A DNA stretch of 64,000 nucleotides. It comes from a virus. Its lineage: Duplodnaviria > Caudoviricetes. Position numbers and translations under genes: made by a program. The notes under the pieces are model-generated. The model was not told the origin of the DNA, did no database searches, and worked only from the letters and a program-made list of their open reading frames with translations. The stretch covers positions 63,633 through 127,632 of the IMG/VR virus record IMGVR_UViG_2693430034_000001. One strand, given 5' to 3'. This document shows, piece by piece, positions 1-64,000 of this stretch (positions are counted from its first letter, which is position 1; each line of letters opens with the position of its first letter).

Positions 1-4
1 CTGG

Positions 5-373
5 TTGAGATGGGGCGTCGAGACGGTCCTCAAGACGTTTCGCGACTCCGAGGCCGCCGGGTATCGCTCGCGCGATCGGCAGTATGCCATCGAGATCCTC
101 GCCAAGGCCGAGGAGCAGGCTGGCGCCCCGGGCGCGCTGCAGGGCCGCGACGACACCCTGCGAGGGCTTGCGGCATTCTTCAGCGAGTCGCCGCATACGG
201 TCTGGTCGAACGACGAGATTGCCGACTGCCTGACCAGCATGATCACCCCGCCCGCGGACGAACCGGTCAAGGTCACGCCGAGCTGCGGCTGCATCTTCTG
301 CGACTTGGACCTGGAGGCCGTCGATGGCATTCACGACGGACCGGCCGGCGAGAGAATTGAATGTAGCGCGTAG
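5..373 (+). CDS. hypothetical phage protein (probably 5'-truncated by window edge)
   Basis: 122-aa ORF with phage-like codon use and a C-terminal CGCIFC motif. The stop codon lies inside repeat copy 1. Confidence 0.6.
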   Translation: MRWGVETVLKTFRDSEAAGYRSRDRQYAIEILAKAEEQAGAPGALQGRDDTLRGLAAFFSESPHTVWSNDEIADCLTSMITPPADEPVKVTPSCGCIFCDLDLEAVDGIHDGPAGERIECSA

Positions 374-578
374 CGCTCGCTACCGGCGGCGGCATCGAGG
401 GGGGCGGTCGGCAGACCGGCGGTCGTAATAGCGGACCGTGACAGGGGCACTCGCTTTCGAACCCTGCCTCCCTCCATGCTGCCGTGATCTTGAAAGAAGC
501 GCGTAGCGCTCGCTACCTACGGTTATGGTCGACAACTTGTTCGCCGCGTTGTATCTAATCTAAAACTGGGGGTGAACG

Positions 579-1076
579 ATGAGACGATCCGGAGTTGCGA
601 TTATTGCTTGCCTGATGCTGATCCATCCGGCCGCCGCGCAACAGGCGACCAAGTTCAAAGGGTTCTTCATCGGCATGAGCAAGAAGGATGCGATCAGCCT
701 CATGCCCCAAGGCTATCGCCTGAAGCAGGGACCGGCAGCCATCGGATTCGTTCCTCCAAACGCCATGATGGATCTGGCAAGCGCGATGTTCGACCTGGAT
801 CCGGACGGCACGGTAACGCAGATCTATCTGAACAAGAGCATCTTTGGTGCTGAAGAGATGCCGGGCGACCAGTTCATGAAGGCCATCGTCTCGAACTATG
901 GGGTGGGAGAAGTGTCGTGCGAGACGAAGCACACCGAGTACGAGCGGCTCAACGGTGTGCCCAAATACATCACCTCAACCGAATGCACCGGCTATTCCAA
1001 GAACGGTGAGCTGGTCCAGCTGACCGAGTCCAGGATCAAGGTAACGAAGCCGCGTCAGAAGCCTTCGTTCAATTGA
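579..1076 (+). CDS. secreted/periplasmic hypothetical protein
   Basis: N-terminal signal peptide (MRRSGVAIIACLMLIHPAAA), RBS-like GGGGG upstream, lies between repeat copies 2 and 3. Confidence 0.75.
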   Translation: MRRSGVAIIACLMLIHPAAAQQATKFKGFFIGMSKKDAISLMPQGYRLKQGPAAIGFVPPNAMMDLASAMFDLDPDGTVTQIYLNKSIFGAEEMPGDQFMKAIVSNYGVGEVSCETKHTEYERLNGVPKYITSTECTGYSKNGELVQLTESRIKVTKPRQKPSFN

Positions 1077-1124
1077 GCCGGTCACGCGCGGCGCCGATCG
1101 ATATCCTTCAGCGCGGAGCGCTCG

Positions 1125-1328
1125 CTACCCATGCCCGTCTCGGCGTTCCTCGTCGCGGCGCGCGAGCCAGGACAAGCTGTCCGCGAGGTCGTCCGCATCT
1201 TCTGCGCTGAGCCCGGTGAGGGTAACGGTGTCTTGGCACGCCACCAGGCCGGTCAGCACGTCGATGACTGACCAGCCGAATGTGTCCCGGCGAATGGTAT
1301 AGCGGGCGTACTTGGGCTTATGCGCCAT
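1125..1328 (-). CDS. small hypothetical protein
   Basis: 67-aa ORF (RYTIRRDTFGWSVIDV...DADDLADSL) between repeat copies 3 and 4. Its stop codon is supplied by the repeat. Confidence 0.6.
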   Translation of the reverse strand: MAHKPKYARYTIRRDTFGWSVIDVLTGLVACQDTVTLTGLSAEDADDLADSLSWLARRDEERRDGHG

Positions 1329-1712
1329 CGCGTCATTCTACACTAGCGCGGAGCGCTCGCCACACTCGGCCTCGACCTCATCCGGTAAATGGCCTTTTAG
1401 GCGCGGCGCCGCTCGGGATGACCTCCCGAATGGGGTGGGGTCTTTTCGAAGGCCACCCCCGTTTGCATTTTCCAGGGCTTAGGAAGGCCATGGAGAGGCT
1501 TGCCGACCAGCCGGTACTGACCCAGCGGCCAGGGTGTTTTGGAGGGCCGCCCGTGCTCCGCTGCTCCTGGAGGGTGACATCCAGTGATGGTCCTAAGGGG
1601 TTGGCGGAAAAGGGCCTTTTAGGGGTTCGAAGTTTGGATGAGCTGGCCGACCCAGTACCCATGTCAAGAAAAAAAATATTCTCCCAAAATTGAAACTTTG
1701 AAATGATATTCT

Positions 1713-1763
1713 TTGCTCGAATGCAAATTTTCGTTTGCATTCCTCATTGGCTTTCGGCATATT
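1713..1763 (+). promoter_or_regulatory. sigma70-like promoter overlapped by operator motif and inverted repeat
   Basis: TTGCAT (1735-1740), 17-bp spacer, CATATT (1758-1763). Motif TTGCTCGAATGCAAA at 1713-1727. GAATGCAAA/TTTGCATTC inverted repeat. Confidence 0.55.
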
Positions 1764-1769
1764 CAATCC

Positions 1770-2620
1770 ATCGAAACGACGTTGTTTCGGTCAAGTTGCA
1801 AAGCGGTCGGTTCCCTCTTGAACCTTCTGACTCTGCCCGGCGATGTGATGCCGAGTAGTTTGGACCTTTGAAACTTGCACATAGCAATTGCGGACCTTGT
1901 AGCGGTAGCAAGCAAATGCGTTCTAGGGCCTTGGGCCGATGCCGGACGGCGGAACGTGTAAGCAAGTGAGCGAAGGGGAAAAGCGGCGAACGTGTCATGT
2001 AGCAACCGGGCAACCGGCCAAGCCTTGATACCAAGCCAGCGGATTGCAGCCCTTCAATGGGCGGATGTGCAAGGGGATAGGTTACAGGCTTTCACCTAGA
2101 CGGTTGACGAAACCGGAAAATAGCATCGGAGAGTCCTATTCAGTTAGGTATACCGTTGCCTGCTAGATCGGAAATTATGCATTCGACCCTGTACGGAGTC
2201 GCGTGGCATTCCTTAAACTGCTTTGACCGGCTGGTTTAGGGAACGTTCACGCAATAGACTTTCCAGACGCTAACACGCGCGGGTTACCCTAGCGGTAACC
2301 TTGTGGCCTCCGAATGCATGGTTCAACCGGCTATCGTTTCCCGCTCTATTCGGCAATGGCATGCTTTGAGCGGTGCGATAGCGGCGGACAAACCAAGCCA
2401 GACAATAGCGCAATGATATAGGCGGAACGGCGGAACGCGGGCGATTTATCGCGGCGTTTTCTGTTTCGTCCGGACCATTGCGAACTAGGCCCGGCAAAGT
2501 CCCGTCTTAGCAAAATTTCAACGTCAAACACCAAGCGACTCCGAGTGCATTTCAACGTGCGCTCGGAGTCTGCCTGCTATCCGGCAAGCGCATTCGACTT
2601 GCCCTTACCCGATAGCAGCA
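1770..2620 (+). ncRNA. candidate large structured non-coding RNA (~850 nt)
   Basis: No credible ORF. More than 10 helices including long-range pairings, many G-U pairs consistent with a + strand RNA, a GNRA loop and an upstream promoter. Confidence 0.65.
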
Positions 2621-2665
2621 CAGCATGACTATCGATCACCCCCACTCCCAATGGAGACTCGAACT

Positions 2666-3271
2666 ATGTCTGTCACCAACACTGTCAAGACTACCGCTCC
2701 CGCCGTCATCAAGCTCATTGAAGGCGAGAAGGCGATTACCAAGGCCCTTGAGTCAATCAAGGCCCGCGGTGCATCGCTCCAGCGCGATATCCACACCGCG
2801 GCGTGCTCCGTGCTGTCGCATGTCGGCAAGCATAAGGACGTCCGGCTTGTGACCAAGCTGCTCGAGTCCATGCCTGACATGTCGCGCAAGAATGCGCTCA
2901 AGGCGTGGTTCGAACACCACGGCCCGGTCGCCTTCTCCGAGAAGGGCGAAATCAAGTATGCGCCCGAAAACCGGATGCTGCTCGGCAACGCTATGGCCAA
3001 GCCGTTCTGGGCCTTCAAGCCGGAGGCCGCCTATGTCCCGATGGACGTGTCCGCCAGCTTCGACTCCTTCATCAAAAAGCTGGAGAAGGATCACAAGGAA
3101 ACCGGCCGCGACCATACCGCGCTGGTGTCCCAGCTCCTGAAGCTGCGCCCGGATACCGACGAAACCGCCAAGCGCGACAGCCAGAACGAAAAGGTCGCCA
3201 AGGCACCCAAGGCGCCCAAGGTCACCGCCCCGGCGCCCGTGGAAGCTCCGAAGGTCGCCGTCGCCGCCTAA
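2666..3271 (+). CDS. conserved early phage protein
   Basis: GGAG RBS and strong codon bias. Resembles early phage proteins of the ..RGAxLxxDIHxAA..SRKNALxAWF type. Ends in VAVAA. Confidence 0.85.
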   Translation: MSVTNTVKTTAPAVIKLIEGEKAITKALESIKARGASLQRDIHTAACSVLSHVGKHKDVRLVTKLLESMPDMSRKNALKAWFEHHGPVAFSEKGEIKYAPENRMLLGNAMAKPFWAFKPEAAYVPMDVSASFDSFIKKLEKDHKETGRDHTALVSQLLKLRPDTDETAKRDSQNEKVAKAPKAPKVTAPAPVEAPKVAVAA

Positions 3272-3274
3272 CGG

Positions 3275-3323
3275 ACGGTTTGCGCCCTCTCCCGATCGCA
3301 AGGTCGGGGGAGTGGCAAGCCGT
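3275..3323 (+). other. long intergenic hairpin with GCAA tetraloop (possible RNase III/processing site)
   Basis: ACGGTTTGC..CTCTCCCGATC-GCAA-GGTCGGGGGAG..GCAAGCCGT, with no U-tract. Confidence 0.5.
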
Positions 3324-3367
3324 ACCCTTCAAACGAGACCGACTCTCCCAACGCCAGAGGTGCGCCC

Positions 3368-3787
3368 ATGCGTGTCTACCTGCAAACCCAGAATGCCCAT
3401 GGCTCTTGGGTGACCCTGCTCGACGGGTCTGCCCTGTGTGCCCGCCCCGCCCGTGGTCTGCGCGGCAAGTCCCACCTGGCCAACCGTACCCCCAAGGCAT
3501 CGGGTGGCAATCGCGTCGAGTATGAGCTGACCCTTGCCCTGTTCGACCACCTCGAAGCGTCGCCCGCGAACGCCCGGCTGATTGATTGCGACACCAGCCG
3601 CGTCGTCGCCAGCAAGATGACCGTCGATCGCGACCGTCACCGCTTCAAGTATCCGGCCACGCCAGAGATCCGCCGCGCGCCCCGTCCCGTGGTCCGTAAG
3701 TGCGACGTCGGCATCATGCCCCGCATCGCCAAGTGGAAGCGCACCGGCCATCTCCAGAGCTGGTACGCCGGCATCGTGATGCGCTGA
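3368..3787 (+). CDS. hypothetical protein
   Basis: ORF with GAGG RBS. Confidence 0.7.
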   Translation: MRVYLQTQNAHGSWVTLLDGSALCARPARGLRGKSHLANRTPKASGGNRVEYELTLALFDHLEASPANARLIDCDTSRVVASKMTVDRDRHRFKYPATPEIRRAPRPVVRKCDVGIMPRIAKWKRTGHLQSWYAGIVMR

Positions 3788-3877
3788 TGTCCCGCTGCCC
3801 GATATCCCGTCGCGACTGGCTCGCCCTGATCGCGATCCTCGAACCAATCCCCTCAACCACCGCCCAAGGTGCGCCCC

Positions 3878-4078
3878 ATGGTGACCATCCGAGAAGCCCG
3901 TCAGCGTCTGTTGGTGTCAGGCATGCGTCTGTCCCGCCGCGATGCCGAGTTCCGCGTGGCCTTCGCCGAGTTGCCGTACCCAAAGGCTGAGAAGTCCGCC
4001 TACTACACCGACGATATCGAGGACGCCATGCTTACCGGAGCCATGATGCGCCGGAAGTGTGTCCGGCCGCTTGCTTGA
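3878..4078 (+). CDS. hypothetical protein
   Basis: Small ORF with AAGG RBS and an EFRV...YYTDDIEDA motif. Confidence 0.65.
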   Translation: MVTIREARQRLLVSGMRLSRRDAEFRVAFAELPYPKAEKSAYYTDDIEDAMLTGAMMRRKCVRPLA

Positions 4079-4108
4079 ATGCCAACGTTTGCTCTGGAGT
4101 TGCGTACC

Positions 4109-4231
4109 ATGCCCATGACCATCTTCGAAATCTGCGTCGCTGGCTTTTTCCTCACCGTGATGGCGCTTGCCGGCGACCATCTGGGGCGCGTCCATGCAGG
4201 CGTGGCACCCCTGATGCACTACATCTGGTAA
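4109..4231 (+). CDS. small membrane protein (40 aa)
   Basis: Translated by eye as MPMTIFEICVAGFFLTVMALAG..., with a GGAG RBS downstream of an operator copy. Confidence 0.45.
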   Translation: MPMTIFEICVAGFFLTVMALAGDHLGRVHAGVAPLMHYIW

Positions 4232-5170
4232 TTCAGAGCCCAAAATCGGGTCTAGACCCGTGTTTTTGAACACCAAAGTACCGTTTTAGCCTCCGTAGGC
4301 CCCACATCTAGTGTTTTTGGGGTCTAACTGGCGCAATTAATTGCCCGCCTTTTATGGGAAGCGAAAGATCGACTCGACGGACTTCTGGCCTTTTGAGTTA
4401 CATCTGACCCGTAGTTCGCCTGTATGCGTCAGATCTGGTGCATTGATAGGTGCCGTTTGCATCTGGTCACAGACCACGCCAGCTGACCGGCTTGTCTCTC
4501 CTGTCCTTACTGCTCCTCCTCTCGTATCTCAGTCTTGAGGTGGTGCATGTTCGGCGGCCGGCGATTCCGGGGCGGCTGCGTTTCGTCTGGTTTTCATGGG
4601 GTTTTCGATCTCATGGGCGCCGGCTGATGCCGCTGCTACCCTGACCGGCTGAGCTGATCCGGAACCGTGTCCGGGTGTCTCCAACCAGTCCCGACCAGTG
4701 CCTTCTGCTGGTCGATGCTGCCCTAGTCCTGGCTCTGTCCGCTCCCCCTGTCTTGATGACCATGGGGGTGGTGTGCCTGGTCCGGGCGGCCTCCGAAAAA
4801 TCCCCTCGGCCGGTCCGATAATTCGTCGGCGGCCCATTTTCCGGGGAATTAATTTCGAATTTCGGAGGGCTGATCGAGGCCCTTCCGACCCCCGATTTAT
4901 CTCACACGAACGTGGCGATGTTAGGGCCAATTTGCTCTTGCATTTCCGCTTGCAGTGATGCAAATAGCGAAAACAAACGAGGCAATCGACGATGAATATG
5001 CGCCCCACCCTGACCGTTGTGATGCTCGACGGCACCGTTGAGAGAGTCCGCATGCGGTCCCTCCGGATCGCCCGACACGCCGCTTTCCTCATGAACGAAG
5101 GCGGGCGCTACCGCGCCGCGTTTGCCCGAATGATGCCGGTGGTCCCTCTCGGCTGGCAGGCGGTCTGACC

Positions 5171-5557
5171 ATGACAACCGTGTTTCAGGCGCTGACCGTC
5201 ACCCGCGAATTGATCGCCGATCCGGCACGCTGGACCAAGGGCTACTTCGCCCGGGACACCGCCGGCTCCGAGGTCTACCCGACCGAGTCCAACGCCGTCT
5301 GCTGGTGCGCCGATGGCGCGCTGGCAAAGAGTGCCGATGTGACAATCGACGCCGAGAGCGGCGAGTGGAGCTGGGACACTGCCGGCGTCTATGAGGCCGC
5401 GTCCAAGCTGCTGCGATCGGTCACCAAGGAGCTGACCGGCCAGACCAGCTATTCGCGTGTCAACGATGGCAACGTCGAGATCGAGGACAAGAGCCCGCAT
5501 GAGGCGATCCTGTTCGTGCTCGATACCGCCCTTGAACGCTTTGAGAAGGAATCCTGA
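5171..5557 (+). CDS. DUF6197-like phage protein (paralog 1)
   Basis: LIADPARWTKG...CWCADGAL...ND..HE motif. Confidence 0.7.
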   Translation: MTTVFQALTVTRELIADPARWTKGYFARDTAGSEVYPTESNAVCWCADGALAKSADVTIDAESGEWSWDTAGVYEAASKLLRSVTKELTGQTSYSRVNDGNVEIEDKSPHEAILFVLDTALERFEKES

Positions 5558-5560
5558 CCC

Positions 5561-5743
5561 ATGGCCCGACGTACCAAGCAGAGCAAGGTCGACGCCGCCC
5601 GCATCCAGCGCGCGGTGACCGGGATACTGATCCCGATGACGTCCATCACCCGCGTCTATGCCCACGCCGAAAAGCTGATCGCCGAGGGCGCCGACGACGA
5701 CCACCTCGCGAACGGCATTCGCGTTTTCTTAGGAGGCCTGTGA
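5561..5743 (+). CDS. hypothetical protein
   Basis: In operon, AAGGA RBS. Confidence 0.65.
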   Translation: MARRTKQSKVDAARIQRAVTGILIPMTSITRVYAHAEKLIAEGADDDHLANGIRVFLGGL

Positions 5744-6015
5744 TGCTGCCGGCATCCCCTCACCCGTTCGACCCGATGCAGGCTGATCCGGCCATCGTCG
5801 AGTCCCAGGACAACGCGGTCCGCACGACCCGCACGTTCTGCGAACGTGGTCTGGATGCGTTCGAGTTCCGCTGCTCCGAGAGTAACCGACACTACGTCGT
5901 CACCCGGACCGGCGAGGCCGCGCGCTGCTTCGAGTTCGACCAGCTCGTCGCCTTCACCTCGTCCCGCATGATCCAGGCGCTCAACAAGCCTTGGTCGCTA
6001 CCCGGACGGGCCTGA
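5740..6015 (+). CDS. hypothetical protein
   Basis: Overlapping start/stop, GGAGG RBS. Confidence 0.65.
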   Translation: MMLPASPHPFDPMQADPAIVESQDNAVRTTRTFCERGLDAFEFRCSESNRHYVVTRTGEAARCFEFDQLVAFTSSRMIQALNKPWSLPGRA

Positions 6016-6220
6016 TGATCCTGACCGCAAAGACCGAAGGCGCATTCTGTGTCGCCGCCAATCTGCCCTGCTCGCTGCCCTTGGGCGGCTGGCGGGTCGA
6101 TGTCGATCCCGACATGGCACATGCCCTCGATCCCGAGGACTACTTCGAGACCAGCAGGATGACGGCACGCAATACGCCGCACCCGCTTTCACCCACACCC
6201 CATCCCTCATGGAGCGAGAT

Positions 6221-6466
6221 ATGACCGCCCACAAGCGCATCAAGGTGACGGACGATCTGGGCAATGTCGCCTACATCCATCGCAACCAGCTTGGCTGGAC
6301 CTGCACGCTCGCCAACGGCATTCCGGCCAGCTTCTTCTACGCAGTCGGAAATGTCGACGAGACGGCATTTCGATTTCATCTTGAAGATGCTGCTGATGAT
6401 GATGCCCGACTGAACGTCGTCAAGGATCACGCTGGACCTCGCCGAAAGGTGGAGTTCTTCAGCTAA
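6221..6466 (+). CDS. hypothetical protein
   Basis: ORF in operon with GGAG RBS. Confidence 0.6.
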   Translation: MTAHKRIKVTDDLGNVAYIHRNQLGWTCTLANGIPASFFYAVGNVDETAFRFHLEDAADDDARLNVVKDHAGPRRKVEFFS

Positions 6467-6844
6467 CGAGGCCCCGAGGTGTGCAGTAAAGCGGTCTGCA
6501 CACATAGGCAGGGGAAATCCGCAGCGGTCAAAAACTAGGGTCTAGGAGACATGGCGTCCCGCACGCCAGCCGAGGATGACCCGCCATACAGAGAGCAAGA
6601 CGTTCGCGATCCCGGAGAAATGGGTAGCGTATTCATTGGTTGCTGCGACCCAAACGCAGTGGCGAGGCCGGCGCTATCCGGCCATTCAATTCGAGGCATT
6701 GATGCAGAACAAGTTTTTGGCTGCCGCCATCTGGATCGGTCTGGCGCTCTGGTCGTCGAGCGACAACACGGGTGTGATCTTCCTGATTTCCTACTCGTGT
6801 CTGCTGATCGGATACAAGTTCGGCAAGGCCAACGCTGACTAGCT

Positions 6845-6912
6845 TTCGTCCCCCGCCGTGTAGCGCCTGCCTTGCGTGATACGGCACGCCGCACATGCGG
6901 ACACGGTGGGGG
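6845..6912 (+). ncRNA. structured RNA motif, copy 1
   Basis: Closing stem CCCCCGCCGTG/CACGGTGGGGG enclosing GCGTG-ATACGG-CACGC and CGCA-CA-TGCG hairpins. Confidence 0.6.
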
Positions 6913-7064
6913 TCGTCACTAAATTCAACTGCCACGGAGAAAGACAATGAAGTAAGCGACCCCGCCTAGATGACACAGCACGGACGACCTTTATGACCGG
7001 AGCAGCCGGGAGCGACCGGACCCAATGCACGACCAGCGGCGTGCCAACCAATCCGCTGGAGCTA

Positions 7065-7137
7065 TTCGTCCCTCACCGTGACTGCCTGCCTTGCGTCATA
7101 CGGGACGCCGCATTTGCGGACACGGTGAGGGATTGAA
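7065..7137 (+). ncRNA. structured RNA motif, copy 2
   Basis: Closing stem CCCTCACCGTG/CACGGTGAGGG enclosing GCGTC-ATACGG-GACGC and CGCA-TT-TGCG. Compensatory changes relative to copy 1. Confidence 0.6.
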
Positions 7138-7352
7138 CGAAATGGGAGGGCGGCAGGCCGCCCACAAAAGCGAGAGGCTGATCCCGGCTCGCGCCCTGCT
7201 GCTTCCCCGAAGGAAGTAGTCGTCGGTTGGAGGCAGACCTGCCGTCAGATACCCCAAGCTCTGATGGTGGTGGAGAGAGAACCTCGCGAACCGACTGCAA
7301 TTTACGCCAGAGGTGCGCCTTGTGGCTTGTTTGAATGCGAATGAGGAATGAG

Positions 7353-7751
7353 ATGACCGACAGATCGACCATCCACGCCATCCTCGTGGCGGCGCGCAAG
7401 CGCATCGAGAACCCTGCCAATTGGTGTCAGGAGTGGCACTTCCTTTTCACGGACGGCACTCCCTGGCTCTGGTCCTCCGTGATCACAGAGTCTGGATACC
7501 TGCTTCCTGGCCCGGAACAGTTGGCCTACGTCCGAACCAATGTCGCCCGATGCTGCGCTGACGGCGCGATCCTGCTGGAAGTTTTGAACGATCAATCGCA
7601 GGCCTACATCGAGGCTGAGGACATCATGCGTACCGAGGCCCAGCGCCTCTACGGCATGACCTATTCCAAGGTCAACGACAGCGAGGACGGTCACGCCAAG
7701 GTGCTGAAGGTGTTCGACGCGGCAATCGCCTGGGCATCGGAAGCAGAATGA
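7353..7751 (+). CDS. DUF6197-like phage protein (paralog 2)
   Basis: RIENPANWCQ...CCADGAI...YSKVND..GHAKVL motif shared with the 5171 ORF. Confidence 0.7.
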   Translation: MTDRSTIHAILVAARKRIENPANWCQEWHFLFTDGTPWLWSSVITESGYLLPGPEQLAYVRTNVARCCADGAILLEVLNDQSQAYIEAEDIMRTEAQRLYGMTYSKVNDSEDGHAKVLKVFDAAIAWASEAE

Positions 7752-7926
7752 ACCCCTTCGAATTTTACGACGCCGGTTACCTCGCCGGCCTCGAAGGCGA
7801 TGACGCATGCCCGCATCTCGCCTTCACCCTTCCCTGGCTCTGGTGGCGCACCGGCAACTTCGTCGGTCATCACACCATGTGCTCGCAACTGGAAGCCATC
7901 GCGCTCCTATTCGAACAGGACTGAGC

Positions 7927-8157
7927 ATGACCAAGCGCAAGAACCAGCCCGAGACGAATGTCGAGTTCGTCACCCGCCTCATCGAGTTCAGCAACTACGG
8001 ACCGTTGGCGCAGCTCTTCATCCTCGAAGCCATCCGCAACTGGGCAGACCTCGTCGCCAAAACCGAACCGGCAAAGGTCGATACGCCAATGATCAGCGGC
8101 CATGCCTGGGTCGGCGTTGCCCGCGAGATCAAGGCAAAGATTGAGGAGCGTCAATGA
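7927..8157 (+). CDS. hypothetical protein
   Basis: ORF with AGGA RBS in operon. Confidence 0.65.
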   Translation: MTKRKNQPETNVEFVTRLIEFSNYGPLAQLFILEAIRNWADLVAKTEPAKVDTPMISGHAWVGVAREIKAKIEERQ

Positions 8158-8408
8158 GGCAGTTGATCCACGATCCTCGCGATGCCTGCAAGTGCTCCTA
8201 CTGCGGCATCAAGGAAGACATTCACCTGCTCGACGGTGTGCTCGACAAGCATGGCAACGACACCGGCAAGCTCGGATGCATCAAGTGCTACCCGACCGAA
8301 GGATGGTGCTGCGGTAGTCCCGAGATGATCGAGATGAGCATCGCCCCTTCCCTCCGCCCTTTCTACGACCAATACGCCGCAAGCGAACAATGGAACATGC
8401 GCCGATGA
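8154..8408 (+). CDS. Cys-rich hypothetical protein
   Basis: Two CxxC pairs and an ATGA overlap. Confidence 0.65.
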   Translation: MRQLIHDPRDACKCSYCGIKEDIHLLDGVLDKHGNDTGKLGCIKCYPTEGWCCGSPEMIEMSIAPSLRPFYDQYAASEQWNMRR

Positions 8409-9100
8409 CAGACCAGCTCGAAACTATCCTCCGCCGCGTCGTCCATCCTAACTGCGATGCAGACGTGCCGGCCCTTGCCGATCGCATCAAGGGCATGTTC
8501 CCCGGCTTCACCAATCTCGAGATGGAAGCGGCGCTGTGCGTGTGGGAATGCCTCAACGAATGGACGCTCGGCACCGAAGAGCAGGTCGAGGCCATGCGCG
8601 TCAACTGCGAAGAGCATTCCCACGAAGCGCTTCGGCTTGAGTGGATCGAGATGCGGGAAGCAACAGGGTCCGGCGAGATGCGCTCGCAGTCGATCTTGCT
8701 CGGCAAATGGTGCCTGGAGATCTACGACATCCTGACCAAGCGTAACGAGGACTTCTTCGGTTACTGGTCATACGACTGGGAAGTGATCCCGGCCATGCTG
8801 AAGCATGCCGTCTGCAAGGATGGCAAGGCCTCGATGTATCGCGGCGATTATATCTACGCCGGTGGCGAGCTGATCGACCCGCACAGCGCTGCCCAGCTGG
8901 TGGCGCAAGAGTTCATCCAGCGTGGTTTCGATGACGAGTGCAGGCGTGAGGCCGACAAGCAGTGGGCTTATGCCGACCTGGTCACAGACGACGCTGGCGA
9001 GCGCATGCGCCAAGCCTTCGAGATTGGCGAAGAGCCGGCCGCGTTAGTGAAGTGGCTCGGCGAAAAGTTCGACCTCACACCTGCATCCGGGTATTTTTGA
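8405..9100 (+). CDS. hypothetical protein
   Basis: Long ORF with ATGA overlap. Confidence 0.75.
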   Translation: MTDQLETILRRVVHPNCDADVPALADRIKGMFPGFTNLEMEAALCVWECLNEWTLGTEEQVEAMRVNCEEHSHEALRLEWIEMREATGSGEMRSQSILLGKWCLEIYDILTKRNEDFFGYWSYDWEVIPAMLKHAVCKDGKASMYRGDYIYAGGELIDPHSAAQLVAQEFIQRGFDDECRREADKQWAYADLVTDDAGERMRQAFEIGEEPAALVKWLGEKFDLTPASGYF

Positions 9101-9720
9101 TGACCGACAATATCAGCCTGTTCAAATCCTGCCCGTGCCCCGCGCGTTCACCATGGGGAGCCATCCAGACCAAGCGCGAACTGGCGCCTGGCATCTGGTC
9201 GGTCTCGACCGCGGGGCACGGCGGCATCAAGCTTTCCCGAGAACGAAACGCTGGTGTCCCGGACTATATGCGAGCCGAGGGCGGCTGGTATGAGGAAGAT
9301 TGTCAGTGGTCGATCGCAGCGATGATCTATCCTGGAGCTTTCCAGCGCGTCGTCCAGATTGATGGTCGGCCTGACAAGACCGAGTACGACTACGCTCTCG
9401 ACTCATTCCGTGGCTGGTACCCTGACGAGTACGAGAGGTTCTTCAACGTCAAGCTCCTGCCCGGAGAGTCGCGGAGCCGAGACGAGAGGATCTTCATCGA
9501 AGAGACAAAGGACAAGTTCGTCCTGCGCTCTGCTTGGGGAGACTGGGCGAGCTGGGTGCCAAAAGGCAAGGTCGGCGTCTGCGCAAGGCGGGCCAGCGAT
9601 GGAGCCGAGAAGTGGTTCCTGATCGGCGAAACCTACACTGAGCGACGTGCAAAGGGCATGCACGGCATCGTCATCGATCCATCAGTCGACACTGAAATCG
9701 AGAAACCGGAGAACCCGTGA
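9100..9720 (+). CDS. DUF7007-like protein
   Basis: SPWG...VSTAGHGGIKLS...GGWYEEDC motif typical of mobile-element proteins. Confidence 0.7.
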   Translation: MTDNISLFKSCPCPARSPWGAIQTKRELAPGIWSVSTAGHGGIKLSRERNAGVPDYMRAEGGWYEEDCQWSIAAMIYPGAFQRVVQIDGRPDKTEYDYALDSFRGWYPDEYERFFNVKLLPGESRSRDERIFIEETKDKFVLRSAWGDWASWVPKGKVGVCARRASDGAEKWFLIGETYTERRAKGMHGIVIDPSVDTEIEKPENP

Positions 9721-10187
9721 TGTCATATTCTTGCGTCGATTTTGTCGACACCATCCTCAACCTGCTCAACATCAAGGTGCCTTTGGAGGATCAGGATAAT
9801 CCGCAAGGACAGGCTGAACTGGCTGGGGCTGAGATCCTCCGGCTTCAGGCCTCCGACGCTGCCTTGAAGGCACGGCCGGCAACCTCAATGGAACGAATGC
9901 TCTATCTGGTCGCCCCAATCCACGATCAATGTCCCGTCGATCAGGACGGTGTGGTCATCCGCGACCTTTTCGTCTGGGCGACCGACGCCAGCGAGGCCGT
10001 CAAGTTCTGGCGGGAATATTACGAGATCGGCGACGACGAAGACCTTGAGGAATACCCGCTCGGCATGACCGAAAACGTTCGCGTCTTCGAATGCCCGATC
10101 ATGCCGAACGCCGCTCCGTCAGGCGCTGTCTGCTGGGGTCAAGTTCACTCTTACGGCGCAACCGTCAACGAAAGGATCGAGCTGTGA
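9717..10187 (+). CDS. hypothetical protein
   Basis: Coupled ORF. Confidence 0.7.
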   Translation: MMSYSCVDFVDTILNLLNIKVPLEDQDNPQGQAELAGAEILRLQASDAALKARPATSMERMLYLVAPIHDQCPVDQDGVVIRDLFVWATDASEAVKFWREYYEIGDDEDLEEYPLGMTENVRVFECPIMPNAAPSGAVCWGQVHSYGATVNERIEL

Positions 10188-10621
10188 AGAAGCGAGCGTA
10201 CATCACGATGACCCTGGCTGTTGATCTGGATATGGTTGCCGGCCCCTGGGACAAATCGACCGACTACACTGACGCAATCCAGCGTCAGTTCCACAGCGCT
10301 GCCTGCTACGATCCCGAGCTGACAGTCCACGAGATCATCGAGCGGAACTACGACTACGTCGAAGGCAAGGGCTATGTCCGCCCCACCGTCTTCACGATTG
10401 TCGATCCATCCCCCGCTCAACGTCTCGCAGAGGATAACGCGGGCACCTGGGGCGAACACCACACCTTCACGCCAGCGGACTGGCGAATGGACGTCGATAA
10501 TCACGACACCCGCGCCGGCTACTGGGACTGGGTTCAGGCGATGATCGAAGCGTCAGAACGTGTCGACGATCCCGACTATGACGACGACGGCAACCTTCGT
10601 CCCGGTGTCGACCATGCGTGA
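10184..10621 (+). CDS. hypothetical protein
   Basis: Coupled GTG start and a WGEH..DWR..DTRxGYWDWV motif. Confidence 0.7.
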   Translation: MKKRAYITMTLAVDLDMVAGPWDKSTDYTDAIQRQFHSAACYDPELTVHEIIERNYDYVEGKGYVRPTVFTIVDPSPAQRLAEDNAGTWGEHHTFTPADWRMDVDNHDTRAGYWDWVQAMIEASERVDDPDYDDDGNLRPGVDHA

Positions 10622-10874
10622 GTACGTCAATGCCAACTGCAGCAGCTGGAAGATCGACGACGGCGAGCACGACGTCATCATCCTATTCTTCTCTGGACCC
10701 AGGGGCGGCACGCAGTTCACCGGCAACATGACGCCGGATCAGGCCCGCCATCTGCGGGACAATCTCGACAAGGCCCTACTTCGGATTGAAGGAGCGGCGC
10801 CAACCGGCAGCATCGACCATATGCCCGACAACAACTCCGACGCCGTTGACGCAAACGGCAGTCCAACCTGGTGA
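10614..10874 (+). CDS. hypothetical protein
   Basis: Coupled ORF. Confidence 0.6.
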   Translation: MREYVNANCSSWKIDDGEHDVIILFFSGPRGGTQFTGNMTPDQARHLRDNLDKALLRIEGAAPTGSIDHMPDNNSDAVDANGSPTW

Positions 10875-10878
10875 CGTC

Positions 10879-11076
10879 ATGACGGAATACCGCATCAAGG
10901 TGGCGCGAACCACCATCGAGGAGTTCATCGTCCACGCCAACAATCCTGTTCACCTTCAGGAAAAGTGGCCGGACTCCATCGGAGTTGCCGATCCCGTCGA
11001 GTCCTACAGCGACGGCGACGAGCTTCTCCAGTTCACCGATGAGGAGACCGGTCACACGGTCGTGGTGAAATCATGA
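10879..11076 (+). CDS. hypothetical protein
   Basis: Small ORF in operon. Confidence 0.55.
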   Translation: MTEYRIKVARTTIEEFIVHANNPVHLQEKWPDSIGVADPVESYSDGDELLQFTDEETGHTVVVKS

Positions 11077-11258
11077 AGCTCTACTCAATCCCAAGCCTGA
11101 CGGAGCTACTTCAGGAGCTGCTGCACACCAAGAACTTCGCAACCGTCAGGTCCAACACAAATCGGGGCGTGATCGAGGTCTGGCAGTTCGACACATCCGG
11201 CAAAGTGTCGCAACGGTTTCTGATCAGGGTCGATAACGCCCCGGGCGAACCGCTCTAA
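11073..11258 (+). CDS. hypothetical protein
   Basis: ATGA overlap. Confidence 0.55.
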   Translation: MKLYSIPSLTELLQELLHTKNFATVRSNTNRGVIEVWQFDTSGKVSQRFLIRVDNAPGEPL

Positions 11259-11267
11259 ACCCTAATT

Positions 11268-11342
11268 GCTCCCGTCGTCTATCGGCTAGGACGCCGCCTT
11301 CTCAAGGCGGAAAGGTTGGTTCGATTCCAGCCGGGAGCGCCA
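11268..11342 (+). tRNA. tRNA-Glu (anticodon CTC)
   Basis: Acceptor stem GCTCCCG/CGGGAGC, anticodon arm CCGCC-TTCTCAA-GGCGG, T-loop GTTCGATTC, encoded CCA. Confidence 0.93.
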
Positions 11343-11368
11343 TCCATCACACACAAGGAAAATGAACC

Positions 11369-11770
11369 ATGAAACTGCACGCACTCTGTGCGTCGGCGGT
11401 AACGCTGATGCTTGCCCTCTCCGCCCCGGCCAAGGCCGGCAACGTCAACCGCGAGTTCATCGCTCTGGCAACCATCTCCTATGTGGTCGTCCAGAAGTGT
11501 TCCGATTACGAGTTCGTCGATAATGCCGCTCGGCGTGGCGCCGACAAGATGGGTGCCGACTTCGACACCTACGCTCCCGCAGCCATGAATGCCATCTTCG
11601 CCATCATGGACATGGAATACAATCGAGAGAAGCTGATCCCCGAAGTAACGCAGAAAGTCCGGTCAGACCTGGGCGAGCTGGCTGATGACCTGAAGAAACG
11701 GGGTCTGGCCGGGTTCTGCAAGCGATACGGGACCGTGATGGTCAGCATCGACTGGATGAAACGGAAATGA
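11369..11770 (+). CDS. secreted hypothetical protein
   Basis: Signal peptide ending in AKA, two Cys residues. Confidence 0.75.
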   Translation: MKLHALCASAVTLMLALSAPAKAGNVNREFIALATISYVVVQKCSDYEFVDNAARRGADKMGADFDTYAPAAMNAIFAIMDMEYNREKLIPEVTQKVRSDLGELADDLKKRGLAGFCKRYGTVMVSIDWMKRK

Positions 11771-11917
11771 GGGCGATCGGCTTCCTGGATCTGCGGGTGT
11801 TCGCTGTCTCAACCGCCATGGCTCTGGCATTCATCGGCATCGTCAGTCGCGTTGCGTTTTAATCATTGCTTGAATGCAACGATTTGTTATGCAAATATCC
11901 TGCAAACGGAGGTTCCG

Positions 11918-12118
11918 ATGGTCGTCTTTCTTCTGGGCAGCTATGCCCTGCCCTTTCCGCTGATCAAGCTGAACTCGTTCTCCTACACCCACACCCACCG
12001 CGCCCCGGATGGTTTCGCCTGGAAAGAGGACATGCACCTGAAGGTGTGCGTACCCGGCGCCAGGCCTGCCCGACTCCGGATCGCCAACGATAACCAGAAG
12101 GTTGCCGACCATGGATAG
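11918..12118 (+). CDS. hypothetical protein
   Basis: GGAGG RBS after an operator copy, C-terminal ANDN motif. Confidence 0.6.
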   Translation: MVVFLLGSYALPFPLIKLNSFSYTHTHRAPDGFAWKEDMHLKVCVPGARPARLRIANDNQKVADHG

Positions 12119-12677
12119 AGTGAACGCTTACATCGAGGCCGGCTCCGATTTTGCCAGGGCCGCTCATGCTGACCACAAGCGTAAGTTCACAGGCGAGCCC
12201 TACTGGAACCATCTGCACGAAGTGGCAACAACGCTGCGCAGCTACGGCGCCACGCCGGATATCATCGTCTCCGGATATCTGCACGACACGATCGAGGACA
12301 CCAAAGTTACCTACTTCGATCTGGTCAAGAAGTTCGATCGGAACGTCGCCGGCCTTGTGATGGAAGTCACCGATGTCAGTCGGGCAGACACTGGCAACAC
12401 ACCGGAAGGTGTGGGCAACCGGGCACTGCGAAAGGCGATGGATCGTCAGTTCCTGGCCGGTGCGTCCTGGCAAGGCCAGATGATCAAATGCGCTGACATG
12501 CTCAGCAACACCGCGGACATTCTGACCCACGGCGGCGGCTTCGCTCGGATCTACATCCCGGAGAAGAAACTGCTGATCGATGTCCTCGATAAGGTCCGCA
12601 ATGTCAACTATGCGATCTGGCGCGCTGCCTATGACCAGATCGTCCAGGCGGAAGACAAGCTCCGTGCCGCCGCTTGA
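12111..12677 (+). CDS. HD-domain (p)ppGpp hydrolase-like protein (small alarmone hydrolase, Mesh1/SpoT type)
   Basis: AH..HKRK.TGEPY..H..EVA, LHDTIEDT and IKCADMLSN motifs. Confidence 0.85.
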   Translation: MDRVNAYIEAGSDFARAAHADHKRKFTGEPYWNHLHEVATTLRSYGATPDIIVSGYLHDTIEDTKVTYFDLVKKFDRNVAGLVMEVTDVSRADTGNTPEGVGNRALRKAMDRQFLAGASWQGQMIKCADMLSNTADILTHGGGFARIYIPEKKLLIDVLDKVRNVNYAIWRAAYDQIVQAEDKLRAAA

Positions 12678-12963
12678 ACACGGCCAACTCGTCAACTTCG
12701 GCGGCACAGACTTCCAGGTCGAGGTCGTCTCACCAAAATACACCAGACTGGTGCCGGTGAGCGATCCTCTCTGGATGCTGCGCTTTCTGGCAACGTTAGC
12801 GCCACCCAAGGGTAAAAAGAAATGAAGCGCTTGTTCCACGCCGTGATGAACGGCATCTCGACCGTCGCCAACTACTGGTGGGCCGGTGTGATCTACATGG
12901 CTGCCGGCATTGACATCACCGAACCACACGAGGAGCGCTGGAAAGCAGAACGGGAACTGATCG

Positions 12964-13275
12964 ATGAAGATCAATCAGCCGCGTAGCCATGAGGACCAGC
13001 TGTTAGCCAAGGCTGCTGCTGGTCGCCTGAAGGCCCGGATGCAGCAACGACTGAAGCGATACAAGGTGACGCTGCAATGGCGCAGACCTGATGGCCTGCG
13101 TCCAGGCGGCGATCCCCACAACTGGCGTGACTGGCGAGTGTTCGCCGTGATCCCGATCCTCTTCCACAGCGAGGAAGAGGCCTGGGACTACATGAGAATG
13201 GTGGACATCTTCAAGAACACAGGACGCAAGGCATCAGCCTCGGTCCAAGCGGTTCGCATCGCTATGCATTCCTGA
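12964..13275 (+). CDS. hypothetical protein
   Basis: ORF in operon. Confidence 0.55.
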   Translation: MKINQPRSHEDQLLAKAAAGRLKARMQQRLKRYKVTLQWRRPDGLRPGGDPHNWRDWRVFAVIPILFHSEEEAWDYMRMVDIFKNTGRKASASVQAVRIAMHS

Positions 13276-13714
13276 TGGCTGCCTCGATCCGCTTCTTCCT
13301 CACATCTCTAACCTTGTCGAGCATCTGAACATGGCTGAAGGTCGGTATATTGGTCTTATCCGTGGCAACCCGCAGGGCTTGCTGAGCGAACTCCGGCGTG
13401 ACGTCGAACCAGTCTCCTGTGAGACGTCGTTTCGCCTTGTCGAGCAGGCCGACCGCCTCATTGAACAGCCGGATGGCGAGCATGTCGCCAGCGGTCCAGG
13501 CGATATCGTGGATCTGCAGCTCCTTCCAGCAACCCAGCTGTAGTTCCTGCATCCGGTCCTTCAGCTGCTTGGACCAGCCGATGCGCAGCGGCCGGCCCCC
13601 TGAAGGACCGACCGCATAGACACATGCGAAACCGAGTTCACTAAAAATGGCGCGTTCCGGCTTCGTATGAAGCCAAGGGAGTCCGCAAACAATCTCGGTT
13701 TTCTGCATCACCAC
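13262..13714 (-). CDS. GIY-YIG/T5orf172-like domain protein
   Basis: VYAVG...LRIGWS...RMQELQ.G...GDWF pattern. Confidence 0.65.
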   Translation of the reverse strand: MVMQKTEIVCGLPWLHTKPERAIFSELGFACVYAVGPSGGRPLRIGWSKQLKDRMQELQLGCWKELQIHDIAWTAGDMLAIRLFNEAVGLLDKAKRRLTGDWFDVTPEFAQQALRVATDKTNIPTFSHVQMLDKVRDVRKKRIEAAIRNA

Positions 13715-13806
13715 CCTATAAGCACATTATTTGCGTGAATGCAAATTTGTGCTTGCGGTTCCAGAAAAGCGCCATTATCGAAATGCAAATGAGATTGAGG
13801 CCAACC

Positions 13807-14283
13807 ATGACCATCTTATCCGCTGATCAGCTCGGCATTCTGAGCTTTGAGCACCGCGCGCTGCTTGAGGTCAGAGGTCTGTTCGCCAGCCATTCGTTCC
13901 ATCACGACCCGGACGTCAATCTCGAAAAGCCTGACGGCTTCAATATGAACGTCTCGTTCCAGCAGAGCGATTGCGGGACCACAGCTTGCATCGGGGGATG
14001 GATGTTCGAGGCGATGCGCCGAGACCGCATGGCGCCTTGCCACACAGCCCACGCCTACCTGACCTTTCATTCCAGCGACGCTCTCGGACCCCTGTTCTGG
14101 CCCTTCAAGAAGAAGAACGGCGCCGAGATGCTCGATTGGGCGGGCGACACCTACGATTTCCCGCCAGACCTGATCCCGCCGGCCTACGCGCTCACGGCGA
14201 TCGACAACTTCCTGGCTACGGGTGATCCCGATTGGCCCACAGCCTGCCAACTCACTCCGCAACTGGAGAAGCACTTTGCGTAG
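13807..14283 (+). CDS. hypothetical phage protein
   Basis: FNM...CGTTACIGGW...AIDNFLATG motif. Confidence 0.7.
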   Translation: MTILSADQLGILSFEHRALLEVRGLFASHSFHHDPDVNLEKPDGFNMNVSFQQSDCGTTACIGGWMFEAMRRDRMAPCHTAHAYLTFHSSDALGPLFWPFKKKNGAEMLDWAGDTYDFPPDLIPPAYALTAIDNFLATGDPDWPTACQLTPQLEKHFA

Positions 14284-14419
14284 CCCATTCATCAGCCCGT
14301 TCTTCGCTTTCGACATGATCTCTCGCTTGCTTGAAAGCAAACAATCCACCCCAGCTCCCACCCCGGACGCCGCCAAGAGCGGGGACATTGACCAAGGCGA
14401 CCACCCAAAGGAGAACTAC

Positions 14420-15298
14420 ATGGATCCCACACAAGGCCAAATCTACAGCTTCCAGCCGCCAGTTTTCGATGCGTCGCCTGTCGCTGAACAGCTTCAACCC
14501 GCCGCCGCGCCGGAAGCGCCGCTCAGCGGTGAAGTCCTTCCTCCTGTTGCGGATGCGTCGGCACTGGTGCCGCAATATCCGATCGGGCTGATCGACTTCA
14601 ATCTGCCGATCGTCGTCCTCGACAACGCCGATTACAACGAAGAGGAATACGACAACGCCTCGATCGTGACTGTTCTCAAGGGCAGCGTTCACCCGGTTGT
14701 CATCAGCTTCTGGAAACACGGCGAACAGTGCATCGCCCAGTTCGACACGGACGGCGACTCTTCCTGTGGCGACTACAAGGTTGAGCAGGAACAGACCTAT
14801 CCGCGAACGGTGTTCGTGGTGATTGGCCGTGACGGTCGCATCCTGAACGTCGACGAGGAGCTGTACGCCAGCGAAGACGCCGCCCGCGCCGAGACCTCCG
14901 TGGACGACATCGCCGGCATTTTCCCGCTGGTGATCCAGGCACCGGAAGCCACGCTGGCGGATGAAGTTGCTGGCGTGACCAGCCATGTTGCCGACGAGGC
15001 CTTCGTTGAAGGCGCCGACACCGATGACGGCATCGAAAGCGAAGAGGATGAGGACGAGGTCGAGGGCACGGAAGGCGCCGCGTTGGCACCTGCCCCTGCC
15101 CCAACCGCTCCGACCGAAATGTACGTTGCCGGTCGGACCCGTCATGTTGGCGAAACGGTTCACGCCTATCGCAACGGCTTCGGCACCCGCGTCTGCACCA
15201 TCGTGAAGCTGCGCCGCGACGCTCGCAAGTCGCTGTTCATCGACCCGAAGGATGGCAACGAGCCGTACTGGGCGCTCAATAAGAACGTTCGGTACTGA
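14420..15298 (+). CDS. highly acidic hypothetical protein
   Basis: AAGGAG RBS. Asp/Glu-rich body and a basic C-terminal domain. Confidence 0.8.
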   Translation: MDPTQGQIYSFQPPVFDASPVAEQLQPAAAPEAPLSGEVLPPVADASALVPQYPIGLIDFNLPIVVLDNADYNEEEYDNASIVTVLKGSVHPVVISFWKHGEQCIAQFDTDGDSSCGDYKVEQEQTYPRTVFVVIGRDGRILNVDEELYASEDAARAETSVDDIAGIFPLVIQAPEATLADEVAGVTSHVADEAFVEGADTDDGIESEEDEDEVEGTEGAALAPAPAPTAPTEMYVAGRTRHVGETVHAYRNGFGTRVCTIVKLRRDARKSLFIDPKDGNEPYWALNKNVRY

Positions 15299-15362
15299 TC
15301 TTCAACTGCGGCCCGTCTCCTTCGGGAGGCGGGTTCGCCTACAATTTCAAACCGGAGACATC

Positions 15363-15749
15363 ATGACCGACCCGAGACACAAGCCGGTCCGCATCGTCAG
15401 TGAGGCCGAGTTTGCCGAGCGCATGCAGCTGGTGCTGAGCGGCGGCCTCGAGAACATCGGTGCCGTCACTGGCCCTGGACGGTCTGGCGCAGTTGCCGCG
15501 GTATATGCCTCGCACATCCTTGGCATCCCGTTCATCCCCTACGGAATGCGCTGCCCGGAGCAATTTCAATTGCTGATTGTTGATACCGCCCGCGAGAGCG
15601 GACGGACACTCCGAAAGGCTGCCAAACGCTATGATTATGCTAATCCTGTGGTTGTTGTCGCGTTTGAAGAGCCGCCGCGCGTAGCCTTTTGGTACGAGGC
15701 GCCGAAGCCGCAACGATACCGCCACGAACTTCAAAAGGTGGCGGCATGA
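15363..15749 (+). CDS. minimal phosphoribosyltransferase-like protein
   Basis: GPGRSGAV and LLIVDTARESGRTL resemble the PRPP-binding motif. Confidence 0.6.
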   Translation: MTDPRHKPVRIVSEAEFAERMQLVLSGGLENIGAVTGPGRSGAVAAVYASHILGIPFIPYGMRCPEQFQLLIVDTARESGRTLRKAAKRYDYANPVVVVAFEEPPRVAFWYEAPKPQRYRHELQKVAA

Positions 15750-16039
15750 AGCCGAAGCTGTTGGCGCTGATCGCAGCTTTCCTCTTGACCGGCTGTAACG
15801 ATGACAACCTTCCCGAACCGCGCCAGGTCTGCACGGTCATCACCGGCACCTACAGCTGCGGAAAGGGTGGCACCTGTCAGCGATGCGGACAGTGGGAAAT
15901 AGGATGCCCCAGGCCGTTGGAGCTTCGACAAGTTCCAACCGGAGCCTACGACAAGGGAGATCCGCGACTCGTCTGCCGAATGAAGGAAACCAAAGATGTT
16001 TCGTCATCGACGCCGCTGGTGGAGACACCCTTGCGATAA
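15746..16039 (+). CDS. putative lipoprotein
   Basis: Lipobox LLTGC, Cys-rich. Confidence 0.65.
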   Translation: MKPKLLALIAAFLLTGCNDDNLPEPRQVCTVITGTYSCGKGGTCQRCGQWEIGCPRPLELRQVPTGAYDKGDPRLVCRMKETKDVSSSTPLVETPLR

Positions 16040-16214
16040 GGGTGAGCCGGCACAACGCGCCCTGGGCGCTGCATTCCGCTTCCTACTTGAGACTAAAACC
16101 TGGAAGCGGCACCACGAGCCGTTCTCCAAAACGAAACGTGGCCGGCAACGGCGGAGCGAACGGCGCTTCGTCCTCGATAGCAAAAGGCTGGTCCAGGCAT
16201 GAGTACGCCACGAG

Positions 16215-16937
16215 ATGAACTTGAACACACGCTTGGCTTTATCCGAACCCATTTCGATTGCCCCCACTGCAACTTCGACTTCGACGAAGAGGGCGACAAG
16301 TCCAGTGAGGTCATCGAGTGTCCTGCTTGCCAGGAAAAATTCTGGTGCCGAGAGGTTCGATAGCGCCTCTCTGGTCAAGCGTGGCAATGCCTGGACGGTC
16401 GCTGAGATCGAGATCATGCGGCGCAACCGGCACCTCAGGACATCTGAGCTGCAGAAACTGCTGCCGCCTCACCGATCGAGATTGTCCATCCAGGGCAAGC
16501 GCGACAGAGCGGAAGGCCTCGGCTACCGCCGGCTTCCGTGGAAGTCCGGAGAGGACGAGGAACTCAGACGGGCAGCTCCGACCAAGGGCGCCACTGCGAT
16601 CCATCACATACTGCCGCACCGGTCGCCATGGGAAATCAACCTGCGCGCAAAGGCTCTCGGCATCTCGCTATTCAACTATCACGAAAAGCCGCTCGCCATC
16701 ATCGGCGAACACCTGGCGGATTCGATCCGGCAGCGCGCCAGGGAAGACGGCTTGTCTATCCGCGGTCTCGACTGCGAGCTGGGCACCGGAGGCTACTTCA
16801 CCAATGTGGCAGCACATCGGGCCAGACGAGGATCTGGTCCGTACATGCCCGCCATTCGCAAGGCCATAGCGTTCTTTGAGGCTGAGCTTGTAACCGGTCC
16901 TGACGGGACCATCACCATCAACTGGAAAGATGAATAA
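16215..16937 (+). CDS. Myb/HTH-like repeat protein
   Basis: Two W(T/K)xxE...LP.RS...I repeats plus a C-terminal HTH-like segment. Confidence 0.55.
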   Translation: MNLNTRLALSEPISIAPTATSTSTKRATSPVRSSSVLLARKNSGAERFDSASLVKRGNAWTVAEIEIMRRNRHLRTSELQKLLPPHRSRLSIQGKRDRAEGLGYRRLPWKSGEDEELRRAAPTKGATAIHHILPHRSPWEINLRAKALGISLFNYHEKPLAIIGEHLADSIRQRAREDGLSIRGLDCELGTGGYFTNVAAHRARRGSGPYMPAIRKAIAFFEAELVTGPDGTITINWKDE

Positions 16938-17336
16938 CCATGACGACAAAGACCCGACGAAAGTTTCGCCGATCCACCTCCACCCTCGCCGACCTGTTCG
17001 ACACCAGGTTGGACGATTCGATCATCCTGGCCGACATGCGAGAGCGGGTGAGGCTCTTCGGCACCACGTCGCTGCGATTTGCGTGATGACCGCGATAACA
17101 TTCAGGAACCACGTCATCGGCCGGGTCGATAATCCCTTCCTCATCCTGGACAGCGGTATCGAGGTACACGGACCTGACCATGATACACTGCGGGCTCACG
17201 CCGCTGACGCCATGATGAAGGCGATCACCTCGGACGACAAGAGCGGATGGCCTCGGGGCCGATGGATCACCTTCGAAATCGAAGGCCATCAGTTCAAGGC
17301 CAAGATGCATCGCAACGACATCTGGGTGCAGACCCG

Positions 17337-17525
17337 ATGAGCGACACCGACGAACAAGCCGGCAAGCCTGTGCTCCACGCCAGGCTCAACGGCACCACGT
17401 TGCGAGCGAAGTGGCCAGGGAAACGCTGGCACGGCGCTTACAAGAACATCGACGAGCTATGCGACGCTGTTCACAAAGATGGGCTTGAGTCCTTCGTCAT
17501 CGACTACGTCGACAACGAAGACTGA
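17337..17525 (+). CDS. hypothetical protein
   Basis: ATGA-coupled ORF. Confidence 0.55.
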   Translation: MSDTDEQAGKPVLHARLNGTTLRAKWPGKRWHGAYKNIDELCDAVHKDGLESFVIDYVDNED

Positions 17526-17930
17526 GCCGATGGGGAGATGCTTGATGAGGTCTCCCCGACCAATAAGAAAAGTTGGCGACCGGGAGCATCCGGACTCGGC
17601 CCCTAATCTGCAAACTTTATCACTGATAGGACTACGATCTTGAGACTTCTTTGTTGGCTATTGGGAACCAACAACAATCAAAATAACAGGGACTTGTATG
17701 CACATCATAACCTTCTGCGGGTTCACGACGTGGATCCGCACAATGAACCCGCGTGACAGACCGCGAGTATCAGCGGCACTTTCCCGCTCAGGGATTTGAC
17801 AATTTGACTTGACGCAGCGTTTGCTTGAATGCAAAAGCTGACACGCCATCGAGACGCGGCGCCGAGATAACGGTTCCGCGCCTCACCAAGGGAAAGCCAT
17901 GCCTACCGGCATGTTTGAATGCAAACGGAG

Positions 17931-19400
17931 ATGCAAATGTTCTACCTGGTTCGGTTGGACCGCGATGGCAGCGGCGAACTCATCGAGACTCCGCTTCCGG
18001 ATTACGGCACCTTCGAAAAGGGTGCTGATGCTGCCAAGGCCTCCAAGGTAGCAGCAACGGTCCTCAATGGCGCCAAGGTCCAGTGCCGCCGTATTGCGCA
18101 GGCCGGCGACTGGCGAGCCGCCATGCTCAAGCGTTTCGAGACCGGCGAGCTGACGCCACTCCCCGCAAAGTGGGATCTGGAACCGATCGCGGACCACTTC
18201 GCCCACGTCAGCAAGATTGATGCGAGCACCATCGGATTCATCGACAGCGAAGAGAACGGGATCATCAACAAGGCTACGTCGATCACACCCGGTCGCTATC
18301 TCACCCGCTTCTATCCGAATGTTGATGACAACAAGCGCCGGCACCTGATCGCCGCCATCGATCCGAGCGGTGAAATCTTCTTCGCATCCGAGCCGGACGA
18401 CATTGCCTACGTCTATGAGAACGGACCCGAGTCCTGCATGGACGGCAAGCACTCGTTTGATGACCTGCCTTGCTGGCCCACCGAGCCCTACGCAGCGGGC
18501 GATCTGGTTGTCGCCTACACCAAGAACAAGGACGGCAGGATCCAGTCCCGTTGCGTCTGCTGGCCGGAGAAGAAGTTGTTCGGTCGCGTCTATGGCGATG
18601 CCCAGCGCATGCAGGCTGCCATGATCGCTGAAGGATACACCTGGTTGCGGGATGACAATTCCGCCGATGGGAACAAAAAGCTTCAGGTCTTCGTCGGAGC
18701 CAAGCTGCTGAAGATCCGGGCCGGTCGCAGGGATAACGGCGAGTTCGTGATGCCGTATTTTGACGACATCAAGGTCGCGATCGACAAGGGCGACCACTTC
18801 GTCACTGCGCTTCAGGCAGAACCTGGAGACCTGTTCGTCGCCAGCGGAAGTTCATCTGAAGGTGTTGCTCACATGCAGCGCGTCTGTCCGCGAAACAAGG
18901 TGCCGGTCAAGGCTTCTGACACGTACTTTGTCCACGGCGTCAACGAAGAGTGGTGTCAGGCGGCGATCCGCAGCGATGCCTTCGCCTGCGGCGGCAACGG
19001 CAAGTATTACCCACACGAGTTCAAGGTGATCATGGGCAGCGGCATTCCGTGGTCCAAGGAGCACTTCGAACAACACGGCGAGCACTGCTCCTACACCAGG
19101 AAGAACTGGCCGAAGAACGACATGCTGCAGTTCGGTGACAAGCGGGTGCATTCCAGTCTCGCCTATCGTTTCAACGATAAGGGCGAAGAGCTGGAGGCGC
19201 AGCTCCAGGCTCCAATCATCGAGTCGTCGTTTGCCAAATGGGGCATCGACTACGCCAGTGTCGAGAAGGATCTGGTGCGGGATAGCCGCCACTTCCGGAA
19301 CCTGCACCTGCAGGAGTGGCCCGCGGAACGGGATCCGCATGGTGCGGATGATCGCTTCGATGCCACTGCTCTCGCCCTCCGCAGCCGCAGCGCCGCTTAA
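17931..19400 (+). CDS. large conserved hypothetical phage protein
   Basis: GPESCM, SRCVCW, GRVYGD and MPYFD motifs, Cys-rich C-terminal half. Confidence 0.8.
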   Translation: MQMFYLVRLDRDGSGELIETPLPDYGTFEKGADAAKASKVAATVLNGAKVQCRRIAQAGDWRAAMLKRFETGELTPLPAKWDLEPIADHFAHVSKIDASTIGFIDSEENGIINKATSITPGRYLTRFYPNVDDNKRRHLIAAIDPSGEIFFASEPDDIAYVYENGPESCMDGKHSFDDLPCWPTEPYAAGDLVVAYTKNKDGRIQSRCVCWPEKKLFGRVYGDAQRMQAAMIAEGYTWLRDDNSADGNKKLQVFVGAKLLKIRAGRRDNGEFVMPYFDDIKVAIDKGDHFVTALQAEPGDLFVASGSSSEGVAHMQRVCPRNKVPVKASDTYFVHGVNEEWCQAAIRSDAFACGGNGKYYPHEFKVIMGSGIPWSKEHFEQHGEHCSYTRKNWPKNDMLQFGDKRVHSSLAYRFNDKGEELEAQLQAPIIESSFAKWGIDYASVEKDLVRDSRHFRNLHLQEWPAERDPHGADDRFDATALALRSRSAA

Positions 19401-19409
19401 GGAAAACTC

Positions 19410-20378
19410 ATGACTGATCTCGAAACCATCATCGCCATGCTTTCTCACCGCCGGCCAGCCGGATCGGCGACCGAGATGGCCTTCATCAAGAAGTTCATCA
19501 TGCCGCTCGGCGCCAAGATGGACAAGCACGGCAACTGGTGCCTGTCGATCGGCGACAATCCGACTGTGTTGTGGTCGTCGCACACCGACAGCGTCCACCA
19601 CAAGGAAGGTTACCAGAAGGTCGATTTCGACGGGAAGTTCATCACGCTCTCCGTCAACTCGAAATCTAACTGTCTGGGAGCGGACTGCGCGGCGGGCGTC
19701 TGGATCATGACGGAGATGATCAAGGCGAAGGTACCTGGACTCTACATCTTCCACTTCGCCGAGGAAGTTGGGTGCGTTGGCTCGTCCGCCATCGCAGAGA
19801 AGGAACCCGGTCGTCTCGTCAACATCGAGGCAGCCATCGCGTTCGACCGCCGGGGCATCGACCAGGTTATCACCCATCAGCGTCAGCGCACCTGCTCGGA
19901 CACGTTCGGCAACTCTCTCGCCGCCCAGCTGCCGAGCCGGTTCAAGATCTGCGACAAGGGTATCCTGACCGACACCAAGCAGTACCGCCGCCTGGTGCCG
20001 GAATGCTCGAACCTGTCGGTTGGCTACTACAACGAGCACCAGCCACACGAGGCGCTCGATGTCGGTCATCTGATCGAGCTGAGGAACTACATGGTCAAGA
20101 TCGACCAGTCCAAGTTCGTGATCGAGCGCGACCCTTTGGGCGAGATCCTGCTGCCGACCAAAAAGAAGAGCCATGGTGGACTGGCTTTTGGTAGCGGACG
20201 CCGCAAGCCTGAGACGCTGCGTGATCTCGTTTACTGGAACGCAACCGACGTCGCCCTCTTCCTGGAGAATATGGGCGTCACCTACGACCAGCTATTCGAT
20301 GCCATCCGTAAATCGCAACGTCCACTCACCATCGCAGACATCCTCGATCAGCCAGACCTGATCGAACACGTCGCCTGA
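19410..20378 (+). CDS. M20/M28-family zinc peptidase
   Basis: SHTDSVH, LGADCAAG, AEEVG, FDRRG and GYYNEH metal-ligand motifs. Confidence 0.85.
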   Translation: MTDLETIIAMLSHRRPAGSATEMAFIKKFIMPLGAKMDKHGNWCLSIGDNPTVLWSSHTDSVHHKEGYQKVDFDGKFITLSVNSKSNCLGADCAAGVWIMTEMIKAKVPGLYIFHFAEEVGCVGSSAIAEKEPGRLVNIEAAIAFDRRGIDQVITHQRQRTCSDTFGNSLAAQLPSRFKICDKGILTDTKQYRRLVPECSNLSVGYYNEHQPHEALDVGHLIELRNYMVKIDQSKFVIERDPLGEILLPTKKKSHGGLAFGSGRRKPETLRDLVYWNATDVALFLENMGVTYDQLFDAIRKSQRPLTIADILDQPDLIEHVA

Positions 20379-20406
20379 TCCATCACATAACAACAGGAAA
20401 TTATCC

Positions 20407-22527
20407 ATGAAGCTTGGAATGAAGCAGCACGCCCACACCGCAACCGGCGTCAAGAAGGAAATCAAGGTCGCGTTCGAGACCAACGCGGTTGCCTTCTACG
20501 CCACCTTCTCCGGCCTGGCGTCGGACAAGATCGGCTATCCGGTACGTGAACTTTGCACCAATGCCTGGGATGCTGCCCGTGGGAATTTCGAAGTTCATCT
20601 GCCGACCTATCTCAACCCCGTGTTCAAGGTTCGTGACTTCGGAACCGGCATGTCCGAGTTCGACATGGAGAACGTCTATGCCAAGCCGTACGCCTCCAAG
20701 AAGCGTGAGAGCAACGACCAGGTCGGCGGCTGGGGCATTGGCTCCAAGAGCCCGTATGCCTATCTGATCGGCGATACCGGCGCCGGCAGCTACAACGTCA
20801 CTTCCTACTTCGAAGGCGTGATGCGCTGCTACGTGATGTCGCTCGCTGACGACGGCATGCCGAAGATGGAATTGCTGTTCGAAGGTCCGTCCGACCAGCC
20901 GGCCGGCATGGAAGTGTCGTTCGCGGTCAACAAGTCCGACATCAACACCTTCCGGGACCGGGCTCACCAGATCCTCTGGTCGTTCAATCCCCGTCCGACC
21001 ATCCTGCCGGCGATCGAGTGGGACGAGCCGGTCATCGAGAGCCAGGGCGATAAGTGGATCAAGTACAAGAAGGGATCGGTTCCCTTCTACGGTCCGCGGG
21101 TCCGCATGGGCTGCGTGATGTATCCGATCACGCTCAACAAGATCGAGACCAGCGGCTTCCTGGACAGCAGCGATACCGTTCTGTTCGACGCGCCGATCGG
21201 GTCGCTCAAGGTGACCCTGTCGCGTGAGGATATCGCTTACGACGAGACCACCATCACGACGCTGAAGTCGTTGATCTCGGAATACGAAAACACGTTCATC
21301 GAGCAGGTTCGCCTCAAGGTGACCGAGGCCAACTCCCTGTTCGAGGCGTGCAGCATCTTCGAGGACGAGACCAACACGCTCGGCTCGACCCGGCAGGCCT
21401 CCCTTCGCCGTCTGGTGAAGTGGGAAGGTCACAACCTGAGCGAATACGTCAGCAAGGAGGACTGCAAGGTCGAGTGCCTGTCCGAAGGCTGGACCTCGTT
21501 CGATAAGTTCGAGGACGGTCAGGCTCGCACCAAATGGGCGGCAGACGCCACGGTCGTCATCGAGCACAACCCGAGCTACTCGTTCGGCCGGTTCCAGATG
21601 GCAGAACTGGTCGGCAAGAAGGTGCTTTGGGTGCGCTGCAAGCGGATCGTCCGCGACCAGGTTCTCTATCGTCTCGGCAATCCTGAAGTCATCGACCTCG
21701 ACAGCTTCAAGGTGCCGGTGTCGAAGCGGACCAGCAAGACCATCCGCAAGCGCAAGACCTTGATGGTCCTGAGCGGTGGCCGCGTTCAGCGTATCACCCA
21801 GGACGTCGATCTCGCTGAAGGCGGTTACATGGTGGAAGCCACTCCGACCTATGGAGGTCGACGGCGGCGTGGTGGCGGCGACAGCTTGAGGCTCACAAGC
21901 GACGGCGTGTCGATGCAGTTCAGCGATGCTGAAAGCGTCATCATGACGGCGGTCGAGTTCGGCCTGATCGAGGTTGGTCAGGTCATCCTGGTCAAGGACT
22001 ACGACAAGGAGGTTTCGGGCGACTGGAACTTCATTGCCGACGATCTGCTCGATGCCTTGCGGGATCGCGTTGACGTCTCGGAGTTCACCGGCCTGCACCA
22101 CAAGACGCTCGGGCATCTGAACCACCAGCTTCATGACCTGGCTAAGATGGCTGTCTTCGTAAAGGCGCCGGACGATGTCCGGCAGTTCCAGGCCGACTTG
22201 TCGGCTCTGCATGTCGCGTTGGACAACAACTCCACCGCGTCCACGCAGACCGACAAGGCGTTCTCGGCGCTGCGGAAGCTTGGCGTTCAGATCAACAAGC
22301 CGGACGTGGTCTGCCCGATCGGCGAGATCGAGAAGCGTTACGAAGCGCTTTGCGAACGGTATCTGCTGCTCCGATCGATCAACGAGGAAAATGGCTACTA
22401 CCACTCCCATCGCCAGGCAACGAAGGTTCTCAAGCTGAACCACTACTTCGCCCTCCTGGCCCGACCGGAAGTGGCGAATGACAACAACGACGTCGAGGAA
22501 GAATTGGTCCTCAACGAAGCCGCCTGA
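20407..22527 (+). CDS. rIIA: rIIA-like protein (GHKL ATPase)
   Basis: RELCTNAWDA, VRDFGTGMS and GGWGIGSKSP motifs. Confidence 0.85.
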   Translation: MKLGMKQHAHTATGVKKEIKVAFETNAVAFYATFSGLASDKIGYPVRELCTNAWDAARGNFEVHLPTYLNPVFKVRDFGTGMSEFDMENVYAKPYASKKRESNDQVGGWGIGSKSPYAYLIGDTGAGSYNVTSYFEGVMRCYVMSLADDGMPKMELLFEGPSDQPAGMEVSFAVNKSDINTFRDRAHQILWSFNPRPTILPAIEWDEPVIESQGDKWIKYKKGSVPFYGPRVRMGCVMYPITLNKIETSGFLDSSDTVLFDAPIGSLKVTLSREDIAYDETTITTLKSLISEYENTFIEQVRLKVTEANSLFEACSIFEDETNTLGSTRQASLRRLVKWEGHNLSEYVSKEDCKVECLSEGWTSFDKFEDGQARTKWAADATVVIEHNPSYSFGRFQMAELVGKKVLWVRCKRIVRDQVLYRLGNPEVIDLDSFKVPVSKRTSKTIRKRKTLMVLSGGRVQRITQDVDLAEGGYMVEATPTYGGRRRRGGGDSLRLTSDGVSMQFSDAESVIMTAVEFGLIEVGQVILVKDYDKEVSGDWNFIADDLLDALRDRVDVSEFTGLHHKTLGHLNHQLHDLAKMAVFVKAPDDVRQFQADLSALHVALDNNSTASTQTDKAFSALRKLGVQINKPDVVCPIGEIEKRYEALCERYLLLRSINEENGYYHSHRQATKVLKLNHYFALLARPEVANDNNDVEEELVLNEAA

Positions 22528-22547
22528 TTACCGAACCGGAGAGCAAC

Positions 22548-23012
22548 ATGATCGCCAGTGTGATCACTGACACTTCTATCTTCTTCATCGCCAGCGGCCG
22601 TCCTTGGACTCTTGCGGTCGACCACCCGGCGTTTGCCGTGGTGAAGGCGCGTCTCACTGAGGGGTGCGACAACGAAGAAGAGCTGGTCCGCCTGACGGAC
22701 GTGCGAGCGGCAGTGGACCACGCGACCGAGGGACGGGCCGTCCTCAGTGAGGATGGCCTGTTCCTCGACGGCGAGCAATTGCCTCCAGCATGGGAGCATA
22801 AGGCGGCGGCAGAACCTTCCGCCATGCGTGTCCTGATCGTGAGCCCGGGAGATCGGGTTCGCGTTGAGGGCGACGATGATGCGCCAGACGGCGAATACAC
22901 CGTTGGCGACGTCGACAATGACGACACAGACAAGCGCGTGATGGTCGAGTCTGAGGACGGGTATCTCGGGTTCGTCGCCAACGCATCCATCAAAGAAATC
23001 ATCAAGGATTAA
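22548..23012 (+). CDS. rIIB: short rIIB-like protein (N-terminal portion only)
   Basis: Follows rIIA. GRPWTL..DHPAF...DGLFLDGE resembles rIIB N-termini. Confidence 0.5.
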   Translation: MIASVITDTSIFFIASGRPWTLAVDHPAFAVVKARLTEGCDNEEELVRLTDVRAAVDHATEGRAVLSEDGLFLDGEQLPPAWEHKAAAEPSAMRVLIVSPGDRVRVEGDDDAPDGEYTVGDVDNDDTDKRVMVESEDGYLGFVANASIKEIIKD

Positions 23013-23018
23013 GCCACC

Positions 23019-25034
23019 ATGGACTTCTGCAAGTTCAAGAATGCCGTCGCTCTCCAGTTCAAGAAAATGGGCAACGGCGGCCTGTTCTGTACCGCCGTCG
23101 AGAAGGATGACCTCTGGTCTACCTATCTCTCCGGCTTCCCGGCCGGAACCAACCCGATGTTCCGGGAGCGCACCGAGCATGACTGCAGCTGCTGCCGCCA
23201 GTTCATCCGCGCGGTCGGTAACGTCGTGTCGATCGAGAACGGCAAGGTCGTGACGATCTGGGACGGCGCTGTCGGCGACCCGACCTATCAGGTTGTGGCT
23301 GACGCGATGGCAAAGCTGGTCCGCTCGAAGTCGATCGAGAACGAGTTCCTGCACACCGAATCAACGGCCGGCGCCGACAAGACCCTCGAATCGATCGAAG
23401 AGTTTGTGCGTTCCTGGGATCACTTCTTCGTCCGTCTTCCGGCCGGCGTTGTTGCCCGTGGCGAGCTGATCGGCCCGCAGCTGTCCGGTACCCGAGCCCT
23501 TCACGACGTCCTGCTCCGCAGCATCAACGAGCTGTCAATGGACGCCGTCGACACCGTTCTGGATCTGATCAAGCAAAATTCGCTGTACCGCGGCAGCGAG
23601 CACAAGTTCGCCGTCGAGACCTTCCGCAAGGTCAAGCTGGAAGCCTCCGAGCTGACCGATCTCGACCGGGATGTGTTCGTCTGGTCGAAGGTCAAGACCA
23701 TGCCCGGCTCCGTCGCCAAGATCCGCAACACCTCGATCGGCCAGCTGCTGGTAGACCTGTCGAATGGTCTGGAGCTGGAGAATGCGATCGGCAGGTTCGA
23801 GGCCATGGTTGCTCCCCAGAACTACAAGCGCGCCACTGCGCTGGTCACTCCGGCCATGATCAACAAGGCCAAAGCGACGATTGAGGAGCTGGGGCTGGCT
23901 TCGGCTCTGGAGCGCCGCTACGCCAGAAATACAGACGTCACCGTCAACAACATCCTGTTCGCCGATCGGGCGGCCCGGAAGGCTCTGGGCGGCGACGTGT
24001 TCGACAGCATCCCAACCAAAAAGCCTTCGGCCAGGAAGCTCGACAAGGTCGAGGATGTGACCATCGAAAAGTTCATCTCGGACATCGTACCCAACGCGGA
24101 CTCGATCGAGGTGATGTTCGAGAACCGGCACCTCAACAACCTGGTCAGCCTGATCGCACCGGTCGACCCGGCCGCGGTGCCGCTGTTCAAATGGGATAAC
24201 GGTTTCTCCTGGTCCTACAACGGAGACCTTGCGGACTCGATCCGGGAGCGGGTCAAGAAGGCGGGCGGCAACGTCAGCGGCGACCTGTGCTGCCGACTGG
24301 CCTGGTCGAACCATGACGACCTGGACTTCCACATGGTGGAGCCGGACGGGCACGAGATCTACTTTCGCAACAAGGGTCTGCAGTCACGGCTCGGCGGCAT
24401 GCTCGATGTCGACATGAATGCCGGCGGCGGCACGACGCGGACGCCGGTCGAGAACATCTTCTACCGGTCCCGGACGACGATGCGGGAAGGCGTTTACACG
24501 CTCTACGTCAACAACTTCTCCAAGCGCGAGAGCGTGGACGTCGGCTTCGAGGTTGAGATCGACTGGCTGGGTCAGGTCACCCGCTTCGCCCACGAGAAGG
24601 CGGTCCGTGACAAGCAGAAGATCATGGTCGCCAAGCTCAAATACTCGAAGGCCAAGGGCATCGAAATCATCGAGTCCCTGCCCTCGACCCAGGCAAGCAA
24701 GACCGTGTGGCAGCTCCCCACCCAAGACTTCCACAAGGTCGACCTGCTGATGCTCTCCCCGAACTACTGGGACGGACGGGGTGTCGGCAACAAGCACTAC
24801 TTCTTCATGATGCGCGGTTGCCAGAACGACGGTCAGGCACGCGGCTTCTTCAATGAGTTCCTCAGGGAAGAGCTGGATCAGCATCGCAAGGTCATCGAGA
24901 TCGTCGGATCGAAGATGAAGGCTGAAAGTTCGGCCGACCAGATCAGCGGCCTCGGGTTCTCAAGCACACAGCGCAACGAGATCCTAGCCAAAGTGAAGGG
25001 CAATTTCACCCGTACCGTCAAAGTCACGTTCTAA
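23019..25034 (+). CDS. conserved phage protein with YfaP/DUF2135-like domain
   Basis: HDCSCCRQFI N-terminus and LAWSNHDDLDFHMVEPDG...LDVDMN. Confidence 0.8.
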   Translation: MDFCKFKNAVALQFKKMGNGGLFCTAVEKDDLWSTYLSGFPAGTNPMFRERTEHDCSCCRQFIRAVGNVVSIENGKVVTIWDGAVGDPTYQVVADAMAKLVRSKSIENEFLHTESTAGADKTLESIEEFVRSWDHFFVRLPAGVVARGELIGPQLSGTRALHDVLLRSINELSMDAVDTVLDLIKQNSLYRGSEHKFAVETFRKVKLEASELTDLDRDVFVWSKVKTMPGSVAKIRNTSIGQLLVDLSNGLELENAIGRFEAMVAPQNYKRATALVTPAMINKAKATIEELGLASALERRYARNTDVTVNNILFADRAARKALGGDVFDSIPTKKPSARKLDKVEDVTIEKFISDIVPNADSIEVMFENRHLNNLVSLIAPVDPAAVPLFKWDNGFSWSYNGDLADSIRERVKKAGGNVSGDLCCRLAWSNHDDLDFHMVEPDGHEIYFRNKGLQSRLGGMLDVDMNAGGGTTRTPVENIFYRSRTTMREGVYTLYVNNFSKRESVDVGFEVEIDWLGQVTRFAHEKAVRDKQKIMVAKLKYSKAKGIEIIESLPSTQASKTVWQLPTQDFHKVDLLMLSPNYWDGRGVGNKHYFFMMRGCQNDGQARGFFNEFLREELDQHRKVIEIVGSKMKAESSADQISGLGFSSTQRNEILAKVKGNFTRTVKVTF

Positions 25035-25045
25035 GGAAGGACAAC

Positions 25046-25438
25046 ATGTTCGAGAAAGCAACACGAGAGAAGCTTCGCTTCGATACCCAGGTCGGCCCGC
25101 TGTCGGTCGAGGATCTGTGGGATCTTTCGCTGACCAGCGAGAAGAAAGTCAACTTGAACGACATCGCCAAGGTGCTGTTCAAGCAGCTGGAAAACGGCGA
25201 CGACGTTTCGTTCGTCGATACCGCCAAGAAGACCGACAAGACCGTCCAGCTCAGGTTCGACATCGTCAAACACATCATCGATGTCAAGCTGGCCGAGAAC
25301 ACCGAGAAGGTTGCCGCCCGCGGCAAGGCTGAGCGTCTGGACAAGATCAACCAGGCTATCGCCCGCCGGCAGGATCTGAACCTCGAGAACCTGTCTCTCG
25401 AAGAGCTGGAAGCGGCCAAGGCCGACCTCACCACCTGA
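25046..25438 (+). CDS. conserved phage coiled-coil protein
   Basis: MFEKATREKLRF..G.LSVEDLWDL motif. Confidence 0.8.
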   Translation: MFEKATREKLRFDTQVGPLSVEDLWDLSLTSEKKVNLNDIAKVLFKQLENGDDVSFVDTAKKTDKTVQLRFDIVKHIIDVKLAENTEKVAARGKAERLDKINQAIARRQDLNLENLSLEELEAAKADLTT

Positions 25439-25500
25439 TGCGAGCCGGCCGGGTGGCTTCGTGCTGCCCGGCCCCTTGCTTGAATGCAAAGGAAATCGAA

Positions 25501-25800
25501 ATGCCCGACCTGAAAGTAGCTGTCGAGTCCTTCTTCGAAGGGTGCAGGCAGATCAGCGACAAGCACATGGATGCCAACTACCCCAAGCTCGCCAAGCCGG
25601 TGTTCGAGCTGGAAGAGCTGATCGTCCGTTATCGCATCAAGCGTGACGGCAGCGCATTCGCCTTCGTCGACAAGAAGACCGGCGACGTTCTCAAGGCTGC
25701 AGGCTGGTCGACCCCGGCCAAGCACGCTCGCGGAAATGTCTTCGACGAGCACAACGGCTTGAAGCAGATCGGCCCGTACGGCCCGGCCTACCTGAGGTGA
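25501..25800 (+). CDS. conserved hypothetical phage protein
   Basis: AFVDKKTGDVLKAAGW..PAKHARGN motif. Confidence 0.75.
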   Translation: MPDLKVAVESFFEGCRQISDKHMDANYPKLAKPVFELEELIVRYRIKRDGSAFAFVDKKTGDVLKAAGWSTPAKHARGNVFDEHNGLKQIGPYGPAYLR

Positions 25801-25923
25801 TGAACATGGTGCGGCATGCAGGCCTATACACACCACCTCAGCAATACCTGGGTGACGCAATCCGCCTGGCCTACGACATGAAGGTGATCGAGCACGCAAT
25901 AGCCCGAGGGGAAGGACGGATCG

Positions 25924-26286
25924 ATGCCTAAGACACTGACCAAGCTGCAGGAGCAGATCATTGCCAAGGTGCTGACGATCGGCGCCGTCAATTACGTCTG
26001 GGTCAATGGCGGAGAGGTCCACACCGTCAATAAGCTGCGTGAACGCGGCCTGCTCCGTGGCGACTGCTACGGAAGCGTCCAGCCCCGGCACTTAACGGAG
26101 GAGGTCAAGTCCGTCTTCTTCGCCGACAATCCTGCGACCTTCAGGATCTCGAACTTCCATGGCGAAGGATGGCTTATCTTCCACGACCGCAGGTACATCT
26201 GCAAGGTCTACAAGGATGATGACGCCAAGCTCGTCATCGAGGCCCTGAAAACACTCCAACCGGTGGAACAGCGGGAGGCAGCCTAA
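25924..26286 (+). CDS. hypothetical protein
   Basis: ORF ending QREAA. Confidence 0.65.
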   Translation: MPKTLTKLQEQIIAKVLTIGAVNYVWVNGGEVHTVNKLRERGLLRGDCYGSVQPRHLTEEVKSVFFADNPATFRISNFHGEGWLIFHDRRYICKVYKDDDAKLVIEALKTLQPVEQREAA

Positions 26287-26365
26287 TTTGCATTTTTTGC
26301 AAAGAACGCTTGCTTGAATGCAAATGTCTGCTATCCATGATCTGCAACCGATCGAGAGAACCCCC

Positions 26366-27943
26366 ATGAACGCAATTCAATGGTCGCCGCAGCAGTCGGC
26401 CTTCATCAACGAGGCCAGGAACGGCACCAGCTCCATCGTACTGATCGCCGTGGCCGGCGCCGGCAAGACCACGACAATCCTGGAGGCGGCCGACCAGCTG
26501 CGCGGCAACGCCATCATCCTGGCCTACAACAAGAAAATTGCCGACGAGATCAAGGCCAAGCTGAAGAAGCGCGGCGTAGACTGGAAGCGCTGCGAGGCGT
26601 CGACCACCCACTCGATCGGCCTGCGGAACTACAAGCGCACTGTTCCCGGCGTAATCGTCAAGGGCGACAAGGTCGGCGCGATTTGCGCCTCCTGGGTCGA
26701 GGAAGACGAGATCGATATCACCCTGGTGCCGCACACCTCGGTGATCTGCCACCTGGTTTCGCTGGCCAAGGCCAACGCTGTCGGCGTTCCCGGACAGGGC
26801 CACATCGACGATACCTCGATCTGGGAAGACATCGTCGACCACTTCGATCTGTTCGACGAAGAGCCGCTGCAGAAGAAGGCCGACAAGATCATCGAGGTCG
26901 CCATCTCGCTACTCAAGGCGTCCAACGATATGCGCCAGGTCGTCGACTTCGACGACATGATCTACCTGCCCCTACTCTTCCAGATCAACTTCTTCCAGTT
27001 CGACAATGTCGTGATGGACGAGGCGCAGGACGCCAACGTAAGCCGCAAGCTTCTGGCGGATGCCCTGCTGAAGGATAACGGCCGGTTCTTCGGCGTCGGT
27101 GATCCCCGACAGGCAATCTATGGCTTCACGGGAGCCGACAACGAGAGCATGGAAAACCTGAAGGAGCATTTCGACTGCAAGGAAATGCCTCTGACGGTCA
27201 CGTATCGGTGCCCGAAGAGCATCGTCCGGTTCGCACAGACCTGGGTCAATCACATCCAGGCTCACGAGTCGGCGCCGCAGGGCACCGTCACTGCCATGAC
27301 CTTCGAGGACTTCATGCTGAAGCGCGAGCTTCATTATGGAGACTCGGCGATCCTCTGCCGCAACACCCGTCCGCTGGTGACCGCGGCGTTCGCCCTGATC
27401 CGCCAGAACATTCCTTGCCGGATCGAGGGGCGAAACATCGGCGAGGCCTTGATCAAGCTGGCAACCCGGTGGCGGTCGATCACCACGATCCCCGAGCTGG
27501 AAGACAAGCTCGAAGAATGGCTCGACGCTGAGAGTGTGAAGTGGATCGCCAAGAAGAAGATGGCGAAGGTCCAGGAAGCCGAGGACAAGGTCGAGACGCT
27601 CAAGGTGGTGATGGAAGCCTGTCAGGAGCGCAAGCAGCACCTGATCACGGACGTGGTGAACTACATCAACTCCATCTTCGCCGACAACGTGACCGGGATC
27701 CTGACCCTATCGACGATCCATAAATCGAAGGGCCGGGAATGGAAGTACGTGTTCTGGCTCGACCGGTTCGCCACCTGCCCCTCCAAGTATGCTTCGCAGC
27801 CCTGGGAGATCATTCAGGAGCAGAACCTCTGCTACGTCGCCGCGACCCGGTCGATGGACACTCTCGTGGATCTAAACCCGCCGATGCCGAAGCAGAAGGC
27901 GGTCAATGACAACGTGCTGCAACCGAAGGAGCAGGTAGCCTGA
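26366..27943 (+). CDS. UvrD/Rep-like superfamily 1 helicase
   Basis: AGAGKTT, DEAQD, VGDPRQAIYGF, TIHKSKGRE and YVAATR motifs. Confidence 0.93.
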   Translation: MNAIQWSPQQSAFINEARNGTSSIVLIAVAGAGKTTTILEAADQLRGNAIILAYNKKIADEIKAKLKKRGVDWKRCEASTTHSIGLRNYKRTVPGVIVKGDKVGAICASWVEEDEIDITLVPHTSVICHLVSLAKANAVGVPGQGHIDDTSIWEDIVDHFDLFDEEPLQKKADKIIEVAISLLKASNDMRQVVDFDDMIYLPLLFQINFFQFDNVVMDEAQDANVSRKLLADALLKDNGRFFGVGDPRQAIYGFTGADNESMENLKEHFDCKEMPLTVTYRCPKSIVRFAQTWVNHIQAHESAPQGTVTAMTFEDFMLKRELHYGDSAILCRNTRPLVTAAFALIRQNIPCRIEGRNIGEALIKLATRWRSITTIPELEDKLEEWLDAESVKWIAKKKMAKVQEAEDKVETLKVVMEACQERKQHLITDVVNYINSIFADNVTGILTLSTIHKSKGREWKYVFWLDRFATCPSKYASQPWEIIQEQNLCYVAATRSMDTLVDLNPPMPKQKAVNDNVLQPKEQVA

Positions 27944-28131
27944 TGGCACAGACAGTTATCGAGATCGACATCGAAGGCGGGATGGTTCAGGGGTTCAAAG
28001 CCCCGCCGGGGGTAACCATCAAGGTCAACGACTACGATGTCGAGGGGATCGAGGCGAACATCAAGACCGACGAGAATGGTCATGATTTCGTCGAGCAGAT
28101 CCTCGAAGGCAACGGCGAGTGGCAGGAGTAA
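27943..28131 (+). CDS. small acidic hypothetical protein
   Basis: Coupled ORF with GGMVQ..DYD motif. Confidence 0.6.
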   Translation: MAQTVIEIDIEGGMVQGFKAPPGVTIKVNDYDVEGIEANIKTDENGHDFVEQILEGNGEWQE

Positions 28132-28496
28132 TCCTCCACTATCCGTTCGGTCCCCCGCCGCCCGACACCGACGTCCTCTTCCGCTGCGAGGCCAAGCGCT
28201 ATTCAGTCGTCATCGATGCCGATGCTGACCGGTATGGCGTCACTGACCCGCAGCTGGAGATGACGTGGTGGCGGGTCCACAAACGGACACCGAAGGGAGC
28301 ATGGGTTTGCGACAGGTTCGTCCTGTTGACCGCCACCAAACGGTGGGCCTGTGAAACCGAGGAAGAGGCACTCGCCTCCTTCATCGCCCGCAAGCAGAAG
28401 CACATCAGCATCCTTTCCCGCAATCTGAGCCGTGCCCAGGCCGACCTGGCCCTGGCTTACCGGACACATCCTCGTGCTGCACTGGTGTTTGCATGA
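28119..28496 (+). CDS. hypothetical protein
   Basis: KRTPKGAW..EEALASF motif. Confidence 0.65.
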   Translation: MAGVILHYPFGPPPPDTDVLFRCEAKRYSVVIDADADRYGVTDPQLEMTWWRVHKRTPKGAWVCDRFVLLTATKRWACETEEEALASFIARKQKHISILSRNLSRAQADLALAYRTHPRAALVFA

Positions 28497-28516
28497 ATAC
28501 AAACAAGGAAAGACCC

Positions 28517-29275
28517 ATGAACGGTTTTATTCTGTACCGTGGCCCGTCGCTGATCGACGGTGAGCCTATCGTCGTCATCGCCACTGGTCTGGAAGACGGC
28601 GGCAGCAATTCGAAGACTGGACCGATGGTCCAGATCTACATCATACGCGCCGACCAGAACCCTCTACTCGCCGCCCAGACCGGCGATGACGTCTCAGTCT
28701 GCGGTAGCTGCATCCACCGCGGCCGGATCGTCACGGATCCCAAGACGGGTCTGCGCAAGAATGTGGAGCGGTCCTGCTACGTTACCCTAATGCATGGCCC
28801 GCGCGTCATCTGGGATGGCTTCCAGCGCGGCATCTATCCCGAGGTCACGCCGGCCAAGGCTCGCAAGCTCCTGGCCCGCAAGCGCGTCCGTATCGGCGCC
28901 TACGGCGATCCTGGTGCCGCTCCAGTCAGCATGTGGCGGGTCGCCCTCGCCCAGGTCGATGAGCTGACAGGCTACTCGCATCTCTGGCGCCAGTTCCCCA
29001 AGTTGGCGGACTTCTGCATGGCCTCTTGCGACAGCGAGACTGATCGCATCATGGCCAAGGCTCTGGGGTTCCGCACCTACCGCGTCCGCCCGAAGGGCGA
29101 GCCCAAGATGGACGGCGAAGGTCACTGCCCCGCAGCGGCCGAGATGGGCAAGTCCGTACAGTGCGCCTACTGCCTGCTTTGCGGCGGCCAACGGTCAAAA
29201 GCCAAAGCTGACATCACCATCGAGGCTCACGGAACAGGCTCGAAACACTTCGAACGGGCCAAGGAGGTCGCATGA
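28517..29275 (+). CDS. Cys-rich conserved phage protein (possible Fe-S enzyme)
   Basis: NSKTG, CGSC, CYV, RIGAYGDP, GYSH and CPA...CAYCLLC motifs. Confidence 0.75.
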   Translation: MNGFILYRGPSLIDGEPIVVIATGLEDGGSNSKTGPMVQIYIIRADQNPLLAAQTGDDVSVCGSCIHRGRIVTDPKTGLRKNVERSCYVTLMHGPRVIWDGFQRGIYPEVTPAKARKLLARKRVRIGAYGDPGAAPVSMWRVALAQVDELTGYSHLWRQFPKLADFCMASCDSETDRIMAKALGFRTYRVRPKGEPKMDGEGHCPAAAEMGKSVQCAYCLLCGGQRSKAKADITIEAHGTGSKHFERAKEVA

Positions 29276-29630
29276 CCTGGAATCACACATCGCTGATCGA
29301 GGACGAGTTCGACGACGTCGAGAGCGTCAGCGAGATCATTCAGACCAATCGGGGCGAACGACGAGCACCTTCCCGCTATCGCGGGGAGTATCGCCGCTCC
29401 GATCGGCACAACGAAGACGGCTACGGCGAAATGGACTTCAGCTGATGCCGAAATTCCACGTCTACGGCGCCCGTCTCCGGCACGAAATACCTTGGCGTGT
29501 TCGACGCCAAGGACAGAGACGCAGCCATCGCGATGGCCGAACCCGGAGCGCAGATCTGCCTCTGCCATCAGTGCAGCAGCGAGGTGGAAAGCGCCGAGAT
29601 CAACGAAATCACAGCTGAGGAGATCAAGTA

Positions 29631-30023
29631 ATGACCGAGACAACGACTACCACCGATACGATCCCGCTTTCGATCAATGGGCTGACCTGGCGCAAGATAA
29701 CCGACCAGATCGTGGCCGGCGTCGAAGGCGGCATCAGCTACTGGGCATCGTCCTTCAAGCCCGAAGGCGAGATCAGCACCGACGTGTCGCCCTGGTACGA
29801 CGACGAGAAATTCTGGGCGGCTGGCGGCTGGAAGATCCTCATCAAAGTCCACGATGAGCGCAAGCCCAAGGAAATGACGCCAGAGTCCATGAGGAATGGA
29901 CTGCAGTACCTGGCCGACAATCACCTCTGGCGCATCGAGCAGATGATCAAGGAAAACGGCGACGCTGAGACCGGCGACGTGTTCATCCAGTCCTGCTTGT
30001 TTGGGGATATCGTCTATGGATAG
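29631..30023 (+). CDS. hypothetical protein
   Basis: EGGISYWA...DA..GDVFIQ..LFGDIVYG motif. Confidence 0.75.
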   Translation: MTETTTTTDTIPLSINGLTWRKITDQIVAGVEGGISYWASSFKPEGEISTDVSPWYDDEKFWAAGGWKILIKVHDERKPKEMTPESMRNGLQYLADNHLWRIEQMIKENGDAETGDVFIQSCLFGDIVYG

Positions 30024-30306
30024 GACGTTCGGCCACAGGGACGGCCTGCACGAAGCCGCCGGCTTCAAGCTCGGTCAGCGCGTCGAGATGCTGACCGAGA
30101 CCAAGGGCGCCGACCACGACGACATCGAGCACACGCTCAAGCCGGGAGCAACCGGCCTGATCGAGTGCATCGATCAGCTCCCTGCCCCTCAAGGCCTCAC
30201 CTTCACCATCTGGATCCCCGTCGACGAGCTGCAAGGCCGTGGCATCGTCAACGTGTTTGACGAGGGCGACGGACCCATCACCAACTTTCTCAAGGAGAAG
30301 ACATGA
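30016..30306 (+). CDS. hypothetical protein
   Basis: Coupled ORF. Confidence 0.6.
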   Translation: MDRTFGHRDGLHEAAGFKLGQRVEMLTETKGADHDDIEHTLKPGATGLIECIDQLPAPQGLTFTIWIPVDELQGRGIVNVFDEGDGPITNFLKEKT

Positions 30307-30508
30307 AGTCGAAAGCATCACCTACGCTCTACGTCGTGTGGGCGCTATCGAAACCAGGTCCGCAGTGGCGAGCGGTCTGCGAACCCAGGCCACGAGCCGA
30401 GCTGATCCTGGTTGTTCGGGACCAATGGGTCAAGGGTCGCATGGCTGTGATCAGGCCGGCGCCGATCGCTGAGGCTGCATGATCAAGGACTCGTAAGCAG
30501 GAGGAAGA

Positions 30509-30886
30509 ATGACAACCAGTACGGCACAGCCTGTCCCCAAAGAACCGCCTCCGCCGCCGATCAATGCGAAGTTCGCCGATCGGCTTCCGCTGATCATGAA
30601 TGAGATCTGTGATCAGCTGCTGGTGATCGAGCCAGCCATCACAAGACTGTCAGTGCAGCTCCGGGAATTTCTCGACTTCCTGGACTTCGAGATCAAGAAG
30701 GCCGATCTCGAGATCAAGCGAATGAAATGGGAGGAGAAAGTCGATCTGACCACTGTCAGGCAGGCTGAGGCATGGCTTCAGAAGCTACGGCAGCTCAAGA
30801 CCGACTTTAACGTCGACGTGATGACGTCCCCACCGGAAACCATCAGGGCGATGGTCGACAGGATCCAGAAGACCTTTGGGATATAA
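30509..30886 (+). CDS. hypothetical protein
   Basis: GGAGG RBS. Confidence 0.65.
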   Translation: MTTSTAQPVPKEPPPPPINAKFADRLPLIMNEICDQLLVIEPAITRLSVQLREFLDFLDFEIKKADLEIKRMKWEEKVDLTTVRQAEAWLQKLRQLKTDFNVDVMTSPPETIRAMVDRIQKTFGI

Positions 30887-30913
30887 AGAAGGGCCGCCCG
30901 CGGGCGACCCTTC
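30882..30913 (-). terminator. rho-independent terminator for the repressor transcript (possibly bidirectional)
   Basis: GC-rich hairpin between convergent genes, followed by a T-rich run on the minus strand. Confidence 0.6.
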
Positions 30914-30914
30914 A

Positions 30915-31625
30915 CTATTCTCGAACCGTCACAAGGATAATGGCGATTTCTTTGATGTCGTCGAACTGCATGGTCTCGTCTTCTGTGACCGGCATCGACT
31001 TGGAGAGGCTGAGACCGCTCTCGTTGATGTCGACAAGCAGACGAACCTTGGTCTTTTCGTCCTTGCCGGTGAGCATGACGAGATCGCCCGGGACCGGATC
31101 ACGCCGCTTGGTGGCGTACATCAGGGTGCCTGTCTTTAACCACTGACCGAACGAGTTATCCGGCATGTGGAACGCGAAAGCGGTATCGTCCCCCGCGAGC
31201 TGTGGCGGCGCCGGCACGTAGCCGTCTCGCCGCGGGCTGGCAGCCGACTGCAGAGCAGATGGCAGCGACGATACGTGACGCAGCTCTACGGTTGGCGTAG
31301 TCCTGCGCGACGAACGTGACGAGGATTCGCCGGCTTCCGCATCGGCCGCAGCTTCCTTTGCATCATCGGCACCCAGAGCCGCCATCACCTTCTTCGGGAT
31401 CGGATAGCCCGATCCGTTCGCGATTTTCTGAAGCGTGGTAATAGTCGGAACGAAGGGGTGATCGGGGTTGTTGAGGAGACGGAGGATTGTCGAAGGAGCC
31501 AGGCCACAATGGCGTGCCAGGTCGGTTCCATTCCACTTCTTCCGATCCAAGATGTGATCGATCCACTCGATCACTACTTGCTTTGGTGATTGCGCCTTGG
31601 CCATGTTTTGTACCGGTAAATTCAC
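30915..31625 (-). CDS. CI-like XRE repressor with S24-like C-terminal domain
   Basis: HTH (DLARHCGLAPSTILR...TITTLQKIA) and C-terminal FAFHMPDNSF...PGDLV. Confidence 0.8.
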   Translation of the reverse strand: MNLPVQNMAKAQSPKQVVIEWIDHILDRKKWNGTDLARHCGLAPSTILRLLNNPDHPFVPTITTLQKIANGSGYPIPKKVMAALGADDAKEAAADAEAGESSSRSSRRTTPTVELRHVSSLPSALQSAASPRRDGYVPAPPQLAGDDTAFAFHMPDNSFGQWLKTGTLMYATKRRDPVPGDLVMLTGKDEKTKVRLLVDINESGLSLSKSMPVTEDETMQFDDIKEIAIILVTVRE

Positions 31626-31892
31626 TTGCGAGCTTCCCTTAGAATGGTTCGCTTATCGATAGATTGCGTCTGGCCACGCATAGGTTGTGTGATGCCAAAC
31701 GCTCAATTCGCTCTGGATGAAAAGTAAGTTCTGACTGACATTCGCATTTCATCCTTTCCATTTGTCGGGATGCTAATGCCCTGCCGTACGACAGGTTTCG
31801 CACGATTGCAAATGATTTTTTGTTCTTATTCTGTTCTGACTTCGAATTTATATCAAACAAAATCAGTGACTTATATCTACCCGAGAATCGAT

Positions 31893-32501
31893 TCAGCAAC
31901 TCAAGTTTCTTGAGGCGCCTTTCAACAATGCAAGTAATTGCTTAAATTCGGGTGTTCGAATGCCTGCATGGACCACGGCGCAGGCGTCCGCGGCATGCTC
32001 ATTGTCAGCGTGCAGATCGCCAGCCTGGCGGGTTCGCTTTCCCTTGCTGACCACGTCCTTGTGATATTTCTGCCAGGGAATAGACGGATAGAGGCCGGCA
32101 GCCCAGGAAATGATCTCCGGCTTTTCGGCGGTTTTGGTGCCGACACTGGCGAGTTTGGTCTCCACCGGCATGACCTCGATCAGGTTGACAGGTGACGAAG
32201 CAAGCACGCCGATCGCCACGCCGAAGCCCAGCGAGCTGCGCTGGTGCTGGGATCCTGAGGGGACTTCGACGAAACCAAGGGTGCAGTCAGTCATCCAGGC
32301 CTGAAAGCCGTCGTGCAGCTCTCTCGCTCGGCGCAGATCGTCCGAGTTCTGCCGTACCGTCTTCCCCTTGCGGGGCTCGGTCACGATGGTGTGGATTTCT
32401 ACCAGCTCCAGGGCCAGCGTGTCCGTGTCCAGCAGCATCTTCGCCATACCCCAGTTGGCGAGCGAAGGGTCGATGCCGGCGACGCGGATGATGGAACTCA
32501 A
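31893..32501 (-). CDS. ruvC: RuvC-like Holliday junction resolvase
   Basis: AGIDPSL..WG, VEVP and EHAADA motifs. TTG start with GAGG RBS. Confidence 0.8.
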   Translation of the reverse strand: MSSIIRVAGIDPSLANWGMAKMLLDTDTLALELVEIHTIVTEPRKGKTVRQNSDDLRRARELHDGFQAWMTDCTLGFVEVPSGSQHQRSSLGFGVAIGVLASSPVNLIEVMPVETKLASVGTKTAEKPEIISWAAGLYPSIPWQKYHKDVVSKGKRTRQAGDLHADNEHAADACAVVHAGIRTPEFKQLLALLKGASRNLSC

Positions 32502-32632
32502 CTGAACCTCTAGTGCCTGAGTAATTCTGCAACGCACCACATCTCGTGGCTTGCATTCTTGTTTGCATTCGTGCAAATACACCGGCCCGGTTTTGGGGTC
32601 AAGCCCCACCGGCCATAGCGCAACGGAAAACC

Positions 32633-33430
32633 ATGAGCATCAGAGCAATCAACTGGGTGATCGAGGACTTCGTCGATGTCGATCCGAAGAAGGTCACCCC
32701 GACAATGCGTCACATCCTGATCATCCTCGCCAATTTTGCTGGCGACGAAGACAGCTCCTACCCCCGGCAGAACACGATCGCGAGAATCACCGGCTATTCG
32801 AGGCCATGTGTGAACAAGAACCTCAGCCTCATGGAAGAGATGGGTCTGATCACCTCGGCCGGCCGCAAGCACGCCAACGGCGCCACGCGATCCTCAGAAT
32901 ACACGCTGCGCATTGCCGCAGCCAACAAGTACGACGGCCCCCCACCGGAGGGGGGTGTAACCGACGATGACACCCGGGGTGTAACCCAGGATGACAGGGG
33001 AGTCGCTCAGAAAGACTCGGCGTGTAATCGACGATCACACGGGGGTGTAAACGAGGATGACACCTTGAACCACCACTTAGATCCACCACAAGAACCGAAA
33101 CAAGAACCGAAGCGTCCGCGCAAGACTGCGCCCTGGCCGAGCGACTATCGGGAGCAGTTCTGGTCGCTGTATCCGAAGCGAAAGAACACCAGCAAGAAAG
33201 CGGCCCTCGACAAGCTTGCCAAGCTTGAGCGGGAAGATCGGGTGGAGTTCGAGACCATCATGACCGGCCTTCGATACTTCGCCGAGCGGACCAACGCTGA
33301 GGTCTCTCGTGACCGGTCCCGAGAACAGTTCATCCCGCACGCAATCACCTGGATCAACGGGGAGCGTTGGGAGACCGAAGGTCCGGCAGACCGAAGGCCG
33401 CCGCCACCCAAACGAAGCGTGGCGATCTGA
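32633..33430 (+). CDS. phage replication initiator (HTH domain)
   Basis: LIILANFA..SYPRQ..IARITG HTH, C-terminal FWSLYPKR...PHAITWINGERW, internal iterons. Confidence 0.85.
   Translation: MSIRAINWVIEDFVDVDPKKVTPTMRHILIILANFAGDEDSSYPRQNTIARITGYSRPCVNKNLSLMEEMGLITSAGRKHANGATRSSEYTLRIAAANKYDGPPPEGGVTDDDTRGVTQDDRGVAQKDSACNRRSHGGVNEDDTLNHHLDPPQEPKQEPKRPRKTAPWPSDYREQFWSLYPKRKNTSKKAALDKLAKLEREDRVEFETIMTGLRYFAERTNAEVSRDRSREQFIPHAITWINGERWETEGPADRRPPPPKRSVAI
32952..33063 (+). repeat. iterons (putative replication origin)
   Basis: Four near-copies of GGGGTGTAAnnnAnGATGACAC plus one degenerate copy, at ~21-24 bp spacing. Confidence 0.75.
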
Positions 33431-33431
33431 C

Positions 33432-33752
33432 ATGGCCGGTGTCGATGTAGCGAAGGTGCTGCGCGACGAGAGGATCGTGGTTCGATCTCTCAAGGCCGGC
33501 AATCAGTATGCGCTCTGTCCGCAGTGTTCGCACCAGCGGAAAGGGTCACACAAAAAAATCCGTTGCCTCAGCGTCCTGATCGACTCTGACGGTGTGTGTT
33601 GGAACTGCAAGAACTGTGGATGGGTAGGATCTGAGAATGCTGAGCGAAAAACACGCCAAGGGGATCGAGTCCAGAGGCCTGTGTCTCGACCTGGCGGCGG
33701 ATATGGGAGCCTACAGCGCACGTCGCTTGCGCGATGGGTCAATCGAACCTGA
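33432..33752 (+). CDS. primase zinc-binding domain (separate ORF)
   Basis: CPQC...CLSV...WNCKNCGW, as in T7 gp4/Twinkle zinc-binding domains. Confidence 0.75.
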   Translation: MAGVDVAKVLRDERIVVRSLKAGNQYALCPQCSHQRKGSHKKIRCLSVLIDSDGVCWNCKNCGWVGSENAERKTRQGDRVQRPVSRPGGGYGSLQRTSLARWVNRT

Positions 33753-35190
33753 CATCGACGGCAACATCCTGGCGCTCCCTTTCATGGAGCACGAGGACGA
33801 GGTGAACACCAAATACCGGTGGTCACAGGATGGCGAGCGTCGTTTCCAGCAGCGCAAAGACGCGAAGAAAACGCTCTACAACGCAAACGTCCTGCTGAAA
33901 GACGACACGATGAACCGGCTTGAGGCCGGAACCGACGAGCTGATCTGGACTGAAGGCGAGTTCGACTGCTGGGCTGTCCTGATGGCCGGGCACGACACAT
34001 GCGTGTCGGTTCCGGATGGTGCGCCCCCTGCCCGCGACAAGAACGGCAAACTGATCGAGGTGCCGGACGATGATCGGGACATCGATCCTGAGGACGACGA
34101 CAAGTTCGCCTTCATGGGCCGGTTGATGGACCCGATCATGAAGGTCAAGCACCACATCATCGCAACGGACGGCGATGAGCCTGGTGGCCGGCTCGCCAAG
34201 GAGCTGGTCAGACGCATCGGTGCGGCCAAGTGCTTCTGGGTCGAGTACCCGAAGGACGAGGTGGTCCCGGACAAAAAGAACAAGGGCAAGTTCCGAGCGC
34301 CGAAGGACTTGAACGAAGTCCTGTTGTACCTCGGCAAGGACGGCGTGAAGAAGGTTATCTCGGAAGCAAAGCCCTGGCCGGTGAAAGGTCTGTACCGGTT
34401 GTCGGACTATCCCGAGATGGAGATCCCGCAGATGTGCGAGATCGGCCTTTCCGAGGAACTAGACAAGCACATGAAGTTCTACGAGGGTCAGTTCGTGGTC
34501 TGCACGGGCATTCCCAACTCCGGCAAGTCGACGCTGATCAACCAGGCGTCGGTCCTGATGGCCAAGCGCCACAAGTGGCCGGTCGCTATCTTCTCCGGCG
34601 AGAAGGACGTCAAGCCGTTCCTGGCGCACGAGCTGATGGGTGCCTTCCTCGGCAAGGCGAGGACCGACTGGACGTTTGAGGACAAGAAGCGGGCCGAAGC
34701 GTTCGTGCAACGCTACTACCAGTTCATCGACTACGATGACACTGGCGACGTCGAGATCGACGTCAAGTTCCTGCTCGATGCTTGCGCTGCCGCGGTTTTC
34801 CGCGACGGTGTGAAGATGCTGATCATCGATCCCTGGAACGAGCTTGAGCACAATCGGCCCATGAACCTGTCGTTGACAGAGTACATCGGCAAGATGATCA
34901 AGGCGCTGAAGCGGTTCGCCAAACAGTTCCGCGTCTGCGTCATCGTGGTCGCGCATCCCACCAAGCTCGGCGCCGACGTGGTGCCAGGCCTGTACAACAT
35001 TTCGGACTCCGCTCATTGGGCCAACAAAGCCGACCTCGGTTTGGTGGTTCATCCAGCGGACCCGGAAAATCCGAACGCTAGACATGTCATCATCTCCAAG
35101 GTGCGTCTCAAACGCATCGCCGGCCTGACCGGGGTGGTCGTTCTGTCGTTCGATGAGCACACTGGCCAATTCATCGCGCCAGATTTTTGA
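33637..35190 (+). CDS. Twinkle/T7 gp4-like TOPRIM primase-SF4 helicase
   Basis: WTEGEFD, SVPDGA, ATDGDEPG, KDLNE, GIPNSGKS, IIDPWN and VAHPTK motifs. Confidence 0.92.
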   Translation: MLSEKHAKGIESRGLCLDLAADMGAYSARRLRDGSIEPDIDGNILALPFMEHEDEVNTKYRWSQDGERRFQQRKDAKKTLYNANVLLKDDTMNRLEAGTDELIWTEGEFDCWAVLMAGHDTCVSVPDGAPPARDKNGKLIEVPDDDRDIDPEDDDKFAFMGRLMDPIMKVKHHIIATDGDEPGGRLAKELVRRIGAAKCFWVEYPKDEVVPDKKNKGKFRAPKDLNEVLLYLGKDGVKKVISEAKPWPVKGLYRLSDYPEMEIPQMCEIGLSEELDKHMKFYEGQFVVCTGIPNSGKSTLINQASVLMAKRHKWPVAIFSGEKDVKPFLAHELMGAFLGKARTDWTFEDKKRAEAFVQRYYQFIDYDDTGDVEIDVKFLLDACAAAVFRDGVKMLIIDPWNELEHNRPMNLSLTEYIGKMIKALKRFAKQFRVCVIVVAHPTKLGADVVPGLYNISDSAHWANKADLGLVVHPADPENPNARHVIISKVRLKRIAGLTGVVVLSFDEHTGQFIAPDF

Positions 35191-35245
35191 GAAAACGCTT
35201 GCACGAATGCAAACGTCATGGTAATGCAAACTCGAAAAGGAGAGA

Positions 35246-35902
35246 GTGGTGGCATCATCGTTGAACAAGGTTGAGCTGATCGGGCGGCTCGGTAAGGATC
35301 CCGAAGTGAAGAACCTGACCAACGGGTCGGCGGTCGCGAACTTCAGCGTCGCCACCAGCGAGGTCTGGAAGGACAAGCGCTCCGGCGAAAAGCAGGAGAA
35401 GACCGAGTGGCACAACATCGTCGTCTGGAACGAGAAGACGATCGAGTTCGTCGAGAAGTATCTCGCGAAGGGTGACCTGGTTCGCATCGAAGGCAAGATC
35501 CAGACCCGCAAGTGGCAGGATCAGGATGGCAAGGATCGCTACTCCACCGAGATCGTGATCCCGGCGTTTGCTCCGGTCGAGGCGCTGATGAAGCTGTCCT
35601 ACGACAACGACAACAAGAGCGGCGGCGATCGGAACGATGACCGCGGCTCCAGCCGTGGCGGCAGTTCCCGTGGCGGCAACAGCCGATCGAACGATGACGA
35701 TGATCGTGGCAGCAGCCGTGGCCGCGGGAACAACGATGATCGCGGTGGCGATGATCGCGGTTCGTCGAGCCGAGGCGGTGGCCGTGGCGGCAACAGCCGT
35801 GACAACGCCAAGGATGACCGTGGCGGCGGACGCGGTGATGACCGCGGTTCGAGCCGTGGTGGTGGCCGCAATGCCGACATGGACGATGACATCCCGTTTT
35901 GA
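35246..35902 (+). CDS. ssb: single-stranded DNA-binding protein
   Basis: LNKVELIGRLGKDPE, Gly/Arg/Asp-rich tail and DDDIPF terminus. Confidence 0.96.
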   Translation: MVASSLNKVELIGRLGKDPEVKNLTNGSAVANFSVATSEVWKDKRSGEKQEKTEWHNIVVWNEKTIEFVEKYLAKGDLVRIEGKIQTRKWQDQDGKDRYSTEIVIPAFAPVEALMKLSYDNDNKSGGDRNDDRGSSRGGSSRGGNSRSNDDDDRGSSRGRGNNDDRGGDDRGSSSRGGGRGGNSRDNAKDDRGGGRGDDRGSSRGGGRNADMDDDIPF

Positions 35903-35974
35903 TGAACGGGTGTCGGTACTGGACCGTATGAGGTTCGGCTACATCTGAGCTTCCCCGTTGAGCGGGGAAAATAG

Positions 35975-36014
35975 AGGGGCGCCCTGTAGTTGCGCGTGCC
36001 AGGGCGCCCCTTTT
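35975..36014 (+). terminator. putative rho-independent terminator
   Basis: AGGGGCGCCCTG...CAGGGCGCCCCT followed by TTT. Confidence 0.55.
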
Positions 36015-36052
36015 GGTATCCAATCATTTGCACGAATGCTAACGGAGACTTC

Positions 36053-36385
36053 ATGGACTTCTTCAAACCCGGAAGCTTTTCGATCCTGATGCTCAACACC
36101 GATGGGTCGTTGACAGAGATCGATGCTTCTCCCGACTTCCTGACCAACGCGGCAGGTGAGACACAGTCATGCGACTGTCCGCCCGGCGTGTGCCTGGGTG
36201 AAGCCGGCAACGAACTGGCTGACGACGATTACAACGACGATGATGACGTGATCTTCGTTGAAGACGAAGGCGTCCATCCGGCCGATCGTCTCGAAGCCGT
36301 GGCCCAGCTCGGCCGCATCACCGAAAGCCTCGCCTCCCTTGCCAACCTTCAGGGCCGGCTGGTCAGCGAACTGCTGGAAGGCTGA
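36053..36385 (+). CDS. acidic hypothetical protein
   Basis: GGAG RBS after an operator copy. Confidence 0.65.
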   Translation: MDFFKPGSFSILMLNTDGSLTEIDASPDFLTNAAGETQSCDCPPGVCLGEAGNELADDDYNDDDDVIFVEDEGVHPADRLEAVAQLGRITESLASLANLQGRLVSELLEG

Positions 36386-36391
36386 TCCAAG

Positions 36392-36739
36392 ATGAGAACT
36401 GTCCTGGAAGTCGGCCCCGGCGCCCTGTCGGAGTACTACGACTGGATGAAGGACGCCGCCCAGGGCGATGTCCTCGTCTATTGGTCTGGTGATCTTCAAT
36501 TCGATCGCCAGGTCGTCATCCCTGATGGGGATGCCCTGCGAACCGCAGACCGGCAGCGCATCACCGCGCTCAATGTCGTTGCGGAGCGCGTGTTGGAAGA
36601 TGCTGAAGATGGTCTGCTGTGCCTGACGCAGAAACGGCTCGGAGCCAGCGTCTATGAATATCGTGCAACCCGCCGCCGCCAGTCGTTCGGTAGCTCGGAA
36701 ACCTCGGTGCTGCCGAATGAACAGCTCGTCACTGCTTGA
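36392..36739 (+). CDS. hypothetical protein
   Basis: A..GD.LVY..G.L..DR...L.QKR motif. Confidence 0.7.
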   Translation: MRTVLEVGPGALSEYYDWMKDAAQGDVLVYWSGDLQFDRQVVIPDGDALRTADRQRITALNVVAERVLEDAEDGLLCLTQKRLGASVYEYRATRRRQSFGSSETSVLPNEQLVTA

Positions 36740-37313
36740 GGAACGCACGAAGGCTCTCGGCTGGCTCACCCATGGTGGTGAGCTGGCTGCGGCCCTTAAA
36801 GGCGAACGGGCACGTCATTCCGACGTGATCTGGCAGCTTTTAGTCGAGGCCGTCGAGGTCATCGATAAGACGCCAGACAACGAGCGTCGCTGGCTGACGT
36901 CCGGTCAGCGTTCCGGCGGTTGGAATATGGTCGGAATGTCTCGCAACGAACTGATCGAGATCGAGAAAATCCGTCTGCTCTCCGCGATGAAGCCCCACGA
37001 TGGGCAATCGAAATACTCGCCGCAGCGGAACGACGTTGATCGCGCCCTCGGCGTCCTGGAATGGATGCGCTGGTGCAACTCCGCCCGCCTTCCTGATCGT
37101 CTGAGGAGGGCAGCTATCTCCCTCGCCCGCGGGGGCGACCAAGAGATTGTGCATCGGATCTACTGCCCGACGCGCAAACCTAATCGCCAGAACATCGGCG
37201 AGATCAAGTCCAGAACCATCGGGTTCATCCAGACCGGCCTCCGGACCGATCTGGGTATCGTTCCTGGATATGGCCTCACCTTCGTGGAGACCCATCCCAG
37301 CGTCGCAGCATAA
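36717..37313 (+). CDS. hypothetical protein (DUF6362-like, possible transcription regulator)
   Basis: L.EA...P....P...DVDRALGVLEW pattern. Confidence 0.55.
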   Translation: MNSSSLLEERTKALGWLTHGGELAAALKGERARHSDVIWQLLVEAVEVIDKTPDNERRWLTSGQRSGGWNMVGMSRNELIEIEKIRLLSAMKPHDGQSKYSPQRNDVDRALGVLEWMRWCNSARLPDRLRRAAISLARGGDQEIVHRIYCPTRKPNRQNIGEIKSRTIGFIQTGLRTDLGIVPGYGLTFVETHPSVAA

Positions 37314-37324
37314 GGAAATTGGCA

Positions 37325-38002
37325 ATGAGGGAAATCATCCTCGATACCGAGACCACGGGCCTCGACCGTAAGGTCGATCGCATCGTTGAAATCGGTGCCA
37401 TCGAGATGGTCGACCTCATGCCAACCGGTCGAACCTACCACCAGTACTGCAATCCGCTGAGGCCAGTTCACAAGGAAGCCTACCGGGTCCATGGCCTGAG
37501 CGACGTATTTCTATCGACAAAGCCAACCTTCAAGCGGATCCACGGCACGTTCCTGCGCTTCATCGGGGACGCCAGGCTGGTCGCTCACAACGCATCGTTC
37601 GATATCGGGATGTTGAACGAGGAGCTGGATCGGCTCGACCTGGATCCTCTGAAGAACGAGGTCGTCGACACGCTGCAGCTGGCCAGGGAAAAGCACCCTC
37701 GCCGCAAGCATACACTGGATGCTCTGTGCAGCATCTACAACATCGACGACTCGAGAAGAACGCTTCACGGCGCTCTCCTCGATGCCGAACTTCTCGCTGA
37801 AGTCTACGCCGAGCTTCGCGGCGGCCGGCAGTTTGGCATGCAGCTTGACATGCTCGCCCAGCCCGAAGGTGATGAAGAGGATTTGCCAGTTCGGGTCCGG
37901 CCCGTACCGCTGGCGAAACGGATCACCGAAAAGGATGTCGCCGATCACAGGGCCTTCGTGGCCACGCTCGGCGATGCCGCCATCTGGCGGAACTACGTCT
38001 AA
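37325..38002 (+). CDS. dnaQ: DNA polymerase III epsilon-like 3'-5' exonuclease
   Basis: LDTETTG, AHNASFD, HGALLDAELLAEVY and GGRQ motifs. Confidence 0.93.
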   Translation: MREIILDTETTGLDRKVDRIVEIGAIEMVDLMPTGRTYHQYCNPLRPVHKEAYRVHGLSDVFLSTKPTFKRIHGTFLRFIGDARLVAHNASFDIGMLNEELDRLDLDPLKNEVVDTLQLAREKHPRRKHTLDALCSIYNIDDSRRTLHGALLDAELLAEVYAELRGGRQFGMQLDMLAQPEGDEEDLPVRVRPVPLAKRITEKDVADHRAFVATLGDAAIWRNYV

Positions 38003-38030
38003 TCATTTGTTTGAATGCAAGGAGAACAAA

Positions 38031-39011
38031 ATGCGCAGGAAACGGACTGGAAATATCGGAATGAGCGCCGAGGATAAGGCGTCTCGCATGAAGTCGATCG
38101 GTGGATCGGACGCCAAGATCATCATGTCTGGTGATCAGGAAGCTATCGAGCGGCTGTGGGCCGAGAAGCGCGGCGAATCCATTCCCGAGAACCTCGACGA
38201 CGTGATGATCGTCCAGCTCGGCAACCTGACCGAGCCGCTCAATGCCGACTTCTTCGAGCACGAGATGGATTGCGAAGTCACTGACGAGCAGAAGCGCATC
38301 TATTACCACGCCTGGGACAAGGCGCACTCGTCGCTCGACGGTCTGATGCGTAAGACGCCGGACTCCGAGCCGATCGCCGTGGTCGAGTTCAAATTCATGT
38401 TCCCATTCGGCTTCGACAAGCAGAAGGCGCTGGAGAAGTACTACGCTCAGTGCCAGCACAACATGATGGTGGCTGACCTGCCCATGTCGTACCTGTCGAT
38501 CATCACAGGCGCGGCTCAGCACGTCATCATCCCGGTTGAGCAGGATCTGTTCTACCAGATCGCCTTGCTGGAAGCTGAGAAAGACTTCCAGGATTGCGTC
38601 GAGACCGGCCGGACGCCTGGCGTTCCTGTGGTCGATGTGCCGCTGGTCGAGCGCATCAAGGTCATCGACATGAGCCAGAGCAACGAGTGGGGCATCCTCG
38701 CCTTCGATTTGCTCAGCACCAAGCCGTCCGTCGACAAGCACGACAAGGCGAAGAAGGCCCTCAAAAAGCTGTTCCCGCCGGACGCCAAGTCCGCCGCCGG
38801 CAAGGGCGTCACCATCAACCTGTCGTCGGATGGCAAGCAGCTGATCAAGTTCGACGCCAAGGCAATCGAGGAAGCGGTCGCGCAGGCCGCCAACATGCCG
38901 CCCCCGTCCGCCGAGGATGAAGCGGCAAAGAAAGCGGCAAAGCCGGCCCGCGGTACCCGCAAGAAAGCGGCCAATAGCAACGAGAAACCCGCCGCCGAAG
39001 AAGCGGCATAA
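38031..39011 (+). CDS. YqaJ/lambda-type exonuclease
   Basis: IGGSDA, G..TEP, SLDG, VEFK and YYAQCQH motifs. Confidence 0.88.
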   Translation: MRRKRTGNIGMSAEDKASRMKSIGGSDAKIIMSGDQEAIERLWAEKRGESIPENLDDVMIVQLGNLTEPLNADFFEHEMDCEVTDEQKRIYYHAWDKAHSSLDGLMRKTPDSEPIAVVEFKFMFPFGFDKQKALEKYYAQCQHNMMVADLPMSYLSIITGAAQHVIIPVEQDLFYQIALLEAEKDFQDCVETGRTPGVPVVDVPLVERIKVIDMSQSNEWGILAFDLLSTKPSVDKHDKAKKALKKLFPPDAKSAAGKGVTINLSSDGKQLIKFDAKAIEEAVAQAANMPPPSAEDEAAKKAAKPARGTRKKAANSNEKPAAEEAA

Positions 39012-39023
39012 ACGGAGACCAAC

Positions 39024-39785
39024 ATGGCAAAGCGGAACGACAATAGCGCGAGCAATCGCGCAAGGCTCGACAAGATCTACGACGTCTTCGACAAGCTGGG
39101 CGTCGACATCGACAAGGAAGCCATCTGGGAAGTCCAGGGCACTCCGGTCGTCAAGCACAAGGACGTCGAGCGCCTCGGTGCGAAGATGGGCATCAAGTGG
39201 GACAAGCCGCAGATCCTGCGCGCTGAGGCGTATGAAGCCGTCATGATCGTGTTCGGCAGCGTCGGCGACAAGATGGAATGGTCGGTCGGCGAAGCCAAGA
39301 TCATGGAGATGATCGACACCGGCAAGAACAACCAGTGGGGCAAGCCGATCCGTGCGCCGGCACCCGGCTGCTTTGGCAACTACATCGTCACCGGATCCCA
39401 GGCTGCCTACCCGTACGCCATGGCCGAGAAGCGCGCCAAGGATCGCGTGATCCTCAAGCTCGCTGATCTTCACGGCGATGCGTACTCGTCCGAGGAAGCC
39501 GACGATTTCCGCAATCCGCAGAATGCTGATCGTCAGGTTGAAGGCAAGTCGACGGCCAACAACGACAACGTCGATCCGTCCCAGCTGCTCGCTGACATCA
39601 AGGCCGACATTTCCAAGACCAAATCGGTCAAGGATCTGACCGACCTGATGAACAGCAAGGACATGAAGGACGACCTGAAGAAGCTGTCGAAGGACGAGGA
39701 AGGCGACGCCAAGGCCTTTGCCACCAGCCACCTCAAGGAGAACCTGGGATGGACGGCACCAGCCAAGGACAAGGCGGCCAGTTGA
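39024..39785 (+). CDS. putative single-strand annealing protein
   Basis: Directly follows the exonuclease, with a YPYAMAEKRAKDRVILKL..YSSEEAD motif. Confidence 0.55.
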   Translation: MAKRNDNSASNRARLDKIYDVFDKLGVDIDKEAIWEVQGTPVVKHKDVERLGAKMGIKWDKPQILRAEAYEAVMIVFGSVGDKMEWSVGEAKIMEMIDTGKNNQWGKPIRAPAPGCFGNYIVTGSQAAYPYAMAEKRAKDRVILKLADLHGDAYSSEEADDFRNPQNADRQVEGKSTANNDNVDPSQLLADIKADISKTKSVKDLTDLMNSKDMKDDLKKLSKDEEGDAKAFATSHLKENLGWTAPAKDKAAS

Positions 39786-40045
39786 CGCCGGCCGAAGCGT
39801 ACGTGGAGCTGGCGCTCTGGGGGATCAAAATCTCCCAAAGCGCCGGCCAACTGCGGCGGTGGTGGGACGACGAGCGAGCCCACCGCGAACAGTACGGTCT
39901 CTCCCAGGAACAGACGCATCAGCTTGTCTATTCCTGCCGAGAGCATCTTGAGCAGCTCGGCGAATACGAACGGGAGCGTCAGGAAGACGAGCCTGCTCCG
40001 AGGTCGAGATCGAAACCAAAGCAGCGGCGCGGCGCCGCAATCTGA
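39782..40045 (+). CDS. hypothetical protein
   Basis: Overlapping ORF with LRRWWDDE motif. Confidence 0.5.
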   Translation: MTPAEAYVELALWGIKISQSAGQLRRWWDDERAHREQYGLSQEQTHQLVYSCREHLEQLGEYERERQEDEPAPRSRSKPKQRRGAAI

Positions 40046-40051
40046 GGGTTT

Positions 40052-40570
40052 ATGGGCAAGGCCAGCAATAAATCGAAGAGCATGTGGATCCTGGTCAGAA
40101 AGATGTTTCTGCCGGGCGCCAGCCACCCCGTGCTGGTGCCGCATGCGGATTACGACATCGAGATGTTCGAGAGGTATCCGGAGAATGTTCCTCTCCGCAT
40201 CCAGCTCGCACAGCCCCGGAGCGGTCCGCGGCATCGCCTTTACCGGGTGATCCTGCGGATCGTGGTGGAGAACACCAACAAGTTCTCGACCGAGGATGCG
40301 CTGCACAAGTCGCTTCTCCTCGCATGCAACGTCACGGAACCGGTGCTCACGATGGAGGGTGAGTTCATCTACTACCCCTCCTCCACGGCGTTCGATGCGA
40401 TGCCGGAAGACGAGTTCAAGATCTACTTCGACACGGCGATGGAAATCATCGCCAGCGTCATCATCCCCGGGATCGATCTCGATCAGCTGATGAAGGAAGC
40501 CCGGGCCAAGTCGAACTACAAGGATGCCGCCAACGATAACGACGAGCGGCGAAACGAGGAAGCAGCATAA
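40052..40570 (+). CDS. DUF1367/NinB-like protein
   Basis: PRS..RHRLY and PSSTAFDAM.EDEF..YF motifs. Confidence 0.7.
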   Translation: MGKASNKSKSMWILVRKMFLPGASHPVLVPHADYDIEMFERYPENVPLRIQLAQPRSGPRHRLYRVILRIVVENTNKFSTEDALHKSLLLACNVTEPVLTMEGEFIYYPSSTAFDAMPEDEFKIYFDTAMEIIASVIIPGIDLDQLMKEARAKSNYKDAANDNDERRNEEAA

Positions 40571-41004
40571 TGGCAAACGTTGTTGAAGGTGAACCCAGGA
40601 AAAGTCAGGAATGGCTCGGATCGTACCTGGACGAAGACGGCGTCGTCGCCGATGTGGTCAAGCGTGTGTCGGCCGATCCCGTGGCGATCGAGCGCTGGCT
40701 AGATCCAGTGAGCTGGAAGGCGCCGTCATCGATACTGCGCCTGGGGCTGCCGTTCGCGGCTGCCAAGGCTCTCCGCGACGATCCAGAGCACGCCGGTTGC
40801 CTGTTGTTCGCCGGCATGTCGATCCGGAACTTCTACGGTCTGTGGCATGCGAGCAACCCGCACACCGCGTTCGGGACCGATGAAGATGTCCTGGTCGAGG
40901 ACGGCTTCGTCACCGACCCCCGGCATCCCGACAACCTGTCCGGACGGATCATCGATCGGGTCAAGGAAGAGTTGCGCAAGCTGATCCCGGCGAAAGCCGC
41001 ATGA
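40570..41004 (+). CDS. hypothetical protein
   Basis: G.SIRNFYGLW...HPDNLS motif. Confidence 0.7.
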   Translation: MANVVEGEPRKSQEWLGSYLDEDGVVADVVKRVSADPVAIERWLDPVSWKAPSSILRLGLPFAAAKALRDDPEHAGCLLFAGMSIRNFYGLWHASNPHTAFGTDEDVLVEDGFVTDPRHPDNLSGRIIDRVKEELRKLIPAKAA

Positions 41005-41140
41005 AGTTCTACACTCCAATCATATGCGGGGTGACGGGGTTCTGGGGTGGAGATTTCCACTGCCTGGCCCCGTCCCTCCAGTACGCCTTCCGCTTGCTGG
41101 AGAGGCGCATCGTTGCCGGCAAGATCAAGAGGAGACCTTA

Positions 41141-41419
41141 TTGAACCCCGCTCTCATGGCAACCTTGTGCGTCAACTCGCTGAACGCCGCCAAGAAGCTT
41201 GGTCTCCCGCATAAAGAGGCCGGCATCACCCTCGTACTGCCCAAGGGCTTCAAGCCTCCATCGAAATTCCCCCGGGGACGCCTCCTCCAGGTTAAGGAAG
41301 ACGGCACCCGAATCCGCTGGTTTCCAGCATTCACCCTGCTGGCCTGGCTCGTAGCCAACGACCTGATCAAACTCGCATCTGAAGGATCTGGATCTGATGA
41401 CTATCGCATTGAAGCTTGA
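41141..41419 (+). CDS. hypothetical protein
   Basis: GAGGAG RBS before TTG, with an FPRGRLL motif. Confidence 0.55.
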   Translation: MNPALMATLCVNSLNAAKKLGLPHKEAGITLVLPKGFKPPSKFPRGRLLQVKEDGTRIRWFPAFTLLAWLVANDLIKLASEGSGSDDYRIEA

Positions 41420-41942
41420 TGCCGGCGCCATCGATAAGCTGTTCTCCGACCAGGACAGCAAAGTCGAACTGCAGCAGGCCGTCGTTGCCGAGATCTGCCG
41501 TCGCCTGTTCACCAACTACATCAACAAGGACGTCCTGAAGGTCGTCGAGGCCGTGTTCGGCGGCGAGGCCAACTCCCTGATCGAGATGATCAAAGAGAAC
41601 GAGACTTTCAAGAAGCGCTTCGAGAAGGCATTCGAAGAAACCCTGGTCAAGGTCAAGAAAGAGGCTTGGAGCCGGGACACCTACACCCTGAAGCCCGAGG
41701 CCAAGAAGAAGCTGGAGGACGCTGTCCAGACGCAGGTCGACAGTCTGCTTAAGCAGCACGCCCTCCGCGGTGAGCAGCTCGTTAATGAGACCGTCGAGCG
41801 TATCTTTGGAGCCTTCGAGACCCAAGCAATGGACGTCATCGACCGCAAGCTGACCGCGAAGGTCAACGCCCTGTTCGACGGCGGTATCAGCGAAATGGTC
41901 GAGAGCCGAGTCGCAAAAGCCCTGAAGGTCGCCAAGGCATGA
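41397..41942 (+). CDS. helical hypothetical protein
   Basis: Strong codon bias. Confidence 0.75.
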   Translation: MTIALKLDAGAIDKLFSDQDSKVELQQAVVAEICRRLFTNYINKDVLKVVEAVFGGEANSLIEMIKENETFKKRFEKAFEETLVKVKKEAWSRDTYTLKPEAKKKLEDAVQTQVDSLLKQHALRGEQLVNETVERIFGAFETQAMDVIDRKLTAKVNALFDGGISEMVESRVAKALKVAKA

Positions 41943-42154
41943 AGGGCATCGTGGTGAACTCGTTCATTATCTCCGGTGAAGACGGCTCATGCATCAAGGG
42001 ATACCGCGATAACATGGGTGAACCGTTCCGATCCGGCGTGTCCCTGCGTATCTGCAGATCCGCCGACGACAACGGTGCCGGCGTCTTCGTCCAGGACCAC
42101 GAAATCGAGCAGCTCATTTCAGCACTTCGATCGATCCGGAAGCAACGGCAATGA
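41939..42154 (+). CDS. hypothetical protein
   Basis: ATGA-coupled ORF. Confidence 0.55.
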   Translation: MKGIVVNSFIISGEDGSCIKGYRDNMGEPFRSGVSLRICRSADDNGAGVFVQDHEIEQLISALRSIRKQRQ

Positions 42155-42420
42155 ACCCAAAGTACGCACCAAAGACTGGCGATGGCAGACGGGCTCGCGT
42201 GATCGAGGAGATCGGCGAAGTCCTCAAGGCATTCGGCAAATGGGATCGTTTCGGCAGCGGAAGCCGCCATCCGAATGGCGGTATGACCAACGCTGAAGAG
42301 GCCCTGTTCGAGCTGGAAGACCTGAAGGGCGCGATCGATGTGTACCTCCCTGATGTCAGGGCAATCGTGCATCGTGATGCGGCAATGGCAGCGAGCAACG
42401 ACAATGCCAAGAAGTCCTAG
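42151..42420 (+). CDS. small MazG-like helical protein
   Basis: IEEIGEV..A.GK..RFG...ELEDL pattern. Confidence 0.5.
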   Translation: MNPKYAPKTGDGRRARVIEEIGEVLKAFGKWDRFGSGSRHPNGGMTNAEEALFELEDLKGAIDVYLPDVRAIVHRDAAMAASNDNAKKS

Positions 42421-42421
42421 A

Positions 42422-42712
42422 ATGTCGCCGGCCCAGGTCCGGTTCCTGGACGAGCATGCCCCAGCTTATCTGGCGTGGTTGGATGCTGTTGGGCATTCGG
42501 TCGGCATCAAGATGGAGCCGTGGCAGAAGCGCACAGTCGAAGCCATGATCAAAAATGGCTTCCTCACCGAGGACGGTCACGTCACCAAGGATGGCAAGGA
42601 TCGCTGGCTCAGCATCATCAGCAAGCGCGACCGCGCACTGCCGCTGAAGCCTCGTATTTTGGATAATAGGGCGACGCTCATGATCGTGGACGATCCCGAA
42701 ACTATTGCTTGA
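42422..42712 (+). CDS. hypothetical protein
   Basis: ORF in operon. Confidence 0.55.
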   Translation: MSPAQVRFLDEHAPAYLAWLDAVGHSVGIKMEPWQKRTVEAMIKNGFLTEDGHVTKDGKDRWLSIISKRDRALPLKPRILDNRATLMIVDDPETIA

Positions 42713-42743
42713 CTGTTTGCTTGAATGCAAATAGGAAAAGCAA

Positions 42744-43244
42744 ATGTTCGCTGAGCTTCCCCTCGCCCCTCCGACCGGTTTCCGCAAGGCAATCCCGGAC
42801 CTGGTGAAGCTCAAGGTCGTGCTCAGACAGGACAGTCTGTGCGCCACCTGCCGCGAGCGGCTCGGGAAGCTGGAGGATACCCAGTTCGATCACGTCCCGG
42901 CATTGCAGCTGCGGTGCTGGGATCCAGAAGCGAAGAACACGATCCCGCCGGCTAACGATGTGGACTCGATCTTCGCAAAACACGTCGACTGCCACGCTGC
43001 CAAGACCTTCGGGTCAAAGGCATCCAAGCGCGGAGCCGATGTGACCGAGATTGCCAGAACCAAGCGGATTGCAAAGGACACCGAAGCTTTCCGTCAACGG
43101 ATGCTGGCGAAGGGTGACCCGGAAGCAGAGCCGCGTCCGGAACGCCCGAAGAAACAATGGCCGAAGAGGCCGTTTCAAAAAAGGGGCAAGGATGAAGGGC
43201 GTCGTTCGAGAGGTCAAGAAAGTAGCGGAACAGCTGAAGAGTGA
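42744..43244 (+). CDS. HNH-like endonuclease
   Basis: CATC, QFDHVP.L and H.DCH..KT motifs. Confidence 0.7.
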   Translation: MFAELPLAPPTGFRKAIPDLVKLKVVLRQDSLCATCRERLGKLEDTQFDHVPALQLRCWDPEAKNTIPPANDVDSIFAKHVDCHAAKTFGSKASKRGADVTEIARTKRIAKDTEAFRQRMLAKGDPEAEPRPERPKKQWPKRPFQKRGKDEGRRSRGQESSGTAEE

Positions 43245-43413
43245 CGGTGAGATCGAGGCATTCACCCTCGGTCACGACAAGAAGCACCACCTGATCGAGT
43301 TCAGAGTCCGCGGCAAGTGGATGTCGGTGCCATTCTCGGACACTCCCAGAAGTCCATACACCTCGAACTACGCGAAACAACAGATCCGGCGTCGCATCAG
43401 AGCGATGTCTTGA
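43192..43413 (+). CDS. HicA-like small protein
   Basis: KKHHLI...VPFSDTP...IRR pattern, 73 aa. Confidence 0.45.
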   Translation: MKGVVREVKKVAEQLKSDGEIEAFTLGHDKKHHLIEFRVRGKWMSVPFSDTPRSPYTSNYAKQQIRRRIRAMS

Positions 43414-43448
43414 TGTTTGCTTGAATGCAAAAAGGAGAAGGCAAGACT

Positions 43449-43790
43449 ATGGAAGTTAGATCGACCCAGGACGGCATCCTCAGGGCTTTCGCCATGCTGC
43501 TTCAGCAGCAGTCGCAGCCGCGCAATGTGAAGAAGAAGTTCGTGTACCGGCAGTTCGGCACCGCGGTGCATGCCTCTCGCCGTCTCACCAAGTCCGAAGG
43601 CGCCGCTGTCGACGCTCTCGTCGGCCAGCTCGAAGCGCTGGATCCTCGTGACGATGCCAACAATTCATCGATCGAGAGCCTCCTGAAAGAGCTGAGCAAG
43701 CAGCCGGTCAGGTTCGTTCCCATCAAGCTGGAACAACGCATCGATTACTCGAAACCCTACCCGTACCGCTCGACGAAGCGAGGCGGATGA
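43449..43790 (+). CDS. hypothetical protein
   Basis: RBS after an operator copy. Confidence 0.65.
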   Translation: MEVRSTQDGILRAFAMLLQQQSQPRNVKKKFVYRQFGTAVHASRRLTKSEGAAVDALVGQLEALDPRDDANNSSIESLLKELSKQPVRFVPIKLEQRIDYSKPYPYRSTKRGG

Positions 43791-44032
43791 TGGAGCCGCG
43801 GCGCCTCTCGAAGGCGCAGCGCGTATCCATCCCTGAGGGCGGGTTCTCGCTGCGCGGCGTTATCGACGGATGGTTCATCCACACTGCGAAGGTCGTGGAA
43901 GAACCTGAGCCGGACCTCTTCAAGACTGAGGTCGGCAGACTCTACCGCATCGATCACTGGAGCCCGCCCTCCAAGCCCACCTCAGAATACGAAAACATCC
44001 CGGCCGACTGGCCGGTGCCTCCAAAACAATAA
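43787..44032 (+). CDS. hypothetical protein
   Basis: ATGA-coupled ORF. Confidence 0.55.
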
Positions 44033-44052
44033 GCAAAAGAGTTGCGAGCAGC

Positions 44053-47000
44053 ATGAGAATTGAGCGTCGATACACAGTGGATGGCAGCAAGTCCCCGTAC
44101 GATCTGATCGTATGGCGGAACGCGACCAGCGAGATCAAGAATCCCGATGGATCGATCGTTTTCCGCCTGGAAAACATCGAGGTGCCGGCGTCCTGGTCCC
44201 AGGTCGCTGTTGACGTCCTCGCCCAGAAATACTTCCGCAAAGCCGGCGTCCCCAAGCTGCTGGAGCGCGTGCCGGAAGATGGCGTTCCGACCTGGCTGCA
44301 ACGCTGCGTCGGCACCCCCTTCCCCATGGAAGAAGCCGACAACTATCTGACCAGCGAGACCTCGGCCAAGCAGGTGTTCGACCGCCTCGCCGGCTGCTGG
44401 ACCTATTGGGGCTGGAAGGAAGGCTACTTCAACGGCGAAACCGGGGTGTCTGGTTACGTCAACAAGGCAGCCTACCTGGCTGACAAGGAGTCCAACGCCC
44501 GGGCGTTTTTCGACGAGCTGCGCTACATGCTCGCCAACCAGATGTTCGCCCCCAACTCGCCGCAGTGGTTCAACACCGGCTTGCATTGGGCGTACGGCAT
44601 CGATGGTCCGGCCCAGGGCCACTGGTTCATCGACCAGTCCGAAGGAGCTGACGGCTACACCGCCATGCTCTCGACCTCGGCCTACGAGCGTCCGCAACCG
44701 CACGCCTGCTTCATCCAGTCGATCGGCGACAACCTGATCCAGGACGGCGGCATCATGGACCTGTGGCTCCGTGAGGCCCGTCTGTTCAAGTACGGCTCCG
44801 GCACCGGCACCAACTTCTCCAACCTGCGTGGTCGGGGCGAGAAGCTGTCGGGTGGCGGAACGTCTTCCGGTATGATGTCCTTCCTGAAGATCGGTGACCG
44901 CGCTGCCGGCGCCATCAAGTCGGGTGGCACCACGCGCCGCGCCGCCAAGATGGTCATCGTCGACGTCGATCATCCCGATGTCGAGGAATACATCGGCTGG
45001 AAGGTCGCGGAAGAGAAGAAGGTGGCAGCCCTGGTCGCCGGTTCGAAGGCTGCCAACAAGCACCTGATGGCCATCCATCAGCTGGCCGCGGAAGACGAGA
45101 TGTTCTCCGATGCCGAAAGCAAGGCGAAGCTGACAAAGGCCATCAAGGAAGCCCGCAAGGCTTTCCTTCCGGACAGCTACATCAAGCGCGTCATCGATCT
45201 CGGCGTGGCACATCAGCCCTTCGAGTTCCAGGTGATGGATATCGACTGGCAGGGTACTGCGTACGAGACCGTGTCGGGCCAGAACTCGAACAACACCGTG
45301 TCGGTGACCAACGACTTCATCGAGGCGGTTCAGCTCGACCTGGATTGGCAGTTGATCGGCCGCACCAACGGCGAGGTCATCAAGACGATCCGGGCTCGCG
45401 ATCTGTGGGATCAAATCTGCCGCGCCGCGTGGGAGTCGGCCGATCCCGGCCTGCATTTCCGCACCACGATGAACGAGTGGCACACCTGTCCGGCCGGCGG
45501 CGAGATCCGCGGATCGAACCCGTGCTCGGAATACATGTTCCTCGACGACACGGCGTGCAACCTGGCTTCGACCAACCTGGCGAAGTTCACATCCCGACAC
45601 GGCGACAATCCGCTGGTGTTCGAGGTGGAGAGCTTCAACCACGCCAACCGCCTGATCACCATCGTGCTGGAAATCTCGGTGGCCATGGCGCAGTTCCCGT
45701 CGATGGAAATTGCGCTCAAGTCCTACCAGTACCGCACACTGGGTCTCGGCTTCGCCAACATCGGCGGCATGCTCATGTCCATGGGTATCCCGTACGACTC
45801 GGCTGATGCCCGGGCTCTGGCTGGATCGATCTCGGCCATCATGACGGGTGTTGCCTACCGCACCTCCGCCGAGATGGCGAAGGAGATGGGGCCGTTCGTG
45901 AAATACCACGAAAACGCCAGCTCGATGATGCGGGTGATGCACAATCACTATGCCGCAGCAGAGAACGACGATACCGGGTACCGCGGTCTGACCGTCAAGC
46001 CGGTTGGCCTCGACTGGGATTGTCCGCAGGGAGAGTTGCCGGCCATCGCATCCGAGATCTGGGCTGACGTCGTCGACATGGGTGAGAAATACGGATTCCG
46101 TAACGCCCAGACGACGGTTATCGCTCCGACCGGAACGATCGGCTTGCTGATGGACTGCGACACGACCGGTGTTGAGCCGGATTACGCTCTGGTGAAGTTC
46201 AAGAAGTTGGCCGGCGGCGGCTACTTCAAGATCATCAACCAGTCGGTTCCGGCTGCCCTCAACGCCCTCGCCTACGATAAGCAGCAGATCGACGAAATCG
46301 TGGACTACGCCTTGGGAACGGGCGTGTTGCCGGCCAAGTTTGTGCTGGCTGGTCGTGCGGCTGGCATCGATGTCAGCATCGAGAAGGTCAAGTCGGTGTT
46401 CGATATCCGGTTCTTGGCAGACTGGAAGGCGTGCGGCTTTAGCGAGCCGGAGATCGAACAGGCCAACATCCGGGCTGTCGGCACGATGACGCTGGAAGGT
46501 GCTCCCCACCTGGATGTTGGCGACTACGCCGTGTTCGACTGCGCCAACCCGTGCGGAAAGACCGGCAAGCGGTTCATCGATCCGAAGGGTCACATCGAAA
46601 TGATGGCTGCGGTTCAGCCGTTCATCTCCGGTGCGATCAGCAAGACGGTCAACATGCCGTCGACCGCTTCGATCCTGGACGTCAGCAAGGCGTACATGAT
46701 GTCGTGGAAGCTGGGGCTGAAGGCCAACGCGATCTATCGCGATGGTTCGAAGCTGTCGCAGCCGCTCAACTCGGCCCTGATCGAAGACGATCATGACGAA
46801 CCCGACGTGGTTGAGGCTCCCAAGAGCGTGATCCAGGTGGTCGAGAAACTCGTCCGCAAGCGGGAGAAGCTGCCTTCGAAGCGGGTCGGTTACACCCAGA
46901 AGGCCATCGTCGGCGGTCACAAGGTCTACCTCCGCACCGGAGAGTATACCGATGGTCGCCTCGGTGAGTTCTTCATCGACATGCACAAGGAAGGCGCCGC

Positions 47001-47508
47001 TTTCCGGTCGATGATGAATGCCTTCGCCATCGCCATCAGCCTCGGCCTGCAGCACGGTGTGCCGCTGGAAGAGTTTGTTGACGCCTATACGTTCTTCCGT
47101 TTCGAGCCATCTGGCTTCGTCCAGGAGCACGACCGCATCAAGAACGCGACCTCGATCGTGGACTTCATATTCCGCGATCTGGCGATCAGCTACCTCGATC
47201 GCGATGACCTGGCTCACGTCACCCCCGAAGAAAGCGGGCACACCGCGATGGGGAGCGGCGTGGAGCCGGAGAAGCCGACCGTCAGTGTCTCGAACATCGT
47301 GATCAACGCGACGTCCGAGATGTCAGACGATCAGCTGGCCAAGGTTGTTGAAACGGTGAAGGCGTCCGCCCTCCCAGATCAACGGGCGGTCGCAAAGATG
47401 TCGGGCTTTACCGGCGACTGCTGCACCAACTGCTCAAGCTTCACGATGGTGCGTAACGGTACCTGCCTGAAGTGCGACACCTGCGGCGAGACCACCGGCT
47501 GCAGCTGA
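44053..47508 (+). CDS. nrdJ: class II (B12-dependent) ribonucleotide reductase
   Basis: [36 protein letters not shown] and GAISKTVN motifs, plus a C-terminal Cys-rich domain. Confidence 0.96.
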
Positions 47509-47706
47509 TGCTCCTTCTCGTAGCAAAGCGTCACAAGCGACTTTGGATCATTGATCTGAATACGGATCAGGCGGTTTACACGCCGCCTGATTTCGTAGTT
47601 CTCCCGTCAAGGACTCCACTTCAACAGCTGGCGGCCGACCTCATGAGGATCGGACGCCGGGATATCAACCGGATCGCAACATTCGAATGGGAGTTCAGCA
47701 AGCGCA

Positions 47707-48036
47707 ATGTTGACCGAACTCGAAATTGTGGAGCGGTGCCTGTTGCTGTTCTCCAGGCCCGGGCGGTGGACGCAAAAGACCTGCGCACGGGATCGACAGG
47801 GTAAGCCGGTTCCAGTGTTCAGCCAGGAGGCTCGCGCCTTCGACATTGAGGGCGCGATCCGCCGGGCTGCCGGACAAGACGATCGAGGCGCGTATGCGCG
47901 CTTCGTCAAAATCATCAAAGGACAACTCGGCAAGCAGCCGTTCGATTGGAACGATCAGACTGGTCGAACCCAGAAGGAGGTTTGCCGCATGCTTGAGGAT
48001 CTCGCTGACGAGTTCCGATTTAAGGAGGTAGCATGA
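47707..48036 (+). CDS. DUF6197-like phage protein (paralog 3)
   Basis: PGRWTQ..ARD..G...GAI...WND..GRT..EV motif. Confidence 0.65.
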   Translation: MLTELEIVERCLLLFSRPGRWTQKTCARDRQGKPVPVFSQEARAFDIEGAIRRAAGQDDRGAYARFVKIIKGQLGKQPFDWNDQTGRTQKEVCRMLEDLADEFRFKEVA

Positions 48037-48446
48037 CTGCAGTAGCGAACGACAATTTCACGGCGTCCGACGTCGAGGAGCTGGAGAGATCGATCAACTC
48101 TCTGGTCCGCATCACCCACAAGATGGCCGCTCATTGGTGGATCGATCCGAAGACCGGAGAAGATCTGCGCAAGAACCCGCTCATGGTTCCGGTGAAGTTG
48201 GCGCTGGTACACGGAGAGGTGTCCGAGGCCCTGGAGGCTGACCGCACTGACGCGATGGACGACAAGCTTCCCCAATTTCCTGGCATCTGGGTCGAGCTGG
48301 TCGATGTTCTGTTCCGTGTCGGCGATCTGGCTGGTGCCATGAAATACGATCTTGGTCCTGTGGCTGTCGCAAAGGCGATGGTGAACGCGACCCGAGCGGA
48401 CCACAAGCTGGAGAACCGCGCCAAAGCGGGTGGAAAAAAGTACTAG
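48033..48446 (+). CDS. MazG-like nucleotide pyrophosphohydrolase
   Basis: LALVHGEVSEALEA...ELVDVLFR..DL...K..N..R motif. Confidence 0.8.
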   Translation: MTAVANDNFTASDVEELERSINSLVRITHKMAAHWWIDPKTGEDLRKNPLMVPVKLALVHGEVSEALEADRTDAMDDKLPQFPGIWVELVDVLFRVGDLAGAMKYDLGPVAVAKAMVNATRADHKLENRAKAGGKKY

Positions 48447-48482
48447 GAGAGCAAGATTACGCTTGCTTTTCTGTGCGCTTGA

Positions 48483-48902
48483 ATGCAAATAGCTTTGCAA
48501 AAGGAGAAGGCCTTGGACGTACTACAAGCTGAGAGATTAGCGGACGAACTGATCACCGCGGAACTGGCCAAATCGAACCAGATGTGGGGCCGATCGAGCG
48601 AGCGGTCCGACGCTGCCAACGGAGAACTGATGCTCGCCGGCATGGCGCAGCTCGACGCGCTCTACATCCGTCACCTGGGTGACAAGCACGCATTCGAAGA
48701 GGCTCCGGAAATCTTCCCGGAGAACTGGAGCGGGTTCCGTGACTACGGCTCTGACATCGCCAACATCGTCGTCACCATCGCCTTCCTCACCCAGGAAGTG
48801 AAGCGGAAGCTGATGATCGGCGAGGACTACATCCGCCTCGAACGCGGCGCCGACCAGGTATACCGACCTGCGACGGGCCTGCCCAACACGATCGAGGCCT
48901 GA
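48483..48902 (+). CDS. hypothetical protein
   Basis: ORF in operon with GEL..A...FP..WS motif. Confidence 0.65.
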   Translation: MQIALQKEKALDVLQAERLADELITAELAKSNQMWGRSSERSDAANGELMLAGMAQLDALYIRHLGDKHAFEEAPEIFPENWSGFRDYGSDIANIVVTIAFLTQEVKRKLMIGEDYIRLERGADQVYRPATGLPNTIEA

Positions 48903-49081
48903 TCCATGTACGGGGTCTTCCTCGCCAACCACGTTCTCGATGGTCTCGGTCTGATCTATCTCACCACGATCATCTGGAAGTTCGCCCGCGGCTACGGGGT
49001 GCGCCGCTGGTTCTTTTAGTGCCCTAGCGTTTGTTTGAATGCAATCGACCCCAACGGATGGGGTCTCCAAAGGAGAAGTAA

Positions 49082-49963
49082 ATGAAGAAGCTCTTTCTGA
49101 TCGCTGCGCTCGCCATGGCCGCTATCGCGTCGGCCCCGGCTCACGCTGCAAACTTCCGGCTCTGCACCGGCAACAGCCAGCTGAACTACTTCAAGGCCGG
49201 CCAGTACCTGAAGGTTGCCTCGACCAGCGTCGCAGTTGACGTCATCGAGACCAAGGGTTCGCTGGACAACCTCGACAAGCTGAGCAACGGCCAGTGCGAC
49301 GGCGCCTTCGTCCAGTCGGACGCAATGCTCGTCTATTCGAGCCGCAACTCGAAGGCCATCTCCGGCCTGGAGCGCGCCGGCATCCTCTACCAGGAGCAGG
49401 TCCACATGGTCTGCAACCGGAAGCTCGGCATCTCCCGCATGGTCGACCTGAACAAGTCGAACACGGTCGCGGTGGGTCCGGATGGTTCCGGCGGTCGCAC
49501 CACCTGGGATGCGTTCATCCTCGCTGACAAGGCGCGCTACTCGGTCGTGGGTACCGATCCCCGTTCCGGCGTTCGCGCCTTCTCGGCGGTTGCCGAAGGC
49601 ACCCAGGTCCAGTGTGCGATGGTGGTAACCGCTCTGAACGCACCGTTGATCAAGAACGATGCGCAGAAGGAAGGCGACAACGTCGTCCTGGTCGGAACCG
49701 ATGACCGCGACATGACGCGGACGGCCAAAGATGGTCGCGGCAACGCCGTCTACACCTACGGTGAAATCCCGGCTGGCACCTACCCGCGCATCCAGCCCTC
49801 GGGCACGGTCTACGGCACCAAGGCGATCGGCACGGTTCAGGTTGACGCCATCTTCGTCGCCAGCACCGCTTTCATCGAAGCCAACGAAGCTGACTACGAC
49901 AAGCTGCTGCGCTCGTTCGCCGCCGCCAAGCCGCAGATCCAGAAGCTCGCTCAGCCCCAGTAA
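49082..49963 (+). CDS. TAXI-type TRAP solute-binding protein homolog
   Basis: Signal peptide and TG...Y, TKGSLDNL, AFVQSDA, LY.EQVH and G..GSG motifs. Confidence 0.85.
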   Translation: MKKLFLIAALAMAAIASAPAHAANFRLCTGNSQLNYFKAGQYLKVASTSVAVDVIETKGSLDNLDKLSNGQCDGAFVQSDAMLVYSSRNSKAISGLERAGILYQEQVHMVCNRKLGISRMVDLNKSNTVAVGPDGSGGRTTWDAFILADKARYSVVGTDPRSGVRAFSAVAEGTQVQCAMVVTALNAPLIKNDAQKEGDNVVLVGTDDRDMTRTAKDGRGNAVYTYGEIPAGTYPRIQPSGTVYGTKAIGTVQVDAIFVASTAFIEANEADYDKLLRSFAAAKPQIQKLAQPQ

Positions 49964-49980
49964 TCGGTCTCTCTGACCTT

Positions 49981-50012
49981 GGCGGTCGCCCTCCGGGGCG
50001 GCCGTCCTTTTT
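49981..50012 (+). terminator. rho-independent terminator
   Basis: GGCGGTCGCCC/GGGCGGCCGTC stem followed by TTTTT. Confidence 0.7.
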
Positions 50013-50039
50013 CGATTTGTCAATTTTCAGGAGGCCACC

Positions 50040-50546
50040 ATGAGCGACAAGCACAATACCGACCAGGAACTTCTCTCCTTCATTAGCGAGGCGAGACGCT
50101 TCCTCAAATTCGTGTCGAGCCCCGAGTGGGCGGCTTCCGCCGAGAACACGGATGCAGAGCATATTGCAGATCTGACGATGACGCTCGCCCTCTCCAGGGA
50201 GTCCAAGAGCCTTCCGGAAAAGACCGTGATGCACCAGGTCCGTTGCAGCGAGACCGGCCTTGTCTTGGCAATCGCCGGCAACACGCCCGCCGCCGCCGCC
50301 CGCGCCCGCTTCCTGACCGGAATGATCGCAGCAATGCCGCGTCTGTTCGAAGGCATCGAGGCATTCATGGTCCGGGACGTCTTCATGCAGGATCGCGTCA
50401 GGGAGCTACTCGAGTCCAACAACGACAAACTAAACGAGAACCGTGCTCAGCGCGCCGTGATCCGGCAGCTGCAGGCGCAGGTTGATCATCTGCTCAAGAC
50501 GATCCCGGCAGAGCCGGAGACCATCAACGTGGAGAAGGCCTCGTGA
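50040..50546 (+). CDS. hypothetical protein
   Basis: GGAGG RBS and coiled-coil C-terminus. Confidence 0.7.
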   Translation: MSDKHNTDQELLSFISEARRFLKFVSSPEWAASAENTDAEHIADLTMTLALSRESKSLPEKTVMHQVRCSETGLVLAIAGNTPAAAARARFLTGMIAAMPRLFEGIEAFMVRDVFMQDRVRELLESNNDKLNENRAQRAVIRQLQAQVDHLLKTIPAEPETINVEKAS

Positions 50547-50718
50547 TGTCCAGGACGTTCGTGAAGCACCTGTCGGCTGATGAAGTCGGTGAGGAATTGG
50601 CCGGCTGGTGGATCATCAGCGTGGACGTGATGCCGGACGGCAGCGAGCAGTCCTACGACGCGGTCGGCCCCTACGACACCAAAGAATTTGCTGAAAACCT
50701 GCTCAAGGAAAACGCACT

Positions 50719-51747
50719 GTGACCATCAAAGCCACCAAGATCACCCACAGCATCTCGCAGGACGGCATCGAGCTGAAGACCGCCCTGGCGCGCTACCCGC
50801 GCTTCATCCATGCCGAAGAGCTGACCCACCGTATCCTCAGCTCCAGCCCCGATATGATCGTCGAGATCAACGATGGCGTGATGTACGACCGGAACCTGTC
50901 ACGTAACGCTTCCAGCTCCCGGGCGATCCCGGTCAAGCGCCTGATCGAAGACATCCTGCTGGACACGGCGATGCCGATCAGCTGGGGCAAGAACCAGAAG
51001 GGCATGCAGGCCGGCGAAGAGCACGACGCCTACATCGATAACCCCTTCCATGGATTCACCACCGATCGAATGGGCAAGCTCTATAGCCGGGAGCAGATGT
51101 GGCTCCTGGCGCGAGACAATGCCATCGCTGTCGCTCGGGCCTATGATGCCGCCGGCTACCACAAGCAGATCGTCAACCGCCTGCTGGAGCCGTTCGCCCA
51201 CATCAACGTTCTGATCACGGCGACCGACTGGGACAACTTCTTCGAGCTGCGCGACCACAAGGATGCCCAGCCGGAGATCCAGGCGCTGGCGAAGGCCATC
51301 AAGGCAGCCTTCGAGGGCAGCGTTCCGGATCTGCTGCAGCCCGGAGAATGGCACCTGCCGTTCATCACCGCGAACGACCGTGTCAGCTACGAGCCCCTGC
51401 CCTACGAGGCACGAAACCTGGCGGTGATCGGGTCGCCCTACGCCGGCATGATCCAGGTCGTTCGCCCGCTCGAACAGTTGATCAAAATATCCGTCGCCCG
51501 CTGCGCCCGCACTTCGTACCTCACTCACGAAGGCAAGGTGCCGGAGGTCGAGGCGGACCTGCGTCTCTACAACGATCTGGTCGGCGGACGTCCGCTCCAC
51601 GCTTCACCGGCCGAACATCAGGCCACGCCGGACGTGCGAAACCACCTTGTCGATGGTTGGGAGCAGCCGTCCCTGCACGGAAACCTCCGCGGCTGGGTGC
51701 AATACCGGAAGCAGCTTGAGCTGCAACATTACAAGGTGGCTGCATGA
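50719..51747 (+). CDS. thyX: FAD-dependent thymidylate synthase
   Basis: ELTHR..S, SRNASSSRAIP, HKQIVNRLLEPF and HASPAEHQA motifs. Confidence 0.9.
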   Translation: MTIKATKITHSISQDGIELKTALARYPRFIHAEELTHRILSSSPDMIVEINDGVMYDRNLSRNASSSRAIPVKRLIEDILLDTAMPISWGKNQKGMQAGEEHDAYIDNPFHGFTTDRMGKLYSREQMWLLARDNAIAVARAYDAAGYHKQIVNRLLEPFAHINVLITATDWDNFFELRDHKDAQPEIQALAKAIKAAFEGSVPDLLQPGEWHLPFITANDRVSYEPLPYEARNLAVIGSPYAGMIQVVRPLEQLIKISVARCARTSYLTHEGKVPEVEADLRLYNDLVGGRPLHASPAEHQATPDVRNHLVDGWEQPSLHGNLRGWVQYRKQLELQHYKVAA

Positions 51748-52064
51748 CGAAGGTCGCCAGCGCCTTCTACTCGACGGCGGTCGAGCACAAGGAAATGCGA
51801 AGCCTCTATCACGCGAGCTTCGGTATCCCTGGCGAGCCGCCCATGTGGGTCAACGACACGGACGGCAAGCCCAAGACCTTCAGAGACCGAGACGAAGCAA
51901 TCCTAGCTGGCTTCAAGGTTTTGGTCTCGAAGCTGAACAAGGCGCGTCAGTCCCAGGACTTTCAGGTCCGCGGCGAGCGCCCTCCCCAAAAGAACACCAT
52001 CAAGAGCTGGGCAGCGCCGCCGGAGCGAGGCCCCACGGTCGACAGCGTATTTGGAAAGAAATGA
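51744..52064 (+). CDS. hypothetical protein
   Basis: ATGA-coupled ORF. Confidence 0.6.
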   Translation: MTKVASAFYSTAVEHKEMRSLYHASFGIPGEPPMWVNDTDGKPKTFRDRDEAILAGFKVLVSKLNKARQSQDFQVRGERPPQKNTIKSWAAPPERGPTVDSVFGKK

Positions 52065-52492
52065 TGGGCGAAGCAGCTCTCAAAGTCCCAGAACCGATCA
52101 ACTCCGACGTCGGCATCATCGGGCCGAATACCCCCCTCCGGTTGGAGATGGCAGTCCGCCTGGCCTACCCGGATGGTTCGATGTCAATATCGGCCCTGCG
52201 AAGATTGGTGGCCTCCGAGAAGATCACCCACGAGTTCGTAGCCGGCCGGTATTTTGTTACACTTGCTGCAATTGAGGAGTTTCGAGCATCATGCCGCGTC
52301 CCCGCAAAGCCCCCTACGTCACGCTTAAAAAATACAAAGACGGTCGAGCCCCAACCTGGATCATCCGAGACGGACAGCTTTCGCGTGGCACAGGATGCCA
52401 TGAACATGATCGCGGAGGAGCTGAAAAAGCCCTCGCCCGCTACATCACGAAAAAGCACGACCCAAAAGAGGCGCTTAACGCCGAGGACGTGA
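52061..52492 (+). CDS. xis: excisionase-like protein
   Basis: PLRL..A...YPDG.MS..ALRR...GRYFVTL.AIEE pattern, overlapping the integrase start. Confidence 0.65.
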   Translation: MMGEAALKVPEPINSDVGIIGPNTPLRLEMAVRLAYPDGSMSISALRRLVASEKITHEFVAGRYFVTLAAIEEFRASCRVPAKPPTSRLKNTKTVEPQPGSSETDSFRVAQDAMNMIAEELKKPSPATSRKSTTQKRRLTPRT

Positions 52493-53433
52493 ATGCCATC
52501 AAGATAATCGACGTGTGCGCGATGGAAATCTTGCACATCTCGAAGAGGAATATTGACCAGCAATACAAGAACCAGCTGATTTCGGCGATCCAGCGCATCG
52601 GAAACTGGTTTGCAGGCAAGAAGATTGGCGACCTCAACAGCTCACTGCAGGAGCGCTACGCTGAAGAGCGAGTCCTGCAGCCATCAGCATTTCGAGATCT
52701 GAAGTTGCTGCAAGCCGCAATCAACCGCTGCGTCAAGAAGACTAAGGGCGGGATCCAGCCAAAATTCAGCGCAACATTGCCAGATGCACCAAAGTCTCGC
52801 ATCCGATATCTGACTCGAGATGAGGCAGCGTCGATGTTGTGGGCCGCCTGGCGTGAGCGGAAAAAAACTAAGCTGCCCCACAGCAAGGGCCGACATACGC
52901 TGCGCCACATTGCTCGCTATATCCTGATCGGTCTCTACACCGGGAGCCGAAACGGCGACATCTGCAACGCCTCGCTGATCCCAGCGATCGATCGTGGCTA
53001 TGTGGACCTGGAGCGTGGCATCTTCAAGCGCAAGCCGGACAACAAGGAGGCGACCAGCAAGCAGCAGCCCACCATCCCTCTCCCACCCCGGCTCCTGACA
53101 CACATGCGGCGCTGGGCGCGTCTTGGTATCTCCAAGCACTCGGTGATCGAGTTCATGGGCAAGCGTGTTCGCCGCGTCCACGACGGCTGGGAGACTGTCG
53201 TGGATCGCGCCGGCCTAGCCACAGATGACAAGGCGAAGAAGGTCTTGCGACATACATTGAGGCACACGGCGATAACCTGGTACCTGAGCCCCGATCGGAG
53301 GACAGGTCGGAAGGTCGACATAGAAACCGTTAGCCTATATTGTGGCGTCTCGGTTGAGACGATCCGCAAGACCTATCGGCACGAGACCCCAGATACCTTC
53401 ACCGAACTCCTGGAGGTATCGAAGTCGAAGTAA
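52291..53433 (+). CDS. int: tyrosine integrase
   Basis: LYTGSR, HTLRHTAITW and a catalytic Tyr in RKTYRH. Confidence 0.92.
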   Translation: MPRPRKAPYVTLKKYKDGRAPTWIIRDGQLSRGTGCHEHDRGGAEKALARYITKKHDPKEALNAEDVNAIKIIDVCAMEILHISKRNIDQQYKNQLISAIQRIGNWFAGKKIGDLNSSLQERYAEERVLQPSAFRDLKLLQAAINRCVKKTKGGIQPKFSATLPDAPKSRIRYLTRDEAASMLWAAWRERKKTKLPHSKGRHTLRHIARYILIGLYTGSRNGDICNASLIPAIDRGYVDLERGIFKRKPDNKEATSKQQPTIPLPPRLLTHMRRWARLGISKHSVIEFMGKRVRRVHDGWETVVDRAGLATDDKAKKVLRHTLRHTAITWYLSPDRRTGRKVDIETVSLYCGVSVETIRKTYRHETPDTFTELLEVSKSK

Positions 53434-53627
53434 CTGGTACGCAATCTGGTACGGATCAAACTCCCGATTCCGCAAACAGCTGAAGCAACAAAGGAAATCA
53501 CTTAAGACGCCCTTTTCGGCGGGTTTACGACGTCAGATTTTTCTGTAGCAATATCAATGCATCTGATGTCGGCTGTTCGCATCTCGTTCCACCCTTTTCG
53601 GGACGTTTCTGGTACGAAACTGGTACG
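53434..53627 (+). other. putative attP
   Basis: Two pairs of CTGGTACG arm-like repeats (53434, 53446, 53609, 53620) flank an AT-richer core immediately downstream of int. Confidence 0.7.
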
Positions 53628-53679
53628 CGAACAAACCCGCCTTCCCCAGATTTATTGACCCTACCTCATGGAGAAGACG

Positions 53680-53952
53680 ATGACCACGCAGAGTTGGCGC
53701 ACGCCTGTCGCAGCCTTGATCCTGGTTGTGACAACCGCCGCAGCGTTCGCCGAGACCCCCTACCCGAGGCCGACCCGCGACGGCCGGGATCGCATCCAGC
53801 GGACCGGGGCCTGTCCCACCGGATACGTCGGATCTGGCGACAAGTGCGAGGCGCTCCACGCCGATACCCCGCGCGCCTACCCGAAGATCAAGGGGGCCGC
53901 CTGCCCCTCTGGCACGTTCGCCAGCGGCGATGCCTGCAAGGCGTTTCGATGA
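53680..53952 (+). CDS. small secreted Cys-repeat protein
   Basis: Signal peptide and two CPxGxxxSGDxC repeats. Confidence 0.7.
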   Translation: MTTQSWRTPVAALILVVTTAAAFAETPYPRPTRDGRDRIQRTGACPTGYVGSGDKCEALHADTPRAYPKIKGAACPSGTFASGDACKAFR

Positions 53953-54344
53953 CCGAGACGCTCGATCTGTTCGCCTACACCAAGGTGAGTGGTGGCACGT
54001 CGCTCGCCGATCTGGATTGGCACGCGAGAAGAATTGTCGTGGCGTCGTACCTCTACTATAGGCACGACCTATCGATGATGCCGGACCATGAGTTCGACAA
54101 CATCTGTCAGGTCGTCGCCGATGGATGGCGCGGGCTATCCCCGCTCCGGCAGTTCATGCTGGAGTCGCCTGGCGCAATCCGGGCGAGCGGCTTCCATGTG
54201 AAGGTGACGTGGATGGCGGAAGCTGGAGCGTTCGCCTGGATGCGAGAGAACCGGCAACGAGAGAACGTCGATCGAGGTCCGGTCAGCCAATGGAACTTCG
54301 ATAAGACACACCAGGTTCACTGGGCAGGACTCGCGGCACCATAA
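53949..54344 (+). CDS. stand-alone NAD-dependent DNA ligase domain Ia-like protein
   Basis: SYLYYRHDLSMMPDHEFD resembles the LigA YY..D.P...D.EYD motif. Confidence 0.6.
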   Translation: MTETLDLFAYTKVSGGTSLADLDWHARRIVVASYLYYRHDLSMMPDHEFDNICQVVADGWRGLSPLRQFMLESPGAIRASGFHVKVTWMAEAGAFAWMRENRQRENVDRGPVSQWNFDKTHQVHWAGLAAP

Positions 54345-54353
54345 GAAACGAGG

Positions 54354-54815
54354 ATGACAATGACGAGGCCGAAAGCGCCATGCAACGATCAGACCGCCGA
54401 ACAGCTTGAGGCTTACTACCGAAAGGTCAAGCCCGGTGATGTTGCGGTCATCCGATGCACGCAGGGGAATGTCCTACGTTACCTGCTCGATAAGGTCACG
54501 GATACAACTCCGAAGAGCGGCAGGGTCTACGTCGAGAAGGGCGACGCTTGGGCCGGCCAGGGCTTTTACATGAAGAGCGGCAAGAGCACCGACGCCCCAA
54601 CGGGACAGTCAAACTTGGTCGTTCCCACCGACGAGGTCATGGCGTGGATCAAGGATCATCCGGAGAAGCCCGGCCTCGGTCATGCGGTCATGTCATACGA
54701 GTGGGATTGGGATTTCACCCCTCCGGGACAGCGGACGGGAAAGAACCGCTCAAGCTTCACCAGCGGTCGGGCGCGGCAGGCAGTCATCGATAGGATGGTG
54801 AAAAAGAAACAATGA
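54354..54815 (+). CDS. hypothetical protein
   Basis: GAGG RBS. Confidence 0.65.
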   Translation: MTMTRPKAPCNDQTAEQLEAYYRKVKPGDVAVIRCTQGNVLRYLLDKVTDTTPKSGRVYVEKGDAWAGQGFYMKSGKSTDAPTGQSNLVVPTDEVMAWIKDHPEKPGLGHAVMSYEWDWDFTPPGQRTGKNRSSFTSGRARQAVIDRMVKKKQ

Positions 54816-55252
54816 GCGGAAAAGCTGACGTTGCGTTCGTGTCCTGCGTGAAGACGAAGGCCAATCGCCCGATGCCGGCAAAAGACTTCTACCTGTCGCC
54901 ATGGTTCCGATTGGCCCGGCGGTATGTCGAGAAGAACGCGCATCGCTGGTACATTTTGTCGGCCGCGCACGGCTGCATCCACCCGGAGGACATCATCGAT
55001 CCGTATGACGTGACCCTCAACGGGGCTAGTGCCGCGGACCGAGGCTACTGGGCGGTGGTGGTGAGAGATCAGTTCGACAAGCTTGGACCGAATCTGTCGG
55101 GCGAGCGAGCGATCATCTTTGCCGGTCTCAATTACCGGCGCGACCTGATCTCTCCGCTGCTGCGGACCTTCGACGAAGTACAGGTTCCAATGGAAGGCCT
55201 GAAGATGGGTCAGCAGCTGAGCTGGCTGACAAAACATAATGACCAGGGGTGA
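54812..55252 (+). CDS. DUF6884-like protein
   Basis: SCVKTK...A..FY.S.WF, ILSA.HG, PYD.TL and G.QL.WL motifs. Confidence 0.75.
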   Translation: MSGKADVAFVSCVKTKANRPMPAKDFYLSPWFRLARRYVEKNAHRWYILSAAHGCIHPEDIIDPYDVTLNGASAADRGYWAVVVRDQFDKLGPNLSGERAIIFAGLNYRRDLISPLLRTFDEVQVPMEGLKMGQQLSWLTKHNDQG

Positions 55253-55292
55253 GTAGCGAGGCTACCGCCTTTTTGCAAAATAGGATGATGAA

Positions 55293-55646
55293 ATGAACTT
55301 CAAGAAACTGATGATCATGGCAGCCATAACTGCTGTTCCGTCTATAGCTCTGGCGGTCGATTCGAAGACCCCCGAGCTGGACAAGGTGACCATGGCAATG
55401 AAGGAGGCTCTCTGGAAAAAGGGGCTCAGCACGTCGCCAACCAGCATTAACATAGCGGCGCAATTTTCCTTACTGAACGAACTTTGCGGTCGCACCTATA
55501 TGGAAGATGAAGTGCCGTTTCAGTTGAAGATGGCGTCGGTGGAAGCCCCAGCTCCGGTTATCCAGGCCTACTACGACGTCTTCAAGAGGAAGATGCGCGA
55601 GTCGCTGATGGCCAATCCCACCGAAGCAGCCGCATTTTGCAAATAG
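55293..55646 (+). CDS. secreted hypothetical protein
   Basis: Signal peptide ending in ALA, two Cys residues. Confidence 0.7.
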   Translation: MNFKKLMIMAAITAVPSIALAVDSKTPELDKVTMAMKEALWKKGLSTSPTSINIAAQFSLLNELCGRTYMEDEVPFQLKMASVEAPAPVIQAYYDVFKRKMRESLMANPTEAAAFCK

Positions 55647-55656
55647 GAGACGGGAT

Positions 55657-56028
55657 ATGCAGCGCAAGATGAAACTGGCAATCATGATCGTGTTGACATC
55701 GCTATCGGTAACCGACGCGCGAGCCCTGGTGCGGATTGGCCCCGCAGCTCAGGCTGAAGCGGTGACGGACGCGGCTTACAATCATTCGGTCTTCACTGAA
55801 GTTATGAACGCCGCTAACTTCTGCCCCCTCATGGTGGACATGAAAAAGTGGGACGAAAAAATGCCCGCGGGCGTCATGGCCATTGTGAAGGCCTTCAACG
55901 TCACGGAGCAAGGTGATGCCTGGTACGGAAAACGGTCCGACGAGTTTCAGGCCAACCCGGCCAAGGAGTGCGCCGAGGCTGAGAAAACCTACGGTCCGGC
56001 TGGCATGCGATTGATGAAGAGGAAGTGA
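55657..56028 (+). CDS. secreted hypothetical protein
   Basis: Signal peptide, two Cys residues. Confidence 0.7.
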   Translation: MQRKMKLAIMIVLTSLSVTDARALVRIGPAAQAEAVTDAAYNHSVFTEVMNAANFCPLMVDMKKWDEKMPAGVMAIVKAFNVTEQGDAWYGKRSDEFQANPAKECAEAEKTYGPAGMRLMKRK

Positions 56029-56234
56029 TGGCGAAGAGGAAGGCAAAGTTCAGCAGGCAGGAATACGCGGGACTGATCCGGAGCGGCTCGATCGAGGTCA
56101 CATGCGGGAACTGCGGGACAAAGATGCAGCCGGATAAGGATGATTGGGTCTCTTGCCCGAAGTGCCAAAAGGAACTGGGTGAGTGGGACAAGTTCGACTT
56201 CAAGAAGTCGGTCATCATCGGTCGGAAGCATTGA
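56025..56234 (+). CDS. small zinc-ribbon protein
   Basis: CGNC...CPKC. Confidence 0.65.
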   Translation: MMAKRKAKFSRQEYAGLIRSGSIEVTCGNCGTKMQPDKDDWVSCPKCQKELGEWDKFDFKKSVIIGRKH

Positions 56235-56881
56235 TGCCAGCGCCCCGGGTCTACAACAAACACCACGGCGATGCGCCGGCCGCCGCCGTCTACATCGGGC
56301 GCGGATCTCCGTACGGGAATCGGTTCGTCATCGGAGCTGACGGCGACCGCGACCAGGCCTGCAATCGGTTCGAGTGCGAGCAGCTTCCCGACATGGACGT
56401 GAACGGGCTGACAGGGCGAGACCTGGTTTGCTTCTGCGCGCCGCATCGCTGCCACGGCGACTCCATCCTGCTGATGGCGAACCATCGCGTCCTGGTTTTT
56501 GGTGGCCGGGATTTCAGTGACAGAAGATGGCTGTACGACGTTCTGGACGCCGCCCATGAGCGCAGGAAGATCACCTGCATCGTAGAGGGGGAGATGTCGG
56601 GAGCTGACAGACTGTCTCGAGAATGGGCTGATAGCCGCAACGTGGCGGTCGATCCCTATCCGGCTGATTGGGACAACATCGAGCGCGATGGCGCCTTGGT
56701 CAGAAGGAACAGCCGCGGCAAGCTTTACGATGCTGCCGCGGGTCCATTTCGTAACACTCAAATGCTACGCAACGGTCGTCCGGATACGGCCTTCGGATTC
56801 CCAGGCGGAAAGGGAACTAGGGATATGTCGAAACAGTGCCTTGAGTATGGTCTGACACCGACGCTTTTCGGATTGAGGTGA
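56234..56881 (+). CDS. DUF4326 + SLOG (DUF2493/YspA-like) fusion
   Basis: VYIGRGSPYGN...DLVCFCAPHRCHGD followed by VLVFGGRDF...GAD...AGPFRN...FPGGKGT. Confidence 0.8.
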   Translation: MPAPRVYNKHHGDAPAAAVYIGRGSPYGNRFVIGADGDRDQACNRFECEQLPDMDVNGLTGRDLVCFCAPHRCHGDSILLMANHRVLVFGGRDFSDRRWLYDVLDAAHERRKITCIVEGEMSGADRLSREWADSRNVAVDPYPADWDNIERDGALVRRNSRGKLYDAAAGPFRNTQMLRNGRPDTAFGFPGGKGTRDMSKQCLEYGLTPTLFGLR

Positions 56882-57509
56882 GCCATCGTGGCGAAAGCAG
56901 CCATGGGAGTGCCACCGACACCACGAGGTTGATCAGAGTGTAGGCGCACTCCTCCAAAGTCGGAAGCGAAGGTGTCATGACAGGGGCCTGGAACGAGAAA
57001 TTATACAGCACCATCACGACTAGGCTGGCTCCGATTGCCGGCCACCTCCCGAATTGTAGCGCTATCGCCGTCACCGCCAGAGTAAAAATGATAGCCGGTT
57101 CGGAGCCGGCAACGAGCTGTTGCATCCCCATCGCAACTGGGGTTGCAATGCCGACTACAGCCAAGACGGTCAGAATGATCTTGCTAAGCTTCGTCGGATC
57201 GACCTTTGACGCATTTGTATCGAACGTCGAAGCAATCCTCGCCGGCAGCGTCCTGAACGCACCAAGCTTCAAACGATCTCGCACCGGCTGATCGAGGTTG
57301 ATCAGATCTTCCGTGTTGAACCACTGTGGCAAGCTGCCGCTATCGACAGTGGCCCAGAGAGCGTCGATTGCCTTCATAACCCGAAGTAAATGCCGGGAGC
57401 CGATTTCCCCCGGCTCACCGTCAAGCGGCTTCGCGATGAACCATCCATCTTCCCGGTCGATCACGTAAGCGCGATATTCAAATGGCGTATTCATAGCCCC
57501 ACCTCCCAA
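56817..57509 (-). CDS. membrane protein with DUF4118-like C-terminus
   Basis: Four hydrophobic segments (FTLAVTAIALQFG..YNFSF..P). N-terminus is paralogous to the upstream gene. Confidence 0.7.
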   Translation of the reverse strand: MGGGAMNTPFEYRAYVIDREDGWFIAKPLDGEPGEIGSRHLLRVMKAIDALWATVDSGSLPQWFNTEDLINLDQPVRDRLKLGAFRTLPARIASTFDTNASKVDPTKLSKIILTVLAVVGIATPVAMGMQQLVAGSEPAIIFTLAVTAIALQFGRWPAIGASLVVMVLYNFSFQAPVMTPSLPTLEECAYTLINLVVSVALPWLLSPRWLTSIRKASVSDHTQGTVSTYP

Positions 57510-57518
57510 GATGTCGGC

Positions 57519-57884
57519 TCACGCCGCGGCAACGATCCGAAGGAGCGGCTTCGCTTTGTCCGGGAAAAATTTACGGACATTTGCCAAAGGGTCGACGCTG
57601 CCGTGGGCGCGCAAGGACTCCAGGTTCGGAGACAAGGAGTCGGCAAAGACATCGAGGTCGCAGTGAAGGGTGTCGCCTTCTAGGTAGGTCGCGCACCAAC
57701 CCGGCATATTGCAGGTTTCGAGAGCGTCCCAAAGGACGTCGATCGATCTCAAAACGCGCAAAAGATCCTTGGATACGAGCTGGCCGGGCTCTCCATCCGT
57801 GGATTTGGCGACGTAGAAGCCGCCATCGTTGCTTACATTATAGGCACGGTATTGGAATGCGCTTTTCATTTTTTGACTCGACAA
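57519..57884 (-). CDS. hypothetical protein (paralog of N-terminus of downstream gene)
   Basis: FQYRAY...DGEPG...LLRV...ID.LW motif. Confidence 0.7.
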   Translation of the reverse strand: MSSQKMKSAFQYRAYNVSNDGGFYVAKSTDGEPGQLVSKDLLRVLRSIDVLWDALETCNMPGWCATYLEGDTLHCDLDVFADSLSPNLESLRAHGSVDPLANVRKFFPDKAKPLLRIVAAA

Positions 57885-58303
57885 CCTTTTTTGAGCCCAG
57901 GGCGGGATCGGTTGCCGCGACTGCTAATGACATTTGCACGATAATGCAAGCGCAACCCAGCCCCCGTAAAAACACGGACTCTGGCACAAGTTGCGGGTGT
58001 TACACTTAAAATTAGGCCGAATATACAAACTTAGGTTGAACGCCGCACCCCGAAATCTCTTCTTGCATTCTCGCTATATTTGCTCTAATGCAAATGCTGA
58101 ATGCAAACGGAGGCCTGTTTGTTCCCGCCCATCGACACCCGCAATAAGCCCATGATTTCAACATGTTTCCGCCCTCGTTCGATGACCGAACGCGGCGGCC
58201 ATACTGACCTTGTTTTCGCTACTCGGTTCGTTCCCAGAGTGGACTGCCTGCAACCGCAGGCTAAGCCGCAGACCATCGCCCTGACGCGAAAGGGTGCGAC
58301 ACA

Positions 58304-58570
58304 ATGAAGCGGCGGTATAAAAAATCCTGGACCCACTTCTTCCAGGCGATCAAGGGCGGCCGAAAGTTGCACGACGTCCGCGAAGACGACGGCTATCAAA
58401 TCGGCGACATCCTAGTCTTGCAGGAGTTCGACAACATCAACGGGCGCTATACGGGCGCCGAGATCGAGGTCGAGGTCACCTACATCACCAACCGCACCGT
58501 GCCGTGCGCGTTCTCCAGCGCCGTGCTGTCGCCCGGTCACTGCATCCTGAGCCTGAAGGTGTTGGCATGA
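58304..58570 (+). CDS. DUF3850/ASCH-like protein
   Basis: FF.AI..G.K...R.D..YQ.GD.L.L.E...YTG motif. Confidence 0.75.
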   Translation: MKRRYKKSWTHFFQAIKGGRKLHDVREDDGYQIGDILVLQEFDNINGRYTGAEIEVEVTYITNRTVPCAFSSAVLSPGHCILSLKVLA

Positions 58571-59121
58571 TGTTAGGTTGTTGCTCCGCTGTGAACCCAT
58601 GCTCGCACCAGCAGCGCGATCCCAACTCGCTCTGCGACATCTGCTGCCAGGCTAGCGGTATCGTCATGCCGAAGACCGATCGTCGGAACCAGGACTGGTG
58701 GGACAACTACTTCCTCGATCTCGCGGAAGCGGTTGCCTATGCCTCGAAGGATCCAAGCACCAAGGTCGGCGCCGTCATCGTTCGTCCTGACCGAACGGTG
58801 GCCTCCATGGGCTACAACGGCTTCCCGCGAGGGATCAAGGATAGCGACGAGCGCCTCAATGACCGTCCGACCAAATACTCCATGGTCGTTCACGCCGAGC
58901 CCAACGCCATCCTCTCGGCTCGTGAGCCGGTCCGTGGCTACTCGATCTACACCACGCTGTTCACCTGCGCTGACTGCGCCAAGCTGATCATCCAGGCCGG
59001 CATCAAGAAGGTGGTCTCGCCGACCTACGACATAGAGCGCTGGGAGAAGTCGCTGACGCTGTCGAAGCAGCTGTTCACCGAGGCAGGGGTCGAGTTCAAG
59101 CTGATCGATAGGGCGATCTGA
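58567..59121 (+). CDS. dCMP deaminase
   Basis: SKDPSTKVGA, GYNGFPRG, HAEPNAI and CADC motifs. Confidence 0.92.
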   Translation: MMLGCCSAVNPCSHQQRDPNSLCDICCQASGIVMPKTDRRNQDWWDNYFLDLAEAVAYASKDPSTKVGAVIVRPDRTVASMGYNGFPRGIKDSDERLNDRPTKYSMVVHAEPNAILSAREPVRGYSIYTTLFTCADCAKLIIQAGIKKVVSPTYDIERWEKSLTLSKQLFTEAGVEFKLIDRAI

Positions 59122-59426
59122 TGCGCCTGGAAGAATGGCCCCTGCCCTACGTGCGCGTGAAGTGCGCTCAGTGCGAGCGCGAAGGACGCCTCAGCAAGGA
59201 CGGATTGCTCGAACGCTTCGGCGGTGAGCGAGAGATGTTCGTGGTCCGCGCCAAACTGACCGAGGCGAGCTGCAAGCGTGAGAACAAGAAGTCGCCCTGC
59301 ATGTCCATCCTACCAGACGCACTGCTCGTGCAGGCGATCCGGGCTGAACGCAAGGAAGACATCCTCAGCGTCGAGATAATGCAAGAGGCGGCAAATTGGA
59401 ACCCGAAGTGGTTGGAGGAAAAGTGA
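59121..59426 (+). CDS. Cys-rich hypothetical protein
   Basis: CAQC.REGR...L.E.FG pattern. Confidence 0.65.
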   Translation: MRLEEWPLPYVRVKCAQCEREGRLSKDGLLERFGGEREMFVVRAKLTEASCKRENKKSPCMSILPDALLVQAIRAERKEDILSVEIMQEAANWNPKWLEEK

Positions 59427-60175
59427 TCGACCCGATCTTTGTCTCGACGGCATTTTACGAGGAAGCCAGACGACACGGCTTCGACATGACGCGCTTCGCG
59501 ACCAAGGCTCCGCTTGATGCGGAGGCAACGGAAGAGTCGTGTCCGGACGCTTGCTTGAATGCAAACGACTTCCTGCGACCGGCCTTCAACCTGCAGCCGC
59601 TCAAGCAGCGTCACTATGGTCTGGCGAAGCTCGATCCGCCGTGGGCCTTCAAGACCTATTCCGAAGCCGGCAAGGGCAAGTCGGCCGAGCAGCACTACGA
59701 CACCATGTCGCTTGAGGACATCTTCAATCTGAAGGTGGAAGACCTCGCGCATCCGGACGGCATGTGGGTTTGGCTCTATGCCACCGCTCCGATGTACGAC
59801 GCGGCTCGCGCCTGCTTCGACAAATGGAACGTCAAGTACGTCACCCAGGGTGTCTGGGTGAAGATGGTCAAGGACAATAGCAAGCCGACCTTCGGCACCG
59901 GCTACGTCCTTCGCAATTGCCACGAACCATTCCTCATCGGGAAGGTCGGCACGCCGCGCATCCACTCCCGCAACATCCGCTCCGCGATTCTGGAGCCGCG
60001 TCGCGAGCACTCACGCAAGCCAGAGCAAGGCTACGTCGATGCCGCGAAGATGGCTGGACCATACCCGAAGGCGGACATCTTCAGCCGCGAGGCGCGTCCC
60101 GGCTGGGACGGTTGGGGCAACGAAATCACCAAGTTCAACCACCCTGAAGCAGAGCCGGAGCTGGAGGTAGCATGA
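59423..60175 (+). CDS. MT-A70 family adenine methyltransferase
   Basis: DPPW, HYDTM, G.GY..R...E, REHSRKP and R..R.GWD.WGNE motifs. Confidence 0.9.
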   Translation: MIDPIFVSTAFYEEARRHGFDMTRFATKAPLDAEATEESCPDACLNANDFLRPAFNLQPLKQRHYGLAKLDPPWAFKTYSEAGKGKSAEQHYDTMSLEDIFNLKVEDLAHPDGMWVWLYATAPMYDAARACFDKWNVKYVTQGVWVKMVKDNSKPTFGTGYVLRNCHEPFLIGKVGTPRIHSRNIRSAILEPRREHSRKPEQGYVDAAKMAGPYPKADIFSREARPGWDGWGNEITKFNHPEAEPELEVA

Positions 60176-60450
60176 GCCAGAAGATCACGAACATCATCGT
60201 CATGTCCGCAGGACCGATCTCTTTCAGCGCCGTACGCATCGAGGTCGAGGAACACCAGCCGACGCTCAAATTCCGAATGACCTTTGGCGACAAGGTCGTC
60301 GCAGAGATGGGCGAGCAGGCCGCGCGCCTGTTCTCCCGACTCGTGGGACAGACCTTCACCGTCGAGAAGAACGACGAGTGGACGCGCCTGCCCACCTACG
60401 CCGCGGTCGACGCCGACCGCAAACGGATCGCAGCACGCAGCTCGGTCTGA
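60172..60450 (+). CDS. hypothetical protein
   Basis: ATGA-coupled ORF. Confidence 0.6.
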   Translation: MSQKITNIIVMSAGPISFSAVRIEVEEHQPTLKFRMTFGDKVVAEMGEQAARLFSRLVGQTFTVEKNDEWTRLPTYAAVDADRKRIAARSSV

Positions 60451-60474
60451 CCAAAACCAACCACGGAGAAGATC

Positions 60475-60964
60475 GTGAACAGACTCCTCACGGCGCTGAT
60501 TGGCGCCGCAATCCTCGCTGTCACCATGTCGACCGCCGATGCGCGTCCGCATCATCGCAGGCATCACCATCACCACCACGCTCGTGTTGTACAGGTTGAG
60601 CAGCAGCAATCGTTCTTTAGCGGTTTCGGCGGGCGGCGTCGTGGATCGCGCCCGTCAGTTCATCGGAGCCACTGCCAGTCAGGTCGGCGTCCGATCGACG
60701 CTCTGGTGCTCAGCCTTCTTGCGCAAGATCACGGGCGCGTCCGGCGTCGACGACACCGCCCTCTCCTGGGAGCGTCGCCAACACATCGCCCCGCAGGTCG
60801 GCGCTATCGTGACCATGGGTCGCCGTGGCGGCGGTCACGTCGGTGTGGTCTCTGGTTTCACTGCCAAGGGAGATCCGATCGTCATCAGCGGCAACAACGG
60901 TGGCCGCGTCCGTGAGGCTGTGCATTCCCGCAGCAGCATCCGCTCCTGGGTGTCCGCATCATGA
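60475..60964 (+). CDS. secreted CHAP/NlpC-like peptidoglycan hydrolase (frameshift near 60630)
   Basis: Signal peptide and His-rich linker in one frame. LWCSAF...GHVG...SGN catalytic motifs in another frame. Confidence 0.65.
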
Positions 60965-61158
60965 AGCGGGTAAAACGCATCCAGGCAAAGGACCCCTTCA
61001 CCGACGTCAAGGTAACGGTGGAGATCAAGTCCAAGAACGGCTGGCGCTCTCGCGACGAGATGGACCGTTTTTCTTCATCGGTTGCCAGCGGCATCATGCA
61101 TCAACTGTCCGCCAGCTCGCACCTGAAAATCACTCTCGATAAGATCAAGGTGGGCTGA
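60961..61158 (+). CDS. hypothetical protein
   Basis: ATGA-coupled ORF. Confidence 0.55.
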   Translation: MKRVKRIQAKDPFTDVKVTVEIKSKNGWRSRDEMDRFSSSVASGIMHQLSASSHLKITLDKIKVG

Positions 61159-61643
61159 TGGTAGCCTGCATCTCAGATAGCCTCTATTGCGAGGCGGCAG
61201 CATGCGAGAAGCACCTGCCCGACATCAAGGATACGTGGCGCCGAGCTGGCGCCGCGTTGAAGTCGCACGATCGGCGACCGACCCCATACGACATCGAGGT
61301 GTACTCCTTTCCGCAAGGATGGGGATCAACAGCGCTCGGCTTCGGCGGGATCGGCGGGCAGGCAATGACGTCAGCCCAGACCACGGTCGTGATGTGCTCA
61401 CCATCGGCGGCGGTCTACTTCGGACGGCGCCTAGCCTATGTCATCAAGACCGTAAACGGCAAGTTCATGGCTGATCTCGCCAGCCATGCGATGTCGGATG
61501 TCCGCCGGCCACTCGCAGTACGAGGCCATCTGATGGCGGACACACGGGAAGCACGACTGCGGATCGTGGCGAGTGGCAAGTGTCGCTCCGCCAGCCGCAA
61601 CTTCGGAGGCAGGCTCAAATACCTCCGTCAATCGGTGGGATGA
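61158..61643 (+). CDS. hypothetical protein (3' end probably affected by indel)
   Basis: FPQGWGSTALGFGGIGGQAMT motif. Confidence 0.6.
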   Translation: MVACISDSLYCEAAACEKHLPDIKDTWRRAGAALKSHDRRPTPYDIEVYSFPQGWGSTALGFGGIGGQAMTSAQTTVVMCSPSAAVYFGRRLAYVIKTVNGKFMADLASHAMSDVRRPLAVRGHLMADTREARLRIVASGKCRSASRNFGGRLKYLRQSVG

Positions 61644-61766
61644 TCTGCCAGCTCTCCGAGGAAGAAGAGGATTGCTACCACACCAGCAAGGAGGCTGTGG
61701 CAGCCGCAGAAGCATTCCGAGAGGAAGCTCGACAGAAACTTCAAGACGAATTTGGGAGGTGAATTG

Positions 61767-62139
61767 ATGCCTGTTGTTTTTCAAAACTGGATCACCCGCA
61801 ACGACCTGCTGGACAACCGGGACAAGATGTACGTCTTCGGTGACAACGTCCAACGGACCGGCTTTGCCGGCCAGGCCAAGGAGATGCGAGGAGAGCCGAA
61901 TGCGATCGGAGTCGTCACCAAGTGGGCGCCCAGCATGCAGCCCACAGCCTTCTTCCGACGACACTGCGGCCTGCAAAATGCTGGTGGAGCGTGATCTTCT
62001 CCTGGTGCAGCAGGCCCTGGATCGTGGCCGCACAGTGGTCGTCCCGGCTGACGGCATCGGAACAGGCCTTTCGCGCCTGCCGAAATACGCACCGAACCTA
62101 GATGCGTTCATCAAAGAGTGGCTCAGGAGCCGATTATGA
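61767..62139 (+). CDS. macrodomain-like phage protein (frameshift near 61955)
   Basis: YVFGDN..R.G..GQA...RGEPNAIG..TK in one frame and VVPADGIGTG in the next. Confidence 0.5.
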
Positions 62140-62174
62140 AACATTCGCGAGGTCGGGTTTTCATCGAAGATCAC

Positions 62175-62987
62175 CTAATGGATTTTGATTTCCACTTGGC
62201 TCCAGCGCCCAGAACCTTGATCCGCCGGGACATGCATCGCTATCTGCGCGACGGTGCGCTCTTGGAGGATCTCGGCTGGCAAGACCCAGATATGAAACAC
62301 AAATGCGTCGCCATACTTCACGGCAGTTTCCCACTCATTCCGCGTTAGAACCATGCGAGGGGGGTTCTGCGTGGAAGACTTCACTTCGATAAGGCGGCCA
62401 ATGGGCTCAACCGGTCCGGTGTCGTAAGAGCGGATATCATAGCCCGCACCGTTATCTTCAATTGCAACCCACTTTGGCTTTCTTGGAATCTGGAGAGCTT
62501 CGAGGCGAGCCGTTTCATAGGCGAGCGACAGCCGCTCTGCCTCGCGACCCTGCGCCAGGAGCCTGTCGTTTGCGGCGGCACGCGCGGTTTGTGCAAGATT
62601 GTCCCACCACAAAACAATCGCTTCGCTGGGGGGCTCTTCGAAAAGCCCTGCTGATCTGAGGCACTGCTCTTCGTCGCGCGTGAGCGCGGTCTTCACACGC
62701 TCCCTTCCGTAAGGGGTAAGCCGTACCCAAAGCGGATGCTGCCAACTGACGATGTTTGCGATCGCGTAACGTAGACCCTCTGCTGGATCTCCAAATGCGG
62801 AATCCACCGAAATCCTCTCGTGAAGCTCAATTCCTGTTTCGAAATCACACCCGGCATTATCCGCATCTATTGTTGGGATTGAACGTGCGACCGTTTGCGC
62901 ATCGAGCCCCGGGTAAGCAATGAGATATCGCCGTATCGCAAGAAGGGCGTTGAGAGCACTCATTGTGAAGTATTTTGTCGCCGACAT
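62175..62987 (-). CDS. DUF3883 (NO VEIN C-terminal, PD-(D/E)xK nuclease-like) protein
   Basis: G..AE.L...YE, GAGYDIRS, IEVKSS and LTRNEW motifs. Confidence 0.8.
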   Translation of the reverse strand: MSATKYFTMSALNALLAIRRYLIAYPGLDAQTVARSIPTIDADNAGCDFETGIELHERISVDSAFGDPAEGLRYAIANIVSWQHPLWVRLTPYGRERVKTALTRDEEQCLRSAGLFEEPPSEAIVLWWDNLAQTARAAANDRLLAQGREAERLSLAYETARLEALQIPRKPKWVAIEDNGAGYDIRSYDTGPVEPIGRLIEVKSSTQNPPRMVLTRNEWETAVKYGDAFVFHIWVLPAEILQERTVAQIAMHVPADQGSGRWSQVEIKIH

Positions 62988-62995
62988 TAACGCCC

Positions 62996-64000
62996 CTACT
63001 CAGCGTCTTCGTCGTTGTACACGGCGTTCCCCTCGAGTTGCTCGATGAGATCGACGATATCAGCCGGGTCAACATCGTAGTCGACTGGATCTCCCGCATT
63101 TTCCTCATCTAGCGCGATCTGGTGAAGATCGGGGTCGTCGAGAAGAACCTGCAAGGCTCGAAGCTTCTGTGACAACCGACGACTAACCGAATGATCGATA
63201 CTGCCCAAACCTTTTGGCGTCATCGTTTGAAAGATATGGATGTTAGTTTCCACTCCAGCTGGCAGGCCTAAGCGGTGAATGCGATCAAGCGATTGCAGGT
63301 AATGCGTAGAAACATAGCTGCGATCCAAATAAATCGCTTCGTGGCATACACGATGCAGGCTAATTCCCTCGCCAGCGGCGGCGGGGTTGGCGAGCATAAC
63401 TTGGCATAGGGGATCGCTGTGGAATCTGTGAAGACGCCCTTCACGAGTTGCGGGATCGGATGGCTCTCCACTCGGCACCGCTCCGTATAGCGAAACCGGA
63501 TTCAAGTCCGCTAACATGTTCTCCATTTGCTGAATTGTATCAGTGAAGATTGTCCAAATAACCGACTTCTTACCTTCCTTCGCCAATGAGCGTGCCATGT
63601 CTGCAACCGCTCGCATTTTCGTAGACGCGCCTCGGCGAGAACCTGATCAACAATTCCAGAATCCAGATTGATCACATCGTCCGTAATCGACCGGAGTGCT
63701 AGTACCGGATTGGAAGAAAGCTGAAGGAGGCGCATGACCGATTTTTTTTGCGCCTATAATATCTATGCGGGATTCGGTTCGAAGCGTGCTGAATTGGCGC
63801 AATGCCTCGTCTCGGACGATGCTGTAGAGAACCATCTGTCCTTTCGCCATGGGAATATGGACGAAACTTCGATTGGGCTTCGGAAGGCCCAACTCTTGTT
63901 TGGTAGTCCTGACGTAAAGTTGTCCCAGGACCTGACGCGGGGTAATCCCTGCCCGATTTGGAAACCGAGCCCCGCTCCCGGCCACAAGAAATCCAATTGA
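62996..64000 (-). CDS. SNF2-family helicase, C-terminal part (runs off window, frameshifts near 63620 and 63745)
   Basis: YVRTTK..L.LP, RLLQLSSNP, K.VIWT.F, ANPAAAGEGISL and QSLDRIHRLG motifs spread across three frames. Confidence 0.8.

What the first reader, a model, noticed from the sequence alone, without database searches (positions are those of the whole stretch)
1770..2620. Candidate novel ~850-nt highly structured ncRNA at the head of the early operon
Seen: no credible ORF, a sigma70-like promoter just upstream, and nested helices throughout. Helices: 1792-1803/1866-1877; long-range closing helices 1923-1929/2504-2510 and 1940-1945/2491-2496; CCGG-GCAA-CCGG (2006-2017); 2177-2185/2311-2319 enclosing 2209-2218/2234-2243 and 2282-2288/2294-2300; 2330-2336/2376-2382; 2409-2415/2476-2482 enclosing a 17-bp helix (2421-2438/2454-2470) with five G-U pairs and no A-C; 2537-2549/2558-2570; 2575-2581/2611-2617. 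ACCAAGC and GGCGGAACG recur. The G-U bias indicates selection on a + strand RNA. I see no hallmarks of RNase P, tmRNA or group II introns. Established: phages encode large ncRNAs of unknown function (GOLLD, ROOL) and RNA antiterminators (HK022 put). Inference: a new large RNA class, or a processive antitermination leader for the ~28-kb early operon, controlled by the repeated operator.
Basis: partly seen in the sequence, partly recalled or inferred. Interest (0 to 1): 0.9.

Follow-up and report, generated by a model that had tools for sequence, protein, structure and literature searches.

The report
Large structured leader RNA of prophage
The flagged stretch is a real, intricately folded non-coding RNA of about 700-900 bases that heads the early genes of a Bradyrhizobium prophage and matches no catalogued RNA family; what it does is still untested.

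Summary
Window 1770-2620 has no conserved ORF and matches no Rfam family, also in its relatives. It folds better than shuffles, more so on the + strand.

The same ORF-free stretch precedes the same first gene (phrog_1448, unknown function) in three other complete loci and two metagenome fragments. These are only 48-78% identical to the window.

Across them, 11 helices (78 base pairs) are kept: 364 of 379 cells pair, 37 pairs show compensatory changes, and there are 34 G-U against 1 A-C. This indicates a + strand RNA. On an unfitted MAFFT alignment, 0 of 500 shuffles reach the observed covariation.

Its two long-range closing helices and its sigma-70 promoter are not.

In the four complete loci the RNA ends 37-47 nt before the start codon, with no terminator between. 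I therefore read it as a cis-acting structured 5' leader of a new family. Antitermination, processing or a trans role remain inference.

The "repeated operator" is real: 20 copies, 19 on the + strand.

This scan has noted structured leaders at the head of phage early operons before, on other DNA.

The parts
1387..1465 (+). Conserved non-coding block upstream of the leader. It holds a near-palindrome AAATGGCCTTTTAGG and a terminator-like hairpin (GGGGTGG...CCACCCC followed by a T-rich tail). Probably the end of the upstream unit.
   Evidence: blastn 83% over 83 nt to L137, 77% to L135, 84% to L131. Terminator-like sites at 1421-1440. GGCCTTTTAGG occurs at 1391 and 1613 only.
1605..1712 (+). Conserved block A: a second GGCCTTTTAGG, AAGTTTGGA, CCATGTCAA-A8 and GAAACTTTGAAAT. 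Presumed promoter or control region of the leader; no promoter was identified.
   Evidence: nhmmer and MAFFT alignments with L135, L137 and L131. No sigma-70 consensus site in the scan.
1715..1742 (.). Operator-like site: first copy of the repeated 13-mer (GCTCGAATGCAAA, 1715-1727). Its core GAATGCAAA (1719-1727) is repeated inverted as TTTGCATTC (1734-1742) after 6 nt.
   Evidence: Sequence. Motif statistics, contexts. The same arrangement is in L131.
1772..1894 (+). Lineage-specific 5' part of the leader. In L135-L137 it is replaced by about 400-500 nt more of unrelated sequence.
   Evidence: Alignment.
1895..2046 (+). Variable 5' domain. It holds helix P0 (1917-1923/1952-1958) and a GNRA (GCAA) hairpin at 2006-2017.
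   Evidence: P0: 26 of 28 cells paired, 2 covarying pairs. GCAA loop on different stems in the window, L131 and L137.
2047..2172 (+). Most conserved core. H1 2049-2052/2059-2062 (loop UUCAAU). H2 2101-2105/2111-2115 (loop GACGA). H3 2123-2129/2153-2159, enclosing the invariant hairpin H4 2135-2138/2145-2148 (CCUA-UUCAGU-UAGG). Then CUGCUAGAUCGG.
   Evidence: 88% identity to L002 over 92 nt against 63% amino-acid identity of the neighbouring gene. Covariation. Model R1 built on 2095-2197.
2173..2323 (+). Long-range helix H5: 2173-2185 with 2311-2323 (13 bp, possibly extended by 2169-2171/2327-2329). It encloses a variable insert that starts with the conserved ACCCUGUACGG and ends with the invariant GGCCUC.
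   Evidence: 65 of 65 cells paired, 8 of 13 pairs with changes on both sides. Insert length 82-169 nt in the homologues.
2324..2382 (+). Hairpin domain H6: outer stem 2330-2337/2375-2382, middle stem 2341-2346/2368-2373, inner stem 2352-2355/2362-2365. Conserved loops UAUUC and AUGGCA.
   Evidence: Outer stem: 40 of 40 cells paired, 7 of 8 pairs covary. Independent MFE folds of all 5 sequences give the same hairpin.
2383..2506 (+). Long irregular hairpin H7. Closing helix 2383-2387/2502-2506. Conserved AUAGC ... GAACUAG. Inner helices 2409-2415/2476-2482 and 2421-2438/2454-2470. The apex hairpin is followed by a short U-rich strand (weakly terminator-like).
   Evidence: Closing helix: 25 of 25 cells paired, 2 covarying pairs. 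Domain folds. Terminator-like hit at 2436-2453.
2507..2536 (+). Unpaired A/C-rich, G-poor linker (UAGCAAAA...).
   Evidence: Predicted unpaired (MFE 0.0) when the segment (window 2508-2536) is folded alone, in all 5 sequences.
2537..2570 (+). GC-rich hairpin E (14 bp in the window). It is followed by the conserved UCUGYCUG and has no U tract.
   Evidence: 55 of 55 cells paired over 11 bp, 2 covarying pairs, wobbles only as G-U.
2571..2618 (+). 3' domain F: outer helix 2574-2581/2611-2618 around a small hairpin. The 3' arm could also pair with the look-alike segment 2160-2171.
   Evidence: 39 of 40 cells paired, 4 covarying pairs. The alternative pairing has no covariation support.
2619..2665 (+). 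Short spacer with the Shine-Dalgarno GGAG (2653-2656). No terminator and no conserved structure over the ribosome-binding site.
   Evidence: Sequence. The spacer is 47, 45, 37 and 40 nt in the window, L136, L137 and L135.
2666..3271 (+). First gene of the unit: a 201-aa protein of family phrog_1448, function unknown.
   Evidence: phrog_1448 at E 4.3e-46 and no Pfam family. AlphaFold2 model with pLDDT 80.8, and no PDB fold match at E<=0.001.

Best explanation
The stretch is the long, highly structured 5' leader of the first rightward (early/replication) transcription unit of a temperate Bradyrhizobium phage. It belongs to a new RNA family.

Shown:
- A + strand RNA fold of at least 11 helices: a variable 5' domain, a conserved multi-helix core closed by a 13-bp long-range helix, two hairpin domains, an unpaired A/C-rich linker, a GC-rich hairpin and a 3' domain.
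- This fold is maintained by compensatory changes in five lineages.
- It always ends 37-47 nt before the start codon of the same gene, with no terminator between.

Inferred:
- It is transcribed from an operator-controlled promoter near 1700-1745 and stays attached to the early mRNA.
- It acts in cis on that transcript. My committed guess is that the conserved core binds a partner (RNA polymerase, Rho/Nus-type factors or an RNase) and thereby sets how far and how stably early transcription proceeds after induction.
- I put about 0.85 on 'real structured + strand RNA', about 0.65 on 'leader of the mRNA', and about 0.3 on elongation or antitermination control specifically.
For: Homology:
- The upstream region is homologous in L002/L136, L003/L137 and L005/L135 (nhmmer E 6e-56, 6.8e-26 and 4.4e-24).
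- It is also homologous in the metagenome fragments L133 and L131 (E 3.8e-108 and 1.9e-93).
- Conserved islands are separated by length-variable parts.

Covariation:
- Curated helices: 364 of 379 cells canonical, 37 of 78 pairs changed on both sides, 34 G-U against 1 A-C. Partners slid by 1-3 give 33-41% paired and 4-13 such pairs.
- On the unfitted MAFFT alignment A2: 59 pairs, 92.1% paired, 22 pairs changed on both sides, 0 of 500 shuffles as high. Slid partners give 33-39% and 3-7.
- Independent MFE folds of each homologue give the same domains.

Folding: + strand z is -2.7 to -4.7 and always lower than the - strand z.

Not coding: no conserved ORF.

Link to the gene: a constant short spacer to the start codon, with no terminator-like site between 2453 and 3500.
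Against: - No transcript data: no RNA run was listed. Start, end, processing and abundance are therefore unknown.
- No promoter was identified.
- There are only five lineages, two of them fragments. The helix registers were chosen by hand.
- Nothing in the fold points to a specific mechanism. The ribosome-binding site is not sequestered, and hairpin E has no U tract.
- The array downstream shows only weak + strand terminator-like sites (9 of the 25 found on both strands, against 14.9 +/- 4.2 expected). A need for antitermination is therefore not evident.
- The level of conservation in loops and junctions is higher than a mere stabilising leader would need.
Confidence: 0.55

Rival explanations
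1. A stable, stand-alone large ornate RNA. It would be cut out of the early transcript, for instance by RNase III or RNase E at the long H7 or E helices, and would act in trans as a scaffold, cage or decoy, as proposed for GOLLD and ROOL.
For: - Size and complexity: about 700 nt of core, at least 11 helices, a GNRA loop, invariant loops and junctions.
- A variable 5' and a conserved 3' part. GOLLD is described the same way in passages of PMC12286853.
- It is phage-encoded.
- The ribosome-binding site of the next gene is not touched by the fold.
Against: - No terminator or own 3' end. It is always 37-47 nt from the start codon.
- No match to any Rfam model.
- It is not next to a tRNA island: the only tRNA in the window lies 8.6 kb downstream.
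- It is very rare: only the genome itself and one other of 151 genus genomes searched with model R1.
Confidence: 0.27
2. A sensor-type leader (riboswitch-like or protein-responsive attenuator). The conserved core would bind a ligand or factor and decide whether the apex hairpin of H7 with its U-rich tail, or the competing pairings of 2608-2618 with 2160-2171 or 2574-2584, form. That would stop or pass transcription.
For: - Terminator-like hairpin at 2436-2453 with a T-rich tail. L135 has a clearer CCGCG...CGCGG followed by UUUUU at the same place.
- Two look-alike segments could pair with the same 3' arm.
- Near-invariant unpaired nucleotides in the core.
Against: - U tracts are short in the other loci: I count 2-4 U's in the sequences.
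- The apex sits inside a long helix in every MFE fold.
- The alternative long-range pairing has no covariation and breaks in L137.
- No known riboswitch model matches.
Confidence: 0.1
3. A DNA-level element: an origin of replication, a packaging site or a cluster of protein-binding sites, not an RNA.
For: - Lower G+C than the flanks (0.51-0.58 against 0.60-0.69).
- Operator-like inverted repeats at its 5' edge.
- In the two cultured relatives of the phrog_1448 gene that I inspected, the gene follows a 1.1-1.6 kb ORF-poor stretch near a genome end.
Against: - Arms of the helices change sequence while keeping complementarity. Protein-binding repeats keep sequence instead.
- 34 G-U against 1 A-C cells means the - strand could not form these helices.
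- No iterons or tandem repeats were seen inside 1895-2620 in the repeat search.
Confidence: 0.05
4. Chance hairpins in a decaying or fast-evolving spacer, or a set of unrecognised small genes.
For: Any GC-rich 850-nt stretch folds extensively. Short open frames exist.
Against: - 0 of 500 shuffles reach the observed covariation.
- Blocks are more conserved than the neighbouring gene.
- Open frames are not shared between the homologues.
Confidence: 0.02

Closest known systems
HK022 putL/putR RNAs (cis-acting processive antiterminator RNAs)
   Same: A phage-encoded structured RNA downstream of an early promoter, at the head of long early transcription units, needing no dedicated protein (passages of PMC9378689).
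   Different: put RNAs are about 70 nt with two stem-loops and bind the beta' zinc-binding domain. This RNA has about 700 nt of conserved fold and at least 11 helices. No sequence relation was seen, and no read-through activity or terminators to be read through are shown.
GOLLD and ROOL large ornate RNAs of phages and prophages
   Same: Phage-encoded, more than 600 nt, elaborate covarying secondary structure, function unknown. [quoted passage not shown]
   Different: No match to any Rfam model, even at E<=10. I recall, but did not check in a call, that Rfam holds models of both. It is not beside a tRNA island. It is fused to the 5' end of a protein-coding gene with no end of its own. The host is an alphaproteobacterium. 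It is very rare in the collections searched.
Early-transcript leaders with RNase III sites (T7 R0.3; lambda N leader with nutL).
   Same: An untranslated structured stretch between the early promoter(s) and the first early gene. phrog_1448 homologues are among the first genes of T7-like Autographiviridae and follow ORF-poor stretches there.
   Different: Those leaders are shorter, with one or two functional hairpins. Here a multi-domain fold with a long-range helix and invariant junctions is conserved. No boxA/boxB-like conserved sequence was found: the boxA-like CGCUCU lies in a covarying stem.
Structured early-operon leaders noted earlier in this scan (e1-6021716, e1-136744, e1-5989255)
   Same: Uncatalogued, covarying, untranslated RNAs of about 400-540 nt at the head of phage early operons (AI notes).
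   Different: Different genomes and, as far as the notes tell, unrelated sequences. This one is larger. I did not test those notes.
Stoperators of cluster A mycobacteriophages (for the repeated 13-mer, not for the RNA)
   Same: An asymmetric site of about 13 bp, spread in many copies over the genome, in one orientation, in short intergenic spaces (abstract of PMC9283540; window data).
   Different: No repressor was identified here and binding is untested. The motif could instead be a promoter or an RNA hairpin (UUUGC-UUGAAU-GCAAA).

Membership tests
Any Rfam 15 family (which I recall to include GOLLD, ROOL, OLE, HEARO, group I and II introns, RNase P, tmRNA, C4/CI antisense RNA and riboswitches) | Match to the family's covariance model | tested here: not met
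   Whole window at gathering threshold: only a tRNA. 1300-2800 at E<=10: four miRNA chance rows, all far below gathering score. Five homologous loci at E<=1: one chance row outside the element.
GOLLD / ROOL | Encoded in phages or prophages, often beside tRNA islands | tested here: inconclusive
   The prophage context is met: rIIA-like gene, helicases, RNR and integrase in the window. The tRNA neighbourhood is not: the single tRNA is at 11268-11342, 8.6 kb away.
GOLLD / ROOL | RNA-only homo-oligomeric cage | not testable with these tools
   Needs in-vitro transcription and cryo-EM or SEC-MALS.
HK022 put RNA | About 70 nt, two stem-loops, just downstream of the early promoter | tested here: not met
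   The conserved fold spans 1917-2618 with at least 11 helices. The put features are from passages of PMC9378689. The promoter position is unknown.
HK022 put RNA | Makes RNA polymerase read through terminators far downstream | not testable with these tools
   Only weak + strand terminator-like sites lie downstream. This needs reporter assays.
Structured 5' leader (5' UTR) of an mRNA | Same strand as the gene, contiguous with it, with no terminator or promoter between | tested here: met
   Spacer of 37-47 nt in four loci. No terminator-like or promoter-like site between 2453 and 3500. A transcript has not been observed.
Structured RNA in general | Base pairs kept by compensatory change, beyond controls | tested here: met
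   (numbers are given in the report).
Stoperator-type repressor sites (for the 13-mer) | Many asymmetric copies, one orientation relative to transcription, in intergenic spaces | tested here: met
   20 hits with up to 2 mismatches, 19 on +, against 1.35 expected. Most copies lie in spaces between + strand genes, within about 10-40 nt of a ribosome-binding site.
Stoperator-type repressor sites (for the 13-mer) | Bound by the immunity repressor, blocking elongation | not testable with these tools
   No repressor gene was identified here.

The most novel reading that the evidence does not exclude
This is a new class of large ornate phage RNA, not merely an mRNA leader. The riboswitch- or ribozyme-grade conserved core (H1-H6 with invariant loops and a GNRA hairpin) would bind a cellular machine or ligand. 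Candidates are RNA polymerase acting as a giant put-like antiterminator, Rho, a ribonuclease, or copies of itself. In that way it would programme the switch from prophage silence, enforced at stoperator-like sites, to full early transcription.
Probability: 0.25. Interest if true: 0.85.

Novelty: new variant of a known kind. Interest (0 to 1): 0.62.

Why it matters
Covariation-supported bacterial or phage RNAs of more than 500 nt are few, and most have no known function. This one has an unusually clear fold for so few sequences. It has a fixed genetic position, directly ahead of the first early gene and behind an operator-like repeat.

Two named or nameable hosts can be grown: the window's Bradyrhizobium and B. 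hipponense aSej3. Deletion, reporter and probing experiments are therefore straightforward.

Earlier notes of this scan, which I did not check, report uncatalogued structured leaders at the head of early operons in unrelated phages. Together with those, this suggests that RNA-level control of early transcription may be more common and more elaborate than the lambda/HK022/T7 paradigms.

The stoperator-like motif, if bound by a repressor, would extend a mycobacteriophage-type silencing scheme to an alphaproteobacterial phage.

Tried and rejected
- RNA-seq evidence: no RNA holder was listed.
DNA around the closest protein homologues P0001-P0014 could not be fetched. These include hits named Bradyrhizobium denitrificans, sp. 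SZCCHNS3053 and sp. DASA03007. More copies of the RNA probably exist there.
- DNA search in phages: no match.
- DNA search in 61 relatives: only the window's own genome.
- Protein searches:
  - Genus: 8 of 401 genomes at E<=1e-5.
  - Family: 2 of 401 at E<=1e-10.
  - A repeat with n=333 drew the same genomes and added nothing.
- Genome-contig scan with the protein: no relative.
- Motif scans:
  - The longer pattern gave L021, a coding-region chance match.
  - GCAATGSCAWGCTTTGRG gave seven new loci. None shows homology beyond the motif, and the two I inspected lie in coding DNA.
- Distant phrog_1448 loci (L138-L150, L006-L011, L152-L154):
  - No hit with the core HMM, with conserved motifs or with model R1 (one row at E 0.61).
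  - Upstream z-scores are mixed: -0.7 to -10.9 with 12 shuffles.
  - L147 appears to contain small SD-led ORFs, by my reading of the sequence.
  - G135 has another gene order.
  - I draw no conclusion on a general 'phrog_1448 leader'.
- T7-type RNA polymerase (PF00940): not found in the genome, but the control genomes did not ring either. This is no evidence.
- phrog_1448 fold: no PDB match.
- Trans pairing of the leader's loops with the 13-mer: considered from the sequences. Rejected because the H1 loop is UUCAAU in the window and L137, but UUGAAU in L136, UUAAGU in L135 and UUCACU in L131.
- boxA: the look-alike CGCUCUAUUC lies in a covarying stem and is not conserved.
- Literature: searches (listings only) found nothing on this RNA. 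I claim no more than that.
- Supplementary files of papers were not opened.
Full report
**What is there**

The window is the last 64 kb of an 8.34-Mb single-contig genome. B. hipponense carries the closest genomic relative of the element.

Positions 1700-2650 have a lower G+C (0.51-0.58) than the flanks (0.60-0.69). They hold no ORF with a start codon longer than 52 aa on the + strand or 96 aa on the - strand.

The first gene downstream (2666-3271) belongs to phrog_1448, of unknown function, and has no Pfam family. An AlphaFold2 model of it (pLDDT 80.8) has no PDB fold match at E<=0.001.

Further downstream, all on the + strand, lie an rIIA-like gene, two helicases/primases, a RecE-like exonuclease, a ribonucleotide reductase and an integrase. 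The setting is therefore a temperate phage.

Sequences upstream of the element are also shared with a relative: a hairpin repeat and a conserved block at 1387-1465. The element thus lies inside the phage genome, at the start of a rightward gene array, not at its end.

**Is it known?**

No Rfam family matches.
- The whole window at gathering scores gives only a tRNA.
- 1300-2800 at E<=10 gives four chance miRNA rows.
- Five homologous loci at E<=1 give one chance row outside the element.
- ARAGORN finds only tRNA-Glu at 11268-11342.
- Two literature searches (listings only) gave nothing on it.

**Relatives**

The gene's protein led to two viral contigs and one genus genome, G163.

nhmmer showed that the ORF-free region upstream is homologous in all three: E 6e-56, 6.8e-26 and 4.4e-24. 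One 92-nt block is 88% identical to L002, while the protein there is 63% identical.

A 21-nt pattern from that block gave these results:
- Metagenome contigs: four matching stretches, two of which are homologous fragments, L133 and L131. They differ from each other where they overlap.
- Genome contigs: one stretch, B. hipponense aSej3, with nhmmer scores identical to G163's locus.
- Viral contigs: the same three contigs plus one chance hit.

There are thus five lineages, four of them complete. They are 48-78% identical to the window over aligned columns.

The family is rare in what I could search:
- Model R1 (window 2095-2197) found it in 2 of 151 genus genomes, one being the window's own.
- It found it in none of 21 loci with more distant phrog_1448 genes.

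**Structure**

The alignment is a mosaic of conserved islands and length-variable inserts. RNAalifold on it predicted 107 pairs, 42 of them with compensatory change.

Folding each homologue's segments on their own gave the same domains.

I then fixed 11 helices by coordinates: P0, H1, H2, H3, H5, three stems of H6, the closing stem of H7, E and F. H4 is invariant and was left out.
- 364 of 379 cells form standard pairs (96%).
- 37 of 78 pairs change on both sides.
- There are 34 G-U cells against 1 A-C.
- With the 3' partner slid by 1-3 positions, 33-41% of cells pair, 4-13 pairs covary and A-C cells number 34-51.
- These registers were chosen by hand, which favours pairing.

As an independent count I used only helices that MAFFT aligned by itself (59 pairs on A2).
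- 92.1% of cells are paired.
- 22 pairs are changed on both sides.
- The covariation score is 0.373 against 0.160 +/- 0.021 in shuffles, with 0 of 500 shuffles as high on any of the five measures.
- Slid controls give 33-39% paired and 3-7 covarying pairs.

The clearest cases are two.
- H5 (2173-2185/2311-2323): four different arm sequences, 65 of 65 cells paired.
- The outer stem of H6 (2330-2337/2375-2382): five different arm sequences, 40 of 40 cells paired.

The excess of G-U over A-C means that the complementary strand could not form these helices. The molecule is therefore a + strand RNA.

MFE z-scores agree. They are -4.27 (+) against -2.47 (-) for 1770-2620, and -2.7 to -4.7 (+), always below the - strand, in four loci.

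- Confirmed: the GCAA hairpin, 2177-2185/2311-2319, 2330-2336/2376-2382, hairpin 2537-2570 and 2575-2581/2611-2617.
- Real but in variable regions: the helices inside 2186-2310 and the distal part of 2383-2506.
- Only in the closest relative: 1792-1803/1866-1877.
- Not supported: the two long-range closing helices. One of them also competes with the covarying closing stem of H7.
- Not found: a sigma-70 consensus promoter.
- Not conserved: the repeated words ACCAAGC and GGCGGAACG.

**Leader or free RNA?**

In the four complete loci the 3' domain F ends 47, 45, 37 and 40 nt before the start codon. Within 1000-3500, no terminator-like site lies 3' of the one at 2436-2453, and no promoter-like site was found.

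The gene must therefore be transcribed through the element, which makes it at least formally a 5' leader.

The ribosome-binding site (GGAG, 2653-2656) lies outside the conserved fold, so simple translational occlusion is unlikely. Hairpin E has no U tract.

A 30-nt A/C-rich unpaired linker precedes E in all five sequences.

The apex of H7 is weakly terminator-like and clearer in L135, but U tracts are short elsewhere.

Two look-alike segments (2160-2171 and 2574-2584) could pair with the same 3' arm. Only the local pairing covaries.

**Mechanism**

- Shown: a conserved fold on the + strand, physically coupled to the first early gene.
- Inferred: transcription from a controlled promoter near 1700-1745, and action in cis.
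- I commit to control of elongation or transcript fate by a partner bound to the conserved core, with low confidence in the specific variant.
- Processive antitermination, as for HK022 put (about 70 nt, two stem-loops; passages of PMC9378689), remains possible. It is not indicated: downstream + strand terminator-like sites are few and weak.
- A processed, stable ornate RNA in the manner of GOLLD or ROOL (passages of PMC12286853) is the main rival.

**The repeated 13-mer**

GCTTGAATGCAAA occurs 20 times with up to 2 mismatches, 19 of them on the + strand, against 1.35 expected. Most copies lie in spaces between + strand genes, within about 10-40 nt of a ribosome-binding site.

The first copy (1715-1727) forms, with 1734-1742, a perfect 9-bp inverted repeat at the 5' edge of the leader. 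L131 has the same arrangement, and related copies occur in L136.

Number, asymmetry, orientation and position resemble the stoperators of cluster A mycobacteriophages (abstract of PMC9283540). A phage-specific promoter or an RNA hairpin are alternatives. No T7-type polymerase gene was detected, but that search had no working control.

**Wider context**

phrog_1448 homologues are among the first genes of about 45-kb Autographiviridae: 500 phage records match, all below 60% identity.

In Rhizobium phage RHEph02 and Stappia phage SI01 the gene follows ORF-poor stretches of 1.1-1.6 kb.

I found no homology of those stretches to this RNA, and their folding z-scores are mixed. I do not claim a general rule.

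Earlier notes of this scan describe uncatalogued structured leaders at the head of early operons in other phages. They are unchecked AI notes and add context only.

**Verdict**

This is a real, new, large structured RNA family, best read as the cis-acting leader of a prophage early operon. Its function is open.

Noticed in passing
window 1715, 4073, 7329, 11868, 13733, 14329, 17823, 17913, 25478, 26312, 28491, 35201, 38009, 42719, 43419, 48477, 49033, 58082, 59553 (+) and 32562 (-): A 13-mer, GCTTGAATGCAAA (extended form TTTGCTTGAATGCAAA), occurs 20 times, 19 on the + strand, against 1.35 expected. Most copies lie in short spaces between + strand genes, just upstream of ribosome-binding sites. 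It is stoperator-like; a promoter or an RNA hairpin are alternatives.
   Followed up: partly
window 1387-1401 and 1609-1623: Two copies of a near-palindrome, AAA(T/G)GGCCTTTTAGG, lie 222 bp apart. Each sits in a non-coding block conserved in L135, L137 and L131. They may be protein-binding sites that bracket the control region of the leader.
   Followed up: partly
window 357-1369; L135 125-1816: The roughly 20-nt hairpin repeat AGCGCG(G/T)AGCGCTCGCTAC bounds small gene cassettes upstream. It also occurs several times upstream of the leader in the B. hipponense relative, so it belongs to the phage family.
   Followed up: partly
window 4247-4260 and 4270-5170: The best + strand terminator-like hairpin downstream (CGGGTCTAGACCCG followed by TGTTTTT) comes after the fourth small gene. 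A T-rich stretch follows with no convincing + strand ORF. The 'early operon' may be subdivided here.
   Followed up: no
L143 2800-3480; L147 2800-3480: The upstream regions of two distant phrog_1448 genes fold far better than shuffles (z -9.8 and -10.9 with 12 shuffles). L147 appears to hold small SD-led ORFs. There is no homology to this RNA.
   Followed up: partly
L006 (G135) 1980-2750, - strand: In another Bradyrhizobium genome, a homologue of the window's small gene 3878-4078 precedes the phrog_1448 gene. The ORF-free stretch further upstream is unrelated in sequence but folds well (z -3.8 for the whole stretch folded).
   Followed up: partly
L153 (Rhizobium phage RHEph02) 886-2043; L154 (Stappia phage SI01) 2077-3736: In cultured Autographiviridae the phrog_1448 gene is among the first genes. 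It follows ORF-poor stretches of 1.1-1.6 kb near the genome end.
   Followed up: partly
window 11268-11342: A phage-borne tRNA-Glu (anticodon CTC) lies within the + strand gene array.
   Followed up: no
window 6845-7137: A duplicated element of about 48 nt (6865-6912 and 7084-7131, 90% identical) appeared in the repeat search. Another first-reader note describes it as a covarying three-helix motif.
   Followed up: no

Follow-up and report, generated by a model that had tools for sequence, protein, structure and literature searches.

The window, a 64,000-nucleotide stretch of phage DNA, contains two copies of a structured and strongly conserved hairpin element that was encountered only in a small family of large Bradyrhizobium (pro)phages of about 95–122 kb, among which it is autonomous and optional. 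As a point missed in the preliminary description, it belongs with several other modules to a far more extensive structured non-coding locus, and its G-U wobbles, together with the orientation of the genes around it, point to a function as plus strand RNA. Our preferred reading, which is tentative, is that it is a cis-acting intercistronic processing or stability hairpin recognized through its invariant core; its transcription, its cleavage or binding and its effect on expression are what we infer in proposing this.

Copy 1 occupies positions 6850–6912 of the plus strand (102.1 bits with the covariance model) and copy 2 occupies positions 7070–7131 of the same strand (89.8 bits). They are offset by 220 nt, and the sequence facts previously given for them are correct. 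In copy 1, the closing helix, P1, is formed by CCCCCGCCGTG (6850–6860) and CACGGTGGGGG (6902–6912), P2 is formed by residues 6874–6878 and 6885–6889, and the apical loop, AUACGG, spans 6879–6884. In copy 2, P1 consists of CCCTCACCGTG (7070–7080) and CACGGTGAGGG (7121–7131), with P2 at 7093–7097 and 7104–7108. As originally described, a C-G pair of P1 becomes T-A and a G-U pair becomes A-U with pairing kept, P2 is GCGTG-ATACGG-CACGC in copy 1 and GCGTC-ATACGG-GACGC in copy 2, and the GCCTGCCTT linker is the same in both. The ATACGG loop, reported as invariant, is unchanged between the two copies but varies in the family, L048 having ATTCGG and G431 having ACACGG. A GGCAGGC stretch that had been proposed to complement the element is present at 7152–7158, where it sits within its own local hairpin, GGGCGG-CAGG-CCGCCC; because it is found in the window only, with GGCGGGC in L037, it is not a conserved partner of the element.

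The resemblance of the two copies exceeds chance. The exact 13-mer core is found at just these two places in the window, and a 25-nt core pattern has two occurrences in the 8.34-Mb genome and no control matches. Copy 1 folds at −43.1 kcal/mol (z −3.76) and copy 2 at −42.2 kcal/mol (z −6.75), and none of 200 shuffles folds as well. Copy 1 has the canonical core shared with five other copies, whereas copy 2 is divergent, departing from this core at 7 of 41 positions with its pairing still complete. Over the whole element copy 1 is identical to the copies of L005 and L037, from which copy 2 differs at 10 positions, and therefore the two are not the result of a recent local duplication. Copy 1 starts 7 nt past the TAG stop codon (6840–6842) of a small ORF; copy 2 begins 10 nt downstream of an H-type pseudoknot, inside a non-coding region of about 870 nt that holds other covarying structures.

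The three-helix architecture first drawn for the element is not the favored one. Minimum free energy folding, constrained folding and, independently, RNAalifold agree on a single irregular rod of 23–24 bp (24 pairs by RNAalifold with nine sequences), and the three-way fold is 4.9–7.8 kcal/mol worse than this rod in all eight copies tested. In the rod, a GC-rich closing stem of 11–12 bp, two helices of 3 bp each and an apical helix of 5 bp are separated by three small internal loops, and an A-N-N-C-G-G loop forms the cap; the stability of the rod ranges from −33 to −41 kcal/mol across the copies tested. Helix P3 as drawn, CGCA-CA-TGCG, requires a 2-nt hairpin loop, which cannot form, and the maximum possible there is 3 bp with a 4-nt loop. 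For the GCG at 6897–6899, two CGC triplets are available as partners, so that rod and three-way alternatives arise.

Seven further distinct copies were found in Bradyrhizobium phage BDU-MI-1, in IMG/VR contigs and in one metagenome contig. Over the nine distinct sequences, 99.0% of cells are paired as compared with 91.9% in shuffles (reached by 0 of 500), five base pairs are changed on both sides (reached by 2 of 500 shuffles), and the covariation score is 0.239 versus 0.101. Sliding the pairing partner cuts the pairing to 22–58%. The earlier claim of selection on pairing is thus substantiated, and the wobbles add a strand to it: three positions have G-U or U-G pairs (alignment columns 16/68 in five sequences, 15/69 in one and 25/60 in one), which would be A·C mismatches on the other strand, so that they fit plus strand RNA only. 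The plus strand also folds better than the opposite strand by 4–5 kcal/mol, and the neighboring genes are all co-oriented with the element in the window, BDU-MI-1 and G431.

A 41-nt core is identical at 41 of 41 positions in six of eight copies; the adjacent block A of those phages is 58–77% identical, and among copies with an identical core as many as 8 of the 22 positions of P1 vary. The ends of the element are its most variable part and the interior is its most conserved. Judged from these substitutions, the closing and apical stems need only to pair, and the near invariance of the internal 41 nt suggests that something reads the core specifically. A coding explanation was considered and rejected: some frames are open over a 79-nt stretch in most copies, but the paired distant substitutions and the unrelated flanks do not fit it.

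The surrounding locus begins with block A (6468–6685, plus strand), a structured non-coding RNA for which nine sequences give 44 predicted pairs, 11 of them compensatory. Starting at the stop codon that ends the upstream ORF, it contains several hairpins and one long-range helix; a Rfam search of positions 6350–6760 gave nothing useful. A small plus strand ORF (6702–6842) encodes a hydrophobic 46-residue product (MQNKFLAAAIW...) with no Pfam match (6702–6839), and it represents variable cargo in that relatives have other small ORFs, or none, in its place. For a 47-residue basic ORF of L005, L010 and L034, the idea of an ArfA-like product was dropped, there being no Pfam, PHROG or NCBIfam match. 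Block B opens with a Shine-Dalgarno-like GGAG (identified by eye), a 7-nt spacer and the mini-ORF ATG AAG TAA (6936–6955, plus strand), which is two codons long; TGA and TAA stop two of the frames. Among the 12 listed loci with block B, 11 have the pattern ATGAAG(AAG)T(A/G)A, L048, whose ATGAAGTGA lies elsewhere, being left out. A hairpin region of block B (6995–7021, plus strand), GACCGG...GAGCGACCGGAC, is conserved in all 12 loci listed.

The H-type pseudoknot (7027–7059, plus strand) has 99.2% of cells paired in 10 sequences. Stem S1 pairs GCACG (7027–7031) with CGTGC (7040–7044) and S2 pairs CCAGCGG (7033–7039) with CCGCTGG (7053–7059); loop L1 is a single nucleotide and L3 is an A-rich stretch of eight, CAACCAAT. 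Four of its pairs are changed on both sides, which 1 of 500 shuffles reaches, and its covariation score is 0.215 versus 0.074. Block C (7134–7334, plus strand) is a conserved non-coding segment common to L037, L010, L040, L052 and L055 that contains the hairpin CUGCUUCC-CCGAA-GGAAGUAG and a GCTTGTTTGAATGC motif ahead of the start of the next gene at 7335. In L048, sequence homologous to block C precedes the element, as judged by eye. In the larger region the sense strand (z −3.16) and the antisense strand (z −2.45) both surpass shuffles in folding, which counts against the preferred reading.

The element occurs at one locus per phage in six records, in two copies in the genome of the window and not at all in two records, and its contexts comprise four different intergenic settings. 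In two unrelated contexts, copy 1 of the window and G431, a stop codon precedes it by 7 nt; in L005 it is found about 10 nt upstream of a GGAG and GTG start, and its place relative to the other conserved blocks varies between loci. It is missing from the orthologous sites of L034 and L046 as compared with L005, and of the window and G064 as compared with G431; G064, which is 98% complete, has no match to the element. The genes that flank it in the window (85 and 138 residues) have no homologue in the six other phage records compared. The phages of this small family, the host phage included, carry rIIA/rIIB-like genes.

In the 8.34-Mb genome, a model search returned the two copies and two weak matches (E values of 0.13 and 2), the better of which is poorly paired. 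Among 150 other genomes of the genus, model R2 located the element in one, and a DNA search of 400 genomes of the genus recovered pieces of the region in four, with the element in G135 only. No match was obtained in a DNA search of 60 relatives or, for the element, in the plasmid scan, and a single-protein search for the locus found nothing. Viral and genome contigs were scanned by exact patterns: the 23 stretches from genome contigs are chance matches, none with the P1 helix, as are three of the six from viral contigs (L006–L008). An alignment-based search added three contigs (L126–L128), which have no element and no block A or B patterns in the 7–20 kb examined per contig. Among the papers listed in literature searches, one, a hot-spring survey, mentions BDU-MI-1, and none is relevant to small RNAs of Bradyrhizobium prophages.

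The suggestion that the element is undescribed agrees with the Rfam searches, in which no family matched it at its gathering score. Rfam 15 identified only one tRNA in the whole window; a tRNA gene lies 4 kb from the locus. For positions 6700–7350, with E values up to 10, the best match scored 17.3 bits against a cut-off of 40, and the eight homologous loci gave no matches. The ends of integron attC hairpins, RYYYAAC ... GTTRRRY, are absent: by eye, all copies begin with CCC(C/T)C... and end with ...G(G/A)GGG.

As an intercistronic processing or stability hairpin, the element would be a self-contained RNA module of about 63 nt in sense, rightward transcripts of small genes that are probably early. 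A double-strand-specific endonuclease of the RNase III type or a sequence-specific RNA-binding protein may recognize the rod, and this recognition would define a protected 3′ end of the upstream message and insulate that message from the sequence that follows. Known RNase III sites of phages fall in the size class of irregular 23–24-bp duplexes, and the 22–24 pairs of the rod form an irregular duplex between cistrons of the length, at least about 20 bp, that characterizes such sites. The element resembles the T7 R sites and lambda sib in being an intercistronic, sense, irregular duplex of about two turns with internal loops and without a U-tract, but it differs from them in that it is present only once or twice per genome, has an invariant core and is optional in close relatives. 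Phages that use RNase III sites carry many, and the presence of only one or two elements per genome of about 120 kb counts against the rod being such a site. Recognition by RNase III is mostly structural and so does not by itself explain the near-invariant 41-nt core. That a close relative such as G064 lacks the element indicates that basic gene expression does not depend on it. Gene co-occurrence in six element-bearing records set against G064, the one solid negative genome, pointed to no candidate binding protein; the comparison returned three or four ORFs near contig ends, one of them nucleoside deoxyribosyltransferase-like and none RNA-related.

An invariant core inside a freely covarying closing stem is also the pattern of a molecule recognized through its loops, and the element might be a stable small RNA cut from a polycistronic transcript that acts in trans, either as an antisense RNA like P1 c4 and P4 CI or as a decoy or sponge for a host or defense protein, with the invariant loops making the contact. 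Its patchy, optional presence in close relatives is typical of accessory arms-race functions, and its hypervariable setting, with the unshared flanking genes described above, is in keeping with this. Like the c4 and CI RNAs (about 65–77 nt), it has a long closing stem, is embedded in a longer sense transcript and has short complementary sites elsewhere in the same region: AAGGCAGG, the complement of the invariant CCUGCCUU, follows block A hairpin A1 in seven of nine phages. Against this, the block A site persists without the element, in L034 and L046, and it is broken in L048 (AAGGCUGG) and L040 (AAGGCAAGG), although L048 and the phage of L040 keep CCUGCCUU unchanged, so that nothing covaries; the complementary CCUGCC stretch is, moreover, mostly paired in the rod. 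Complements of the two core strands in the host genome are at the level of reversed-pattern controls (6 + 6 versus 3 + 4, and 25 + 20 versus 25 + 22), neither a promoter nor a terminator of its own was found, and no C4 or other small RNA family of Rfam matches the element. A trans-acting RNA is rather unlikely. A signal at the level of transcription is improbable. It would be a terminator or attenuator without a U-tract or a cis-acting antiterminator like the put RNA of HK022, which lies just downstream of an early promoter and acts on RNA polymerase. A very stable GC-rich hairpin directly after stop codons would suit such a signal, but none of the nine copies has a T-run in the 8 nt after P1, the element is not among the predictions of a terminator scan, a generic terminator has no need of an invariant 41-nt core, and the close relatives without the element speak against a put-like role. 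The PeSLs of T4-type phages combine a sigma-70-type promoter with a stem-loop, number about 50 per genome and, where the stem-loops have G/C tracts, work as terminators bordering variable ORFans (PMC2839356). The element is like a PeSL in being a conserved intergenic G/C-tract stem-loop beside variable small ORFs in a hyperplastic region with mosaic joints, the conserved non-coding blocks of the locus likewise border variable small ORFs, and the rIIA/rIIB-like genes of the host phage are a further likeness; it is unlike a PeSL in its one or two copies, its invariant and asymmetric 41-nt core and the lack of an adjacent promoter-like site (none on the plus strand in 6000–8000 in a scan for the sigma-70 consensus only).

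That the element is a small mobile or recombination-prone DNA hairpin, like a REPIN, a MITE or a PeSL-type linker, and that its conservation reflects recent spread and not RNA function, is more doubtful still. Its clean presence or absence at orthologous sites and its varied position among the other blocks favor mobility, as do the TCGT on both sides of copy 1 and mosaic joints that coincide with the element ends (L037 joins a copy-1-type element to a copy-2-type 3′ flank). By eye, the G431 insertion looks like a target duplication, with CCCATCCC(C) at the left and CCCATCCCG at the right against a single copy in the unoccupied site of G064, but it is the single convincing repeat-flanked site and lies in C-rich sequence. 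Like REP and REPIN sequences, the element is a long imperfect hairpin that follows closely on stop codons, varies in its presence and has compensated changes in its stems; unlike REPINs, which number tens to hundreds per host genome, it is not found outside the prophage in the 8.34-Mb genome, its occurrence in the genus is sparse, and neither a transposase nor a RAYT-type gene is linked to it. Its variable ends and conserved interior are the reverse of transposon inverted repeats, and the changes in P1 are compensated, including through wobbles compatible with only one strand. That the element is a self-cleaving ribozyme of a new, small kind or a ligand-binding aptamer is very unlikely. An invariant core, covarying stems, a length of 60–70 nt and a sporadic occurrence of one or two copies in phage intergenic regions would be in keeping with one, and the two possible partners of GCG 6897–6899 could form a conformational switch. 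Against this, no Rfam ribozyme or riboswitch matched even at E values up to 10, the thermodynamically favored fold is a plain rod, and inspection of the flanks by eye showed no conserved pseudoknot partner for the loops. Since the upstream and downstream genes differ at every locus, leaving no regulon logic, and an expression platform is absent, the element is unlikely to be a riboswitch. It is likewise improbable, taken broadly, that the hairpin is itself the functional RNA, either as a new small catalytic or ligand- or protein-binding class or as a domain of a multi-domain phage RNA of about 0.6–0.9 kb. The latter would be made up of block A, the mini-ORF, the H-type pseudoknot, the rod and block C, which form a contiguous and ORF-free stretch in G135/L048 and L037, and small ORF cassettes would have been inserted into this RNA in other phages. 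The whole locus resembles ROOL and GOLLD RNAs in being prophage-borne, long and multi-domain with a pseudoknot and in having a tRNA gene nearby, at 4 kb; unlike in those, its modules are shuffled, lost or split by small ORFs from one relative to another, a pattern that favors separate elements in a row over one fold. If the multi-domain reading were true, the non-coding RNA, and not the surrounding genes, would be the conserved cargo of the hypervariable locus.

Structured RNAs of phages are poorly catalogued, and this locus offers three that are absent from Rfam: a small hairpin of clear boundaries, whose 41-nt core is invariant and whose stems are well compensated, an H-type pseudoknot of textbook form and a structured block of about 220 nt. 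The reach of the finding is narrow, a handful of phages of one genus. Natural variants that differ at a given site in whether they have the hairpin are ready-made controls, and a cultivable carrier is available in phage BDU-MI-1, which has one copy and grows on Bradyrhizobium diazoefficiens USDA110. Since the RNA modules are conserved where the flanking protein genes are unshared, it is the RNA that seems to be under selection in this hypervariable early region.

The two copies of the RNA element in the window, copy 1 (6850–6912, plus strand) and copy 2 (7070–7131, plus strand), are offset by 220 nt. The preliminary description of their sequence corresponds exactly to the window: the strands of the closing stem, P1, are CCCCCGCCGTG/CACGGTGGGGG in copy 1 and CCCTCACCGTG/CACGGTGAGGG in copy 2, the apical stem, P2, reads GCGTG-ATACGG-CACGC and GCGTC-ATACGG-GACGC, respectively, the linker GCCTGCCTT is the same in both, and GGCAGGC is present at 7152–7158. 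A 13-nt pattern from the core, the 41 nt between the P1 strands, has exact matches in the window only at the two copies, and a 25-nt core pattern has only the same two matches in the 8,339,215-bp genome, with none for the reversed control; the repeat is therefore not a chance match. The folding energies of copies 1 and 2 are −43.1 and −42.2 kcal/mol (z = −3.76 and −6.75, with none of 200 shuffles folding as stably), and those of their reverse strands are −39.0 and −37.4 kcal/mol.

The minimum-energy fold of every copy is one irregular hairpin, or rod. P1 comprises 11 bp, with an additional U-A pair in most copies, and is followed by an A,G/G internal loop, a CGC/GCG helix, a C/CAU loop, a UGC/GCA helix, a CUU/C loop, and P2, a 5-bp helix capped by a 6-nt apical loop. 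A three-helix architecture had been proposed initially, with a third helix, P3, drawn as CGCA-CA-TGCG; this leaves only 2 nt for the loop and cannot form as drawn. When the most favorable version of P3, of 3 bp closed by a 4-nt loop, is imposed on the fold, the energy is 4.9–7.8 kcal/mol worse in eight of eight copies, and RNAalifold, applied to nine sequences, returns the same rod with 24 pairs, so that the minimum-energy folds, the cost of P3, and the consensus all favor the rod over three helices. The inner helices are invariant across the copies and, because they never vary, covariation does not separate the rod from a three-way junction; the rod is a predicted thermodynamic preference and not a proven fold.

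Nine distinct sequences, all from one phage group and not independent, were aligned, the duplicates L036 (of contig L010), L121/G135 (of L048), L124 (of L005), and L125 (of L062) being left out. The proposal that differences in the stems preserve pairing is borne out in this alignment: 99.0% of 198 cells in the rod are paired as compared with 91.9% after column shuffling (the observed value is reached in none of 500), five pairs have changed on both sides (reached by 2 of 500 shuffles), and the covariation score is 0.239 versus 0.101 (0 of 500). These shuffle counts overstate significance because the sequences are related, but sliding the 3′ partners by 1–3 columns, a control free of that weakness, lowers pairing to 22–58%. 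The pair types are C-G/U-A at position 4 of P1, C-G/U-G at position 5, G-U/A-U/G-C/U-A at position 6, and C-G/A-U/G-C at position 8, with G-C/A-U and G-C/C-G at positions 3 and 5 of P2. On the opposite strand the wobble pairs are A·C mismatches, and the element and neighboring genes share direction at every locus examined. The core is identical in six of eight copies, and these six come from phages that are only 58–77% identical in the adjacent non-coding block A; P1 differs among the same copies at up to 8 of 22 positions. With copy 2 left out, variation is confined to 9 of the 22 P1 columns and 3 of the 41 core columns. By this pattern of substitution, the stems need pairing only and the core is constrained in sequence.

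As had been suggested, the element is undescribed. It forms a narrowly distributed RNA family, and no Rfam family matches it, whether the query is the window at the gathering score, 6700–7350 at E values up to 10, or eight homologous loci, and a literature search, supplements aside, found nothing on it. A blastn search of phage records identified Bradyrhizobium phage BDU-MI-1 (KY940711, 121,342 bp; host B. diazoefficiens USDA110), which carries a single copy between genes of a one-directional array of small genes, all hypothetical. Scans of the whole collection, which used exact patterns and may miss divergent relatives, found copies in the IMG/VR contigs L005, L009, and L010 (119–122 kb) and L048 (95 kb) and in the metagenome contig L037; L036 and G135 are apparently the same sequences as L010 and L048, respectively, over the stretches printed. 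A search with the covariance model R1 added a copy of greater divergence, scoring 74.9 bits, in G431, the record to which L035 belongs. The phage records W01, G061, G062, G063, G429, and G431 each have a single element locus, record-wide searches of G064 (98% complete) and G430 (62% complete) found none, and two copies are present only in the genome of the window. A second model, R2, applied to 150 other genomes of the genus, detects the element in one, and 4 of 400 contain pieces of the surrounding region. Four of the records are proviruses by IMG/VR class, and the genes downstream in the phage include rIIA/rIIB-like genes, a helicase, and a ribonucleotide reductase.

The surroundings of the element (6467–7334, about 870 nt) are a chain of conserved RNA-like modules within a tightly packed plus-strand gene array; their sole ORF is of 46 aa, and no Rfam family matches them in the window or at homologous loci. 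Block A (6468–6685, plus strand; ∼220–250 nt) starts exactly at the stop codon of the upstream ORF and, across nine phages, 44 pairs are predicted in it, of which 11 show compensatory changes; a long-range helix that encloses a variable insert is among them. The loop (6488–6492) of its first hairpin (6480–6505) has a stop triplet in the same place in nine of nine sequences (columns 20–26 of the block A alignment, A4), which may be TAA, TAG, or TGA, and in contig L034 the upstream ORF, by eye, apparently reads into this hairpin and ends there. Invariant CCUGCCUU of the element is complementary to AAGGCAGG in block A; this pairing is probably not functional because the site persists without the element and is altered, uncompensated, in L048 and L040. 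Block B opens with a mini-ORF of two or three codons (6936–6955, plus strand), arranged as GGAG, 7–9 nt, and ATG AAG (AAG) TAA/TGA, which is kept in 11 of the 12 block B loci listed, even where there is no upstream ORF needing a stop; stops in two frames, TGA and TAA, overlap it, and either one may terminate the upstream ORF, depending on the phage. It is followed by a CCGG-rich hairpin and then by a well-supported predicted H-type pseudoknot (7027–7059, plus strand), 10 nt upstream of copy 2. Stem S1 (5 bp) of the pseudoknot is GCACG, GCCCG, GCGCG, GCCTG, or GTGCG in 10 phages, each with a matching partner, L1 is 1 nt, S2 is 7 bp, and the A-rich L3 is 8–10 nt; across 10 sequences 99.2% of cells are paired, with four two-sided changes (reached by 1 of 500 shuffles). 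In relatives that have no element, the pseudoknot lies about 20 nt before the start codon of the next gene. Block C (7134–7334, plus strand) is common to the window, L037, L010, L040, and the genome record G380, and it precedes the element in L048. Blocks B and C are present near-identically twice in G380 (L052, L055), at 3.03 and 5.17 Mb, with differing upstream sequence, and the hairpin is replaced at both loci.

The cargo between blocks A and B differs among phages. In the window it is a hydrophobic ORF of 46 aa, in BDU-MI-1 it comprises three small ORFs, L046 has other ORFs, and L037 has about 200 nt with no real ORF; L048/G135 has none and is contiguously non-coding over roughly 600 nt. 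The predicted folding of this 596-nt stretch is more stable than that of shuffles for the sense and antisense strands alike (z = −3.16 and −2.45, respectively). L005 (6236–6376, minus strand), L010, L034, and L040 have a conserved, very basic ORF of 46–47 aa, MKKRK...SPIARDLRTPKYKPR(I/V)VPNKK..., in which differences between relatives are, by eye, mostly synonymous; it is reminiscent of ArfA but has no match in Pfam, PHROGs, or NCBIfam. The flanking genes encode proteins of 85 aa (6209–6466, upstream) and 138 aa (7335–7751, downstream; DUF6197), neither with homologues in six related phage records, and the RNA blocks are kept, so the non-coding blocks are better conserved than the surrounding genes. 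The motif GAGGTG(C/T)GCCTTG..G(G/C)CTTG(T/C)TTGAA.GCAAA is present at 7310–7342 of the window, its one full copy there, at 3848–3880 of L004, and in the downstream regions of L034, L046, and L005. In several phages it recurs immediately ahead of the start codons of different genes, and block A also begins with part of it (CCCGAGGTGTGC). It may be a phage promoter or translation-initiation motif. The phage region also contains a tRNA-Glu (CTC) gene (11268–11342, plus strand), 4 kb downstream of the locus.

Judged from its settings, the element is an autonomous, optional module. It lies 10 nt after the pseudoknot in window copy 2, BDU-MI-1, L005, L009, L010, and L037, 7 nt after the stop codon of the 46-aa ORF in window copy 1, after block C in L048/G135, and, in G431, 7 nt beyond the stop of an ordinary ORF of 117 aa, 5.2 kb from block B of that record. 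L034/G167 and L046 share with L005 both the pseudoknot and the family of the downstream gene and have no element, G380 has another sequence of 26–28 nt in its place, and no element is present between the homologues of the two G431 genes in the window (3788–3868) or in G064. The G431 insertion (L062 1583–1680) is flanked on both sides by CCCATCCC, of which the empty orthologous site in G064 (L091 10168–10257) has one; this single case, in C-rich sequence, may represent a target-site duplication. TCGT is found on both sides of window copy 1. The window pair appears to have arisen by recombination between phage lineages and not by a recent tandem duplication, since copy 1 is identical across the element to the L005 and L037 copies and copy 2 is the outlier of the family, with seven core differences, all structure-preserving. 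By eye, the left flank of copy 1 (CGCTGACTAGCTTTCGT) resembles the 3′ end of the L005 pseudoknot plus linker (CCGCTGGAGCTTTTCGT).

The element is a very stable, modular, sense-strand hairpin whose interior is under sequence-specific constraint; it occupies intercistronic positions in a hypervariable region of small genes, with one or two copies per phage, and is optional among close relatives. From sequence comparison, we tentatively read it as a putative cis-acting intercistronic processing and/or stability signal, which would be recognized by a nuclease of the RNase III type or by a specific RNA-binding protein. However, for a general processing signal the copies are very few, RNase III would not need an invariant core, and gene co-occurrence in the element-bearing records as compared with G064 revealed no partner protein. 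That the hairpin is instead a processed trans-acting small RNA or a decoy is somewhat less probable. A U-less terminator, attenuator, or antiterminator is unlikely; a U-run follows none of nine copies, and a site scan called no promoter-like or terminator-like site at the element. A mobile or recombination-linker DNA hairpin is slightly less likely again, a new ribozyme or aptamer would be surprising, and the remaining probability belongs to none of these five readings.

Among known classes, the element does not fit intrinsic terminators, having no U-run, and it is unlike REP, REPIN, and MITE sequences in that dispersed copies are absent and its ends are less conserved than its interior. It differs from PeSLs in its low copy number and in the lack of a promoter-like site in a scan for the sigma-70 consensus. 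For an antisense RNA of the c4/CI type, the candidate target would be the complementary site in block A, which is kept in phages lacking the element. It is doubtful that the element, or the multi-domain locus as a whole, is functionally new, and the element is filed among phage intergenic structured RNA signals, already known as a kind. By analogy, it would work most like the intercistronic RNase III or stability hairpins of phages, and its surroundings evolve most like the PeSL-flanked ORFan cassettes of T4-type phages (PMC2839356).
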